Shown: positions 1 through 50,837 of the stretch, piece after piece
How positions within the stretch are numbered: position 1 is the stretch's first letter
Layout: the number at the start of each line of letters is the position of its first letter
Sequence record: SRR2962707_2752
DNA: 50,837 nucleotides
Strand: one strand, 5' to 3'
Made by a program: the position numbers and the translations under genes
The notes under the pieces: model-generated
Databases searched by the model: none
What the model saw: the letters and a program-made list of their open reading frames with translations, nothing else
What the model was told of the DNA's origin: nothing

Positions 1-1
1 C

Positions 2-223
2 ACCAAATCCGACCTGCTGATCATCAACAAGATCGACATTGCCGAACAGGTACACGCCTCCCTGGACGTAATGGAACGGGACAGCAAAAAAATGCGCGGC
101 GAACGCCCCTTCGTGTTCACCAACCTGTACGACGGGGTAGGGCTGGACACCATCATCAGCTTCATTCTGGAGCGCGGCATGCTGCCGGAAAGGCGTCCCG
201 AAAAACTGGCCGAAATGGCCTGA
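2..223 (+). CDS. ureG: Urease accessory GTPase UreG, C-terminal part (5' end outside the window)
   Basis: Manual translation [12 protein letters not shown]...[20 protein letters not shown]...GML; NKxD G4 motif and typical UreG C-terminus; followed by a HupE/UreJ gene. Confidence 0.93.
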
Positions 224-266
224 GCAAACGAACCACTACGATTACAGAACCATCAGGAGCAACACC

Positions 267-842
267 ATGAAACTGACTTCAAAACTTCTCGCCACCGCCG
301 CGCTGCTGACCGCTTCCGCCACCGCCATGGCCCACCCCGGCCACACCGAAGGCGGCTTCACCAGCGGCCTGCTACACCCCATGCTGGGCCTGGACCATCT
401 GCTGGCCATGGCCGCCATCGGCTTCTGGAGCGTGCGCCAGAGCAAACTCATGAAAAACGCCACCCCCGCCTTCGTCATCGGCGGCATGGTATTCGGCGCC
501 GCCCTGGCCTGGGGCGGCCTGACCCTGCCGGGCGTGGAAACAGGGATTACCTTCTCGGTACTGGTAGCCGGCATCCTCATCGCCACCCTGGCGAAACTGC
601 CGACGGCTGTGGGTGGCACTCTGGTTGGTGCGTTCATGCTGTTTCACGGCTTTGCGCATGGTGCGGAAATGCCCGAAGGCGCCACGCTGGCGGCTTATCT
701 GGCTGGCTTCTCCATCGCCACGCTCGCCATCACGCTGGTTGGCCGTGGGCTGGGGAGTCTGATGCTGAAGGCGGATAGCCGGTTTAGTCGGGGGGTTGGG
801 GGAGTGCTGGCTGTGGCGGGAGCTTACCTGGCCGCAGCTTGA
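267..842 (+). CDS. ureJ: HupE/UreJ family nickel transporter / urease accessory protein
   Basis: Signal peptide then AHPGH, GLLHPMLGLDHLLAM and FHGFAHGAE motifs; AGGAG SD. Confidence 0.92.
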   Translation: MKLTSKLLATAALLTASATAMAHPGHTEGGFTSGLLHPMLGLDHLLAMAAIGFWSVRQSKLMKNATPAFVIGGMVFGAALAWGGLTLPGVETGITFSVLVAGILIATLAKLPTAVGGTLVGAFMLFHGFAHGAEMPEGATLAAYLAGFSIATLAITLVGRGLGSLMLKADSRFSRGVGGVLAVAGAYLAAA

Positions 843-863
843 TTCCATAATCCCTTCAGAAAC

Positions 864-897
864 GAAAAAGCCGCCCGGGAAACCGCGCGGCTTTTTC
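864..897. terminator. Bidirectional intrinsic terminator
   Basis: GAAAAAGCCGC...GCGGCTTTTTC 11-bp inverted repeat with A/T tracts between convergent genes. Confidence 0.8.
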
Positions 898-963
898 TAT
901 ACTCCTGACCCGTCCTGAATAAGGTTTACACCTTTGGTTCCTTGTTTGGCCGGCTTCCCGGTG

Positions 964-1596
964 TTATTGCTTTTCGAAATTTGAGTTTTCCAGTCTTTGG
1001 TGTAGTGCCCACCCGTCTGTCCCTTTGGGGATCATTGCCACATTGGTGTCCAGTCCATCATGTTCAACTTCGATGATCGCCAAGTAGCCTTCGGTCAAAT
1101 TCAGCGACTCCCAAACCGGAAAGTAGGGCGCAATCTCAGCGAAATTACCAACCCGATCTGTCAGAAAACGGTACATTTCGCGAGAGGGTAAGATGAGCAC
1201 ACCTCCCACCAATTTACCTTCCAAAAGACCTACCACCATTTTGTTTAGTGCACGATGAGAGGAAGAGATATTCCCAGTTTCCCATTCAACTGCGAATACT
1301 CTACCTTCATCGCCAACTGATTTCGTTGCGTCAATTGGTCCTGGCCTCGAAGAGGAGGCGAGTTGAAGCCTAGTTTCTGAAGCCCATCCCTGCTCTTCCA
1401 AATGAAGCATGCATTCATTTTTAATTGGCTTAACGCCGTTGCCTTTTTTGGTGGGGTTAAGTGTGAAGCTTCCGGAAGCAGCAGGCCAAGAAACCTTTTG
1501 AATTGAAGAATGTATTTCGTCAAGTATTTCAGCAAGTTGAGCAGATTTTGAAAAATCGCCCCTATCGATCAGAACTGTTGTCTGTACCAATTTCAC
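964..1596 (-). CDS. Type II restriction endonuclease, BamHI family
   Basis: WPA..FTLN, NGVKPIK, GPID, VEWETGNISSSHRALNK, LTDRVGNF and IPKGTDG segments are colinear with R.BamHI. Confidence 0.9.
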   Translation of the reverse strand: MKLVQTTVLIDRGDFSKSAQLAEILDEIHSSIQKVSWPAASGSFTLNPTKKGNGVKPIKNECMLHLEEQGWASETRLQLASSSRPGPIDATKSVGDEGRVFAVEWETGNISSSHRALNKMVVGLLEGKLVGGVLILPSREMYRFLTDRVGNFAEIAPYFPVWESLNLTEGYLAIIEVEHDGLDTNVAMIPKGTDGWALHQRLENSNFEKQ

Positions 1597-1816
1597 TGGC
1601 TTTTTCCCTTACAAGTTTGATGAAAAGCTCTGGAGGGATGCCGAGTGTTTCTGAGAGCTGAAAGATGGTAGTGATAGTGGGCTTTCTAAGCCCCCGTTCA
1701 AGCAGAGAGATATAAGTTCGGTCCAAATTAGCGTCAAGCGCTAGCTGTTGCTGTGATAAGTGCTGCTTTTCGCGCTGCTCACGTAGAATTAAACTGAACG
1801 CCTGTTCTGGGCTCAC
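1562..1816 (-). CDS. R-M controller (C) protein, XRE-family HTH
   Basis: LSQQQLA...LDRTYISLLERGLRKPTI; lies just upstream of and overlaps the REase; GTG start with GGAGG SD. Confidence 0.85.
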   Translation of the reverse strand: MSPEQAFSLILREQREKQHLSQQQLALDANLDRTYISLLERGLRKPTITTIFQLSETLGIPPELFIKLVREKASEIGTDNSSDR

Positions 1817-1856
1817 ATCGACTCCTCCAATGAAGAGCCAGTATTGTGCTTGTGTG

Positions 1857-1880
1857 GACTATGGTCGACGGACTATAGTC
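1857..1880 (-). promoter_or_regulatory. C-box operator pair
   Basis: Minus strand reads GACTATAGTC-CGTC-GACCATAGTC: one perfect and one imperfect palindrome ~40 bp upstream of the C gene. Confidence 0.75.
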
Positions 1881-1931
1881 TTCATTGGGTTAAGTGCGTT
1901 AAATTTGCGAGAATACGTTTAGAGGCAGAGG

Positions 1932-3164
1932 ATGGGGTATTCCAACCAATTTTACAAAGCAGTAGGTGTTGTCCCAGAGAAGGGACGTAGTTTGACTGAG
2001 TTTGCAAAAGAAACGGGAGTGCCGAAAGCTAGACTCCGGTACTATAACGATGAAAACAAGCTGCCGACAGGTAAAGATCTTGAAGCCATTCTTGCCGCTA
2101 CTGATCAAACGGAGCTTGACCTTGCATTGAAAATGGGGAGATTGAATAGTGCCATTTTGGAAGCAATTCAGGAAAATTCAGCGGAAGTTGCTGAGCTAAT
2201 TTCTAATTATAAAACGCAGGTAAAGTCTGGGGTTACAAAAGTCGAAAAGGTGTTTGAAACGCCCCAAGGCGTATTATACCAAGGTGATTGCTATAGTCTG
2301 TTAAAGGAGCAGGAAAGCGATTCGGTAGATTTGATATTTGCTGACCCGCCTTTCAATTTAAATAAGCTTTATCCTTCAAAAATAGATGATAAGCTAAAGA
2401 CTGAAAGATATATTAAATGGTGTGAAGAGTGGATAACTGAGTGTATTCGGATTCTTAAGCCAGGTGGCTCTTTGTTCCTATGGAATCTTCCAAAATGGAA
2501 TGCGACGCTTTCCAATTTTTTAGACGGTCGATTGAAATTTAAACATTGGATTGGTGTGGATTTGAAATTTGGCTTGCCCGTAAAGGGTAAGTTATATCCA
2601 GCGCACTACTCATTGCTTTATTACGTTAAAGGAGATAAGGCTAACACATTTAAGCCAGATAGGCTTGCGATGCAGGTATGTCCTAACTGTGCGAAAGAAC
2701 TGAAAGATTATGGTGGGTATAAGAATAAGATGAATCCAGCGGGGATTAACCTATCGGACATCTGGACAGATATTCCGCCAGTTCGTCACTCTAAGTATAA
2801 AAGAAGAGAGGGTGCTAATGAATTATCAATAAAGCTTCTGGACCGAATAATAGAAATGGCTTCTGAGGAGGGGGATTTGGTGTTAGATCCGTTTGGAGGT
2901 TCTGGCACAACTTATATGGTGGCTGAGTTGAAGCGTCGAAGGTGGGTTGGCTGCGAAATTGGGCCATGCGAGGTTATTGTTGAGCGATTTGATAAGATTG
3001 ATGAGGAAAGGAAGATTCTAAATAAGTACCGCGGTGAGATTAACGCCCTTTTTCCTGAAAATGTCCGTAAAAAAAGAGAACGGCTCGGAATATGGACAAG
3101 TGAAAGCGTGAGATCCACTTCCGAAAAAGAGTTCGAATCAAAGCAAAAATCGCTCCTAGACTAA
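1932..3164 (+). CDS. Beta-class amino (probably m4C) DNA methyltransferase, M.BamHI-like, with N-terminal HTH-like extension
   Basis: Motif IV ADPPFN precedes motif I LDPFGGSGTT; divergent from C-R as in BamHI. Confidence 0.9.
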   Translation: MGYSNQFYKAVGVVPEKGRSLTEFAKETGVPKARLRYYNDENKLPTGKDLEAILAATDQTELDLALKMGRLNSAILEAIQENSAEVAELISNYKTQVKSGVTKVEKVFETPQGVLYQGDCYSLLKEQESDSVDLIFADPPFNLNKLYPSKIDDKLKTERYIKWCEEWITECIRILKPGGSLFLWNLPKWNATLSNFLDGRLKFKHWIGVDLKFGLPVKGKLYPAHYSLLYYVKGDKANTFKPDRLAMQVCPNCAKELKDYGGYKNKMNPAGINLSDIWTDIPPVRHSKYKRREGANELSIKLLDRIIEMASEEGDLVLDPFGGSGTTYMVAELKRRRWVGCEIGPCEVIVERFDKIDEERKILNKYRGEINALFPENVRKKRERLGIWTSESVRSTSEKEFESKQKSLLD

Positions 3165-3240
3165 GTATAAATAATTATCATCTGGTAAAGTTGTTTTTAT
3201 AAGATCGTGTCGGGTTGGTGCTTGTGGGATTGCAGACCTC

Positions 3241-3268
3241 CCTTGGGGCTAGAATCGTGGCCCCAAGG
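3241..3268. terminator. Stem-loop between the convergent MTase and SIR2 genes
   Basis: CCTTGGGGC-N10-GCCCCAAGG; T-tract is weak. Confidence 0.45.
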
Positions 3269-3278
3269 TGTCGGCTTT

Positions 3279-4142
3279 CTAAGGTTCCGGGTGAGTGGAT
3301 CTAAAGTCAATGACCTGTTCGGTTAGGCCTTCTAACGCGGGCTGTAGGTCTTCGAAATTTTCTCCATACTCTAACGCTTTGATGTTGTATGTGTCTTCCC
3401 AATCCTTTTGCTTTAATCGACTTTGACTATTGCTTCTAAATAACACGTAGTGCGGGACAGTGCTAGATGATGATATTTTAACATCTTCGAGTAGAAGGTT
3501 GATGTCAGGGTCGTCTAAGCTGCAACCTATAAATAAACATGTATTTGTTATAAAAAGCGATCGCAATATTTCATAGAATCTCCAGTGCTCGCGCTTCGCG
3601 ATGTGGTACTCCGACCTCGTGAAGATCATCTTGCTTTTATTGTCGATTGAACCATGTGCTTTGATGATTACTCTACAGTCGCTTCTGATTTCATCGCCCA
3701 AAGAGTTTTGGTCATAACTTATGGTGTTATATCCGGCACCGTTTTCAGTCACATAACTACAATAGGATTCATATATTTTGTCAAAATTTGTGGTTACAAT
3801 AATTCTTGGGTCTAGTGAATGAATAGCTTTGTGAACACCGCTTGCTTGAAATGCTGGGTTGTTGAAATTCTCCTGTAGTAATTGATTGTAGTCAGCTCTA
3901 TCTGAAAAGTCTCTTATGGCCTGTAATGCTAATAGGTAGTTTTTTTCGTTTATTGCTTTTTCGACTTCATTTTTTTCTTCAGGGTCAGAGATTAGATCTT
4001 TGGCGGATTGTAGGAACTCCTCCCAAGTTTTTGGACTTGTGCCCTGTTGTGTAGTTGCTGTTGCCGACACTCCAGATCCGAGGAATATTATGCAACGTTT
4101 TCTTGCAATTTCTCTTACTAAGCTTTTAGGCCACTGAATCAC
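3279..4142 (-). CDS. Stand-alone SIR2-like (SIR2_2) domain protein, putative NADase effector
   Basis: IIFLGSGVS, IIVTTNFD, IIKAHGS and LFIGCSLDDPDI motifs; GTG start overlaps the upstream TGA (GTGA). Confidence 0.88.
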   Translation of the reverse strand: MIQWPKSLVREIARKRCIIFLGSGVSATATTQQGTSPKTWEEFLQSAKDLISDPEEKNEVEKAINEKNYLLALQAIRDFSDRADYNQLLQENFNNPAFQASGVHKAIHSLDPRIIVTTNFDKIYESYCSYVTENGAGYNTISYDQNSLGDEIRSDCRVIIKAHGSIDNKSKMIFTRSEYHIAKREHWRFYEILRSLFITNTCLFIGCSLDDPDINLLLEDVKISSSSTVPHYVLFRSNSQSRLKQKDWEDTYNIKALEYGENFEDLQPALEGLTEQVIDFRSTHPEP

Positions 4143-5164
4143 TTTCCGTCACCTATGTTCTTCATAAGACGCCAACAAATTGCTTCCATTAAGTCAATGT
4201 ATGATTTGACTTGGGAATATTGACTTCCGACTAAGCCATCCGTGCTACGGAGTTCATGTATAGGTGCTTTCGCTGCTTGGGCCATTGGTATTAGGCTGTA
4301 TAAATATGGTATATGCCCAAGCTCTAATTGCTCTGCGTTTTCTTTGTTGATGAGAAACTTCATGCTCTCTTCCACTGTTTCTGGAATTTCTTGCATAATT
4401 TGCTCATAGCTTTTTACTGGACGCGCACCTTCTTTAAATTTTCTCATAACATATTGCTGTATCGAGTATCCGGCGAATCGGAAACTATTGGTTGTATCCT
4501 CTATAATATGATATTCGAACAATTTGTTAGGGTATTTTTGGCTAAAATCCTCGGCTGCTGCCACGTAGTCACTATTCCAAGCTGATATCCAGCCAGCTAT
4601 ATTGCGTATCCCTAGCAAGCTAAAAATATCACATCCAAATGGGGTGACAATATAATCTGAAGCTAATATTACTGATCGATTTAGTGCGCCTAGAGACGGC
4701 CCAACATCAAAAACCACATAGTCATACGAGTCTTTAAACTGTTGTGAAAGATGATGGCACCAATTGGTTATTCTAAATCCTCTTAATTCCCGGGCCCTAA
4801 GGTCAGACCATCCATCGCTGAGCTTATCCTCGATGATTGACATCTTTGGGTGTCCGGGTATTAAGTCGGTTCCGAACCGGTTTCCAGTGCCAAGTAGTGG
4901 TTTTATGTTCGGATTGATTCTAGGTTCGCCGTCTTCTAGAGGTTGTAGCGCAGAATAAAGAGTGTCGTATTCATTGCTTTCCTCTAGGTAGATTTTCTCT
5001 GACAGCTGGTCTGAGATGATCGCTTGGGTCGCATTGCATTGTGGGTCAGCATCAATTAACAAAACCCGTTTATCCATTTTTCGATTGAGAAATGATACGA
5101 GGTTGCAGGCTAGGGTAGTTTTTCCAACTCCCCCTTTGTTATTGAAAAATACTATAGTTTTCAA
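4139..5164 (-). CDS. ParA/Soj-like ATPase, long form (341 aa), no ParB partner
   Basis: Deviant Walker A NNKGGVGKTT, LIDADPQCNAT, YDYVVFDVGPSLG; TTG start. Confidence 0.9.
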   Translation of the reverse strand: MKTIVFFNNKGGVGKTTLACNLVSFLNRKMDKRVLLIDADPQCNATQAIISDQLSEKIYLEESNEYDTLYSALQPLEDGEPRINPNIKPLLGTGNRFGTDLIPGHPKMSIIEDKLSDGWSDLRARELRGFRITNWCHHLSQQFKDSYDYVVFDVGPSLGALNRSVILASDYIVTPFGCDIFSLLGIRNIAGWISAWNSDYVAAAEDFSQKYPNKLFEYHIIEDTTNSFRFAGYSIQQYVMRKFKEGARPVKSYEQIMQEIPETVEESMKFLINKENAEQLELGHIPYLYSLIPMAQAAKAPIHELRSTDGLVGSQYSQVKSYIDLMEAICWRLMKNIGDGK

Positions 5165-5381
5165 AAGGTCGGCTCTCTGTGGTATGGGACACGCACCTGA
5201 CTTTTAGTCTCGTATACTAAGCGCTCACAGGCAAGTCAGATTTTATTCAATGGAAAAACTATTCGGGCTTTATTTGAGTGATTCTCGGATGAGGTTGGGT
5301 AGAGTTCAGTACCACCAACACTCTCGGAGAAATAGATTTATCCATAGTTCGATCTTGGGTCTAGAAGTAGTCCAGAGGTCA

Positions 5382-5654
5382 TCATAAAAAGTGCATATCC
5401 AGCGACTTTCCCTCGATTCGTTTCAGGATTTCGTGTTCGATTTCTTCTTAGTGGAAATTGACCAGTGCCAGTTGAGTAAACTGGTACGGCTTATCCTGTA
5501 AGGTTCCCATAGTGATGGCTTTCTTCGGATTGAACGCGAAATAGGCGCCGATTTTGCCCGCGCTCACCAAGCTGGCTTCCTTTTCCCCGGCCGTCCCTGG
5601 TAATTCTGATGATACATTTGAGCTCCCTTCGGAACTCAGGATCGTGAATTGCAC
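5382..5654 (-). pseudogene. Possible gene remnant of unknown family
   Basis: Frame reads ...GKIGAYFAFNPKKAITMGTLQDKPYQFTQLALVNFH*EEIEHEILKRIEGKSLDMHFL*, protein-like on both sides of one in-frame TAA. Confidence 0.3.
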
Positions 5655-5697
5655 CGAAGTCGGGATTCAATATGTTGCTGCGAAAACGGATCTGTCC

Positions 5698-5727
5698 CGG
5701 TTTTCCGCGGTTTTCCGCGGTTTTCCG
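5698..5727. repeat. Tandem repeat (CGGTTTTCCG)x3
   Basis: Three exact 10-bp copies directly after GATCTGTCC. Confidence 0.9.
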
Positions 5728-6053
5728 GTCCCCGTATGGTCTCGGGATGGCGCGGTTCAGGATGAGATAGACGCGAGCGTCGAAGACGAAGTGTAACGGG
5801 CACGGAGCCAGCTAAGGTCAGTACAATGCCGATCTATATGGTCTTCTATTGAGTTTCGGAGCCCTATTTATCGCAGCGTTATTGCTATCGTCCGTTTTTG
5901 CATCAACTTTTCTGAGCGCCCTTGGCGCAACGGGGTTGCCTAGTTAACCCTAGGTTTCCAACACAGTTATCCACAGTTTTTGTGAGTAAAGTCTGGATCG
6001 AATTGAGCTAGCGACGGTTTGACGGATAAACGGTTAGGAGAACCGGAACAGAC

Positions 6054-6329
6054 TTATTTCCTGATGGTGTGCTCTGCACGTTCAGAAAGGTAGGTAGCGA
6101 ACTCGTCACCCGTGAAGGTTCTGGTTTTGCCAGTCTCCAGGTCCTCCTGGCCCGCATCGATGGCGGCTTTTAGGTCATTCATTTTCGTTACGTATCGGGA
6201 CTCGGCTTCTTCGACCATTCTCAGGCCGGCTCGAAGTACCTCACTCGCATTTTGATAACGGCCCGAGGCAACCAGGTGATCGACTACCTGGGATTGATGG
6301 TCCGTGAGCACTATGTTTCTCGTCGCCAT
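6054..6329 (-). CDS. ParD-family (RHH) type II antitoxin, orphan
   Basis: MATRNIVLTDHQ...LVASGRYQNASEVLRAGLR signature; no ParE ORF downstream. Confidence 0.85.
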   Translation of the reverse strand: MATRNIVLTDHQSQVVDHLVASGRYQNASEVLRAGLRMVEEAESRYVTKMNDLKAAIDAGQEDLETGKTRTFTGDEFATYLSERAEHTIRK

Positions 6330-6349
6330 GAGAGTCATCCTGTCAGCAT

Positions 6350-6374
6350 TGCATTGGCATAATATGCCAATGCA
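6350..6374. promoter_or_regulatory. Palindromic operator upstream of the antitoxin
   Basis: TGCATTGGCATA-A-TATGCCAATGCA, perfect 12-bp arms. Confidence 0.7.
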
Positions 6375-6509
6375 TGGGTTTGCTGTCTAGGGGTGGGATA
6401 ACTGTGACACCTATGGGAAAGCCGGGACAGATCTATTAATGCGGTCATTTCGGTAAGCTGGCGCGCGTTTCGAGTTGGCTGCGCGGCAGCCTTCAGAGGC
6501 AACAGGAGG

Positions 6510-7157
6510 ATGACATTGCCGTTCATGGATCTGGACAGCTGGACGCTGTCACAGAGCATCGTGGTTTTCAGCGTTTGTGCCCTGGTCATTGCAATTGCGG
6601 GCACACGCATCACACGTGTGGTCGACCAGCTCGCCGACCGGACCGGGCTGGGTGAGGCGACCGCTGGAGCCGTGCTTCTGGGGGCAGCGACGTCCCTCAG
6701 TGGTTCGGTGCTGTCGGTAACAGCAGCCTACCGGGGGCACCCGGAGTTGGCTGTGAGTAACGCTCTCGGGGGCATCGCGGTACAGACCTTTTTCCTGGCT
6801 ATTGCCGATATGGTCTATCGTCGTGCAAACCTGGAACACGCGGCGGCCTCGGCTCCGAATATGATGCAGAACGGACTGCTGATCGGGCTCCTGGCATTGC
6901 TCCTTCTGGCGCCGACATTGCCGGATGTGACCGTCTGGAACATCCATCCAGTTACCCCGATACTGCTGGGCTTCTATTTCTATGGCACCCGGCTCATACA
7001 GGGTGCCGGCGACAACCCCATGTGGTACCCCTCCGTTACCAGCGATACCCGGCAGGACGAGCCGGAGAGCGAGAGCAGCTTGCCATCATTGAGCCGTCTC
7101 TGGACCGAATTCCCGGTGCTCTACGGGCTTGGTGTGGTGCTGATGTTTGCTGGCTGA
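6510..7157 (+). pseudogene. Sodium:calcium (CaCA) antiporter with apparent in-frame internal deletion
   Basis: First alpha-repeat present (GAATSLS, LAVSNALGG); second repeat absent; SRLWTEF joins directly to a C-terminal VLYGLGVVLMF. Confidence 0.7.
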
Positions 7158-7179
7158 ATAGCAGCGTCATCCATTAGCA

Positions 7180-7573
7180 ATGAGCTATCTGAGACTCACG
7201 AACGAAAAGCATGCGAGCCAGACAGTGATCGAAACGCGCCTGCCCAAGCTGTGTCAAGGATCGCAGGCTCTATGAACGACTCGCGGGCAGGACCGGCGAA
7301 TCGGTGGAGTGGGTGGATATCACCGGCCGTGATGAGGAGTTGGAGGAACGTGGTATAGACCCGAAAGCCGCGCTTCAGGAGCTCCATGTGGAAGATGGCC
7401 AGGGCAACATCCACCGGGAACTGGATGCCTATATTCTGTTGATGTCGCGGGTCTGGCTGCTGAAACCGCTTGCCTGGCTGATTGGCTTGCCGGTAATTCG
7501 GCCAGCGCTGGCAAAGCTGTATCACAAATGGGTGAGCGAGCGGCTGGAGCGAACCGGGCGCATGCCGTTGTAA
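7180..7573 (+). pseudogene. DCC1/DUF393 thiol-disulfide oxidoreductase with disrupted N-terminus
   Basis: ACPSCVKDRRLYERLAG...VEWVDI...LHV in frame from 7238, but preceded by an in-frame TGA; MSYLR start at 7180 is in another frame and the YDG is missing. Confidence 0.7.
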
Positions 7574-7584
7574 CCGCCGGGCCC

Positions 7585-8493
7585 TTACTGCAACTGGTAT
7601 TTGACCGGCTGCAGCGGTTCGGGTGCCGGGTCGCCCAGGGCTTCGGCAACACTGATTTCATGAATGCGGCAGATGGCATCCAGCGGCAGGTCGTTGGTGT
7701 GTCGGCCAAAGGGAAACTCAAGCTGTTCAGACAGGCGATCCAGCCCGAAAAACGTGTAGGCCACGATGGCGGTGAACACCGGCGTAAACCAGCCTGCGAC
7801 GCCTACCAGACCGAACGGGAGCAGGTAGCAGAACACATACGCCGTGCGGTGAGCCAGCAGGGTGTAGGCAAAGGGCAACGGGGTGAGGGCAATGCGTTCC
7901 GAGGCCGCCTGAATGCCCGCGAGGCCATGGAGGTGCTGGTCTACGGCCGCGGTTGCTACAGAATCCAGATCGCCCGCCTTGTGGGCTTCGGCGAGTACGT
8001 CTCCGGCCCGGTGCAGCATGAAGGCGGCGGGGTTGCGTGTGCTCAGGGCCTGGTCAATGAGTTCGGGTGCCAATGACCCCGGCAGATCAGACCGTACATC
8101 TTCTCCCCGTAACTGACCGCGCAGCAGGTGAGCGTGAGCAAGGCATCGGGTCAGAAGCTCCCGGCGTCGCTCCGGGCTCAGGTAAATGGTGCCAGTCCGC
8201 GCCAGGCTGCGAAATTCGTACACCATATGCCCCCAGTGTTTTCTGGCTTCCCACCAGCGGTCGTAGGTGGCGGTGTTGCGCACGCTTAAAAAGATGGACA
8301 GGGCGATGCCCATGATCGTGAACGGCAGAAGTGTGTAGTCGACCATGCCGTCGAGGTAGTGGTGGCGCGAAACCCAGGTAACGGCGGCTGCAAACATTCC
8401 CGTAAGCAGAATGTGCGGCAGAATGTGGGGGACAACAGACCCTTTCCAGGCCAGCAACAGCCGGAGTGGGCCGGGGCGCTCGCGAACAATCAC
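7585..8493 (-). CDS. Bestrophin-family (YneE-like) ion channel
   Basis: MIVRERP, YDRWWEARKHWG, ERIALTPLPFAY, PFGRHTNDLPLD; GTG start after AGGAG. Confidence 0.9.
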   Translation of the reverse strand: MIVRERPGPLRLLLAWKGSVVPHILPHILLTGMFAAAVTWVSRHHYLDGMVDYTLLPFTIMGIALSIFLSVRNTATYDRWWEARKHWGHMVYEFRSLARTGTIYLSPERRRELLTRCLAHAHLLRGQLRGEDVRSDLPGSLAPELIDQALSTRNPAAFMLHRAGDVLAEAHKAGDLDSVATAAVDQHLHGLAGIQAASERIALTPLPFAYTLLAHRTAYVFCYLLPFGLVGVAGWFTPVFTAIVAYTFFGLDRLSEQLEFPFGRHTNDLPLDAICRIHEISVAEALGDPAPEPLQPVKYQLQ

Positions 8494-8665
8494 GGTTAAC
8501 ACTCCTGGGATGGATGATGGCCTTGCCTGAGGGTTGGCCGCTGTGATTCCTATGCCTTTTTACGGAGAACCCACTCGTTACACAAGGGGGTAAGCTTTTT
8601 TAAGCGAGGGGGTCAGCACTCTGGCCGTTGCCTGGCATTACCCTGTGGTTTCAGGGGTAACCAGA

Positions 8666-8758
8666 TTAGGCGGCGGATTTGTGGCAGCAGTCACTGTCGC
8701 AGGGTGATAGCAGGTAAGTGCTCGAAACTTCGAGAAACTGTTCGATAATCTGTGTCAT
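8666..8758 (-). CDS. Candidate 30-aa Cys-rich small protein
   Basis: MTQIIEQFLEVSSTYLLSPCDSDCCHKSAA*; GAGGGA SD 6 nt before ATG; hairpin downstream. Confidence 0.4.
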   Translation of the reverse strand: MTQIIEQFLEVSSTYLLSPCDSDCCHKSAA

Positions 8759-9048
8759 CAAGATTCCCTCTGATGGTTTATTTGAAATGCAACCTAATAG
8801 TTTGGGGCGCATTCCTATAAAAAAACTTCGGAAAACCGAAACACATGGAGACCGCTTGGCGCGGGGGCTGTAAATTCAGATTGTTTTATCGACAGTCCCA
8901 TGGCGCTTGAGCCTCTGACACCGACTTACTTTGATAGTAGCGGAAAGCGGTTGATGCGTGTTCTTGAGATGCGATTTTTCGTGCCGCTTGATTTCTCTTC
9001 TCCTGCCCTGATTATTTCTACCATCAGCCAATCAGAGGCCTGTTCATC

Positions 9049-9489
9049 ATGACTGACGTTCGACACCTGGTATGTCCCCATTGCCACAAAGTGAATCGCG
9101 TACCGGCCGACAAGTTGTCCTCCGGCGGCAATTGTGGCGCCTGCAAACAACCGCTTTGGCCGGATCAGGTTCTGGAGCTAACGGCGCAGACCTTTACTAC
9201 CCATACCGGGCGTAGCGATCTGCCCGTGTTAGTGGATTTCTGGGCCAGCTGGTGTGGCCCGTGCAAAATGATGGCGCCCCAGTTCGAGCAGGCCGCGAAG
9301 GCCTGGCGCGGGAAAGTGCGCTTTGCCAAGCTGAATACGGAACAAGCCCCCGGGCCGGCCGGTCAGTTTGCGATTCGTAGCATACCGACCCTGATTCTGT
9401 TCCAGAACGGCCGGGAGGTGGCGCGCCAGAGTGGCGCCATGAATCAGGCCCAGATCAGTCAGTGGCTGCAATCGCAGGGTATTCGCTAG
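9049..9489 (+). CDS. trxC: Thioredoxin 2 with N-terminal zinc finger
   Basis: CPHC..NRVP..CGAC plus WCGPC active site. Confidence 0.93.
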   Translation: MTDVRHLVCPHCHKVNRVPADKLSSGGNCGACKQPLWPDQVLELTAQTFTTHTGRSDLPVLVDFWASWCGPCKMMAPQFEQAAKAWRGKVRFAKLNTEQAPGPAGQFAIRSIPTLILFQNGREVARQSGAMNQAQISQWLQSQGIR

Positions 9490-9556
9490 GAAAAATCGGG
9501 CAGGAATCAGGCCGACGGTCGTCCCGGTCTTTCGGGGCTTGGTTCGGCCCGCCGGT

Positions 9557-10117
9557 TCAGCTCCATTTCAGTTTGGGCGCTTGGTAGGACTGGATGGCCG
9601 AGAGCAGTTGCGCTTCGTTATCCGTGTGGATAATCATCTCGGCATGGTGCGGTTTCAGGAAGCCGGAATCGGTCATGTTCGAGATCATCTCGAACAATTT
9701 ATCGTAGAAACCATTGACGTTGTAAAAGGCGCAGGGTTTTGCGTGATAGCCGAGTTGAGCCCAGGTCCAGGCTTCGAAGATTTCTTCCAGGGTACCGACG
9801 CCGCCGGGCAGAGCCACAAAGGCATCGGCCATTCGGGCCATGGTGGCTTTTCTTTCGTGCATATCAGCAACAATTTTCAGCTTGGTGAGGCCTTGATGGG
9901 CCAGCTCCCGGTCTTTCAGGTACTCGGGAATCACTCCGTACACTTGAGCGCCCTTTTCCAGAAAGGCGTCTGCGACCACGCCCATCAGGCCGACGTTGCC
10001 ACCGCCGTACACCAGATCCACTCCGTTCATTGCCAGGTAGTGCCCCAGAGCACGGGTTGCCTGGGCGAATTCCGGGTTTTCACCAATGCTTGAACCACAA
10101 AATACGGCAATTCTCAT
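9557..10117 (-). CDS. LOG family (TIGR00730) nucleotide phosphoribohydrolase
   Basis: VFCGSS, LVYGGG.VGLMG, MHERK, PGGVGTLEE. Confidence 0.93.
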   Translation of the reverse strand: MRIAVFCGSSIGENPEFAQATRALGHYLAMNGVDLVYGGGNVGLMGVVADAFLEKGAQVYGVIPEYLKDRELAHQGLTKLKIVADMHERKATMARMADAFVALPGGVGTLEEIFEAWTWAQLGYHAKPCAFYNVNGFYDKLFEMISNMTDSGFLKPHHAEMIIHTDNEAQLLSAIQSYQAPKLKWS

Positions 10118-10453
10118 GGGTCTTACGAGGCTCCATCGATTCGGTTCAGAGGGGTGAGTGAGTTCTTCACTCTGTTGTGGTTGGTCCGGGCGTCTTTAGG
10201 TGCCGGAGCCTAATAGAATGCCGCCTCCGGTCTGCCCAGTCTAGCCGTTGATCGTGCATCCGAACCCGGAAGCCAGTTGTTAAGGCTTCGTAACCTGTTG
10301 AAGTATAAATAAAATGTAAGAGGTGGCGTCTCGTGTGATTCTGTTATTCTCGAATGGTTCAAAACTGACAGGTGCCCGGTGGGGCGCTGAGAACAGGCTC
10401 TCCCACCCGCGATACAGGACAAGTCAGACCACCTGAACCATGGGATTTACATC

Positions 10454-10783
10454 ATGAATATGAAATCACTGCTCGTTTTTCTGTCTCTGAGTGCCACCTC
10501 GTTGAGTGCCGTTGCGGGTGATACCGCCGACGCCGCGCTGGGTGGAGGTATTGGCGGCGCACTGGGGGCCGCCATTGGCAACGAGGTGGGTGGCAGAGAC
10601 GGAGCGATTCTTGGCGGTGCTGTCGGTGCGGCAGCGGGAACGGCCGTGACCACCCGGGACCAACGGGACCACGATCGCGATTATGATTATGATCGCCGCC
10701 GGTATGACGATGATCGCGGGTCTTACCGGAAGTCTCGTGGCCATTTCTGCCCACCAGGCCAGGCGAAGAAGGGTAACTGCTGA
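10454..10783 (+). CDS. Secreted glycine-zipper protein
   Basis: Signal peptide, GGALGAAIG/GGAVGAAAG zipper, Asp/Arg/Tyr-rich linker, FCPPGQAKKGNC tail. Confidence 0.8.
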   Translation: MNMKSLLVFLSLSATSLSAVAGDTADAALGGGIGGALGAAIGNEVGGRDGAILGGAVGAAAGTAVTTRDQRDHDRDYDYDRRRYDDDRGSYRKSRGHFCPPGQAKKGNC

Positions 10784-10831
10784 GACGCTTGTGTTGCTGA
10801 GGAAATGTAACGCGTCTGCACTGGGGCGGGC

Positions 10832-11398
10832 ATGATTCGTATAACCGCATGGGTATTGATGCTTGGCCTTTTGTCCGGGTGCCAGATGTACCGGAAGTCG
10901 AACGATCCGATACACCGGGCGCCACCCCCTGGCGCGACAACCGGGCAACTCACTCCGTTCAGCATGATGACCACGACGTTTCAGCGGGACCGGTACCGGC
11001 TTTTTCTGGCCGGGGGTGGTGAGAGTGTTAGAGACGGAGTGGAGCAAGCTTCGCTCTTCACCCTGACCTCGCTGCAGGCCAGTGCGCCGGAGGTGCCGGA
11101 TCCCGAAGGCGAACTGGTGGTTTTTGAGAGCGTGACGTACGAGCCGTTGTCGGATAACGACGTTACCGGCACCTGGTCATTTGACCAGCCGGCATGCCGG
11201 ATCCGATTACGGACGGCGGAGGGGCGCAATTTCGCGACACTGGAGGGGAAGCCTGTTTCTGTCACCATACACTCAGGAATACCCGCCCAGGCGCCGGTTC
11301 TGCAGTCCACGACCGGTTTTACGGTCACCGAGTCCAGGGTTCCGGAGCTGGAAGGCCGTGTGTTTTTCGATTTGTCCCGTCACTGGCCGTGTCCCTGA
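10832..11398 (+). CDS. Hypothetical lipoprotein
   Basis: Lipobox LLSGC after a hydrophobic stretch. Confidence 0.6.
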   Translation: MIRITAWVLMLGLLSGCQMYRKSNDPIHRAPPPGATTGQLTPFSMMTTTFQRDRYRLFLAGGGESVRDGVEQASLFTLTSLQASAPEVPDPEGELVVFESVTYEPLSDNDVTGTWSFDQPACRIRLRTAEGRNFATLEGKPVSVTIHSGIPAQAPVLQSTTGFTVTESRVPELEGRVFFDLSRHWPCP

Positions 11399-11467
11399 TT
11401 CGGGACGCTGGAGGCTCTGGCTGCTGACTATGCTTTAGATGAAGCGGGTTAGTGACTCTCTGCATCG

Positions 11468-12649
11468 TCAATCCATCCAGTTCCAGGGGGGCGCGTCCAG
11501 AAGCCCCTGGCCAAGAATGCGGGTTTCACCCAGCTCTTTGTTCAGTGCAATGGAATGGCAATCGTTGTCTGCTTCCAGAGCGGCTACCAGTCGAGGGGCA
11601 TGGGAAACAACCCACACCTGGGTTTCCCGCGAGGCGCGAATGATCAGTCGGCCGAGGGCCGGAAGCAAGTCGGGATGCAGGCTTGTTTCTGGTTCGTTCA
11701 GCACCAGTAGTGATGGCGGGCGGGGTGTGAGCAGCGCGGCAACCAACAGCAGGTAGCGAAGGGTGCCATCAGAAAGCTCGGCCTGATTCAGGGGGCGGAG
11801 CAGGCCGGCCTGCTCAAATTCCAGGACGAAACGGTTGCCTGCGTCTGTGCTGAACCCGAGCCTCGCTCCGGGAAAGGCATCTTCAATAGCGCTGTGCAGG
11901 CCGTCCCGGTCGCCGATTTCGTGAATGGTGCGCAGGGCTGCAACCAGGTTGTGGCCATTGTGGTCCAGCACCGGTGTACGGGTTCCGATTTGCGGGGTGC
12001 GGATGCTGGAGTGTTGATCGGTGCGGAACTGATCGTAAAAGCGCCACTGCCTGATGGCCTGCCGGACGGCATGGACTTCAGGTACAGCCACAGGATCACT
12101 GATCTCGCTCAGAATGCTCTCATAGGTGTTTAGCCGGGTGTCGTAGACCTCCCATTTCCGCCCTGAACGTACTTTGACAACCGGCCCGACGCGATCAATC
12201 AGACAACTGCTTGGGCGGCAGACATCACCCACCCAGATACATTCGCGTTTTATTTCAGGGTCGAGCTGGAACATGCTGGGTTCCTGATAACCTGCAAACC
12301 CCGTAGAGGCCGGAATCCCAAGAGAAATCGCGTAGCCGAATTCTTCGCCGGCAAACCCCAGCCGTAGGCGGGATGGGGTGTTCCCGGCGGTCCCCTGAAC
12401 GGGCGCTGAGCCGTCCCGCATCTCCCTTGAGAACTGGCCGGGCCCTGCCCAGAAGGTGTAGTCCAGGCCGCCTTCTTCCGCCAGGGAGGAAATCAGGTTG
12501 CCTTTTGCCGTTTCCGCCAGCAGGCGCAACGATTTATAGAGGTTTGATTTGCCACAGCCGTTTGGACCGGTAACAACGTTCAGGCCCGCCAGCGGCGCGA
12601 CCACGTCTCTGAGGCTGCGATAGTTGGAAACGGCAAAGGCTTTGATCAT
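11468..12649 (-). CDS. ABC/SMC-type AAA ATPase (AAA_21, COG4637-like)
   Basis: SNYRSL, GPNGCGKSN Walker A, LSDGT signature, LLVLNEPETSLHP, VVSH; start taken at MIKAF. Confidence 0.88.
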   Translation of the reverse strand: MIKAFAVSNYRSLRDVVAPLAGLNVVTGPNGCGKSNLYKSLRLLAETAKGNLISSLAEEGGLDYTFWAGPGQFSREMRDGSAPVQGTAGNTPSRLRLGFAGEEFGYAISLGIPASTGFAGYQEPSMFQLDPEIKRECIWVGDVCRPSSCLIDRVGPVVKVRSGRKWEVYDTRLNTYESILSEISDPVAVPEVHAVRQAIRQWRFYDQFRTDQHSSIRTPQIGTRTPVLDHNGHNLVAALRTIHEIGDRDGLHSAIEDAFPGARLGFSTDAGNRFVLEFEQAGLLRPLNQAELSDGTLRYLLLVAALLTPRPPSLLVLNEPETSLHPDLLPALGRLIIRASRETQVWVVSHAPRLVAALEADNDCHSIALNKELGETRILGQGLLDAPPWNWMD

Positions 12650-12920
12650 GATCCGGGTCGAACCTGTTTCTTGAAGAAGGTTGGAGGTGCGCCTGCAACG
12701 AGCAGGAGAGGGCCAATGAGTCTGGATTTTCCCATGGATGCTTCTCTTTGCCATAAGTGATCTTGTTTCGCGAAGAGAATATCATTTTGTGATCCCACAG
12801 TTTGAGCTAGGTTGCTCAAAGGGATCCGGGAGGCTGCATGACCGGAGAACACTCTGTTCTAGGCCGCCCAATTGAACGCTTTCTGATACACTCAGAATCT
12901 AAACAGTCCAGGCGAGAACC

Positions 12921-13334
12921 ATGGCCCCTGATCTAACCAAACATCCTGATATCGAGAAGCTCAGCGAGTTACTGGCTGATTTCCCGCATATCCGGGTTGC
13001 CGCTCTCTTTGGCTCCATAGCTCGGCGAACCGCCCGGCCAGACAGCGATATAGATGTTGCCGTTCAGGCTGACAAAGAGCTCCGTGCGGATGAGCGTATT
13101 GCCTTAACCGAAGCCATTGCTCTGGCCTTCAACCGCCCTGTGGACCTGGTGGACTTGCGCACAGCGGGGCAGCCTTTACTGAACCAGATTGTCAGCACTG
13201 GCATACAGGTTGTCGGCACACGCCACCAATGGGGTGACCTGATTTATCGCAATGTCATGGAAAACGAGGACTTTGTCCCTTACCAGAAACGTATCCTCGA
13301 AGGTAGACGCAACGCATGGATGAACAACTCGTAG
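12921..13334 (+). CDS. mntA: MntA-type minimal nucleotidyltransferase antitoxin
   Basis: LFGSIARRTARPDSDIDVA (GSx10DxD) and VDLVDL. Confidence 0.88.
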   Translation: MAPDLTKHPDIEKLSELLADFPHIRVAALFGSIARRTARPDSDIDVAVQADKELRADERIALTEAIALAFNRPVDLVDLRTAGQPLLNQIVSTGIQVVGTRHQWGDLIYRNVMENEDFVPYQKRILEGRRNAWMNNS

Positions 13335-13732
13335 CACAGAAGCTGGAATCCCTCAGGCGCTGCATTCAGCGTGTGGAGTCCCGCCTACCGGAAAATCTGG
13401 ATACTCTGCTGGTTGATCTGGATGCTCAAGACATTATTTCGCTGAATCTCACCCGCGCGGTACAGATGTGTGTCGACATTGCCTCCCACTGGCTTGCCGA
13501 GCACGCTCAAGCGACAGCACCAAAAACAATGGGGCAGACGTTCGAAGCGCTGGCGCAGTCCGGCATCATCGGTATTGAGCTGGCGTCTCGCATGCGGAAA
13601 TCCGTCGGATTCCGGAATGTGATGGTTCACAATTATGACGATGTGAATTGGGAGATCGTGTACGCCATTTGCAGTAAGCACCTTGGCGATTTTCGGGCCT
13701 TTGCCAAGGTGTTTTCGGATTTGATTGCGTAG
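13316..13732 (+). CDS. hepT: HepT (DUF86/HEPN) ribonuclease toxin
   Basis: GFRNVMVHNY (Rx4HxY); overlaps mntA. Confidence 0.88.
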   Translation: MDEQLVAQKLESLRRCIQRVESRLPENLDTLLVDLDAQDIISLNLTRAVQMCVDIASHWLAEHAQATAPKTMGQTFEALAQSGIIGIELASRMRKSVGFRNVMVHNYDDVNWEIVYAICSKHLGDFRAFAKVFSDLIA

Positions 13733-13908
13733 ACGGGAAAGTCTGAGAAGATCTCTCTGAGAAAAAGGTGTTTGCCGCCGTCGTCTCTTTCCCTATTTGG
13801 CGAGCAATGATCGGCTTCTTTAGTGGCCGGCCACAAATATCTGGATGTTGGAACGCCCTATACTAAGAGGCGAAACTTCACTGCACACAAAGCTCAAGGA
13901 GGAGTGGC

Positions 13909-14535
13909 GTGGTCATCAAATATTTCCTGAGTCACAAAAAGGTGCTCACGCTTTGCGCGGGAGCCTTGGTGATTGCCCTGACGTTATATCCGATGTTCTA
14001 TCGCACCTGGGCGTTTGGCTCCGATGCCTGGGGGTTGTCCGTCATATCGATTCTTGATCCCGAAGAAGTGCCCTGGAGCCCTTCGGGTTTCAATAGTCTG
14101 GCGATCCGGCCCGCCGTAGCCTACTGGCTTCTGACAAATTTCGATTGGCCTTATGAGCGCTGTGGTAAAGCGATGACCGCGATGGACGGTTGTTCGCAGC
14201 CTCTGGTTAATTTTGTGGGCACGACTCTGGATACGCACGATCCTGACTCGATCATGATGCGCCGAGGCTATGGGTTGCTTCGACATTTTGCGGCACGGGG
14301 AGAGCCGGTGAACGGCTATTACAACGGGCTGACGCCAGTGCATGAAGCCGTTCTCTATGCCAATGTGGAGTACCTTAGCGCCTTGCTGGAGCTGGGGGCG
14401 GACCCGAACCTGCCCATTGATATGCTGGATAAGGACTACCATGGCTTCAATGCATTTGAGTTTGCAGTGTTTTTGGAGACTCGGAATCCGGAAATGTATC
14501 AGGCTATTCGGGCAGAGCTTGAGGGTAGCGAGTAA
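13909..14535 (+). CDS. Ankyrin-repeat protein with N-terminal membrane anchor
   Basis: GLTPVHEAV...ALLELGADPN ankyrin motif; hydrophobic N-terminus; GGAGG SD. Confidence 0.65.
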   Translation: MVIKYFLSHKKVLTLCAGALVIALTLYPMFYRTWAFGSDAWGLSVISILDPEEVPWSPSGFNSLAIRPAVAYWLLTNFDWPYERCGKAMTAMDGCSQPLVNFVGTTLDTHDPDSIMMRRGYGLLRHFAARGEPVNGYYNGLTPVHEAVLYANVEYLSALLELGADPNLPIDMLDKDYHGFNAFEFAVFLETRNPEMYQAIRAELEGSE

Positions 14536-15096
14536 TCACTCCCGGGAATGCAACTGGTCGTTCAATGCCTGAACACAACGGCGGAACAGTTCAGCCGAGA
14601 AAAACCGGTGTTCGCCGGGCTGCTCTGCCACCAGTAGCTGGCCACCGGACTCCTGGAGGCCACATTCAATCATCAGGTTGTCGCTCATCTCGAAGTCTTC
14701 AATACTGTGCCCCAGTTCATCCCGATCGGCTGCGCCCGCGCGTTCACGGTAGTGTCTGCAGTCCATTGTGAATCCGAATGCAGCTTTGCCCTGGCCGATC
14801 ATGTAGCCGACTTCGAACACCGTGCCCGGGTCCGCACTGATGCCGCGGAAGGGGGTGAGGTTGGCAATGATGGCGTCGCAACTGTCCATCAGTTCGCGGT
14901 TGGCCTGGTAGATCCGGTGGCCGCGCGCCGGTTTCGTTTCCTGGTCGGAAAACGTCAGGGCGGTGTCCAGCGGGTCTATGCCTTCACAGCCGGCTTCGCG
15001 AAGCAGGCGCTTTTTCTCGGCGACGATGGCGTTGTGTTCTTCGTGTGGGAAAAACACTTCCGGGCCGGCCAGGTAGATGCGTTTGGGGTTTGCCAT
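14536..15096 (-). CDS. Nucleoside 2-deoxyribosyltransferase family protein
   Basis: IYLAGPEVF, ANLTPFRGISADPGTVFEVGY, DNLMI. Confidence 0.9.
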   Translation of the reverse strand: MANPKRIYLAGPEVFFPHEEHNAIVAEKKRLLREAGCEGIDPLDTALTFSDQETKPARGHRIYQANRELMDSCDAIIANLTPFRGISADPGTVFEVGYMIGQGKAAFGFTMDCRHYRERAGAADRDELGHSIEDFEMSDNLMIECGLQESGGQLLVAEQPGEHRFFSAELFRRCVQALNDQLHSRE

Positions 15097-15157
15097 GTGA
15101 ACTTTGGCTCTCATTTCCGTTAACGAATGAGTGTACTTACGAGTCTCCATGAACACA

Positions 15158-15179
15158 AAAGCCCCCAGCAGGGGGCTTT
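15158..15179 (-). terminator. Intrinsic terminator of choX
   Basis: AAAGCCCCC-AGCA-GGGGGCTTT with T-run on the minus strand. Confidence 0.7.
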
Positions 15180-15197
15180 GTCGTCTTACTGCAACAC

Positions 15198-16145
15198 TCA
15201 GTTATTCACCGTCAGCTTCATGGACTGTGCGATGGCGTTGGCGTCAGCTGGGCTTCCGTCGCGATGTGTCACGCCCTCCAGCCAGGCTTCAACAGCGTCG
15301 GGGTTCTGGTGCATCCAGTGGCGAGCGGCCCTTTCCTGCGGAACAAACTGGTTCAGGATCATGTCCATTACCTGGCCTTCCATTGCCAGTGAGAATTCCA
15401 GGTTCTCCAGAAGCTGCGCCACATTCGCGCAGTCTTCGCTGAATCCGGCACGGGTGTTGGTGTAGACCGTAGCACCACCCTTGTTCGGGCCGAAGTACTC
15501 ATCGCCGCCATCCAGGTACACAATATCGAACCGCTCGTTCATGGGGTGAGGTGCCCACGCCAGGAATACAATCCATTCCTTGTCGCGAATCTTGCCATTC
15601 ACCTGGGCCAGCATGATGCGCTCGGAGGTTTCAACCAGGTTGAATTCGCCCAGGCCAAAGGCGTTGGTTTCGATCATATCAAGGATGAGCTGATTACCAT
15701 CGTTACCTTTCTCCAGGCCGTACACGCTGTGATCAAACTTGTCTTTGAATTGGGCGATGTCGGAAAAGCTTTTTACGCCGGCCTCGTAGACCGCCTGTGG
15801 AACCGCCAACGTGTATTTTGCTCCCTGAAGGTTAGGCCCCAGCCGTTCGACCTTGTTGGCTTCGATCAGCGGATCGGCCACGGGCGCCATACTGGGCATC
15901 CAGTTGCCCAGGAACACGTCGATGTCGCCATTGGCCATGCCCTGGTACGTGTCTGCCACCGACTGGCTGGACATCTCCACGTTGTAGCCCAGCGCCTGCA
16001 ACAGTTCCGACGCCACGGCGGTGGTCGCTTTCACGTCTGTCCAGTCCACAATGCCGAACTGTATCTGCTCGCATTGTCCGGCGGCGTAAGCCTTTGTCCC
16101 AACTGAGACCCACGCAAGCATCACCAGGAGAAAAATCGTTCGCAT
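15198..16145 (-). CDS. choX: Choline ABC transporter substrate-binding protein
   Basis: WTDVKATT, DIDVFLGNWMPSM, GAKYTLAVP, GNDGN, WAPHPMN. Confidence 0.88.
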   Translation of the reverse strand: MRTIFLLVMLAWVSVGTKAYAAGQCEQIQFGIVDWTDVKATTAVASELLQALGYNVEMSSQSVADTYQGMANGDIDVFLGNWMPSMAPVADPLIEANKVERLGPNLQGAKYTLAVPQAVYEAGVKSFSDIAQFKDKFDHSVYGLEKGNDGNQLILDMIETNAFGLGEFNLVETSERIMLAQVNGKIRDKEWIVFLAWAPHPMNERFDIVYLDGGDEYFGPNKGGATVYTNTRAGFSEDCANVAQLLENLEFSLAMEGQVMDMILNQFVPQERAARHWMHQNPDAVEAWLEGVTHRDGSPADANAIAQSMKLTVNN

Positions 16146-16155
16146 GTTACATCCT

Positions 16156-16175
16156 TTAATTGAACGTTCAATTAA
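16156..16175. promoter_or_regulatory. BetI-type operator
   Basis: Perfect 20-bp palindrome TTAATTGAACGTTCAATTAA abutting the choX SD. Confidence 0.8.
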
Positions 16176-16306
16176 TAAAAAATTGGCGCGGGATAGTACC
16201 GAAAAGTGAGCCAGATTGATATGAGAGTGCCTAATGATTCAGGTTTGAAAATTAGGCACTTGGGGAGGGCTTGAAGTGAGTGTCGGCTGTGTAGCCGGAG
16301 GTTCGG

Positions 16307-16747
16307 TTATCTGTTGGTGCCGCTGAGTTGGGCGACGTAGGCGGTAATAAAAGCGTTTTCCTGGAAGGCTTTCAGGCCTGTGTCGGCAAAGGCGATGGGC
16401 ACAGGGTTGTTGGCCAAAGTGGACTTGACCAGGGCCGGGGGCACCAGGGTCACGTTCAGCTCGGAGTCGGCAATCAACTGAATGGCGGCTTCCATTTTGA
16501 AGCTGATGGCGCCACCGGCAAACTTGCCTTTTTGCATCCGCTCCTTGATGGCAACCGTGGCCACGCCGCAATCGGCCATCAGCGCCGCAAAGGTGGCCTG
16601 AAACGTTTTCAGGTCGTCCCGGCTGTGGTTTTTGGGTAGCGAGAGTTTGCGTACTTTGCAGTCGGGCAGGTTGAATTGGCCCCGGTCCATATTCAGCATA
16701 CACACCACCGCATCGCTGCCGGTCAGTTCTACTCCGCATACAATCAT
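16307..16747 (-). CDS. DUF3010 family protein
   Basis: MIVCGVEL, IKERMQKGKFAGGAISFKMEAAIQL. Confidence 0.85.
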   Translation of the reverse strand: MIVCGVELTGSDAVVCMLNMDRGQFNLPDCKVRKLSLPKNHSRDDLKTFQATFAALMADCGVATVAIKERMQKGKFAGGAISFKMEAAIQLIADSELNVTLVPPALVKSTLANNPVPIAFADTGLKAFQENAFITAYVAQLSGTNR

Positions 16748-16775
16748 AATAATGCCCCCTATGCCCCGGTTACTC

Positions 16776-17120
16776 TCAGCCGCAGCATTTCTTGAATTTG
16801 ATTCCACTACCGCAAGTGCAGGCGTCGTTGCGGGAGGGAGATTTTGCTGTGGTGACTGTTCCCGTTTTATTCAGGATAGCGGTGAGCTCGTTGACGGATT
16901 CAACGGCGCCCTCGCGGGTATCAACGGAGATGGTTGCGTGAAGTTTCGCCTCGGTCACCTGGGCTTCAACTTCTTTCTTGCGTGCTTCACTGGTAACCAC
17001 CAGCGTTAGTGGGTACTTCTTGCTGCCGCTCTTTTGGCTGGCGTTTGTCTGAAAGCCGCCGTAAGCCGTGTGGTGCTGGCGGGCGTCTTGCCGACCTTTA
17101 TAGAAAAATTTATCTGACAT
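16776..17120 (-). CDS. SEC-C motif metal-binding protein (PBPRA1643-like)
   Basis: MSDKFFYKGR start; C-terminal RNDACTCGSGIKFKKCCG. Confidence 0.85.
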   Translation of the reverse strand: MSDKFFYKGRQDARQHHTAYGGFQTNASQKSGSKKYPLTLVVTSEARKKEVEAQVTEAKLHATISVDTREGAVESVNELTAILNKTGTVTTAKSPSRNDACTCGSGIKFKKCCG

Positions 17121-17206
17121 GCTGATATCCTGAAGGAGAGAATACCCAGGCGACGGCCGGGCGCAATCTTTTATCACGCTTGCGGAAATAGTGATATAGG
17201 GAATAG

Positions 17207-17545
17207 ATGATGCAAAACGTCTGCTCGGACGACGAGCTCTCAACACTGTTGCAGTCCAACTCTGCGGTATTGCTGCTCTATGGCGGGACAAGTTGTGGCG
17301 TCTGCCAGGCTATCAAGCCGCAACTGGAGCGCCTTTCCAGTGAACAGTTCCCGAAGCTGGTAACTGCCTACATTGATTGCCAGGCATCAGCCGGTGCGCC
17401 GTGTGCGGCTCAGGGTATTTTCTCGCTGCCGGTGGTGCAGTTATGGTTTGAGGGGCAGCGATTTGCGGAATTCGCCCGGGTGTTTTCAATCGGCGAGGTG
17501 CGGGCAGCCCTGGAACGGCCGTATCGGGTAATATTCCAGGGCTGA
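17207..17545 (+). CDS. Thioredoxin-family protein
   Basis: SCGVCQAIKP CxxC; IFSLPVV. Confidence 0.85.
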   Translation: MMQNVCSDDELSTLLQSNSAVLLLYGGTSCGVCQAIKPQLERLSSEQFPKLVTAYIDCQASAGAPCAAQGIFSLPVVQLWFEGQRFAEFARVFSIGEVRAALERPYRVIFQG

Positions 17546-17660
17546 CCTTGTGTTACGGTGATTTGGCAGGCTTTCTCACGTGACTCCTCAAGATATCGTG
17601 CATTGGCCTTTTGCTGAGCGAGAGGTCGGGTCAGTCTTGAGGCAGGAATAACGAAAGCAT

Positions 17661-17876
17661 TTAACCATCGTCGCCTGCCTGGTACACCAGAATGTCACCG
17701 GGCTGGCAATCCAGCGCTTCGCAAATCCTGTCCAGGGTCGAGAAGCGCACGGCTTTGGCTTTCCCGTTCTTGAGGATCGAGAGGTTCTGCTCGGTCACCC
17801 CTACCTTCTCGGCGAGTTCTTTCAGGCGCATCTTCCGCTTTGCCATCATCACGTCCAATTCAATGATTATGCTCAT
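17661..17876 (-). CDS. XRE/Cro-C1 HTH regulator (YozG-like)
   Basis: NLSILKNGKAKAVRFSTL..IC..LDCQPGDIL. Confidence 0.92.
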   Translation of the reverse strand: MSIIIELDVMMAKRKMRLKELAEKVGVTEQNLSILKNGKAKAVRFSTLDRICEALDCQPGDILVYQAGDDG

Positions 17877-17880
17877 GTTG

Positions 17881-18429
17881 TCAGACCGTGTGCATGTGCT
17901 CGTCGGCGATTTTCTGTGCTTCCTTCATGACCCAGGAAATGATCAGCACCACGAAACCGCACAGAATGGAAAGCAGGTCGATCCCGGTGAAGGTCAGGCT
18001 GAGCACGCGCTCGCCGGGTGGGTTGTTGAACGACAGGATGACAGAGATCAGTCCGCTGTACAGGAAGGCCCCGGCGGCCCAGTAGAAGAAGACGTAGCCC
18101 AGCTTCTGATAGTGGGTGGCTGTTGCCAGAGTGAAAATTTCCTGGTTTTCGTAGTGCCTGAACAGGTGAATCAGTTGTTGCAGGGCATACATCAGAATCC
18201 CGCAGGGCAGCATGCTTGCCAGAAAAGCCAAAAACCGGGTTGTCATCGTGAGGGGCTCGCTAGCGAAGATCATCGGGTCGAGGTCGGTTTCGATGATGCC
18301 GGAGCGGAAGAGCGCGTCCATGCCGGTATTCACCGTTAGCCAGTAATAGAGAGTGAGCAGGGGGGCGAGAATGAAGAGTCCCTGCAGGACGCGCCGTACC
18401 CGGCGGCTGTACTTCTGGATGTTTTCCAT
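17881..18429 (-). CDS. DUF2975 membrane protein
   Basis: Four TM segments, C-terminal EHMHTV, canonical pairing with a YozG-like HTH; AGGAG SD. Confidence 0.85.
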   Translation of the reverse strand: MENIQKYSRRVRRVLQGLFILAPLLTLYYWLTVNTGMDALFRSGIIETDLDPMIFASEPLTMTTRFLAFLASMLPCGILMYALQQLIHLFRHYENQEIFTLATATHYQKLGYVFFYWAAGAFLYSGLISVILSFNNPPGERVLSLTFTGIDLLSILCGFVVLIISWVMKEAQKIADEHMHTV

Positions 18430-18624
18430 GGCGGTTCTCCTTAACGTGTGGTCGAGGAGAAATATAGATACTCTCACCCGTTCATGCAATAAAAAATGAT
18501 CGATAAACAATAAAAAAATAACGATGAATATTTAATTTGCTCGGTGGTTAGCCCTGGCAGCGCCCCCGGAGTACATTGCGTTGCTATTGGTAACGAATCT
18601 CCTCGGCGAGCGGTTTTTTCGAGC

Positions 18625-19227
18625 TCAGGCGCTGCGAACGAACACCAGCAACTCGTTATTTGCGGGCATGGCATGGTCGTCGCGAAGCTGCAGGCCGACC
18701 TCTTGCGCGAGCTCTGACAGCGCCTCGATATCCCGTATGCCCATGTGGGAGGCTTTCGCTTTGAGTGACTGGTCGAATGTCCGGTTGCTGTCGCTGGTGA
18801 ACTTGCCGTTATGCTTGAACGGCCCGTACAGGCAGAACGCACCGTCTTTTTGAAGGCAGGCGCCGACGCCTTGAAACATCGTTTCAACTTCCTCCCAGGC
18901 CATGATGTGAGCTGTGTTTGCTGAGAATGCCCATCGACAGGCGGACACAGGCCATGGCATTTGGTTTACGTCCAGCTCAAGGATTGGGAGGACGTTGGGT
19001 AAGGCGGCCTGTTGCAGTCGGGCAACGGCCAGGTGCGCCGCTCTGGGGTGGTCGGTGGGCTGCCATTGCAGGTAAGGCAGAGCCGCAGCGAAGTGCTCGG
19101 CGTGCTGGCCGGTGCCGGTTCCTATTTCCAGGACGGTGCCCGGTGCGTTGAAAATTTCGCGCAGCTTTTCCAGGATGGGCGCTTTGTTGTTTTCGCAGGC
19201 TTCGGAATAGGGCAGGTGGCTATTCAT
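18625..19227 (-). CDS. DUF938 SAM-dependent methyltransferase
   Basis: ACENNKAPIL, VLEIGTGTGQHA, LYGPF, MPANN. Confidence 0.9.
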   Translation of the reverse strand: MNSHLPYSEACENNKAPILEKLREIFNAPGTVLEIGTGTGQHAEHFAAALPYLQWQPTDHPRAAHLAVARLQQAALPNVLPILELDVNQMPWPVSACRWAFSANTAHIMAWEEVETMFQGVGACLQKDGAFCLYGPFKHNGKFTSDSNRTFDQSLKAKASHMGIRDIEALSELAQEVGLQLRDDHAMPANNELLVFVRSA

Positions 19228-19323
19228 GAATGCGTCTCTCCTTTCCCTTGAACGGTATCATAAAACGGTGTTTTGGCCATGAGGCAGCTATAATGGGCGC
19301 CTTTCATCATTGCAGAGAACGCT

Positions 19324-19806
19324 ATGCCAATCGAAAAGAATCAAGTGGTCCTGTTTCACTACATCGTGAGAGACGAACAGGGCAATGAAGTGGAAAACTC
19401 CCGAGGCGGAGAGCCAAATGCCTACCTGCACGGCCATGGTGGCATTATTCGGGGGCTGGAAGACGCTCTGGAAGGCCGCGAAGCAGGCGATACGTTCAGC
19501 GTGACGGTGTCACCGGACAAGGCCTATGGCACCCGCAAGCCGGATGCGATCCAGCGAGTACCCATCAAACATCTGATAGGCGCCAAGCGCTGGAAGCCGG
19601 GCATGATCGCTCAGGTACAGACCGAACACGGGCCACGCCATGTGCTCGTTGCCAAGGTTGGCCACAAGTTTGCGGATGTGGATACCAACCACCCGATGGC
19701 TGGCAAGACCCTCACTTTTGATATCGAGATCATTGAGGTGCGCGCGGCGGAGGCCGACGAGATCGCCCATGGCCACGTTCACGGCCCGGGCGGTCATCAT
19801 CATTAA
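19324..19806 (+). CDS. slyD: FKBP-type peptidyl-prolyl isomerase, SlyD
   Basis: YLHGHG, DTNHPMAGKTLTF, EIAHGHVHGPGGHHH. Confidence 0.9.
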   Translation: MPIEKNQVVLFHYIVRDEQGNEVENSRGGEPNAYLHGHGGIIRGLEDALEGREAGDTFSVTVSPDKAYGTRKPDAIQRVPIKHLIGAKRWKPGMIAQVQTEHGPRHVLVAKVGHKFADVDTNHPMAGKTLTFDIEIIEVRAAEADEIAHGHVHGPGGHHH

Positions 19807-19842
19807 ACAGAAGCAACTGATCACCGCCAGTCGGGCCGGGGG

Positions 19843-20121
19843 TTACTCGGCCTCGACGGTTTCGTTCAGCAGTTCCGGCTTTTTCAGTGCCTTGGTGAAC
19901 AAGTCTTTTTCTTCCGCAATGGCCAGGGCGCACTGTTCTGCCAGCTCTTCAGACAGGCCGCCGACCTTACGTTGCAGGAAGGTGGTAATCTCTTCGGACA
20001 GTTCAAGAACCTTGTCTCGGGCATCGGCTTCTGCTTTGGACGAAAACAACATTTTGTCCGGGTTCTTCAGTGCCATGTCCAGTCCGTCCCTCTCGGAATA
20101 GTAGAGTGCTTTTACGCCCAT
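19843..20121 (-). CDS. YebG family DNA-damage-inducible protein
   Basis: FSSKAEADARDKVLELSE motif; LexA-like box upstream. Confidence 0.8.
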   Translation of the reverse strand: MGVKALYYSERDGLDMALKNPDKMLFSSKAEADARDKVLELSEEITTFLQRKVGGLSEELAEQCALAIAEEKDLFTKALKKPELLNETVEAE

Positions 20122-20189
20122 GGTATGCCATCGCCTCCGGGGTAATGATGGTTGGTAAGACCGTTAATGAAATCGCAGCTTACCACGAA

Positions 20190-20209
20190 TAGTGTATATT
20201 TATACAGTA
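20190..20209 (-). promoter_or_regulatory. LexA (SOS) box
   Basis: Minus strand TACTGTATAAATATACACTA; one mismatch to CTG-N10-CAG; upstream of the YebG-like gene. Confidence 0.7.
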
Positions 20210-20302
20210 TTATGCTGTGTCATCCTGTCCTCTTTTGCTGTTCCAGCGCCGGACCTGGCCCCCGTATGATGGATTGTCAGACATCAGCTCCGGAGTCCTG
20301 AA

Positions 20303-21178
20303 ATGAACGCCAGAACAACCATAGCCGGTACTCAACCCACGCCGCCTCCCAAGACCAAGGCGCCCCTTCCCGAAGTCCGTCAGCCGGATTTTGATCTGGC
20401 TGAAGACGTGCCCAAGTACTGGTGGGATAGTGATCCTGCCAAAACGCTGTTGCTGGCGGCCCTGTCGGCGAGCTTTCCGCCCGGTGAGCGGTTTTTTATC
20501 GACTCCGTGCGCCATTACCAGAAAGAGATTACAGACCCGGAACTGAAGGCGGCGGTGCGAGCGTTCATCGGCCAGGAGGCGCACCACTCAAAAGAGCACG
20601 AGGCCCTGAACGGATACATGCAGGCGCGCGGCATCAACCTCAAACGCCTTGAGCGCGAGGTGCTGTGGCTGATGAATGTGCTGCGTAAGCGCCTGAGCCC
20701 GGAGCGCCAATTGGCCCATACGGTGGCGGTGGAGCATTTCACGGCACTGATGGCAGAGGAATTCCTCCTGAAATATGACGCTCTGGAAGAGATGGACCCG
20801 CGTATGGCCTCCATCTGGGCCTGGCACGCGATTGAGGAATCCGAGCATAAAGCCGTGGCGTTCGACGTGTATAAGACCATCGGAGGCAGCGAGTTTGTCC
20901 GACTGTCGGAGATGATGGTGGTGAGCGTGCTGTTTCCAGTCTCCAGCGGTATTCATCTGATTCAACTGATGAAAGAGGACGGCCAGTTGTTCAATCTGAA
21001 ATCCTGGGCGAACGGTCTCAATTACATGTGGGGCAAGCCAGGTGTATTCCGCAAACTCCTGCCCTCTTACTTCAAGTACTACAGCCCCGGCTTTCATCCA
21101 TGGAATCACGATGCCCGTGATCTGGTGGAGAAAGCCAAACGGAAGTGGCTCGCTCCGGTGATGAAAAAGGCCGCGTGA
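20303..21178 (+). CDS. Predicted metal-dependent hydrolase (PF10118-like)
   Basis: FPPGERFFIDSVR, FIGQEAHHSKEH, EHFTA, WHAIEESEHKAVAFDVY. Confidence 0.9.
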   Translation: MNARTTIAGTQPTPPPKTKAPLPEVRQPDFDLAEDVPKYWWDSDPAKTLLLAALSASFPPGERFFIDSVRHYQKEITDPELKAAVRAFIGQEAHHSKEHEALNGYMQARGINLKRLEREVLWLMNVLRKRLSPERQLAHTVAVEHFTALMAEEFLLKYDALEEMDPRMASIWAWHAIEESEHKAVAFDVYKTIGGSEFVRLSEMMVVSVLFPVSSGIHLIQLMKEDGQLFNLKSWANGLNYMWGKPGVFRKLLPSYFKYYSPGFHPWNHDARDLVEKAKRKWLAPVMKKAA

Positions 21179-21240
21179 CGCCTAACACATTTGCTACCAT
21201 GTCGGACTTTTCACTGGGTTGAGGATCTAAGTCCGGCAAG

Positions 21241-22998
21241 ATGAATGCGCCTTTCACGCTGCGGCCTTACCAACAGGAAGCGGTCGACGCCACGCTGAAC
21301 CACTTCCGTAAATCGGATGAATCTGCGGTCATTGTGCTGCCGACCGGTGCCGGTAAGAGCCTGGTGATTGCCGAGCTGGCTCGCCTTGCGCGCCGAAAGA
21401 TTCTGGTCCTGACCCATGTGAAGGAACTGGTGGAGCAGAATCACGCCAAGTATCAGAGTTATGGTCTGTCGGGGGGAATCTTTGCGGCCGGGCTGAAACG
21501 CAAGGAGAACCACCATCAGGTGACCTTTGCCAGCGTGCAGTCGGTGGCGGCGAATCTGGACCAGTTCCGGGATGAATACTCGCTGGTTATTATCGATGAG
21601 TGCCACCGGGTGAGTGGCGAGGAAACCAGCCAGTACCAGCGGATCATCGAGCTTTTACGGCAGCAGAATGACTCCCTGAAGGTGCTTGGGCTCACCGCCA
21701 CTCCCTACCGCCTGGCCATGGGATGGATCTATCGTTACCACTACCGGGGTTTTGTTCGTGGTTCTGATGACGAACAGGACAAGCCTTTCCGGCACTGCAT
21801 CTACGAATTGCCCCTGAGTTACATGATCAACCGTGGTTACCTCACCCGGCCTGAATTGGTTAACGCGGCTGTGGCCCAATACGATTTCTCCGCACTCACG
21901 CAGGACCGCTTTGGCGAATACGCCGAGAAAGACGTCAACCAGTTGTTGAGCAAACATCAGCGGGTGACACGTGCCATCATCGAACAGGTGATGGAGATGG
22001 CGGCCGAGCGCCAGGGGGTGATGATTTTCGCGGCGACAGTGCAGCACGCGCAGGAAATTGCCGGGTATTTGCCTGAGCAGGAAACCGCCCTGGTGACCGG
22101 CGCGACTGATCTGCAAGATCGCGACCAGCTGATCCAGCGCTTCAAGCAACGGCAGTTGAAGTACCTGGTGAATGTGTCTGTGCTGACGACCGGGTTTGAT
22201 GCCCCCCATGTGGATCTGATCGCCATCTTGCGGCCTACTCAGTCGGTAAGCCTGTATCAGCAGATTGTCGGCCGAGGCCTGCGGTTGGATGAGGGGAAAC
22301 AGGATTGCCTGGTGATTGATTACGCCGGCAATCATGTCAACCTGCACCACCCGGAAGTTGGGGAGCCGAAGCCCAACCCTGACAGTGAACCGGTGCAGGT
22401 GTTCTGCCCGGGCTGCGGTTTTGCCAACATCTTCTGGGGCAAAACCGACAGCGACGGTCGTGTCGTTGAGCATTATGGCCGTCGGTGCCAGGGCCTGCTG
22501 GAATCGATAGAAGATGACGCTGGGCGGCCACAGCAGTGCGACTACCGGTTCCGGTTCAAGGAATGCCCACATTGTGGTGGCGAGAACGACATCGCTGCCC
22601 GCAACTGCGGCCACTGTCACCAGGCGATTATCGATCCGGATGATCAGCTGCGGGATGCCCTGAAGCTCAAGGATGCCATGGTCATCCGCTGTGCCGGCAT
22701 TTCTCTGGCGGGAGAAGGCCAGAAACTTCGGATGACCTACCACGGAGAAGACGGGGAGGAACTCCGGGAGTCTTTCGATTTCAGCAAGCCAGGCCAGCGC
22801 GCCGTGTTCAACAAGCTGTTTGGCCGACGGTTTGCCAATGGCCAGGCTCCGAAAGTCTTTGCCCGGGCAAATGAGGTGCTGGAGATGCAGGTGCTGTTAC
22901 CCGTGCCGGATTTCGTGATTGCTCGCAAGCAGAAGCAATACTGGCAAGTGCAGGAGCGAATCTTCGATTATCGGGGGCAGTATCGTAAGGCCTATTGA
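21241..22998 (+). CDS. radD: SF2 helicase RadD/YejH
   Basis: [24 protein letters not shown], Zn-finger CPGC..C..C and CPHC..CGHC. Confidence 0.9.
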
Positions 22999-23103
22999 CG
23001 AGCTTTGGCTGTGTTCGTGAGATTTTCGCACCACGATTGTGCGAGATCTGGGGTAGAATGCTTGCTCACTAAATGGAAATCAGTTTCAGTAAGGAGTGCT
23101 GTT

Positions 23104-23994
23104 TTGTCGAAGATCTATCCTTGGGTGCGTGGTTGTTTAGCGGTGGGGTCGCTCTTGGCCGTTGTGGGTTGCGGTGGTTCGGGGTCGTCGAGTGACGCGC
23201 CTGTCAGTTCTCCCGAGCCGGTTTCCGGAACGCTTTCCCTGGACAATGCTGAGGCCATCAGTCGCCGAGCTGCGCAGGCTGCCCTTGAAACGCTCGCATT
23301 GAATCGCTTTGCGATCACCTATCAGGGGCTTCTGCCGGGGAGCTCGATTCAACTGGGCATCTGCGAACAAGGAAAGGTGAACCTTGAGAATGAGGTGGAA
23401 TCGCCGGTCACCGATCTTCAGGGCAACACTCTCATGGGGTCGCGCTACCGTTTCGAGAACTGCAAGAAGCCTGATGGCTCCCTGTATCAAGGTGATTTGG
23501 GCGTTTACTGGAATCAGGCCTCGACGGCGTATGTGGTCGAGGTGGATGACTTCTCAATTGCTGTTTCCGATGAGGCTGAGCCCCATGCCTACAGTGGAAT
23601 TTATGTGCTCTCCCGGGTTGGCGATTCGGGCTACGAAAGTGAGTTCGTAAACTCGGAGCGAGGGCCTGGCTCGGAACAGCCCGTCTTCGAGCTTGATGCG
23701 GCTCTTTCATACGAGGATGCAGGCCTGAGAACCTTGCAGTGGCAAGGGTACCTTTCGGCCTCCGATCAGGGCCGTTTTGAACTGTCTCAGGAACAGGGCG
23801 GAGAGTTGCGGAGCATCATTTCAGACGGCAACAGTCGTCTCTACATCGACTTCATTGGTTTGGAAGGTCGCTTCCTCAAAGCGGAAATCGATCTCGGGGC
23901 GGACGGAGCATTGGATGCCACCTGGTCTATCGATCTGTATGAGCTGGATTTACAGGGAGCCCTCCTCCTGCTGAGGGAGGACGTTAAGGGATGA
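23104..23994 (+). CDS. Hypothetical lipoprotein
   Basis: AAGGAG SD plus TTG start; lipobox VVGC then Ser/Gly linker; acidic, beta-rich body. Confidence 0.65.
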   Translation: MSKIYPWVRGCLAVGSLLAVVGCGGSGSSSDAPVSSPEPVSGTLSLDNAEAISRRAAQAALETLALNRFAITYQGLLPGSSIQLGICEQGKVNLENEVESPVTDLQGNTLMGSRYRFENCKKPDGSLYQGDLGVYWNQASTAYVVEVDDFSIAVSDEAEPHAYSGIYVLSRVGDSGYESEFVNSERGPGSEQPVFELDAALSYEDAGLRTLQWQGYLSASDQGRFELSQEQGGELRSIISDGNSRLYIDFIGLEGRFLKAEIDLGADGALDATWSIDLYELDLQGALLLLREDVKG

Positions 23995-24419
23995 GGGTAT
24001 TTACATCCTTGGTGATTGCCGGAGTACTTGCGCTGTCGGGTTGCACCAACGTGATCGGGGACGTGCCCCGTTCCATTCATCTATCCTCGTCTGCCGGGCA
24101 GGAAGCAGGGGAGCTGTTGTCGGTTGCCCGCGATTTCTTCAGCGGCTCGGGGTATCAGTGCCATACCGATCAGCCTGCAGACAGCCTGCGTTGCAGCCGA
24201 CCACTCCGGGACCTGTACATTCATCAAACCACGGCAGTGGTCCGCATTTATTCAGACGATCACGCCACCCCTGAGGTGACACTGGTGACAACGCGCTGGG
24301 ATGAGGGGCTGATTCCCAGCGAGTTTATCTCGGACGAATTCCACAACCCGGATGTCGAGGCGTTTTGTGAGTACGTGAAGGCGCAGGCTTTGGGAGTGTG
24401 TCAAACCGTCTCGAGCTAG
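23991..24419 (+). CDS. Hypothetical lipoprotein
   Basis: Lipobox LSGC; ATGA overlap with the upstream gene. Confidence 0.7.
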   Translation: MRVFTSLVIAGVLALSGCTNVIGDVPRSIHLSSSAGQEAGELLSVARDFFSGSGYQCHTDQPADSLRCSRPLRDLYIHQTTAVVRIYSDDHATPEVTLVTTRWDEGLIPSEFISDEFHNPDVEAFCEYVKAQALGVCQTVSS

Positions 24420-24535
24420 GGCCTGCCATTGTCAGGGGGGCAGAACCGAAAACCAATGGCGGCAACAATCGGATGGAAACCATTGTCGAAGTCGGTTTTA
24501 CTCATCGCGACGACCATGATTAAAAGGGTGATGAG

Positions 24536-25444
24536 ATGTCCCGCTCCCCGGAACAGGATAGCGATTGGATGACAGGCGTCGGCGACTCTGCGGCAGGGGA
24601 GAGTGCAGGGGTGGCCAGGCTGGTCAGGGTGGCACAGCACATTGAGATGCACGCCGATGAAGCACTCACGCTCTCGAGCCTGGCGAAGGTGGCCGCTCTG
24701 TCACCGTCCCGTTTACAGAAACAGTTCAAGGCGGCGTTTGGTGTCTCTCCAAAAGCCTATCAGGATGCCGTCCGCATGCGGCGCTTCAAGCAATCCCTGA
24801 AAGACGGGAGTAAAGTGACGGACGCGATATTCGCCTCCGGGTTTGGTTCGGTAAGTCGTGTCTACGGTGAAGCGAACCGTAGCATCGGTATGCCGCCCAG
24901 GACCTATCGGGCCGGTGGTGCGGGTGAAGTCATCGTCTATGCCGGCCGGACCACCGCACTGGGGCTGATGATGATGGCGGCCACGGATAGGGGTGTTTGC
25001 TTTGTGGAATTCGGTGACGATGAAGCGTCGCTGGTGGGCCGACTGAGGTCGGAATTTCCTAAGGCTGAGCTGACCGCCTCACCAGCCCGGAACGCCCCGG
25101 AACTTGATGCCTGGATGGAAGCCCTGGATCAGCATATCAGTGCGGGAGCCCCACGGCCGGATTTGCCGTTGGATATGCGAGGCACCGCGTTTCAGGTAAA
25201 AGTCTGGCAGTTTCTGTTGAGTATCCGCGAGGGCGATGTCCTGAGCTACAGCGAGGTGGCCGCGAGGATCGACAAGCCCAGGGCGGTGCGGGCCGTGGCG
25301 TCGGCTTGTGGCAAGAACCGGATTGGCGTGCTGATTCCCTGCCATCGGGTACTGCGAGGTGATGGCGGCCTTGGCGGTTATCGCTGGGGTCTGGAGCGAA
25401 AGCGGGCGTTGTTGGATGCCGAGCGCATGCGTCGGAGCGATTAA
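24536..25444 (+). CDS. Ada-like AraC-HTH / O6-methylguanine-DNA methyltransferase lacking the N-terminal Zn domain
   Basis: AraC HTH region, GTAFQVKVW, PCHRV active site. Confidence 0.88.
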   Translation: MSRSPEQDSDWMTGVGDSAAGESAGVARLVRVAQHIEMHADEALTLSSLAKVAALSPSRLQKQFKAAFGVSPKAYQDAVRMRRFKQSLKDGSKVTDAIFASGFGSVSRVYGEANRSIGMPPRTYRAGGAGEVIVYAGRTTALGLMMMAATDRGVCFVEFGDDEASLVGRLRSEFPKAELTASPARNAPELDAWMEALDQHISAGAPRPDLPLDMRGTAFQVKVWQFLLSIREGDVLSYSEVAARIDKPRAVRAVASACGKNRIGVLIPCHRVLRGDGGLGGYRWGLERKRALLDAERMRRSD

Positions 25445-25517
25445 GTGGACGTTGGGGTAAACTGGTCGTCCTGATAGAACAGTGACATAGATAAATAACA
25501 ATAAAAGGTGAAAAACC

Positions 25518-26564
25518 GTGATGCTTCTGACGGGCTTCGGGCTTGGTTGCCTGCTGCCGCTTTTTGTAATTACCCTGAGGGACTTCCGACACTTGCTGGT
25601 AGGCCGGGTGTTTCTCCTGGTGACCCTCACCTCTGCCGCGTTTCTGATTGACCCGCTGATTCCCCGAGAGTGGCGCTGGATTACGTCTGATCTTCAAACC
25701 GCCTTACCAGGCCTGTTCTGGTTGCTGTGCCAGTTAATCTTTGCTCCGCGTCCGCGCCTGAGGTCCGTCTGGGGCGCTATGGCCCTATACAGTTTTATTG
25801 CCCCCGCGTTGGCCCGGCCCTTCGTGGTACCCGGGGAATCGCCCGCTGTGGCCGTGTTTTTCGGCTGGCGGTTAGGGCAGTTTTTTGAATACGTGGTGGT
25901 GCTGCATGGGCTCAGTTTTGTGGTGCGATACTGGCGAAATGATCTGGTTGAGACCCGTCGGAAGGCAAGACTCGCTTTTCTGTTGATCATTGGCAGCGCC
26001 GTTGGTGTGGCGACAGTGAGTCTTAACTTCGGGATCTACCACGAATACATTCGCGGGATTATTACAGGGCTTGCCGCGTTCGCCGCGTTGATCTGCCTGG
26101 TGACTGCCCGCAGTGGGATCATGGAGCTGGTGGACCATGATCAACCGGCGAAAACCCGGTTTGACGCTGAGGTTCAGAGGCCGCCTGTTGAGGCACGGGA
26201 CGGGCCTTCCGTGCAGCAGTCCCAGGATGCCGGGGCGCTTGGCCGGCTTATGGCCTCAGGCTTCTACCGAACCGAAAAACTGACCCTCAGGAAGCTGTCG
26301 GAAGCGACTGAAATACCGGAGTATCGACTTCGCAAGGTCATTAACCAGACACTCGGCTACCGTAATTTCAATGACTACATAAACCAGCTCAGGGTTGCCG
26401 ATGCCGCAGAGCGATTGCAGAGTGAACCGGAAACGCCGGTTCTCAATATATCACTGGATGTCGGCTACCGAACCCTGAGTTCCTTCAACAGAGCCTTTCG
26501 GGACATTATGAGCACCACGCCGACAGAGTTTCGCCAGCAGTTGGAGGGAACCGATAAATCCTGA
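25518..26564 (+). CDS. Membrane-anchored AraC-family transcriptional regulator
   Basis: Multiple TM helices then INQTLGYRNFNDYINQLRV and GYRTLSSFNRAFR. Confidence 0.88.
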   Translation: MMLLTGFGLGCLLPLFVITLRDFRHLLVGRVFLLVTLTSAAFLIDPLIPREWRWITSDLQTALPGLFWLLCQLIFAPRPRLRSVWGAMALYSFIAPALARPFVVPGESPAVAVFFGWRLGQFFEYVVVLHGLSFVVRYWRNDLVETRRKARLAFLLIIGSAVGVATVSLNFGIYHEYIRGIITGLAAFAALICLVTARSGIMELVDHDQPAKTRFDAEVQRPPVEARDGPSVQQSQDAGALGRLMASGFYRTEKLTLRKLSEATEIPEYRLRKVINQTLGYRNFNDYINQLRVADAAERLQSEPETPVLNISLDVGYRTLSSFNRAFRDIMSTTPTEFRQQLEGTDKS

Positions 26565-26783
26565 TTAAATCCTGCAATCTGTGTCATTTCAGGTTTTGCA
26601 CAGTCTCAGTTCTTTTTGCCTTCAGCCCCTGTCTCACAAGCCTTTGAAGAATTTGCACAGGCCTTGTGCTTTTCTGCATATCGGTTGTTCTCGCGTACCG
26701 GTTTGACCTTGCTTAATGTCAATTTGCACGCCGCCCCTCAGGGGAGCGCTTCAATAAAAACAACACGGTCAGCCGAGGATACG

Positions 26784-28376
26784 ATGCGCCAGTCTCATAC
26801 GTTCAAAAAACTACTCCTTATTGCCGCCATGTCCGGGGGGCTTTTGCTTGCCGGCTGTGACGGCGACGATGGTAAAGACGGCAAGGATGGTGCCGACGGG
26901 CAGTCAGCCGGTGGCGAAGCCAGTTCTCCGCTCGCAGTTACCACGTCCGGGTTTGCGATCCCGGGTGATGCGATCCTGGTGGCTCCCGATGCTGCTGATG
27001 GGGATGACATTACGGAAGCCTTGTCGGTCGCCCTTTTTGATCTGCCTGAAGATGCTCTTGTGGTGTTGCCAAAAGGGCGATTTGTGGTGACCGAAAGCAT
27101 CGTTGTGAACAGCGCAAGCGGGTTAACACTGACCGGGCATGGTATTCACGAAACTGTTCTCGATTTCAGCACTTCCAATGGTGATGACGCCTTTCGTTTC
27201 CAGGGCGGGAATGGCATTACCGTGCGTGATATGGCGGTGTACGAGGCACCCAAGAACGGCATCAAGGCCACCAACGTCAATGGCATTCACATGACGTACA
27301 CCGCCACCGTCTGGGAGGGCGAGCTTGAGGCAAACAATGGTGCCTATGGCTTGTATCCGCTCAAGAGTCAGAACGTGTTGCTGGAGAACAACTATGCCTT
27401 CGGATCGGCGGATGCCGGAATCTATGTTGGTCAGTCTGAGAACATTGTTGTTCGTAATAACACGGCCAAGCAAAACGTGGCTGGTATCGAAATTGAGAAT
27501 TCCACCATGGCCGACGTCTACAACAACATCGCGGTGGGCAATTCCGGCGGTATTCTGGTGTTTGATTTGCCGGGGCTGGATAAAGCCTATGGCGGTAACG
27601 TCCGGATTTTCAATAATCACGCCTACAGCAACAACGCAGCCAATGTCGGGGCCGGCGTGGTCGGGCTGGTGCCGCCTGGTACTGGCGCTCTGATCCTCGC
27701 CACCAGCGATGTGGAGATGTACAACAATCAGCTTGCGGACAACGCTACAACGGCCGTCGCCATTACCAGCTACTTGCTGGTGGATGATGATCTGGCCAAC
27801 TACCCCGCCAACTACGGTGCCACCATGGGTGACGGCTGGAGCCCAACCCTCAAAAACGTGTACCTGCACAACAATACCATTGCCCGTAACGGCGATGACC
27901 CACAGGGAGCCTTGCTGCAACCCATCATTGATGGCTACGGCTCCAATATGAACAGCAAGGGCTCGCCCCAGACCTTCCCGGCCATCCTCTACGATGGTAT
28001 TGGAGAACTGCTCTCCAACACCGGTGATTTGGCGGGATTCAATGCACTGGTTGGTCCGGACGCTCAGGCGGATGGCGTGAACTATGATCCGTATGGTGCT
28101 GGCGACCAGATCTGCGCCAACAGCAATATCAACGCTAACCCGGCCCCGGCCTACGATGAGGTCAACACCGGCCTGGTATACCCCGACGACCCTGCTGATG
28201 TGACACAGGTGGATGGTGAGGGTAACCCGTTGCCGCATCTGTTGATTGATCAGATGGTCAACAATACCTACCTGAATTGTGTCCAGCCGAGACTGGCACC
28301 TGCCGTGGTGAATTTCCGCAACAACATCTACGGCTGTACCGGTGATGACCTGGCAGAAGCGGCCTGTGCGCTCTAA
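26784..28376 (+). CDS. Parallel beta-helix repeat lipoprotein (TIGR03805-like)
   Basis: Lipobox LLAGC, GxY repeat, NGAYGLYP, SADAGIYVGQS, NVAGIEIENS, GGILVFDLP. Confidence 0.85.
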   Translation: MRQSHTFKKLLLIAAMSGGLLLAGCDGDDGKDGKDGADGQSAGGEASSPLAVTTSGFAIPGDAILVAPDAADGDDITEALSVALFDLPEDALVVLPKGRFVVTESIVVNSASGLTLTGHGIHETVLDFSTSNGDDAFRFQGGNGITVRDMAVYEAPKNGIKATNVNGIHMTYTATVWEGELEANNGAYGLYPLKSQNVLLENNYAFGSADAGIYVGQSENIVVRNNTAKQNVAGIEIENSTMADVYNNIAVGNSGGILVFDLPGLDKAYGGNVRIFNNHAYSNNAANVGAGVVGLVPPGTGALILATSDVEMYNNQLADNATTAVAITSYLLVDDDLANYPANYGATMGDGWSPTLKNVYLHNNTIARNGDDPQGALLQPIIDGYGSNMNSKGSPQTFPAILYDGIGELLSNTGDLAGFNALVGPDAQADGVNYDPYGAGDQICANSNINANPAPAYDEVNTGLVYPDDPADVTQVDGEGNPLPHLLIDQMVNNTYLNCVQPRLAPAVVNFRNNIYGCTGDDLAEAACAL

Positions 28377-28417
28377 GCGCAACGCCGGATTCATGATCGC
28401 CCGCATCCATCAAGACA

Positions 28418-28453
28418 GGAAGGGGCCGCCAGAACAGCCTGGCGGCCCCTTCC
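28418..28453 (+). other. Intergenic 15-bp stem-loop without U-tract
   Basis: GGAAGGGGCCGCCAG-AACAGC-CTGGCGGCCCCTTCC. Confidence 0.7.
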
Positions 28454-28473
28454 GTGGCAAGAGAGCATTTCCG

Positions 28474-29748
28474 ATGAGAAACAATAAGAACGCAATGATC
28501 GCGGCGCTGATGGCGTCGATGTTGATGGCCGCCTGTGGTGGCGGAGGCTCGTCTTCAGACGATGGCGACAGCCCCGCCAGTACCGCCCTGAATGCAGGCA
28601 CTGGTGCACCGTCCGGTGCAAAGGGGAGTTGCGATGCGCAAACCCGAGGTGTGAACTGGGATGCGCTGATGACCGAAGTGTGCCCGAATCTTTCCGACTA
28701 CAAACTGTTTACCGATGCCAGTGACCCGACAGCGGGACCAACCCGGGGCGGGGTGCCCTACGATCTCTCTACGGCGTTATTCTCGGACTACACCACCAAG
28801 TATCGGTTTGTGTTTGTGCCTGAGGGCAAAACCGTCAGCTTTGACGAATCTGAAGCTCTGGATTTCCCGGTCGGCACTGTGATTACCAAAACCTTTGCCT
28901 TACCGGCCAACACCGCGATGCGAGATGGCGACGAACTGGTGATCGAGACCCGGTTGCTGATCCACCGGACCGACGGCTGGATGGCGTTGCCTTATTATTG
29001 GTCCTCAGAGACCGATGCCACCCTGGCCATTGCGGGTAAGCGGCTGACGGATCTGTCCACCATCAACAATCAGGGGCAGACGCTGACGTTCGATTATGCG
29101 GTGCCCAAAGCCGCGGACTGTACGTCTTGCCATTCCATCGTTCCGAATCTGACAGGCCCGGACGATCAACGAGAACAGATTTTCCTGCCCATTGGTCCCA
29201 AGGCCCGCTATCTGAACAAGGACTTCACCTATCCGGATGGCACGGTATACAACCAGCTTCAGTACTGGGCGGAAGGCGAGTTACTGTCTGGACTACCTGC
29301 GGATTTCAACAGCGTAGAGAAGGCTGCGGTATTCAATGATGAGACGAATGTGGCGTCGCTCAGTGACAGCGAGCTGAATGACAAGGCCCGAGCCTATCTG
29401 GACATCAACTGTGCTCATTGCCACCGTGCTGATCTTACCTTGCCTGAGGGCTACGCCGGTGCGGCCGGCAGCAGTGGTGTTCAGCTCGAGTACAATCGCC
29501 GTTATGCGGATGCACCTGGCAAATTTGGTGTCTGCAAAGATCCGGTAGCGGGAGGGAAAGACGGCTATCCCTATGACGTTATCCCTGGCAATGCCGATGA
29601 ATCGTATCTGCAGTTCCGCATCGAAACCACGGATAGCCGACACAAGATGCCTGAGCTTGGCCGGAGTACGGTTCACCAGGAGGGAGCTCTTCTGATTCGC
29701 AGCTGGATCAATCAGTTGCCTCTGGCGAGTTGCTCCCCGGTGCCTTAG
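28474..29748 (+). CDS. SO2930-family diheme c-type cytochrome lipoprotein (TIGR03806-like)
   Basis: Lipobox MAAC; LFSDYTTKYRF, FPVGTVITKTF, IETRLL; heme motifs CTSCH and CAHCH; MPELGRS. Confidence 0.85.
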   Translation: MRNNKNAMIAALMASMLMAACGGGGSSSDDGDSPASTALNAGTGAPSGAKGSCDAQTRGVNWDALMTEVCPNLSDYKLFTDASDPTAGPTRGGVPYDLSTALFSDYTTKYRFVFVPEGKTVSFDESEALDFPVGTVITKTFALPANTAMRDGDELVIETRLLIHRTDGWMALPYYWSSETDATLAIAGKRLTDLSTINNQGQTLTFDYAVPKAADCTSCHSIVPNLTGPDDQREQIFLPIGPKARYLNKDFTYPDGTVYNQLQYWAEGELLSGLPADFNSVEKAAVFNDETNVASLSDSELNDKARAYLDINCAHCHRADLTLPEGYAGAAGSSGVQLEYNRRYADAPGKFGVCKDPVAGGKDGYPYDVIPGNADESYLQFRIETTDSRHKMPELGRSTVHQEGALLIRSWINQLPLASCSPVP

Positions 29749-29768
29749 AAACATGGTGGAGCATGAGC

Positions 29769-29800
29769 GCCGGGGGACTGGTATTGCACACTCCCCCGGC
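29769..29800 (+). terminator. Probable terminator after the cytochrome gene
   Basis: GCCGGGGGA...TCCCCCGGC followed by AATTATTT. Confidence 0.55.
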
Positions 29801-29873
29801 AATTATTTCCTGTTTCAGATACACTGTTGCTTTGATATTGGCGAACAGGCCGATATCCAATCGGGGAAATCTC

Positions 29874-30035
29874 ATGAGCAAGAAAGTCGTCAAAGTTGTT
29901 TTAACGTCTGCAGAGATTGAAGAGCAGACGGTTGCCTTTTTAAAGTCCGGTGGGCGCGTTGAGTATGTGGCTAAAGGTAAGAGTTCGCAGTTGACCTCGG
30001 CTGGCCCGAAGCAGATTAATCTGAAGAGTAATTAA
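29874..30035 (+). CDS. Small protein with SutA-like RNA polymerase-binding motif
   Basis: IEEQTVAFLKSGGRVEYV resembles the FLxxGGxV motif; GGGGA SD and its own terminator. Confidence 0.6.
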   Translation: MSKKVVKVVLTSAEIEEQTVAFLKSGGRVEYVAKGKSSQLTSAGPKQINLKSN

Positions 30036-30045
30036 GAGATTTTTA

Positions 30046-30071
30046 AAAAAGGTAGCCTCGGCTGCCTTTTT
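30046..30071 (+). terminator. Intrinsic terminator
   Basis: AAAAAGGTAGC-CTCG-GCTGCCTTTTT. Confidence 0.75.
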
Positions 30072-30188
30072 GTTTATGTGCCACTCATATCAGTCGAACC
30101 ACACCATAAAATATCGTAACCACTGGCCGGCAGCAGGCAAGCTACACTCTTCTGAATCATGGATCTGATATGAGGCATAGCTGCGGTT

Positions 30189-31349
30189 ATGAGTCACAAC
30201 GAGGAAAGCCCGGGTGTCGGGTCGGGTTCGGGTGAACAGGACTCAACCACGGCCCTGATTGAAGCCATCAATATCCGCAGCATGTCGTTGATTGTGCTGA
30301 CCAGCATCGCCTCCCTGTATTTTATCGACTGGGCCCAGCCTGTTCTGCTGCCACTTGTGGTCGCAGTTTTGATCAGTTACGCCCTGGATCCGCTGGTGGC
30401 GACACTGGATCGGATTCACATACCCCGTCCATTGGGTGCAGCTCTGGTTCTTTGCGCACTGATAGCGATTCTGGCGGCGGCAAGTGTGCCGCTCAAGCAG
30501 GAAGCCATGGCCATGCTGGACAAGATTCCCCAGGCCATCAAGGAGCTTCAGCGTGAAGATGCGTCTGCGTCCGAGGATGAAGAAAGCATCATGGAGAAAG
30601 CGCAGATTGCCGCCAAGCAGATTGAGGAAACCGCCGAGAAAAGCCAGGAGGAACCGGCTGTTCAGGCCGGCGTGACACCCGTGCGGCTGGTGGACGAGCC
30701 GATGGACGTTCGTGATTACGTGATCCGCAACTCGCCGGCCACATTAGTGCTGATTTCCCAGATGTTTTCTGTGCTTTTACTGGTGTTTTTCCTGCTTTCC
30801 GTCGGCAAGCTATACCGGCGCAAGATCGTTAGAATATCCGGTCCGTCGTTCCGGCGTATGCGCAAGGCGGCACGAATTATGAACGAGCTGCATCACCAGG
30901 TACGCCGGTTCCTTTTTGTCATGGTCATCAGTGCGCTTTTTGTCGGCATTCTCACCTGGCTGGCATTCCTGCTATTAGGAGTTGAGCAAGCGGCGCTGTG
31001 GGGCGTCGTGGCTGGTATTGCCAGTGGTGTGCCGTATCTGGGGCCTTTCCTGGTTCTGGTCGGCTCTGGGGTGGCCGCATTCCTGCAGTTCGGCGAGCTC
31101 AATACTGCCGTGATTGTTGCGCTTACATCGCTGGTCATCACCAGTATTCAGGGGAATCTGCTGATGCCGTGGCTGACGAGTTACGTCTCCAGTTTGAATG
31201 CCGTCGCTATTTTTATCGGGTTGTTGTTCTGGGGTTGGTTGTGGGGGCCAGTGGGCTTGATTGTGGCTACGCCCATTCTCATGATCGCAAAGTCCGTGTG
31301 CGATCATGTGGTGAACTTTCGTCCGGTAGGGGAGCTGTTGGGTAAATGA
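30189..31349 (+). CDS. AI-2E (PerM) family transporter
   Basis: VPYLGP, IQGNLLMP, FWGWLWGPVGLIVATP. Confidence 0.9.
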   Translation: MSHNEESPGVGSGSGEQDSTTALIEAINIRSMSLIVLTSIASLYFIDWAQPVLLPLVVAVLISYALDPLVATLDRIHIPRPLGAALVLCALIAILAAASVPLKQEAMAMLDKIPQAIKELQREDASASEDEESIMEKAQIAAKQIEETAEKSQEEPAVQAGVTPVRLVDEPMDVRDYVIRNSPATLVLISQMFSVLLLVFFLLSVGKLYRRKIVRISGPSFRRMRKAARIMNELHHQVRRFLFVMVISALFVGILTWLAFLLLGVEQAALWGVVAGIASGVPYLGPFLVLVGSGVAAFLQFGELNTAVIVALTSLVITSIQGNLLMPWLTSYVSSLNAVAIFIGLLFWGWLWGPVGLIVATPILMIAKSVCDHVVNFRPVGELLGK

Positions 31350-31368
31350 TTCGGGTGTGACCACAGCT

Positions 31369-31821
31369 TCAATCCTTGATGACTTCTCGCTCGAATCGGC
31401 CAAGCACGACCACGATAATCAGTGAAAGCACCGTCACCATGCTGGCAAGGGCCAGGGTGCCAAGGCCGCAGGCTACGCCAATGGCGCCGGATACCCAGAT
31501 GGAGGCTCCCGTGGTAATGCCCTGAACATTGCCGCGGCTCTGGATGATACTGCCGGCGCCCAGAAAGCCAATGCCGCCAATCACGCCTTCGACAATGCGT
31601 GTGGGGTCTATTCGGGCGGAAGGGTCGCCTTCCGCCGTGGCGAGCAAAATGTGCATGCCCATCATGATGAATGCGGATGCCCCCACGGAGACGAGCATGT
31701 GCGATCGCAGTCCCGCTGGCTTCCCTCGTAGTTCACGTTCAAGCCCAAGCACCAGTGCCAGGCCAGCCGCCATAAGCAGTCGAATGACCATGTCCATTAA
31801 GGGGATTTCGCTTTCCAGCAC
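31369..31821 (-). CDS. MgtC/SapB family membrane protein
   Basis: GLERE..GKPAGLRSH, DPTRI, GIGFLGAGSI, GITTGASIW. Confidence 0.92.
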   Translation of the reverse strand: MLESEIPLMDMVIRLLMAAGLALVLGLERELRGKPAGLRSHMLVSVGASAFIMMGMHILLATAEGDPSARIDPTRIVEGVIGGIGFLGAGSIIQSRGNVQGITTGASIWVSGAIGVACGLGTLALASMVTVLSLIIVVVLGRFEREVIKD

Positions 31822-31895
31822 AGATCGTCTCCTGGTCTTTCAGTTTTGTTTGTATCTGCTCACGCAGATTAGCAGGTAAGGCCGTGATCGTCCTA

Positions 31896-32495
31896 TTATG
31901 AGGTTACTGCCGACACGGTTCCGTGCCATATTGGCAATTCCATATCCTCGGGATCTTCGTTGGGGCCACCGGTCCGGCTCTTGAATGAGCCTTCCTCAAT
32001 CGGTATCCGGAACAGCGCGGTTGCCTGGCGCTCCTTCTGGTTCGGTGCCCGTACCTGCTCCCAACGCCCTGGCTCAATCTGGTTGATGATGGCCCGGAAT
32101 GCGGCGTCGAATTCTGCAGTGTCCTCTACGAGTTGGGCGGGGCCGAACAATACCAGAGATTCGTAGTTGGCGCTGTGGTGGTACGCAGACTTGGTCAAAA
32201 CCCATTCATTGGTGACGGCAAACGAGATGCAAAGGAGTTGGCCCGAGCCGAGGCGTTTTGACAACCGGCCTCCATTGAGGGTGTGAACGTACAGGTGGTC
32301 ATCCATTCGCCAGGCGGTAATCGGGATGATGCGGGGCTCGCCGTCCTCCACAAAGCCCAGGTGCGCGGTTTTGAGTCGGTCAATCAGCGTATAGGCAACC
32401 TGGCGGTCCACCGATGCTCTTTTTGTGGCCCGCCTCACGGTGCTCCTTGGGCAGGACGTGAGAGGTGAGGCTAGTTGAGTATCTGGCTGATTCAT
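31896..32495 (-). CDS. Pyridoxamine 5'-phosphate oxidase-like flavin-binding protein
   Basis: AHLGFV, SAYHHSANYESLVLFG, KSRTGGP; divergent from a MocR gene. Confidence 0.85.
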   Translation of the reverse strand: MNQPDTQLASPLTSCPRSTVRRATKRASVDRQVAYTLIDRLKTAHLGFVEDGEPRIIPITAWRMDDHLYVHTLNGGRLSKRLGSGQLLCISFAVTNEWVLTKSAYHHSANYESLVLFGPAQLVEDTAEFDAAFRAIINQIEPGRWEQVRAPNQKERQATALFRIPIEEGSFKSRTGGPNEDPEDMELPIWHGTVSAVTS

Positions 32496-32599
32496 TCGCT
32501 GGTCCTCAAAGTTGTAGGTTGGACAGTTGCGTTCTATTTCACGTCACTTCTGATACCCTCAAAAGACCCAGATTGTGTTTTTTTATAGGACCAGTGGTT

Positions 32600-34027
32600 G
32601 TGATTGATGATATTCGGTTTGATGCTGACCAACCTCTGCAGCTTCAGCTCTATCGACAGTTGGCTGATCGAATTCTGGCTCAACGTTATCCTCCGGGACA
32701 ACGGTTGCCGTCCAGTCGCCAGATGGCGGAGGATCTTGGCGTCAGTCGGAACACAGTGAATGCGGTCTACGATCAGTTGAAAGCAGAAGGCTTCCTTCAG
32801 AGCCAGGCAGGTAGGGGAGTATTCGTTCACGAGGATATCGGGTCGGCTATCGAACCGGCTGGAAAAAAATTGCAAATACCCTCCGGCGGGAGTTTCCGAC
32901 TGCCTTCACTGCCAGACAGGTTGCATGGGACTCCCCGCAGAGCGGAAGATGCCTGCCTGCCATTTCAGCCCGGCCTGCCGGATCTCGATGCCTTTCCCGT
33001 CAACGCCTGGAACCGCGTGCTGCACCATCAGGAAAGCCGGCGGGGGCTTCGCGGTTATGACAGTACTCAGGGCTACCTGCCGCTGCGGACGGCCATTGCG
33101 GACTACCTCCAAACGTCGCGTGGCGTGCGTTGCCATGCCGATCAGATAGTGATCACCAATGGTGCGCAGCAGGCTTTGTCGTTGCTGGCGGATGTGTTTC
33201 TGAGCCCCGGCGATCGTGTCCTTTGCGAGAATCCGGGCTATCGAGGTGCCCGCAACGCGCTGGGGCGCCTTGGCAACCCGTTGGTGCCCATTCCCCTGAA
33301 AAATCAGGTTCTTGATGTGACCGCTTTGCCACATCTGGGCTCGGCCAGGTTGCTGTTCTGCACCCCCACCCATCAATATCCCATGGGGGGGATTCTGGAC
33401 CTCTCCCAACGGATGGCCCTGGTGCAGTGGGCTCGGCAGAACGATTGCTGGATAGTGGAAGACGACTATGACAGCGAATTTCATTTCTTCAACAAGCCGT
33501 TTGCGGCGGTGCAGGGTATGTTCGACAATGCGCCGGTACTGTACGTGGGAAGTTTCAGCAAAACGCTGCTGCCGGCATTAAGAGTGGGATATGTCGTTCT
33601 TCCGGAGGAAGTAGTGGAGCCGGTGCTCTGGGCCAAACAGGTCAGTGGTGGCGAAACGCCCTTGCTGATACAGGCCACTATTGCCGAGTTTATGGAGAGT
33701 GGCCAGTTAGTTCGACACGTTCGCCGGATGCGTCAGTTGTATCGGGACAAGTGGCAATACTTCCAGGACGCGGTGCAGAGGAAACTCGGGGATCTGGTGC
33801 ACCCGGTGGCCGAGAGTGCGGGTATGCATCTTGTGCTTGAAGGCCGGTTTGATGACTCAGCCTTGAGTGGATGGCTGAGGAAACAAGGCTTTGGCAGCAC
33901 GCCATTGAGTGCGCACTACATCGGAGATACCGCATCATCCGGTCTGGTCATGGGGTTTGCCAGTGCCAGTGAGCGGGAAATGGAGGATTGCGTCAGCATC
34001 CTCAGAAGCGCGTTAACCCGAATGTAA
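32600..34027 (+). CDS. MocR/GabR-type GntR regulator with PLP-dependent aminotransferase domain
   Basis: RLPSSRQMAEDLGVSRNTV HTH; TPTHQYP, IVEDDYDSEF, GSFSK; start approximate. Confidence 0.9.
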   Translation: MIDDIRFDADQPLQLQLYRQLADRILAQRYPPGQRLPSSRQMAEDLGVSRNTVNAVYDQLKAEGFLQSQAGRGVFVHEDIGSAIEPAGKKLQIPSGGSFRLPSLPDRLHGTPRRAEDACLPFQPGLPDLDAFPVNAWNRVLHHQESRRGLRGYDSTQGYLPLRTAIADYLQTSRGVRCHADQIVITNGAQQALSLLADVFLSPGDRVLCENPGYRGARNALGRLGNPLVPIPLKNQVLDVTALPHLGSARLLFCTPTHQYPMGGILDLSQRMALVQWARQNDCWIVEDDYDSEFHFFNKPFAAVQGMFDNAPVLYVGSFSKTLLPALRVGYVVLPEEVVEPVLWAKQVSGGETPLLIQATIAEFMESGQLVRHVRRMRQLYRDKWQYFQDAVQRKLGDLVHPVAESAGMHLVLEGRFDDSALSGWLRKQGFGSTPLSAHYIGDTASSGLVMGFASASEREMEDCVSILRSALTRM

Positions 34028-34078
34028 GCGCAGCTTGTAATTGACTCAAAATCCGTTGGAATAGCAAAGGGAAGCAGC

Positions 34079-34534
34079 ATGACAACACCATCCGAGGCGA
34101 GACAGCGCGCCATTCTGGATCGTCTTGACCGGTTCAGTCGTCTGATGGACAGCAGCATCGGCCTTCCATTTACCAGGTTCCGGATTGGCATAGAGGCCAT
34201 CATCGGGCTGTTACCGGTGGTTGGTGATATGGCTGGCCTGATCCTGTCGGGCTATGTGCTGGTAGAAGCGCAACGGGCGGGCGCCAGCAAGGCTGTGAAG
34301 TTAAGAATGCTCAGAAATATGGTCATCGATTTTCTGGGTGGCCTGTTGCCGGTGGTGGGAGATGCCTTTGATGCCGTGTATAAGGCGAATACTCGCAATA
34401 CCAGACTGCTGAGAAACTATCTTGAGAAGGAATTGGCGATTGAACCACCGCCACCGCCGTTCCCCTGGGGAACGCTGATTGGGTTGTCGATCCTGTTTGC
34501 CGTGATAACCGGTGGTTTGTCGCTCATTCTTTGA
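34079..34534 (+). CDS. DUF4112 membrane protein
   Basis: LMDSSI...IIGLLPVVGD...GDAFDAVYKANTRN. Confidence 0.88.
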   Translation: MTTPSEARQRAILDRLDRFSRLMDSSIGLPFTRFRIGIEAIIGLLPVVGDMAGLILSGYVLVEAQRAGASKAVKLRMLRNMVIDFLGGLLPVVGDAFDAVYKANTRNTRLLRNYLEKELAIEPPPPPFPWGTLIGLSILFAVITGGLSLIL

Positions 34535-34560
34535 ACACCCGAACTGACTATGGATAGAGC

Positions 34561-35298
34561 ATGATGCTGGACGCACTTCAGGCCAATGGCCTTATGCAGA
34601 TACTACTACTGACATTGATGGCCGGTCTTGCAATGCCTGTGGGCGCAGCACTGGCATCGGTGGAGCGTATTCACCCGCGCTGGCTGGAAACCGAGGTGCG
34701 GCACAGTGTGATCGCGTTTGGTGGTGGCGCGCTGCTGGCGGCGGTTGCGCTGGTACTGGTGCCAGAAGGGACGGCTAACCTGCCCATGGTGGGTATCGTT
34801 GTCTGTTTTGCCGGAGGCGGTATCAGCTTTATGCTTCTGGATCGATGGCTGGCTGCCAACGGCACACCGGCGAGCCAGTTGGTGGCCATGCTTTCGGATT
34901 TTGTGCCGGAAGCCATGGCCCTCGGCGCCACTTTCTCGGTGTCCAGTGAGGGCGGAATTCTGCTGGCCGGCATCATTGCGTTGCAGAATATTCCGGAGGG
35001 CTTTAACTCCTATCGGGAACTGGTTGACGCGACCCATTATCGAGGATTGAAGATTGTGGGTGCCCTGGCGCTGATGGCGTTGCTTGGGCCGGTGGCCGGT
35101 GCCCTTGGCTACTTTCTGCTGTCGGATGCCCCGAGTGTGGTATCCGGCATCATGCTGTTTGCGGCAGGCGGTATTCTCTACATCATTTTCCAGGACATAG
35201 CGCCTCAGGTACGCCTGAAAAAACACTGGGCGCCACCATTGGGGGCGCTTGCGGGCTTCCTGCTTGGGGTGATGGGAGAGGTGGCGTTATCCGGATAG
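34561..35298 (+). CDS. ZIP family divalent metal transporter
   Basis: DFVPEAMALG, QNIPEGF, FAAGGILY; multiple TM segments. Confidence 0.85.
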   Translation: MMLDALQANGLMQILLLTLMAGLAMPVGAALASVERIHPRWLETEVRHSVIAFGGGALLAAVALVLVPEGTANLPMVGIVVCFAGGGISFMLLDRWLAANGTPASQLVAMLSDFVPEAMALGATFSVSSEGGILLAGIIALQNIPEGFNSYRELVDATHYRGLKIVGALALMALLGPVAGALGYFLLSDAPSVVSGIMLFAAGGILYIIFQDIAPQVRLKKHWAPPLGALAGFLLGVMGEVALSG

Positions 35299-35380
35299 GG
35301 GACGTTCCGGCGTAGTTTGGCTATCATTCTGCCCTTCATGCGTTGTTTACTTTTTATTTTCCCAGAACAGGAGACTAACC

Positions 35381-35836
35381 GTGGCGGATACATCACTTAA
35401 GGAAAAACTTTCCAGCGCAGTCAAGGACGCAATGCGGAGCAAGGACAAAGATCGCCTGGTAACGCTGCGTATGGCTCAGGCTGCGGTGAAGCAGATTGAG
35501 GTCGACGAGCGCCGGGAACTCACTGATGACGATGTTCTGAAGGTGCTGGACAAGATGTTGAAACAGCGCCGGGACGCCGCTGCACAATATGATGATGCAG
35601 GCCGGGGCGAACTGGCAGACAAAGAGCGCTCGGAGATGGTGATCATCGAGGAGTTTATGCCTGCCGCGCTGTCTGAGGACGATCTGGATGCGCTTATCCG
35701 CGCAGCCATTAACGCGACGGGAGCCTCCGGTATGCAGGACATGGGAAACGTGATGAATGAACTCAAGCCTCAGGTGCTCGGCCGGGTGGATATGGGGCAT
35801 CTGAGCAAGAAAGTTCGAGCTGCGCTGGCGGGCTAA
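35381..35836 (+). CDS. GatB/YqeY domain protein
   Basis: KDAMRSKDK..LR, KQRRDAA..Y, DMGNVM, GRVDM. Confidence 0.92.
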   Translation: MADTSLKEKLSSAVKDAMRSKDKDRLVTLRMAQAAVKQIEVDERRELTDDDVLKVLDKMLKQRRDAAAQYDDAGRGELADKERSEMVIIEEFMPAALSEDDLDALIRAAINATGASGMQDMGNVMNELKPQVLGRVDMGHLSKKVRAALAG

Positions 35837-35860
35837 GCCAGCGCTGGGACCACGGCCTGG

Positions 35861-36529
35861 TCAGGCGAAGTCGTAGTCTCCACCTTTCTCCAGTGCTCTC
35901 TGGTACGCGGGGCGCGCATGCACCCGCGCTACCCATGCCTTGATGTTTGGCCTGTCGTTACCAACGATGCCCCTGGCGACGGACGCCTCCAGAGGAAAGC
36001 TCATCTGAATATCCGCCGCACTCAGCTGTTCCCCAAGAAACCAGGTGTTTTTGGCCAGTTGTGACTCCACGAAGTCCAGGTGGGTCTTGATCATCGGGCC
36101 GATAAAAATCTGGTTGGTTTTGTCCGAAATTCCTTTGGCGATCGGCTTGATAAAGAACGGCATTGGGCTGGTCTTCACCTTTTCAAACACCAGGCGCATG
36201 ACCAGCGGTGGCATCAGTGAGCCCTCGGCATAGTGCATCCAGTAGGTGTAATCCAGCCACTGTTGGCCTCCGGCTTCGGGCAGCATGGTGTCTTTACCAT
36301 AAGTGTGCGCCAGATATTCGATGATGGCACCGGATTCGGCAACCACCAGATCTCCGTCGGTGATGATCGGGGACTTTCCGAGGGGGTGCACTTTCTTGAG
36401 ACTGGCTGGAGCCAGCATGGTTTCAGGGTCGCGCTCATAGCGCTGGATCTCGTAGGGTACGCCCAGTTCTTCCAGCATCCAGAGAATGCGTTGTGAACGT
36501 GAATTATTGAGGTGGTGAACTGTGATCAT
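35861..36529 (-). CDS. Glutathione S-transferase
   Basis: HHLNNSRSQRILWMLEEL, HPLGKSP, AESGAI. Confidence 0.93.
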   Translation of the reverse strand: MITVHHLNNSRSQRILWMLEELGVPYEIQRYERDPETMLAPASLKKVHPLGKSPIITDGDLVVAESGAIIEYLAHTYGKDTMLPEAGGQQWLDYTYWMHYAEGSLMPPLVMRLVFEKVKTSPMPFFIKPIAKGISDKTNQIFIGPMIKTHLDFVESQLAKNTWFLGEQLSAADIQMSFPLEASVARGIVGNDRPNIKAWVARVHARPAYQRALEKGGDYDFA

Positions 36530-36688
36530 TCGGAAGCTCCGTTCCCGTTTTATAAGTGGTCAGGGTAGTACAGTAGGCTGAAAAAGGCTGATTGGTTCAC
36601 TCGAAATGTAGTATTCCGCTGTTACCTATCCCTGCTGAAAGTGGCGCATGATGGATATGCATTGTTGATCAAACAGGGAGGAATGAAC

Positions 36689-37270
36689 ATGTCGAATAAA
36701 AAACTGTTGCTGCTGGCCGGCGATTTCACCGAAGACTACGAGACCATGGTGCCGTTCCAGGCACTGACCATGCTGGGCTACGAAGTACACGCGGTTTGCC
36801 CGGAAAAGAAATCCGGCGACAGCGTGAAAACCGCCATCCATGATTTCGAAGGTGACCAGACTTACACCGAAAAGCCGGGTCATAACTTCGCGCTCAATTA
36901 CGATTTCGATAAGGTTCAGGTTGATGACTATGCTGGGCTGGTGATTCCCGGTGGTCGGGGCCCGGAGTACCTGCGCCTGAATGAGCGGGTGATTGAGATC
37001 GTGCAGGCGTTCAACAACGCGGGCAAACCCATTGCGTCGGTTTGTCATGGCGCCCAGATCCTGGCCGCCGCCGGAGTGCTGGAGGGGCGCGAGTGCAGTG
37101 CCTATCCTGCCTGTGGGCCCGATGTGAAAATGGCGGGTGGTCGTTACATGGACATTCCGGTCGATCAGGCTCACGTTCAGGGCAACCTGGTGACGGCTCC
37201 GGCCTGGCCTGCTCATCCGGCATGGCTGTCAGCGTTTGCTAAACTGCTTGGTGCTCAGATCTCGATCTAG
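36689..37270 (+). CDS. DJ-1/PfpI family protein
   Basis: [22 protein letters not shown] nucleophile. Confidence 0.92.
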
Positions 37271-37278
37271 TCTTAACC

Positions 37279-37303
37279 CGGCAGCCTCCGCTGGAGGCTG
37301 CCG
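37279..37303 (+). terminator. Intergenic stem-loop
   Basis: CGGCAGCCTCC-GCT-GGAGGCTGCCG with short T-run. Confidence 0.5.
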
Positions 37304-37324
37304 TTATCACAGGAGACCGACTCC

Positions 37325-37657
37325 ATGTGTGAACTCTATGTGAAAGCCGACCCGATCCTGTTTGAAAGTCGGTCCCGTTCTCTCCGTATCCGGGGGGTGG
37401 TCACAACGCTTCGGCTTGAGAACCAGTTCTGGGATATTCTCCGGGAGATTGCCGAAGTGGACGGCATGACCACCAATCAGCTCATCACCAAACTCCACGA
37501 AGAGGTGATGGAACTGAGAGGTGAAGTAGAGAACTTCGCCTCCTTTCTCCGTGTAAGCTGCACACGCTATCTGGCGCAGCGCGAAGCCCGTCCCGTTCCC
37601 CTGATAACGGCTCATTCATCCGGTAAGGCTCAGTCCCGGGTCGCGTCGGTCCCTTGA
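37325..37657 (+). CDS. Ribbon-helix-helix (RHH_4) DNA-binding protein
   Basis: SRSLRIRGVVTTLRLENQFW...NFASFLRVSC; commonly paired with PfpI. Confidence 0.88.
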   Translation: MCELYVKADPILFESRSRSLRIRGVVTTLRLENQFWDILREIAEVDGMTTNQLITKLHEEVMELRGEVENFASFLRVSCTRYLAQREARPVPLITAHSSGKAQSRVASVP

Positions 37658-37725
37658 ATTATCCGCCGTCCGGGCGCAGTTAGTAGGGTAGGTTCATTTC
37701 ACACAACTGACAGGGGAGGCACCCC

Positions 37726-38364
37726 ATGCATGTATTCATTGCCGGAGCCAACGGGCAGATCGGGCGTTTTCTATTACAGGAAATCGCGGATAGCAAGCAT
37801 GAGGCACGAGCACTGGTTCGCCACGCAGACCAGGGGCCGGAGTTGCAGCAGCTTGGTGCCACGGAAACGGTGATTGGCGACCTGGAGCAGGATTGCAGCG
37901 AAGCCATGCGGGGCTGTGACGCCGTTATCTTTACTGCCGGGTCCGGCCCCCATACTGGTCCGGACAAGACAGTAGATGTGGATCAGGATGGCGCGATTCG
38001 CCTCGTGGATACCGCCAGGGCCATGGGCATCAAACGTTTCATCATGGTCAGCAGTATGCGAGCTGAAGAGCCCGAAAAAGGCCCTGAAAAGCTTCAGCAT
38101 TACCTGCGTGCCAAGCGTAATGCCGATGAACACCTGAAAAGCAGTGGTCTGAATTACACCATTGTGCGCCCTGGCCGACTTACCAATGACGATGGCAACG
38201 GTAAGGTGTCTGTCAGCGAGCGACTGGACGCGTTCGGAGAGATTCCTCGCCAGGACGTTGCCCGGGTTCTGTTGGCTGTGCTGGATTCTGACAATACCGG
38301 CAATTGCGTTTTTGATGTAGTGTCTGGAGATGTGCCGGTGCGTGATGCGCTGGCGAACCTGTAA
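37726..38364 (+). CDS. Atypical SDR / NAD(P)H-binding oxidoreductase
   Basis: GANGQIG, AVIFTAGSG, YLRAK, IVRPG. Confidence 0.9.
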   Translation: MHVFIAGANGQIGRFLLQEIADSKHEARALVRHADQGPELQQLGATETVIGDLEQDCSEAMRGCDAVIFTAGSGPHTGPDKTVDVDQDGAIRLVDTARAMGIKRFIMVSSMRAEEPEKGPEKLQHYLRAKRNADEHLKSSGLNYTIVRPGRLTNDDGNGKVSVSERLDAFGEIPRQDVARVLLAVLDSDNTGNCVFDVVSGDVPVRDALANL

Positions 38365-38400
38365 GCCGCATCCGCCGGCATGATCAACAAGAGAGCCGCA

Positions 38401-38787
38401 ATGAGCGATAACCCGTTAGCCTCGATTCTGGAAATGGATGGCGAAGAACGCTACGACTATTTTCTGGACGCTGTGGTGGAAGAGCGCGAGCTCTGGATAC
38501 TGGTCAATGGCGATAACCAGTTTCTCAAAATTGTCTCGGAGGAAGATGGCGTCGGGTATCTCCCGGTGTGGCCCGCTGAGGACTTTGCAGCAGATTACGC
38601 AGGGCCTTCGGGTGACCTGAGCCCCAAAGCGATTTCATTGCCGGACTTCTTCAAAAAGTGGGTGCCCGGGTTAAGCCGTGACGGGCTTGAGGTGGGTGTT
38701 TTTCCGGGCGCCGACAGTGAGCTCTGGATAACGCTGCCGGAAGAGCTGAAGCAGGACCTTCAGGACGTGTTGTCGGGATCTTTCTGA
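38401..38787 (+). CDS. DUF2750 family protein
   Basis: ERYDYF...ELWIL, LPVWP, KWVPGL. Confidence 0.8.
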   Translation: MSDNPLASILEMDGEERYDYFLDAVVEERELWILVNGDNQFLKIVSEEDGVGYLPVWPAEDFAADYAGPSGDLSPKAISLPDFFKKWVPGLSRDGLEVGVFPGADSELWITLPEELKQDLQDVLSGSF

Positions 38788-38793
38788 TCCCGG

Positions 38794-39618
38794 CTACACC
38801 AGAAAGTTCCCCCTCTCTGATACGGTCAGTTCCACTTCTTCGCTTCGATCCTTCAGGGCGACTCCGGAGGTGCCCAGTTGCCTGGCTTCCTTCAGAAGGT
38901 AGATCACTTTCTCGCTTGCCTGTTCCACGCCCAGTCCGGCAGGACGGATATTGGATACGCAGTTGCGGCGGGCATCTGGCAGCCCCGGCTCGGGATGATG
39001 AGTAAGGTAGACGCCGAGGCTGTCGGGTGAGCTGAGCCCCGGTCGCTCGCCGATCAGTACCACCACTTGTTGTGTCCCGAGCACCTGGCCTATGTGGTCG
39101 CCAATCGCTACGCGCCCCTGTTCTACCAGCAGGGGTGCTGCAACCCGCCACTCAGGGCCGTCATGGGCCAGTTTCCGGAGGAAGCTGCGCATGAACGCCG
39201 GGGCGTTTTGCTGCACGGCTCTGGCTGACAGTCCGTCGGCGATCACTATGGCCAGATCAGGGGGCTCAGCAGAGCCTGTTTTCGACGATTGTAGACGGCT
39301 GCTGGATGATTCGCTCAGAACACGCCCCAGATCCGGCCTTTGCAGGTAGCAGGCCCGGTCTGGTGCCTGGCTCTGAAGTTGAATCGGTGGGCCCAGGGCC
39401 GACATCTCGGGTATCTGCTGGAATTCGACGATCAACTGCTCAATATCCAGTGGATGGTGCACGGCATCCCTGGCGCGGGCATGGGCCAGCTGAAACTCAA
39501 GAAGCTCTGCTGTGGGGAGGCTGACGCCCGCCCTGCCAAGGCCGATGCGGGCTGGGGTGTACTGGCGCAGACCTCGCCAGGGGTTGTGAACGACGGTCGG
39601 GAACTTTGAGTCGGTCAT
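38794..39618 (-). CDS. eutC: Ethanolamine ammonia-lyase small subunit
   Basis: TPARIGLGRAG, YLQRPDLGR, ADGLS, LIGERPGLSSPDSLG, RNCVSNI. Confidence 0.95.
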   Translation of the reverse strand: MTDSKFPTVVHNPWRGLRQYTPARIGLGRAGVSLPTAELLEFQLAHARARDAVHHPLDIEQLIVEFQQIPEMSALGPPIQLQSQAPDRACYLQRPDLGRVLSESSSSRLQSSKTGSAEPPDLAIVIADGLSARAVQQNAPAFMRSFLRKLAHDGPEWRVAAPLLVEQGRVAIGDHIGQVLGTQQVVVLIGERPGLSSPDSLGVYLTHHPEPGLPDARRNCVSNIRPAGLGVEQASEKVIYLLKEARQLGTSGVALKDRSEEVELTVSERGNFLV

Positions 39619-39620
39619 GG

Positions 39621-41024
39621 TTATGCTCTCCTTCGCGGGCCGGAGAGGCTGTGGCGGAAGGCCGCTGGTATGTGGTTATTCAGCGACACCCGATCCGAAG
39701 CCTCGAAAATCTGCATGGCACGCAACCATTGCTCGAACTCCGGTGCCGGTTTCAGGTTGAGCACACGGCGGGCGTAAAGGGCGTCGTGGAATGACGTGGT
39801 CTGGTAATTGAGCATGATGTCATCCGACCCTGGAATGCCCATGATGAATGTGCATCCGGCGACTCCGAGCAGCGTCAGCAGGTTATCCATATCATTCTGG
39901 TCGGCTTCGGCGTGATTGGTGTAGCAGATGTCGCAACCCATCGGCAGCCCGAGCAGCTTTCCGCAGAAATGATCCTCCAGGCCTGCCCGGGTGATCTGCT
40001 TGCCATCGTAGAGATACTCCGGGCCGATAAAGCCGACCACCGTATTCACCAGCAGCGGGTCAAAATGGCGGGCGACCGCGTAGGCCCTGGCCTCGCAGGT
40101 TTGCTGGTCAAGGCCGTGGTGAGCATTGGCGGAGAGGGCGCTACCCTGACCGGTTTCAAAGTACATTACGTTTTGGCCGACGGACCCGCGTTTCAGGCTC
40201 AGAGCGGCTTCCTGGGCCTCTTTCAGGGTGGCGAGGTTGAATCCGAAACTCTGGTTGGTGGCTTCGGTGCCGCCTATAGACTGGAAAACCAGATCTACGG
40301 GCGCTCCCTGCTCGATGGCTTCGAGGGTGTTGGTCACGTGCGTAAGTACGCAAGACTGAGTTGGAATGTCGTAGCGCTGGATTACCTCGTTGACCATGGT
40401 CAGTAGCCGCTTGGTTTGAGCCACGTTATCGGTCGCTGGATTAATGCCGATGACGGCGTCGCCATTGCCATAAAGCAGGCCATCAAGAATGCTGGCGGCG
40501 ATGCCTGCCATGTCATCTGTAGGGTGGTTCGGTTGCAGCCGGGTGGAAAGGCGCCCCGGCAACCCGACGGTGTTTCGGAACGCTGTGGTTATCTGGCATT
40601 TCTGCGCAACCAGGATCAGATCCTGGTTGCGCATGAGCTTGCTGACCGCCGCCACCATTTCAGGCGTCAGACCGGGGCGTAGTCGTGCCAGCATCTCCGG
40701 CGAGGCGTTATCGCTCAGAAGCCAGTTCCGGAAATCGCCGACCGTCAGGTGAGAAACGGGGGCGAAGGCGGCGGCGTCATGAGAGTCCATGATCAGGCGG
40801 GTTACCTCATCCGTTTCATAGGGAATCAGGGCGTCGGTCAGAAATGTCTTGAGTGGCAGGTCGGCCAGACACATTTGTGCCAGTACCCGCTCTTCAGCCG
40901 ACGCTGCGCCAACGCCGGCGAGATGATCGCCTGAGCGCTCTGGCGTTGCCTTTGCCATCAAGGTCCCCAGGTCCCTGAAATCCATGGTCTGAAATCCCAT
41001 ACGGTACGTGTACTGGCCACTCAT
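39621..41024 (-). CDS. eutB: Ethanolamine ammonia-lyase large subunit
   Basis: RLQPNHPTDD, YFETGQGS, GFIGPEY, DICYTNH, MLNYQTTSFHD. Confidence 0.96.
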   Translation of the reverse strand: MSGQYTYRMGFQTMDFRDLGTLMAKATPERSGDHLAGVGAASAEERVLAQMCLADLPLKTFLTDALIPYETDEVTRLIMDSHDAAAFAPVSHLTVGDFRNWLLSDNASPEMLARLRPGLTPEMVAAVSKLMRNQDLILVAQKCQITTAFRNTVGLPGRLSTRLQPNHPTDDMAGIAASILDGLLYGNGDAVIGINPATDNVAQTKRLLTMVNEVIQRYDIPTQSCVLTHVTNTLEAIEQGAPVDLVFQSIGGTEATNQSFGFNLATLKEAQEAALSLKRGSVGQNVMYFETGQGSALSANAHHGLDQQTCEARAYAVARHFDPLLVNTVVGFIGPEYLYDGKQITRAGLEDHFCGKLLGLPMGCDICYTNHAEADQNDMDNLLTLLGVAGCTFIMGIPGSDDIMLNYQTTSFHDALYARRVLNLKPAPEFEQWLRAMQIFEASDRVSLNNHIPAAFRHSLSGPRRRA

Positions 41025-41218
41025 GGTCTTCTCCTTTGGTCCTGGGGTGTCTCTGCCGAACCCACGATCAGATTCCTTTAACTACACTGTAGTTTCTGGA
41101 AGCAAATGCTGTCACAAGGGCGTGAAGCCTTAAGTTTAGATCGGTTGAGCCGTTAGTTGAAAAGTGAAAGTACTGTCAGTCTGGCTGATGGTTTGGGGCG
41201 ACTAGGAGCACTGGACAA

Positions 41219-42535
41219 ATGTTCGGCAAAAAACTGCAACAAGAAAACGAGAACCTCAAGGAAGAGCTGTACATGTTGCAGCAACTCGCTGAAGACGTTG
41301 CGGAGGAGATGATGGCGCTGGAGTTGGACTCCGGTGGCCAGATCAAGTCCGTCAATTCGCGTTTCCAAAGCGAGTTTGGTGCCGGCAGTGATTCGGTGAT
41401 TGGCCGGCACCCCAGAGATCTGGTGCCCGAATACCTCAGATCTACCCAGCATTTCCGGTTGATGACGGAGGCGGTCAGCAAAGGACGTGTATGGGTAGGC
41501 GCCTGGCAGGTGCAGAATGGCGCAGGCACTCATCTTTGGTTCCGGGCCATGGTATGTCCGATCAAACGGCGGGACGGTGAGCTGGACCACATCACGATCT
41601 TCGCCAACAACCTTACCCGGACCATTGAGACCTCTCGTGAGCACGAAAACCTGATTCGGGCGATGCAGCGTTCGACAGCGGTGATCGAGTTTGACCTCCA
41701 TGGCCATGTGCTGAACGCCAACCACCGGTTTCTGGATGCGATGGGCTATCGGCTCGACGAAATCAAGGGAAAACACCACCGCATCTTTTGTCCTCCGGAA
41801 GTATATAACTCCCCAAACTACGAGCAGTTCTGGCAGCGACTGCGTAACGGTGATTTTGTCGCTGAACGCTTCAAGCGGGTTGACAAGGCGGGCCGTGAAG
41901 TCTGGCTTGAAGCTTCCTACAACCCGTTGATGAATGCCCGTGATGAGCTCTACAAGGTTGTGAAATTTGCAACGGTGATCACCGAGCAGGTCCTTCAGGA
42001 ACGGGAGGTCTCCAACGCTGCAGGTGTGGCCTATGACACCTCTAAAGCGACGGATGCCAGCGCCAAGCGTGGCAAGGAAGTCATGGAGAATACGGTCACG
42101 GTGATGCAGCAGCTGGCGGACGAAATGAGTCGGGCGGTTGAACGTATTGGCGAACTTGATCAGCAATCCCAGACCATCAATGCACTGATCCAGAGTATTA
42201 GCGGAATCGCGGAGCAGACCAATCTGCTGGCGCTTAACGCTGCCATTGAGGCGGCCCGGGCGGGTGATCAGGGGCGGGGTTTTGCGGTGGTGGCCGATGA
42301 GGTAAGAAAGCTGGCATCCCGGACGTCGGAAGCGACCGAAGAGATCACCTCGGTTGTCAGCCGTAACCAGGAGCTGACCTCCAGAGCGGTGGATGTGATC
42401 GAATCCGGAAAATCCAGGGCGGAAGAGGTGCGGTCGCTCGTTGGCGAGGCCGGGGATGTGATCAATGAGATTCAGGAAGCCGCCCGTGAGGTTGTTGATG
42501 CTGTCTCTCAATTTGCCAACCGGTTGGGCAACTGA
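41219..42535 (+). CDS. Cytoplasmic PAS-PAS methyl-accepting chemotaxis protein (BdlA-like)
   Basis: Two PAS domains (WLEASYNP), no [22 protein letters not shown]. Confidence 0.92.
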
Positions 42536-42612
42536 CTCGGCCTAAGGTTCTACTGCCCTGAATTGCGACAGGTGCTAGACTTGGAATCCCTGCAGGTGTA
42601 AGGAAACCCTCA

Positions 42613-44328
42613 ATGGCGCTTGGCCGTTTGCTGCTCGTTGTGTTGATGCTGCCGCTTGTTTCTCTCCCCGCCCTTGCTCTGGAATCGGTTGCGCCGGGAG
42701 AGCAAGGCGTGGCTCTGACAGACTTTTCCATCGAATACTTCATCGATGGATCGCAAACGAAGGACTATGAAACCGTTCGGCTTGAGTCTTTCGACCAGAC
42801 CATGAGCACCACCACCCTCGGTACCCGGGCGGCGGTGACCTGGTATCGGGTTTCATTACACAACCCAGGCCCTGATGACCGTTCGCTGTTTCTGCACCTT
42901 CCCAAGGCTTATCACGTTCGTTCAATCGATATTGTTGAAGAGCGCTCCTCACGCGTCGTCAATCGGCTTTCCGTTAACCTCAATGAGGCTGACTCCCACC
43001 CTGCCATGTATCGGGGAACACTGGTGTATCCGTTCGAACTGCAAGCCGGGAAAACGACGGTTGTGTATGTGCGTAGTCACGCATACTCACACCAGTGGTT
43101 CTCGTTGAAGGTATACGATGACGAGAATTCCCGGCGGGCGCTGGCCGGGGGGCACCTCGATATTGCCCTTATGGTGGGGATGATGCTGGCGCTGGTGTTC
43201 TATAACGGCCTTTTGTATTTCGCCACCAGCAAGAAGGAAAACATTTACTACTCACTCTATCTGATTTCAGGCCTGGTCTGGATCGCTCTGTCTTACGGTT
43301 TGGTGGCGAAGGCGTTCAACGCTTACGGCGACGCAGTGTTTGTCCTGAATCTCTCTTTGATAACCATGCCGATTTTCCTGCTGTTGTTCATGATGGCCAT
43401 TTTCGAAACACATGAGTATTTCCGCACCGAACATCGCGTGCTTCAGGGTATGCTGGCATTGCTGGTGGTGACGTTTGTTTACGGCCTGTTTGATATCGCG
43501 ACGGCCCTGAAGCCTGCCAGCAGTCTTGCCGCCCTGATGATGGTAGTGACCTTCTCCGTGAGCATTTCGCTGTTCAGGAAGGGGCACCCTCTGGTCAAAT
43601 TTTTCCTTGTTGGTCACACCTTTTTTGTGGTGTTCAACGGGTTTGCCGTTCTGTATTACAAAGGTCTGGTTGAACCGAACTACATCAATAGTCATGGAGT
43701 CGGTATTGGTATTGTTCTGGAAGCGCTCACCCTGGCTTTCATTATTTCATACAGGATCAAGGTGTTGGAGGATATCCGGTCAAAGCAGGATGAGCTGAAA
43801 CGCCAGGCCTCGACGGACCCTCTGACACGGCTCTTCAATCGCCGGTATTTCATGGCGGAGGGAGAGTACGTGCTGGAACAGGCCCGGACCTCGGGTGAGC
43901 CGTTGTCGGTTATTGCCATTGATATCGATCATTTCAAAGCGGTCAATGACACCCATGGCCACAATGTGGGCGACCTGGTTCTGGTAGAAGTTGCCTCGGT
44001 ATTTCGTCAGTTCAGCCGGGACAGGGATCTGGTCGCGCGCTTCGGTGGTGAGGAATTCGTCATTCTCCTGCCGGGTGCGGATCTGGCAGAGGCGTTTGGC
44101 TGTGCTGAACGTATCAGGAACGCTGTCGAAGCCATGATCATTGATGGAGGCGATGGGTTGTCGGTTCAAGTCACAGTAAGTGTCGGTTTGGCTGAGGTAA
44201 ACCCCCTTCTGGAATCTGTGGAGGGGGCGGTCAAACGGGCCGACCGTTCACTGTATGAAGCCAAGGCCGGGGGCCGCAACCGGGTTTGTGGCTATGATGG
44301 TCCGGCAGGCAAGGCCCTACCCACCTGA
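42613..44328 (+). CDS. 7TM-DISM diguanylate cyclase
   Basis: Periplasmic beta domain, seven TM segments, DPLTRLFNRR, DIDHFKAVND, RFGGEEF. Confidence 0.92.
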   Translation: MALGRLLLVVLMLPLVSLPALALESVAPGEQGVALTDFSIEYFIDGSQTKDYETVRLESFDQTMSTTTLGTRAAVTWYRVSLHNPGPDDRSLFLHLPKAYHVRSIDIVEERSSRVVNRLSVNLNEADSHPAMYRGTLVYPFELQAGKTTVVYVRSHAYSHQWFSLKVYDDENSRRALAGGHLDIALMVGMMLALVFYNGLLYFATSKKENIYYSLYLISGLVWIALSYGLVAKAFNAYGDAVFVLNLSLITMPIFLLLFMMAIFETHEYFRTEHRVLQGMLALLVVTFVYGLFDIATALKPASSLAALMMVVTFSVSISLFRKGHPLVKFFLVGHTFFVVFNGFAVLYYKGLVEPNYINSHGVGIGIVLEALTLAFIISYRIKVLEDIRSKQDELKRQASTDPLTRLFNRRYFMAEGEYVLEQARTSGEPLSVIAIDIDHFKAVNDTHGHNVGDLVLVEVASVFRQFSRDRDLVARFGGEEFVILLPGADLAEAFGCAERIRNAVEAMIIDGGDGLSVQVTVSVGLAEVNPLLESVEGAVKRADRSLYEAKAGGRNRVCGYDGPAGKALPT

Positions 44329-44477
44329 GGGTGGAGATCCGCCAATGGCGTCCCGCACATTAAGAAGCGCTAATCACGTTGTTTGAACCCTGTGCTAGAG
44401 TTGGAGTGACCGTGGTTGCTTTTGGATACACGCAGCCATAGCCGAAATAGCAGTAATCATACTGATAAGGAGGCAAG

Positions 44478-44807
44478 ATGATGGAAGCGAAATCCGGTCA
44501 ACAAAATGAGTACGAACAGGTCCGTGAGGATCTGCGCCGTCTTCAGGAAGATATGGCCAAGCTGACCAGAAGTGTCGCTGAAGGCCAGAAGAACAACATC
44601 AGTCATCTCCGAGACGAGATACGCCGCGAAAGCCGGGAAGCGTTTGATCAGGTAAAGCGGCGGGGCGATGAAGCCCTTGATCGCGCAAAGGATGTCAGCG
44701 GCAAAGCGGTGGAAAACGTGGAACAAAAAATTGAGGAGCGTCCCTTCCTCAGTATCGTTCTTATGTTTCTGGCCGGGTTGTTGGTGGGTCGCTTGTTGGA
44801 TCGCTGA
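44478..44807 (+). CDS. DUF883 (ElaB/YqjD) family protein
   Basis: Coiled coil then IEERPFLS and a C-terminal TM GLLVGRLL. Confidence 0.85.
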   Translation: MMEAKSGQQNEYEQVREDLRRLQEDMAKLTRSVAEGQKNNISHLRDEIRRESREAFDQVKRRGDEALDRAKDVSGKAVENVEQKIEERPFLSIVLMFLAGLLVGRLLDR

Positions 44808-45298
44808 TGATGCCTGACTCGGCCTGGTTGCAGGGCGCGCTGCGAAAAGCAGTCGCGGCCATCATTGGCTTCATGCTGCTTTTCGTATTGTTGCTGGCCC
44901 TGCTCATTACTGGCATCTATCTCCTCGTCAATGCCGCAACCCTGGCGCTGTCTCCCTGGGTGGGAGAAGCCGGGGCCATGGCATTGACGGGTACATTCTG
45001 TTTTTTACTGCTTTTACTGGTTCTCTACCGTCTTTCCCGGCCCGGCAAGCCCGGATCTTCAGGCGTTGGCAGTTCTTCGGCTGCCGGCTCACCGACTAAT
45101 CTTCTGCTTGATGTGATCCGGAAAAATCCGCTGGAGGCCGCCTCAGTGGCGTTTGCACTGGGTGTGGTTGAACAGGGTGATCCGCGTTTGAAAGCTTTGT
45201 TGCTGCAGGGCGGGATGGTTCTGATGAAAGATGCTCAGTCTTCCCCGGAAAAACCTGCGGAATCAGGTGATGACGAGGTTCAGCCGTCGCCTTCCTGA
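44807..45298 (+). CDS. Membrane protein co-transcribed with DUF883 (YqjE/holin-like)
   Basis: Two N-terminal TM helices; overlaps the upstream stop. Confidence 0.6.
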   Translation: MMPDSAWLQGALRKAVAAIIGFMLLFVLLLALLITGIYLLVNAATLALSPWVGEAGAMALTGTFCFLLLLLVLYRLSRPGKPGSSGVGSSSAAGSPTNLLLDVIRKNPLEAASVAFALGVVEQGDPRLKALLLQGGMVLMKDAQSSPEKPAESGDDEVQPSPS

Positions 45299-45927
45299 CG
45301 AAATGCCTGCGTCAGGGCGTTCAGGTGGGCGCTCAAGGTTGGCTCAAACGCCATCTGAAAGATCGTCAGCGGCTCCTGCTGCATGGCTTTGCGAGCAGCT
45401 TCGGGAGGATGGGTCATGTGCCAGCAGCCAATAAGCGCCTGTTGGCACTGCATCAAGAAATGAAAACACGCCTGGGGGCCCTTTCCGGTTGTCTCCTGGA
45501 TCAAGTTCACCAGTAGTTGAGATTGCTCCAGCAAAAACAACTTGAACTCTCGTGCCTCCTGTTCTGTCAGCCCGGTTTCCAGGGCAACGTGAAGAATTGC
45601 GGTCAGACCGCAGAACAGCGGGTGCGATACCAGTAAGGTGGTCATCCCCTCCGGCAGTCGGACCGGCGCACCGGAGCGGGCATGTTCCGTCAGCTCAATA
45701 AAGGCGCGTTTATAGACAGCAATAAACAGCAGCTCTTTGCTGCGAAAATAGCGGTACAACGCGGCCTTGGTCAGGCCACTTGCACTGGCGACGTCTGCCA
45801 GTGTGAGCTCGTGAAAACGCTTGGTGACGAAGAGTTCTGCGGCGGCATCCAGAATGTGTTGCTCGCGAGCGAATTTCTCCGCGTCACTCCGCGCCCTCTG
45901 TCGACCACCGCAAAGCCTGTGTTTCAT
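45280..45927 (-). CDS. TetR family regulator
   Basis: ILDAAAELF...TLADVA..SGLTKAALYRYFRSKELLF. Confidence 0.9.
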   Translation of the reverse strand: MKHRLCGGRQRARSDAEKFAREQHILDAAAELFVTKRFHELTLADVASASGLTKAALYRYFRSKELLFIAVYKRAFIELTEHARSGAPVRLPEGMTTLLVSHPLFCGLTAILHVALETGLTEQEAREFKLFLLEQSQLLVNLIQETTGKGPQACFHFLMQCQQALIGCWHMTHPPEAARKAMQQEPLTIFQMAFEPTLSAHLNALTQAFRQEGDG

Positions 45928-45934
45928 TATTTCA

Positions 45935-46696
45935 TTACGCCTGTAACCAACCTGCAAGACGCCGCGTGACGAGCCGCGGAGAAAACTTGCCTAACCATAC
46001 CATCAACCGGTTCCGCAGTCCCGAGATCACTATGGCCTGTCCTCGCTTGGTTAAGGCCTCCCTGACGACATCTTCGGCAGACATGGCACCTGATTTAAAC
46101 AGTCGGGTGTTGGTCATGTTGGCTTCAGCCGCGAACTCCGTCGAGGTTGCGCCGGGGCACAGAGCGCTGACAGACACTCCGGAGGCTTTCAGTTCCTCAT
46201 GCAGGGCTTCCGAGAAAGAGAGCACGAAGGCCTTGGTGGCGTAGTAAATCGCCATGCCCGGCCCAGCCTGGAACGCTGCCGTAGAGGCCACGTTGATGAT
46301 AAAGCTGTTGTCGGTTTTTCGCAGGTTGTCGATCAGGTGATGGGTCAGGGCAACCAGTGATGTGACGTTCACCTGAATCATATCCAGTTGGCGTTTTACG
46401 CTGAGTTCGTGGAACTGGCCCCGGTCACCAAATCCGGCGTTGTTGATCAGGCCTCGCAGCTGCCATTGATTGCTTGCCACCGCTTTGATCACCTGATTAA
46501 CACCGTCAGGTGAAGAGAGGTCGGCTGCCAGAGTTTCGACGGATATACCGAATGTCTGCATCAGATCGCTCGCCAGTGCGCTCAGACGCTCCTCGCGCCT
46601 GGCAACGAGAATGAGATTTTCACCTTCTTTGGCTAACTCACGGGCAAAGGTTTCGCCAATGCCGGCGCTGGCGCCGGTGACCAAAACATAGTTCAT
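45935..46696 (-). CDS. Classical SDR oxidoreductase
   Basis: TGASAGIG, LINNAG, YYATK. Confidence 0.93.
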   Translation of the reverse strand: MNYVLVTGASAGIGETFARELAKEGENLILVARREERLSALASDLMQTFGISVETLAADLSSPDGVNQVIKAVASNQWQLRGLINNAGFGDRGQFHELSVKRQLDMIQVNVTSLVALTHHLIDNLRKTDNSFIINVASTAAFQAGPGMAIYYATKAFVLSFSEALHEELKASGVSVSALCPGATSTEFAAEANMTNTRLFKSGAMSAEDVVREALTKRGQAIVISGLRNRLMVWLGKFSPRLVTRRLAGWLQA

Positions 46697-46709
46697 GACA
46701 CTCTCCTGT

Positions 46710-46775
46710 TAAGTGAACAATGGTTATTTAATCTACTTTGCCTTGCGCGGGATGTAAATAACCGCTGGTAACTTA
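46710..46775. promoter_or_regulatory. Pair of related 21-bp imperfect palindromes (candidate TetR operators)
   Basis: TAAGTGAACAATGGTTATTTA (46710-46730) and TAAATAACCGCTGGTAACTTA (46755-46775). Confidence 0.5.
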
Positions 46776-46881
46776 ATGGCGTTCATCTGTCGTGTCTTTA
46801 ATGCGTCGGGGGTGTGCATTCGCAGCATAAGCGGCCACAATCAGTTTCCTTGATCATGAGTTACGCCAGGGAGATTAGCGA

Positions 46882-48186
46882 ATGGCAATGCGCTTCCAAA
46901 CAGAGCCGTTCAACGGACCGGAGAATAAACGCGCACTCTGGTCGTGGGCGCTCTACGACTGGGCAAACAGTGCCTTCTTTACGATCATTCTTACTTTTGT
47001 CTTCGCCCAGTACTTCAGCGTCTCAGTGATTCAGGATGAAGTGGCGGGCACGCGGGCATGGGGCAACATCGTTGGTATAGCCGGGGTGGTGATTGCCATA
47101 CTTGCTCCAATTCTCGGTGCTGTTGCCGATCAGTCAGGCCGGCGCAAACCCTGGTTGATCAGTTTTACACTCCTGTGTGTGATTTCGTCGGCCATGTTGT
47201 GGACGGTGACGCCGGATCAGAGTCAGTTCTGGACGGCCGCTCTGTGGGTGGGGTTGGGTACACTTGGGGCTGAGTTCGCTTTCATCTTCTATAACTCGAT
47301 GTTGCCGGATCTGGCTCGGCCGGAGCGTACCGGACGGTGGTCTGGCTGGGCCTGGGGACTGGGTTATGTGGGCGGTATCGCCAGTCTGGTGGTGGCGCTC
47401 TATGGCTTTATCGAAGCGGACGGCACGATTTTTAACCTTGATCGAGACGCCGCAGAGCACGTGCGGGCAACCTTTGTTCTGGTGGCCGTGTGGTATCTGG
47501 TATTTGCCTTGCCGGCGTTCTTTTTTATCCCGGATCGTCCGTCAACCGGTTTGGGTCTGGGGGCGGCGACGCGGGCCGGACTGGCCCAACTGAAACAATC
47601 CATTGCTCATGTACGGCAGTATCGGGACATCGTGCGGTTTCTGATTGCGAGGATGCTGTACACCGATGGCCTGGCGACGATTTTTACCTTTGGTGGCGTC
47701 TACGCTGCCGGCACGTTCAACATGAGTCCCACGGAAGTGCTGCAGTTTGCCATTGCCCTGAACGTCACTGCCGGGCTGGGGGCACTGGGCTTTGCCTGGA
47801 TTGACGATGCCCTGGGTGGTCGCAATACCATCCTGCTGTCGCTGGTGGGCCTGGGCTGCAGTGCGTTCGCAATTCTGGTGGTGGATGGGGCCACCTCGTT
47901 CTGGATATGGGGCATGATTCTGGGCATTTTCGTGGGGCCGCTGCAATCGGCCAGCCGTTCTCATCTGGCCCGTGTGGCCCCGCCGCATCTGCAGACTCAG
48001 ATGTTCGGCTTGTTCGCCTTCTCCGGGAAGGCAACCGCCTTTGCCGGCCCGTTGCTGGTGGGTTTGGTGACGTCGGTTACCGACAGCCAGCGTTGGGGCA
48101 TGAGTACGATCTTGCTGTTCCTGCTGATCGGGTTTGTGCTGATGCTGAAAGTGCCTGCGACTGAGGCCCGAAAAGCGGAGGACTGA
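46882..48186 (+). CDS. MFS transporter (UMF1/ATG22-like)
   Basis: WALYDWANSAF, FYNSMLP, GWAWGLGYVGG, QSASRS. Confidence 0.9.
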   Translation: MAMRFQTEPFNGPENKRALWSWALYDWANSAFFTIILTFVFAQYFSVSVIQDEVAGTRAWGNIVGIAGVVIAILAPILGAVADQSGRRKPWLISFTLLCVISSAMLWTVTPDQSQFWTAALWVGLGTLGAEFAFIFYNSMLPDLARPERTGRWSGWAWGLGYVGGIASLVVALYGFIEADGTIFNLDRDAAEHVRATFVLVAVWYLVFALPAFFFIPDRPSTGLGLGAATRAGLAQLKQSIAHVRQYRDIVRFLIARMLYTDGLATIFTFGGVYAAGTFNMSPTEVLQFAIALNVTAGLGALGFAWIDDALGGRNTILLSLVGLGCSAFAILVVDGATSFWIWGMILGIFVGPLQSASRSHLARVAPPHLQTQMFGLFAFSGKATAFAGPLLVGLVTSVTDSQRWGMSTILLFLLIGFVLMLKVPATEARKAED

Positions 48187-48263
48187 CACGGTATCTGCCC
48201 CAGCTTCGGCTATTCTGATTCATAGCCTTCCCACAACAACAAGATCCTGAGGGGCGTTTTGCC

Positions 48264-50003
48264 ATGGCCAGATATGACTTCATCATCAAGGGCGGCCGCT
48301 ATTTCGACGGCACCGGGGCACTCTCGTTTACCCGCAACCTCGCCATCAAGGATGGCCGGGTTGTCCGTGTGACGGCCGATCCGATTCCTCATGACGATGC
48401 CGAGCGCGTTATCGATGCCTCCGGGCTTTGGGTGATGCCAGGTTTTCTCGATACCCACACGCACTACGATGCCGAACTGCTGGTAAGCCCAAGCCTCTCG
48501 GAATCTGTGCGTCACGGCGTGACAACCGTGCTGGTGGGGAGCTGCTCCTTGAGCATGGTGTGCAGCGACTACGAGGATGCCTCGGATATCTTTACACGGG
48601 TCGAGACCGTACCCAGGGAGCGGGTGTTGCCAATTCTGAAAGCTCACAAGACCTGGTCGACGCCGCGTCAATGGGTGGAACATCTTCGTCAGGTTCCTCT
48701 GGGCCCAAACATTATCAGCTTTCTCGGACACAGTGATTTGCGGGTGGGGGTGATGGGGCTCAGTCGGGCAACGGATCTCTCAACACAGCCTACCGAGGAA
48801 GAGTTGAAAACCATGGAACGCTTGTTGAAGGAAGCATTGGATGAGGGCTTCCTGGGACTTTCGACCATGTGTCTGAAGTGGGACAAGGTGGATGGCGACC
48901 GTGAGTGGTCCAAAAGCCTGCCCAGCACCTATGCACGCTGGAGCGAGATTGCGCGCCTGAACAAACTGGTGCGGGCCTACAACCGCGTGCATCAGGGGGC
49001 GCCCAATGCGGCCACGCCATTACAGATCCTTCAGTACGTGCGTGAATGTCTGGGGTGGTTGCGCCAACCGCTCAAGACAACACTGATCAGTCAGATGGAT
49101 CTCAAAGGCAGCGCTTACCTGACCAATCTGACCAAACTGACCTCGCGGGTGACAAATGCGCTTCGGGGCGACTTCCGTTGGCAGGTATTGCCGACGCCCT
49201 TCACCGTGTATGCCGATGGCATTGATGTCGTGTTCTTCGAGGAGTTTGGCGCCGGTGAGATGGCGCTGGACCTGAAAGATGCGGTGGAACGCAATGATCT
49301 CCTGAAAGACGAGTCGTACCGTCGACAATTCCGGAAGTTCTATGGTGAGAAGCTCAGCCCCCGGGTGTGGCAAAGGGATTTCGGTGATGCCATGATTATC
49401 GACTGCCCGGATGCAGCCCTGATCGGCAAGAATTTCGAAGAGGTGGCCAGGGCCCGTGGTGTGCATGTCGTCGATCTGTTCCTGGATCTGGTGGTGGAGT
49501 TCGGCAGGAATATTCGTTGGTACACCACCGTCGGGAACCATCGAAAACAGGTACTCAAACGCCTGGTGAAAGACCCCCGATCGTTGATTACCTTCAGTGA
49601 TGCCGGCGCCCATATTCGGAATATGGCGTTCTACAACCTGCCACTGCGCATGCTCAAGCTCGTTCATGAGTCTATCAATGACGGAGACCCCATCATGACC
49701 ATGGAGCAGGCCGTACATCGGCTGACGGGAGATCAGGCCGACTGGTTCGGTGTGGATGCGGGCAAGATTCGTGAAGGGGACCGCGCCGATGTTGTGGTTA
49801 TTGATCCGGCGGGGTTCAATCAGGACCTTGAGCAGGTGCACTGGGGCGAGATGGAAAACTTTGAACTGCAGCGTTTGGTCAATCGCAATCCCGGCATTGT
49901 AAAAACGGTTCTGATCAACGGACGGCTGGCGGTCGACGACGAGGAATTCTCGCCGTCATTCGGTCGTGAAATGGGCTATGGACAGTTTATCCCGGCGAGG
50001 TAA
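48264..50003 (+). CDS. N-acyl-D-amino-acid deacylase family amidohydrolase
   Basis: MPGFLDTHTHYD, RHGVTTV, FSDAGAH, GDRADVVVID. Confidence 0.88.
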   Translation: MARYDFIIKGGRYFDGTGALSFTRNLAIKDGRVVRVTADPIPHDDAERVIDASGLWVMPGFLDTHTHYDAELLVSPSLSESVRHGVTTVLVGSCSLSMVCSDYEDASDIFTRVETVPRERVLPILKAHKTWSTPRQWVEHLRQVPLGPNIISFLGHSDLRVGVMGLSRATDLSTQPTEEELKTMERLLKEALDEGFLGLSTMCLKWDKVDGDREWSKSLPSTYARWSEIARLNKLVRAYNRVHQGAPNAATPLQILQYVRECLGWLRQPLKTTLISQMDLKGSAYLTNLTKLTSRVTNALRGDFRWQVLPTPFTVYADGIDVVFFEEFGAGEMALDLKDAVERNDLLKDESYRRQFRKFYGEKLSPRVWQRDFGDAMIIDCPDAALIGKNFEEVARARGVHVVDLFLDLVVEFGRNIRWYTTVGNHRKQVLKRLVKDPRSLITFSDAGAHIRNMAFYNLPLRMLKLVHESINDGDPIMTMEQAVHRLTGDQADWFGVDAGKIREGDRADVVVIDPAGFNQDLEQVHWGEMENFELQRLVNRNPGIVKTVLINGRLAVDDEEFSPSFGREMGYGQFIPAR

Positions 50004-50014
50004 TTAATCAGGTT

Positions 50015-50722
50015 ATGGCCAAGGCCTCTTTTGCTAGAAAGTCACTGCGGCTGATGTTCTGGGTAGTTGTAGCCGCACTGGTGCTGATGTTTTCAATTAT
50101 CCTGCTGTTCAGGTTCGTGAACCCTCCGACCTCGGCCTTCATGCTGGGTTATCAGATGGGTGATGCCCGCGAGCCTTTGCAGCACGAATGGGTGCCAATA
50201 TCTGAGGTATCCGAATGGATGGCGCTGGCGGTGATCGCCAGTGAAGACCAGCGATTTCCGGAGCACCACGGGGTTGATTTCAAGGCTGTTCATAAGGCGG
50301 TCTCTGAATATCAGGCTGGAGAGGGCTTGCGAGGTGCCAGTACCATCACGCAGCAAACGGCCAAGAATCTGTTTCTCTGGAATGATCGAAGCTTTGTCCG
50401 AAAAGCCATCGAGGCGGGTCTGGCACTGGCAATTGATGCGATCTGGCCTAAACAGCGGATTCTTGAAGTCTATCTGAACATCGCAGAATTCGGACCGGGC
50501 ATCTACGGTGTACAGGCAGCCAGCCGCGCCTACTACCGAATTCCGGCGGGCGTGCTGTCGCCACTCCAGGCTGCACATCTCGCTGCAGTCCTTCCTAACC
50601 CGAACGTGTTGAGCGTGCTTTCGCCCACGCCTTACGTTCAGGAACGAGTGGCCTGGATTGAGGGGCAGATGGCTCGGCTATCGAGGGCGGGGTATCTCGC
50701 CGAAATCAACGCTGGCAGGTAA
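50015..50722 (+). CDS. mtgA: Monofunctional peptidoglycan transglycosylase
   Basis: ASEDQRF, RGASTITQQTAKNLFL, RKAIE, KQRILEVYLN, LAAVLPNP. Confidence 0.94.
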   Translation: MAKASFARKSLRLMFWVVVAALVLMFSIILLFRFVNPPTSAFMLGYQMGDAREPLQHEWVPISEVSEWMALAVIASEDQRFPEHHGVDFKAVHKAVSEYQAGEGLRGASTITQQTAKNLFLWNDRSFVRKAIEAGLALAIDAIWPKQRILEVYLNIAEFGPGIYGVQAASRAYYRIPAGVLSPLQAAHLAAVLPNPNVLSVLSPTPYVQERVAWIEGQMARLSRAGYLAEINAGR

Positions 50723-50743
50723 TGCCAAACCGTTGTTGAAGGT

Positions 50744-50836
50744 TCACCGGCTCTTTGATGAGTGGGCCTCGCTCCGGCACTGGGAGGGTGTCATACCAAA
50801 CCGGGCTTTGAATGCCCGGCTGAACTGGCTGGCGTC
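50744..50836 (-). CDS. C-terminal end of an AraC-family regulator (partial)
   Basis: Manual translation DASQFSRAFKARFGMTPSQCR...*. Confidence 0.8.
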   Translation of the reverse strand, partial: DASQFSRAFKARFGMTPSQCRSEAHSSKSR

Positions 50837-50837
50837 G

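Follow-up and report, generated by a model that had tools for sequence, protein, structure and literature searches.

SIR2 NADases are among the most common suicide effectors in bacterial immunity and, to our knowledge, each of the known kinds is gated by a different partner, namely, a SLOG domain, HerA, Argonaute, a STAND module or KomB. DSR1 and DSR2 are single proteins of about 1000 amino acids (aa) or more that combine SIR2 with a C-terminal sensor region, and KomC of the Kongming system becomes active when it assembles with KomB into a helix. A different effector, the anticodon nuclease PrrC, is held latent by the EcoprrI restriction-modification (R-M) system until a phage blocks restriction and thereby sets it off.

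A class of systems in which a ParA gene is coupled to a gene for one variable enzymatic effector has been delineated in a preprint by Li, Burroughs and Aravind of 22 October 2026, where these ParA-effector systems were predicted to be immune systems by computation only (bioRxiv 10.64898/2026.10.19.760177). The effectors listed there include a sirtuin, effector (ii), as in the locus analyzed here, and a 'histidine kinase fused to Schlafen', effector (iii); the marks given for PriB1/ConB1 are an Asn that opens the Walker A motif, a Val within this motif and a Gln two positions after the DxD motif. Our literature searches found no experiments on any family member. The first-pass annotation of the present locus had presented the ParA-SIR2 pair as a candidate uncharacterized system that it could not assign to a named one, while allowing that the pair might already be catalogued: the novelty is in part removed by the computational description of sirtuin ParA-effector systems in the preprint, and the lack of an assignment stands for PADLOC-DB 2.0.0, where no single system is matched by both proteins, but not for the preprint, which names the class.

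The window (sequence record SRR2962707_2752, a stretch of 50,837 nucleotides) contains the pair within a low-GC accessory island, inserted where the chromosome is variable, with hupE/ureJ on one side and the gene for a Na/Ca exchanger on the other (Table 1). The GC content is about 40-42% in the island (0.38-0.48 across positions 1001-5500) compared to about 58-60% in the flanks (0.60 at 1-1000 and 0.52-0.63 at 5501-8500). The nearest genome examined, G001, matches the window at 1-845 and again from 6451 on, with about 12 kb of other low-GC cargo in between that includes the PADLOC candidate defense gene PDC-S06; neither ParA nor SIR2 is present in any of the four genomes of the same genus. 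A single 5162-nt contig from a DNA run spans positions 764-5813. Some 1.3 kb of the island is largely non-coding, and a region of about 890 nt lies 5' of the ParA gene; a ParD-like antitoxin ORF is found at the island edge. Contigs from one RNA library, in which DNA carry-over is possible, cover parts of the endonuclease gene, the C-protein ORF, SIR2 and ParA; those on SIR2 and ParA have 0 mismatches and give a weak hint that these two genes are expressed. The methylase is left uncovered, a gap that carries no weight.

Table 1. Features of the accessory island and its genes in the window
Feature	Coordinates	Strand	Description	Evidence
Low-GC accessory island	~900..6450		R-M, ParA-SIR2 and mostly non-coding DNA; approximate bounds	GC profile
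BamHI-family restriction endonuclease	964..1596	-		Pfam BamHI 4.6e-70; PADLOC REase_II 3e-72
HTH ORF, candidate R-M controller (C) protein	1562..1816	-	84 aa	C.AhdI 8.4e-7, C.BclI 1.1e-6, C.Esp1396I-type regulators
N4/N6 DNA methyltransferase, type II R-M	1932..3164	+		Pfam N6_N4_Mtase 1e-41; PADLOC MTase_II PDLC03238 1.4e-141
Inverted repeat	3241..3268		9-bp G+C-rich stem, 10-nt loop, in the SIR2/methylase gap	Read by eye
SIR2_2 protein, stand-alone, predicted NAD+-consuming effector	3279..4142	-	287 aa, GTG start within the GTGA overlap	ORF translation and Pfam
ParA/MinD-type (SIMIBI) ATPase	4139..5164	-	341 aa, TTG start	ORF translation and Pfam

The stop codon of the ParA gene and the start codon of the SIR2 gene overlap by the four bases GTGA at 4139-4142, as read from the sequence. 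The SIR2 gene converges on the N6_N4 methylase gene across an intergenic gap of 114 nt, and the methylase gene is divergent from that of the endonuclease, upstream of which the HTH ORF probably encodes the controller protein of the R-M system, judging by its regulator matches. The inverted repeat in the gap is possibly a two-way transcription stop between SIR2 and the methylase; it was passed over by a consensus terminator scan because no T run follows it. Promoter and terminator scans of positions 3000-6200 gave no signal above chance, and an Rfam scan of positions 1-12000 gave no match above chance. The layout described in the first-pass annotation thus stands in all its parts: the joining of the two genes through GTGA is confirmed by the ORF coordinates, the gene pair recurs in nearly every related locus (see below), the AT-richness of the pair relative to its flanks agrees with the GC profile, and the tail-to-tail placement with an R-M system corresponds to the convergence of SIR2 and the methylase, with the BamHI-family endonuclease beyond.

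The SIR2 protein matches the Pfam family SIR2_2 (6.8e-25) and contains the GxG motif (G22, G24), Asn119 and Asp121 within TTNFD, and His163 within KAHG. These five residues are invariant among 36 aligned SIR2 sequences, and N119 and H163 align with the TTNYD and KLHGD motifs of SeThsA. The protein lacks the zinc-binding CxxC module, and a single SIR2 domain fills the predicted model (pLDDT 91.1). Fold matches include ThsA (7uxt, E 1.3e-14), DSR2, KomC in the KomBC helix, the FAM118B filament and the Avs5 helix; the PADLOC matches are to the SIR2 part of ThsA, LmuA-Sir2, Dsr2 and Avs5, through the SIR2 parts only. Among longer proteins, a weak search yielded no ParA-SIR2 fusion and nothing beyond SIR2+CHAT and NB-ARC/TPR proteins (23-29% identity). 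Enzymes of the SIR2 fold include ADP-ribosyltransferases and deacylases as well; the protein is a single-domain member of the ThsA/DSR2/KomC/Avs5 class with intact catalytic Asn and His, and its NADase activity is predicted by analogy with its relatives.

The ATPase matches AAA_31 (1.8e-31) and CbiA (2e-15) in Pfam and contains the deviant Walker A motif NNKGGVGKTT, with Lys10 as the signature lysine and Lys15 as the Walker A lysine, a DxD-P-Q motif (D38-A-D40-P-Q42) and the Walker B motif VVFDVGP (D153). All three motifs are invariant among 35 aligned ParA homologs, including N9, V13, D38, D40 and Q42, so that the full set of PriB1/ConB1 marks, as given in the preprint, is both present and conserved throughout. 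Owing to insertions and a C-terminal extension, the protein is about 90 aa longer than Soj, and its NCBIfam matches are all far below the cut-offs (65 bits against a cut-off of 180 for ParA_partition). The predicted model (pLDDT 92.4) has a fold like that of Soj/ParA, and the best match, by both fold and sequence, is DIP2308 of Corynebacterium diphtheriae (PDB 3pg5), a structural-genomics entry labeled 'uncharacterized protein' (profile E 4.2e-90, residues 1-337 on 1-348, TM 0.74-0.86). DIP2308 is about 30% identical to the ATPase, and no other solved structure aligns with the latter end to end, insertions and C-terminal extension included. In PADLOC-DB 2.0.0, the ATPase matched only PDC-M28B (9.1e-4), through the P-loop region alone, and none of the HerA models; in a phage collection, ParA had one partial match, in an unannotated 6.8-kb record. 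A single-sequence ParA search of genome contigs returned one distant, irrelevant locus (L001). The protein is a catalytically intact deviant-Walker ATPase of the dimerizing type that belongs to a distinct subfamily.

These results uphold what had been read from the sequence alone, namely, an intact deviant Walker A in an ATPase with no parB neighbor (motif reading and the Pfam scan of 14 ORFs), retention in SIR2 of the TTNFD Asn and the KAHG His, and no room in the latter for a sensor domain. The view that the pair is not a partition system is also sustained: no ParB-family (or TIR-family) Pfam match was found among the 14 window ORFs scanned (1-12754), and plasmid pVPon1 carries the ParA-SIR2 pair along with a separate ParA/ParB and Rep.

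The association between the two genes is nearly universal. Among the 93 loci that extend far enough upstream to be assessed, drawn from genomes, plasmids, prophages and metagenomes, 92 have a ParA gene directly 5' of the SIR2 homolog, a strong conservation of the linkage that the first-pass annotation had proposed to check. By source, this arrangement was found in 7 of 8 genome loci (on the same strand), 3 of 3 plasmid loci, 6 of 6 IMG/VR loci and 76 of 80 metagenome loci; in the remaining four, the sequence upstream is 269 nt long or shorter, and they were left out of the 93. The exception is L049 (genome G284), with a SIR2 homolog and no ParA within 9 kb. The 4-nt overlap recurs in L011, L013, L014 and L039-L041, and the pairwise identities of ParA and SIR2 co-vary (r=0.95, Mantel p ~0.0002, n=10 loci). 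The two genes are translationally coupled and inherited together. Prediction of the ParA-SIR2 complex, run without alignments, scored 0.00, a result that speaks neither for nor against binding.

The distribution of the family is broad and patchy: it comprises about 410 clusters at 50% identity from several phyla, SIR2 homologs occur in 8 of 401 genomes, and a distant-mode search of complete E. coli genomes with the Salmonella-type pair gave no match. The pair was also seen in a lambdoid prophage, and another copy is next to an integrase gene; the module is accessory DNA of variable chromosomal sites, plasmids and prophages. No third gene conserved beside the pair was seen among the neighbors in metagenome loci.

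The ParA subfamily extends beyond the SIR2-linked loci. It was detected in 28 of 401 genomes, in 29 places, with SIR2 downstream in 7. At 15 of the other 22 places, an overlapping ORF is located upstream of ParA, and these ORFs share a similar C-terminus; among those of the sister ParA clade, HATPase_c_4 was identified in all 5 scanned and SLFN_AlbA_2 in 4 of these 5. By these domain matches, the sister clade is paired with a Schlafen-histidine-kinase-type effector instead of SIR2, an independent encounter with effector (iii) of the preprint.

Within the pairs, ParA is the more conserved protein (mean pairwise column identity of 0.56 vs 0.49 for SIR2), and its variability is limited to patches 201-220, 261-280 and 321-341. 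Such slow evolution relative to SIR2 would be unusual for a sensor of fast-evolving phage proteins and argues against the earlier suggestion that ParA reads a phage protein. The preprint proposes rapidly evolving C-terminal extensions of ParA, whereas here the whole of ParA is more conserved than SIR2.

On balance, we favor, as a fairly probable reading, an anti-phage or anti-mobile-element module that aborts infection by depleting NAD and is gated by a DNA-binding ATP switch. ParA proteins bind DNA as ATP dimers, and the ParA of the pair would, likewise, be an ATP-driven switch that binds DNA in this form. Infection would change the state of the DNA, for example, through the presence of foreign or unmodified DNA, nucleoid loss, or blocked or overwhelmed restriction, and thereby alter the ParA assembly. 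The roles that the first-pass annotation gave to ParA, a sensor or antitoxin that releases SIR2, are likewise conjectural. The altered assembly would then switch on SIR2, probably by permitting its oligomerization, given that the closest structural relatives are active as filaments, and active SIR2 would consume NAD+ such that growth of the infected cell stops before the phage completes its cycle.

A related reading, which we consider doubtful, makes the pair an accessory of R-M, wired to methylation or restriction, that either guards the R-M system, going off once restriction is blocked or overwhelmed, or uses the methyl mark to tell self from foreign. The case for it comes from the neighborhoods of the relatives. 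Homologs of the BamHI-family methylase (48-61% identity) adjoin the pair in 9 related loci, and L072 has a partial homolog where its contig ends. Of the 21 distinct loci in the window's clade, 8 have the methylase next to the pair, not counting the partial one in L072; among those with a flank of 3 kb or more, the share is 5 of 9, although the loci of this clade are mutually related such that these counts are not independent. BamHI-family endonuclease homologs are encoded beside the pair in five loci (L072, L073, L083, L085 and L092), and R-M and the pair are arranged in at least 5 gene orders. In L073 and L085, SIR2 and the methylase gene are co-directional, in this order, with gaps of 12 and 34 nt, respectively; in L092, a distant ParA-SIR2 (~40% identity) is accompanied by a close R-M (57-59%); and in L065 and L066, another putative endonuclease takes the place of the BamHI-type enzyme. 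Furthermore, four enteric loci encode a methylase of an unrelated family, which ends 10 nt short of ParA and forms an operon with the pair in prophages of enteric bacteria. In the 665-aa protein P0265 (41% identity over 354 residues, E 6e-83), this enteric family is joined to a SIR2 of the pair's family. P0265 could be a SIR2-methylase fusion or a read-through, and an artefact of gene calling or a frameshift is conceivable. If wiring to methylation is real, the recurrent BamHI-family linkage, the operonic second methylase and the SIR2-methylase joining would be its traces.

Against a general R-M connection, 73 of the 82 immediate neighbors in distinct metagenome loci are not methylases (the 82 include 7 N6_N4 methylases, 2 D12 methylases and 1 MjaI endonuclease), beyond the close clade, no more than 2 of 66 loci have the BamHI-family (P0003-like) methylase, and BamHI-type R-M is found at none of the 7 genome loci. 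R-M is also the most common neighbor of any defense gene, and these adjacency counts stand without a control set; the enteric methylase belongs to a lambdoid prophage, and prophages of this kind often carry orphan methylases. The 63 neighbors at the 7 genome loci do not amount to the defense-island enrichment that had been suggested as a check: a few are of defense type (a type III endonuclease, Mrr, Nmad2 and one methylase), but most are housekeeping genes. In the window itself, the pair is probably packaged with the BamHI-family R-M as a layered defense cassette, and the initial idea of a second line behind R-M draws some support from the recurrent linkage. A more specific version, in which the pair is the abortive arm of a methylation-linked cassette, with ParA reporting a state made by the methylase or the endonuclease and firing SIR2 when restriction fails, we entertain only tentatively; ParA might respond to incoming DNA that lacks methylation, to breaks left by restriction, or to an anti-restriction protein that mimics DNA and occupies the DNA-binding face.

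It is quite unlikely, in our view, that the pair is an addiction module, in which a SIR2 toxin is neutralized by ParA and the carrier is stabilized by the killing of cells that lose it, with no phage sensing. Residence on plasmids, prophages and integrative islands, the tight translational coupling, the frequent company of R-M systems, which are themselves addiction modules, and the ParD-like ORF at the island edge all fit such a role. However, a 341-aa ATPase with invariant motifs far exceeds the needs of an antitoxin, the same ParA subfamily serves another effector in another gene order, with the effector upstream rather than downstream, and the characterized relatives of this SIR2 type all act in phage defense. 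If it were merely an addiction module, the pair would be of modest interest. Finally, a housekeeping or regulatory pair, in which SIR2 as a deacylase or ADP-ribosyltransferase regulates ParA or a ParA-positioned cargo outside any conflict, is highly improbable: sirtuin-fold enzymes of other families do carry out such reactions and ParA ATPases mostly position cellular cargo, but the presence in 8 of 401 genomes is patchy, the low-GC island is absent from all four same-genus genomes, SIR2 lacks the CxxC zinc module and is closest to defense NADases rather than deacetylases, and no conserved third gene is available as a possible cargo.

Compared with the described systems, the NAD-depleting module that we favor shares features with several. 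Thoeris ThsA is the best PADLOC, PDB-sequence and fold match of the SIR2 protein, with shared catalytic Asn and His, but the protein lacks SLOG (the match covers ThsA profile positions 11-236 of 478, in a protein of 287 aa), no TIR (ThsB) gene is present among the 14 window ORFs scanned, and the conserved partner is ParA, an ATPase rather than a TIR that makes a signal. SIR2-HerA (Nezha) likewise couples a small SIR2 NADase to a gating P-loop ATPase in a two-gene operon; the partner here, however, is of the AAA_31/CbiA/ParA kind, a SIMIBI ATPase of the dimer type, and not a HerA/FtsK-type hexamer. Kongming KomC, among the top fold and sequence matches, is also a stand-alone SIR2 (~265-280 aa) that needs a partner, but the partner gene here is ParA-like, and the KomA and KomB genes are not found beside the pair. 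DSR1/DSR2 was rejected given the protein's length of 287 aa and an NCBIfam Dsr2 match of 33 bits against a cut-off of 1400, through the SIR2 part only, and ParABS partition was rejected given the lack of a ParB-family match in the scanned ORFs and the sub-threshold ParA_partition score. By its sequence marks and gene coupling, the pair appears to be a ParA-effector system of the ConB1 branch, in the sirtuin variant, so that the class is not new. Methyltransferases have 0 occurrences in the main text of the preprint, where R-M linkage is given only for other ParA lineages; the R-M linkage of the window's clade, the operonic second methylase family and the putative SIR2-methylase fusion go beyond that main text.

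A ParA-type gate, if the favored reading is correct, would add the best-studied bacterial DNA-positioning switch to the gates of SIR2, and would offer a tractable two-protein system in which to study the conversion of DNA state into an NAD-depletion signal. PrrC-EcoprrI provides the precedent for an abortive-infection effector inside an R-M cassette and the model for reading the pair as a guard of R-M; it differs in the type I R-M system and the RNase effector and has no sequence relationship to the pair, such that the likeness is one of analogy. If functional, the linkage with methylases and R-M would extend the guard principle known from PrrC-EcoprrI to a type II R-M system.

The first-pass annotation proved right in every point checked (ORFs, Pfam, GC content): the gene coordinates, the GTGA overlap, the AT-rich island and the adjoining convergent restriction-modification (R-M) system. 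The ATPase ORF opens with LKTIVFFNNKGGVGKTT, and the SIR2 start lies within the ATPase stop, in GGAAAGTGATTC, with the GTGA common to both genes. The GC content is 0.38-0.48 over 1001-5500, compared to ~0.60 on the left and 0.52-0.63 on the right, and in a DNA run, the whole island is on one contig (764-5813 in the window). NCBIfam yields only sub-threshold matches for the pair (ParA_partition, 65 bits vs a cut-off of 180; Dsr2, 33 vs 1400).

Features of the window around the ParA-SIR2 pair
Feature	Position	Strand or orientation	Remarks
BamHI-family endonuclease	1596..964	divergent from the N6_N4 methylase	
84-aa ORF	1816..1562		similar to R-M controller proteins
N6_N4 methylase (P0003)	1932..3164	convergent with SIR2, downstream of it	
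Hairpin	3241-3268		9-bp stem; between convergent SIR2 and methylase genes
SIR2 protein	4142..3279	minus	GTG start, 287 aa; Pfam SIR2_2 6.8e-25
ParA-type ATPase (P0002)	5164..4139	minus	TTG start, 341 aa; Pfam AAA_31 1.8e-31, CbiA 2e-15
Region between ParA and conserved flank	5165-6450		~1.3 kb, mostly non-coding; no Rfam match
Segments similar to several other G001 sites	5405-5662 and 5806-5995		68-85% identity
Inverted repeat, 18 nt	5689-5706 and 6416-6433		around the ParD-antitoxin-like ORF
Tandem GGAAAACCGC motif	near 5700-5730		
ParD-antitoxin-like ORF	6054-6338		
LOG / SLOG-cluster4 ('lysine decarboxylase-like') protein	9557-10117	minus	in conserved flank
ORF beside the 428-aa ATPase	10466-11047	minus	no PADLOC match
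ORF beside the 428-aa ATPase	10832-11398	plus	no PADLOC match
AAA_21/AAA_15 ABC-type ATPase	11468-12754	minus	428 aa; best PADLOC HEC-01A 1.4e-46, then AriA, mad3, AbiLi models

The pair is a real, well-conserved system. A word-indexed protein search identified 526 relatives of SIR2 (the best 120 are 280-293 aa long and 48-61% identical) and more than 6000 of ParA (the best 120 are 56-69% identical); many members of the two sets are on contigs of equal size, and in one example the two carry neighboring locus tags, PUND_a3123 and PUND_a3124. Among 401 genomes sampled from the phylum, 8 encode a SIR2 homolog (E<=1e-20), with a ParA homolog directly upstream on the same strand in 7; the eighth locus (L049) contains no ParA homolog within 9 kb. 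The pair is also present in all 3 plasmid loci inspected, in all 6 IMG/VR loci and in 76 of the 80 metagenome loci, the other 4 having at most 269 nt upstream, too little to judge. When loci are compared pairwise, ParA identity and SIR2 identity rise and fall together (r=0.95, Mantel p ~0.0002, n=10 loci). No conserved third gene was detected among the immediate neighbors, which vary in size, strand and family. Because the gap upstream of ParA is mostly 67-590 nt, the pair appears, by its layout, to carry its own promoter. One RNA library contains sequences that match parts of the endonuclease, SIR2 and ParA genes without error, a weak hint of expression.

Judging from the sequences, both proteins have intact catalytic motifs. 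In SIR2, residues G22, G24, N119, D121, H163 and G164 are invariant across 36 sequences, and in a profile alignment, the TTNFD and KAHG motifs align with TTNYD and KLHGD of SeThsA; the sequence lacks a CxxC zinc module. The AlphaFold model comprises one SIR2 domain (pLDDT 91.1), with the best matches to ThsA (7uxt), DSR2, KomC in the KomBC helix, the human FAM118B filament and the Avs5 helix, all NAD-processing immune or immune-like sirtuins, several of them filament-active according to the entry titles. The predicted fold is that of a defense-type NADase. The public names in this family (P0005, P0125 and P0129) are misleading automatic annotations: 'DNA segregation ATPase FtsK/SpoIIIE-like protein' for the identical SIR2 protein, 'cellulose biosynthesis protein BcsQ' for the ATPase and 'helicase DnaB' for one homolog.

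In ParA, the deviant Walker A (FNNKGGVGKTT), DxDPQCN and Walker B (D153-x-GPSLG) motifs are invariant across 35 sequences, as are many C-terminal positions. The only full-length match to the model (pLDDT 92.4) is PDB 3pg5 (profile E 4.2e-90), an uncharacterized protein from structural genomics; the similarity to Soj and ParA proteins is confined to the N-terminal core (~1e-18), and the extra length consists of insertions at about 50-100 and 180-280 plus a C-terminal helix. The sequence of ParA varies less than that of SIR2 (mean pairwise column identity of 0.56 vs 0.49), with variable patches at 201-220, 261-280 and 321-341. The full-length subfamily is represented in 28 of the 401 genomes at 29 places, with SIR2 downstream at 7; of the 22 remaining places, 15 have an ORF with a similar C-terminus that ends at the ParA start, and the five such ORFs scanned all contain HATPase_c_4, four of them also matching SLFN_AlbA_2. 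ParA belongs to a distinct subfamily with exchangeable effectors, and one switch with interchangeable enzymatic partners is a typical layout of conflict systems.

The nearest genome compared, G001, matches the window at 1-845 and from 6451 onward, with ~12 kb of other low-GC DNA in between. This cargo (L064, G001:C2:412400-425900) encodes an 804-aa AAA_13 ATPase (PADLOC PDC-S06, E=0). Given the different cargo in G001 and the lack of the pair in all four same-genus genomes, the insertion site is a variable cargo slot. Also in the L064 cargo are genes for two NYN/OST-HTH proteins and an RDD protein, along with several ORFs that match no family. The stretch separating ParA from the conserved flank, at the edge of the island in the window, is possibly a small mobile or repeated element. 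The gene for the 428-aa ABC-type ATPase, which lies at a distance of ~6 kb from the pair, is possibly another defense candidate; the LOG protein is probably a housekeeping gene of the cytokinin-riboside-phosphoribohydrolase type, unrelated to the pair despite its SLOG fold.

The module is accessory and mobile. A Vibrio plasmid bears the pair besides its own ParA/ParB and Rep, in a Spirosoma plasmid the pair adjoins a helicase and an ATPase, and it was also found in a lambdoid prophage and next to a P4-type integrase. The neighbors in the 7 genome loci are mostly housekeeping genes, with a few of defense type, and we claim no enrichment.

The link with methylases occurs mainly within the clade to which the window belongs, as delimited by percent identity to the window SIR2. 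A methylase resembling P0003 is present in 8 of the 21 distinct loci with SIR2 identity of 47% or more (5 of 9 where the flank extends to 3 kb or more), in 1 of 10 at 40-47% and in 1 of 56 below 40%; to the 47%-or-more group is added L072, with a partial copy at a contig end that falls below the 150-residue cut of this tally. By tblastn, methylases 48-61% identical to that of the window adjoin the pair in L050, L068, L070, L073, L076, L080, L083, L085 and L092, and a BamHI-family endonuclease is encoded in L072, L073, L083, L085 and L092. Among 82 immediate neighbors from distinct metagenome loci, there are 7 N6_N4 methylases, 2 D12 methylases and 1 MjaI endonuclease; 5 of the neighbors match the same PADLOC model as P0003. 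The R-M genes and the pair are arranged in five or more different orders. In L073 and L085, the methylase gene lies 12 and 34 nt, respectively, beyond the end of SIR2 in the same orientation, and the endonuclease is convergent, preceded by a small ORF in L073. Methylase identities track those of ParA and SIR2 only partly (r=0.48 and 0.64), and in L092, a divergent ParA-SIR2 pair accompanies a closely related R-M system. L065 and L066 lack a P0003-like methylase and encode another putative endonuclease instead (ESM Atlas score 0.99, a lead only). In four enteric loci, the gene of an unrelated methylase precedes ParA by 10 nt, and P0265, a 665-aa representative protein, joins a SIR2 of the window family (E 3.4e-87) to the enteric methylase family (41% identity, E 6e-83), an apparent fusion that may be a read-through artifact. 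Further DNA-modification-related genes directly upstream of ParA encode an Nmad2 (nucleotide-modification-associated) protein (L042:8108-8698, plus strand) and an Mrr-type methyl-directed endonuclease with a Top1 zinc ribbon (L047:11009-11863, minus strand).

We consider the pair to be, fairly probably, a defense-type module. ParA would serve as the switch in the form of an ATP-dependent DNA-binding dimer: an infection that changes the state of the DNA would alter ParA assembly and activate SIR2, plausibly via oligomerization templated or permitted by ParA, and NAD+ depletion would follow. Because ParA is highly conserved, the cue is more likely to be something invariant (DNA, a nucleotide or a conserved complex of the host, for example) than a fast-evolving phage protein. 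A special case, in which the module is wired to R-M, would fit the methylase link seen mainly in this clade but is unlikely: the loci are related and their counts therefore interdependent, R-M genes often lie beside defense genes of any kind, orphan methylases are frequent in prophage nin regions, the P0265 fusion is possibly artifactual, and most loci have no adjacent methylase. Less probable still is that the pair is an addiction module, and a housekeeping role for this mobile pair is highly improbable.

No system listed in PADLOC-DB 2.0.0 fits the pair: SIR2 matches only the SIR2 parts of ThsA, LmuA, Dsr2, Avs5 and PDC-S25, and ParA only the P-loop of PDC-M28B (9e-4). In full-text literature searches, the ParA-SIR2 pair was found solely in a preprint by Li, Burroughs and Aravind dated 22 Oct 2026 (bioRxiv 10.64898/2026.10.19.760177), the main text of which defines 'ParA-effector systems' in the conflict branch ConB1, where ParA is paired with a single effector that varies, sirtuins being among those listed. 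All marks given there for PriB1/ConB1 (an Asn at the first Walker A position, a Val within the same motif and a Gln two positions beyond DxD) are found in the window ParA. In the preprint model, ParA intercepts invader DNA via C-terminal extensions, and the effector is released if ParA is overcome; as presented there, the class is described in silico, without experiment on the system. In a sister ParA clade (L016, L020-L023, L025, L029, L030 and others), an overlapping upstream gene of ~400 aa combines SLFN_AlbA_2 and HATPase_c_4, matching the 'Histidine kinase-Schlafen' ParA-effector system of that text. The novelty proposed in the first-pass annotation is thus reduced, since the class has just been described computationally, and the pair is a predicted system of this kind. 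The main text of the preprint contains no link of the pair to methylases or R-M that we could find, and this linkage is a concrete, testable addition to the described class.
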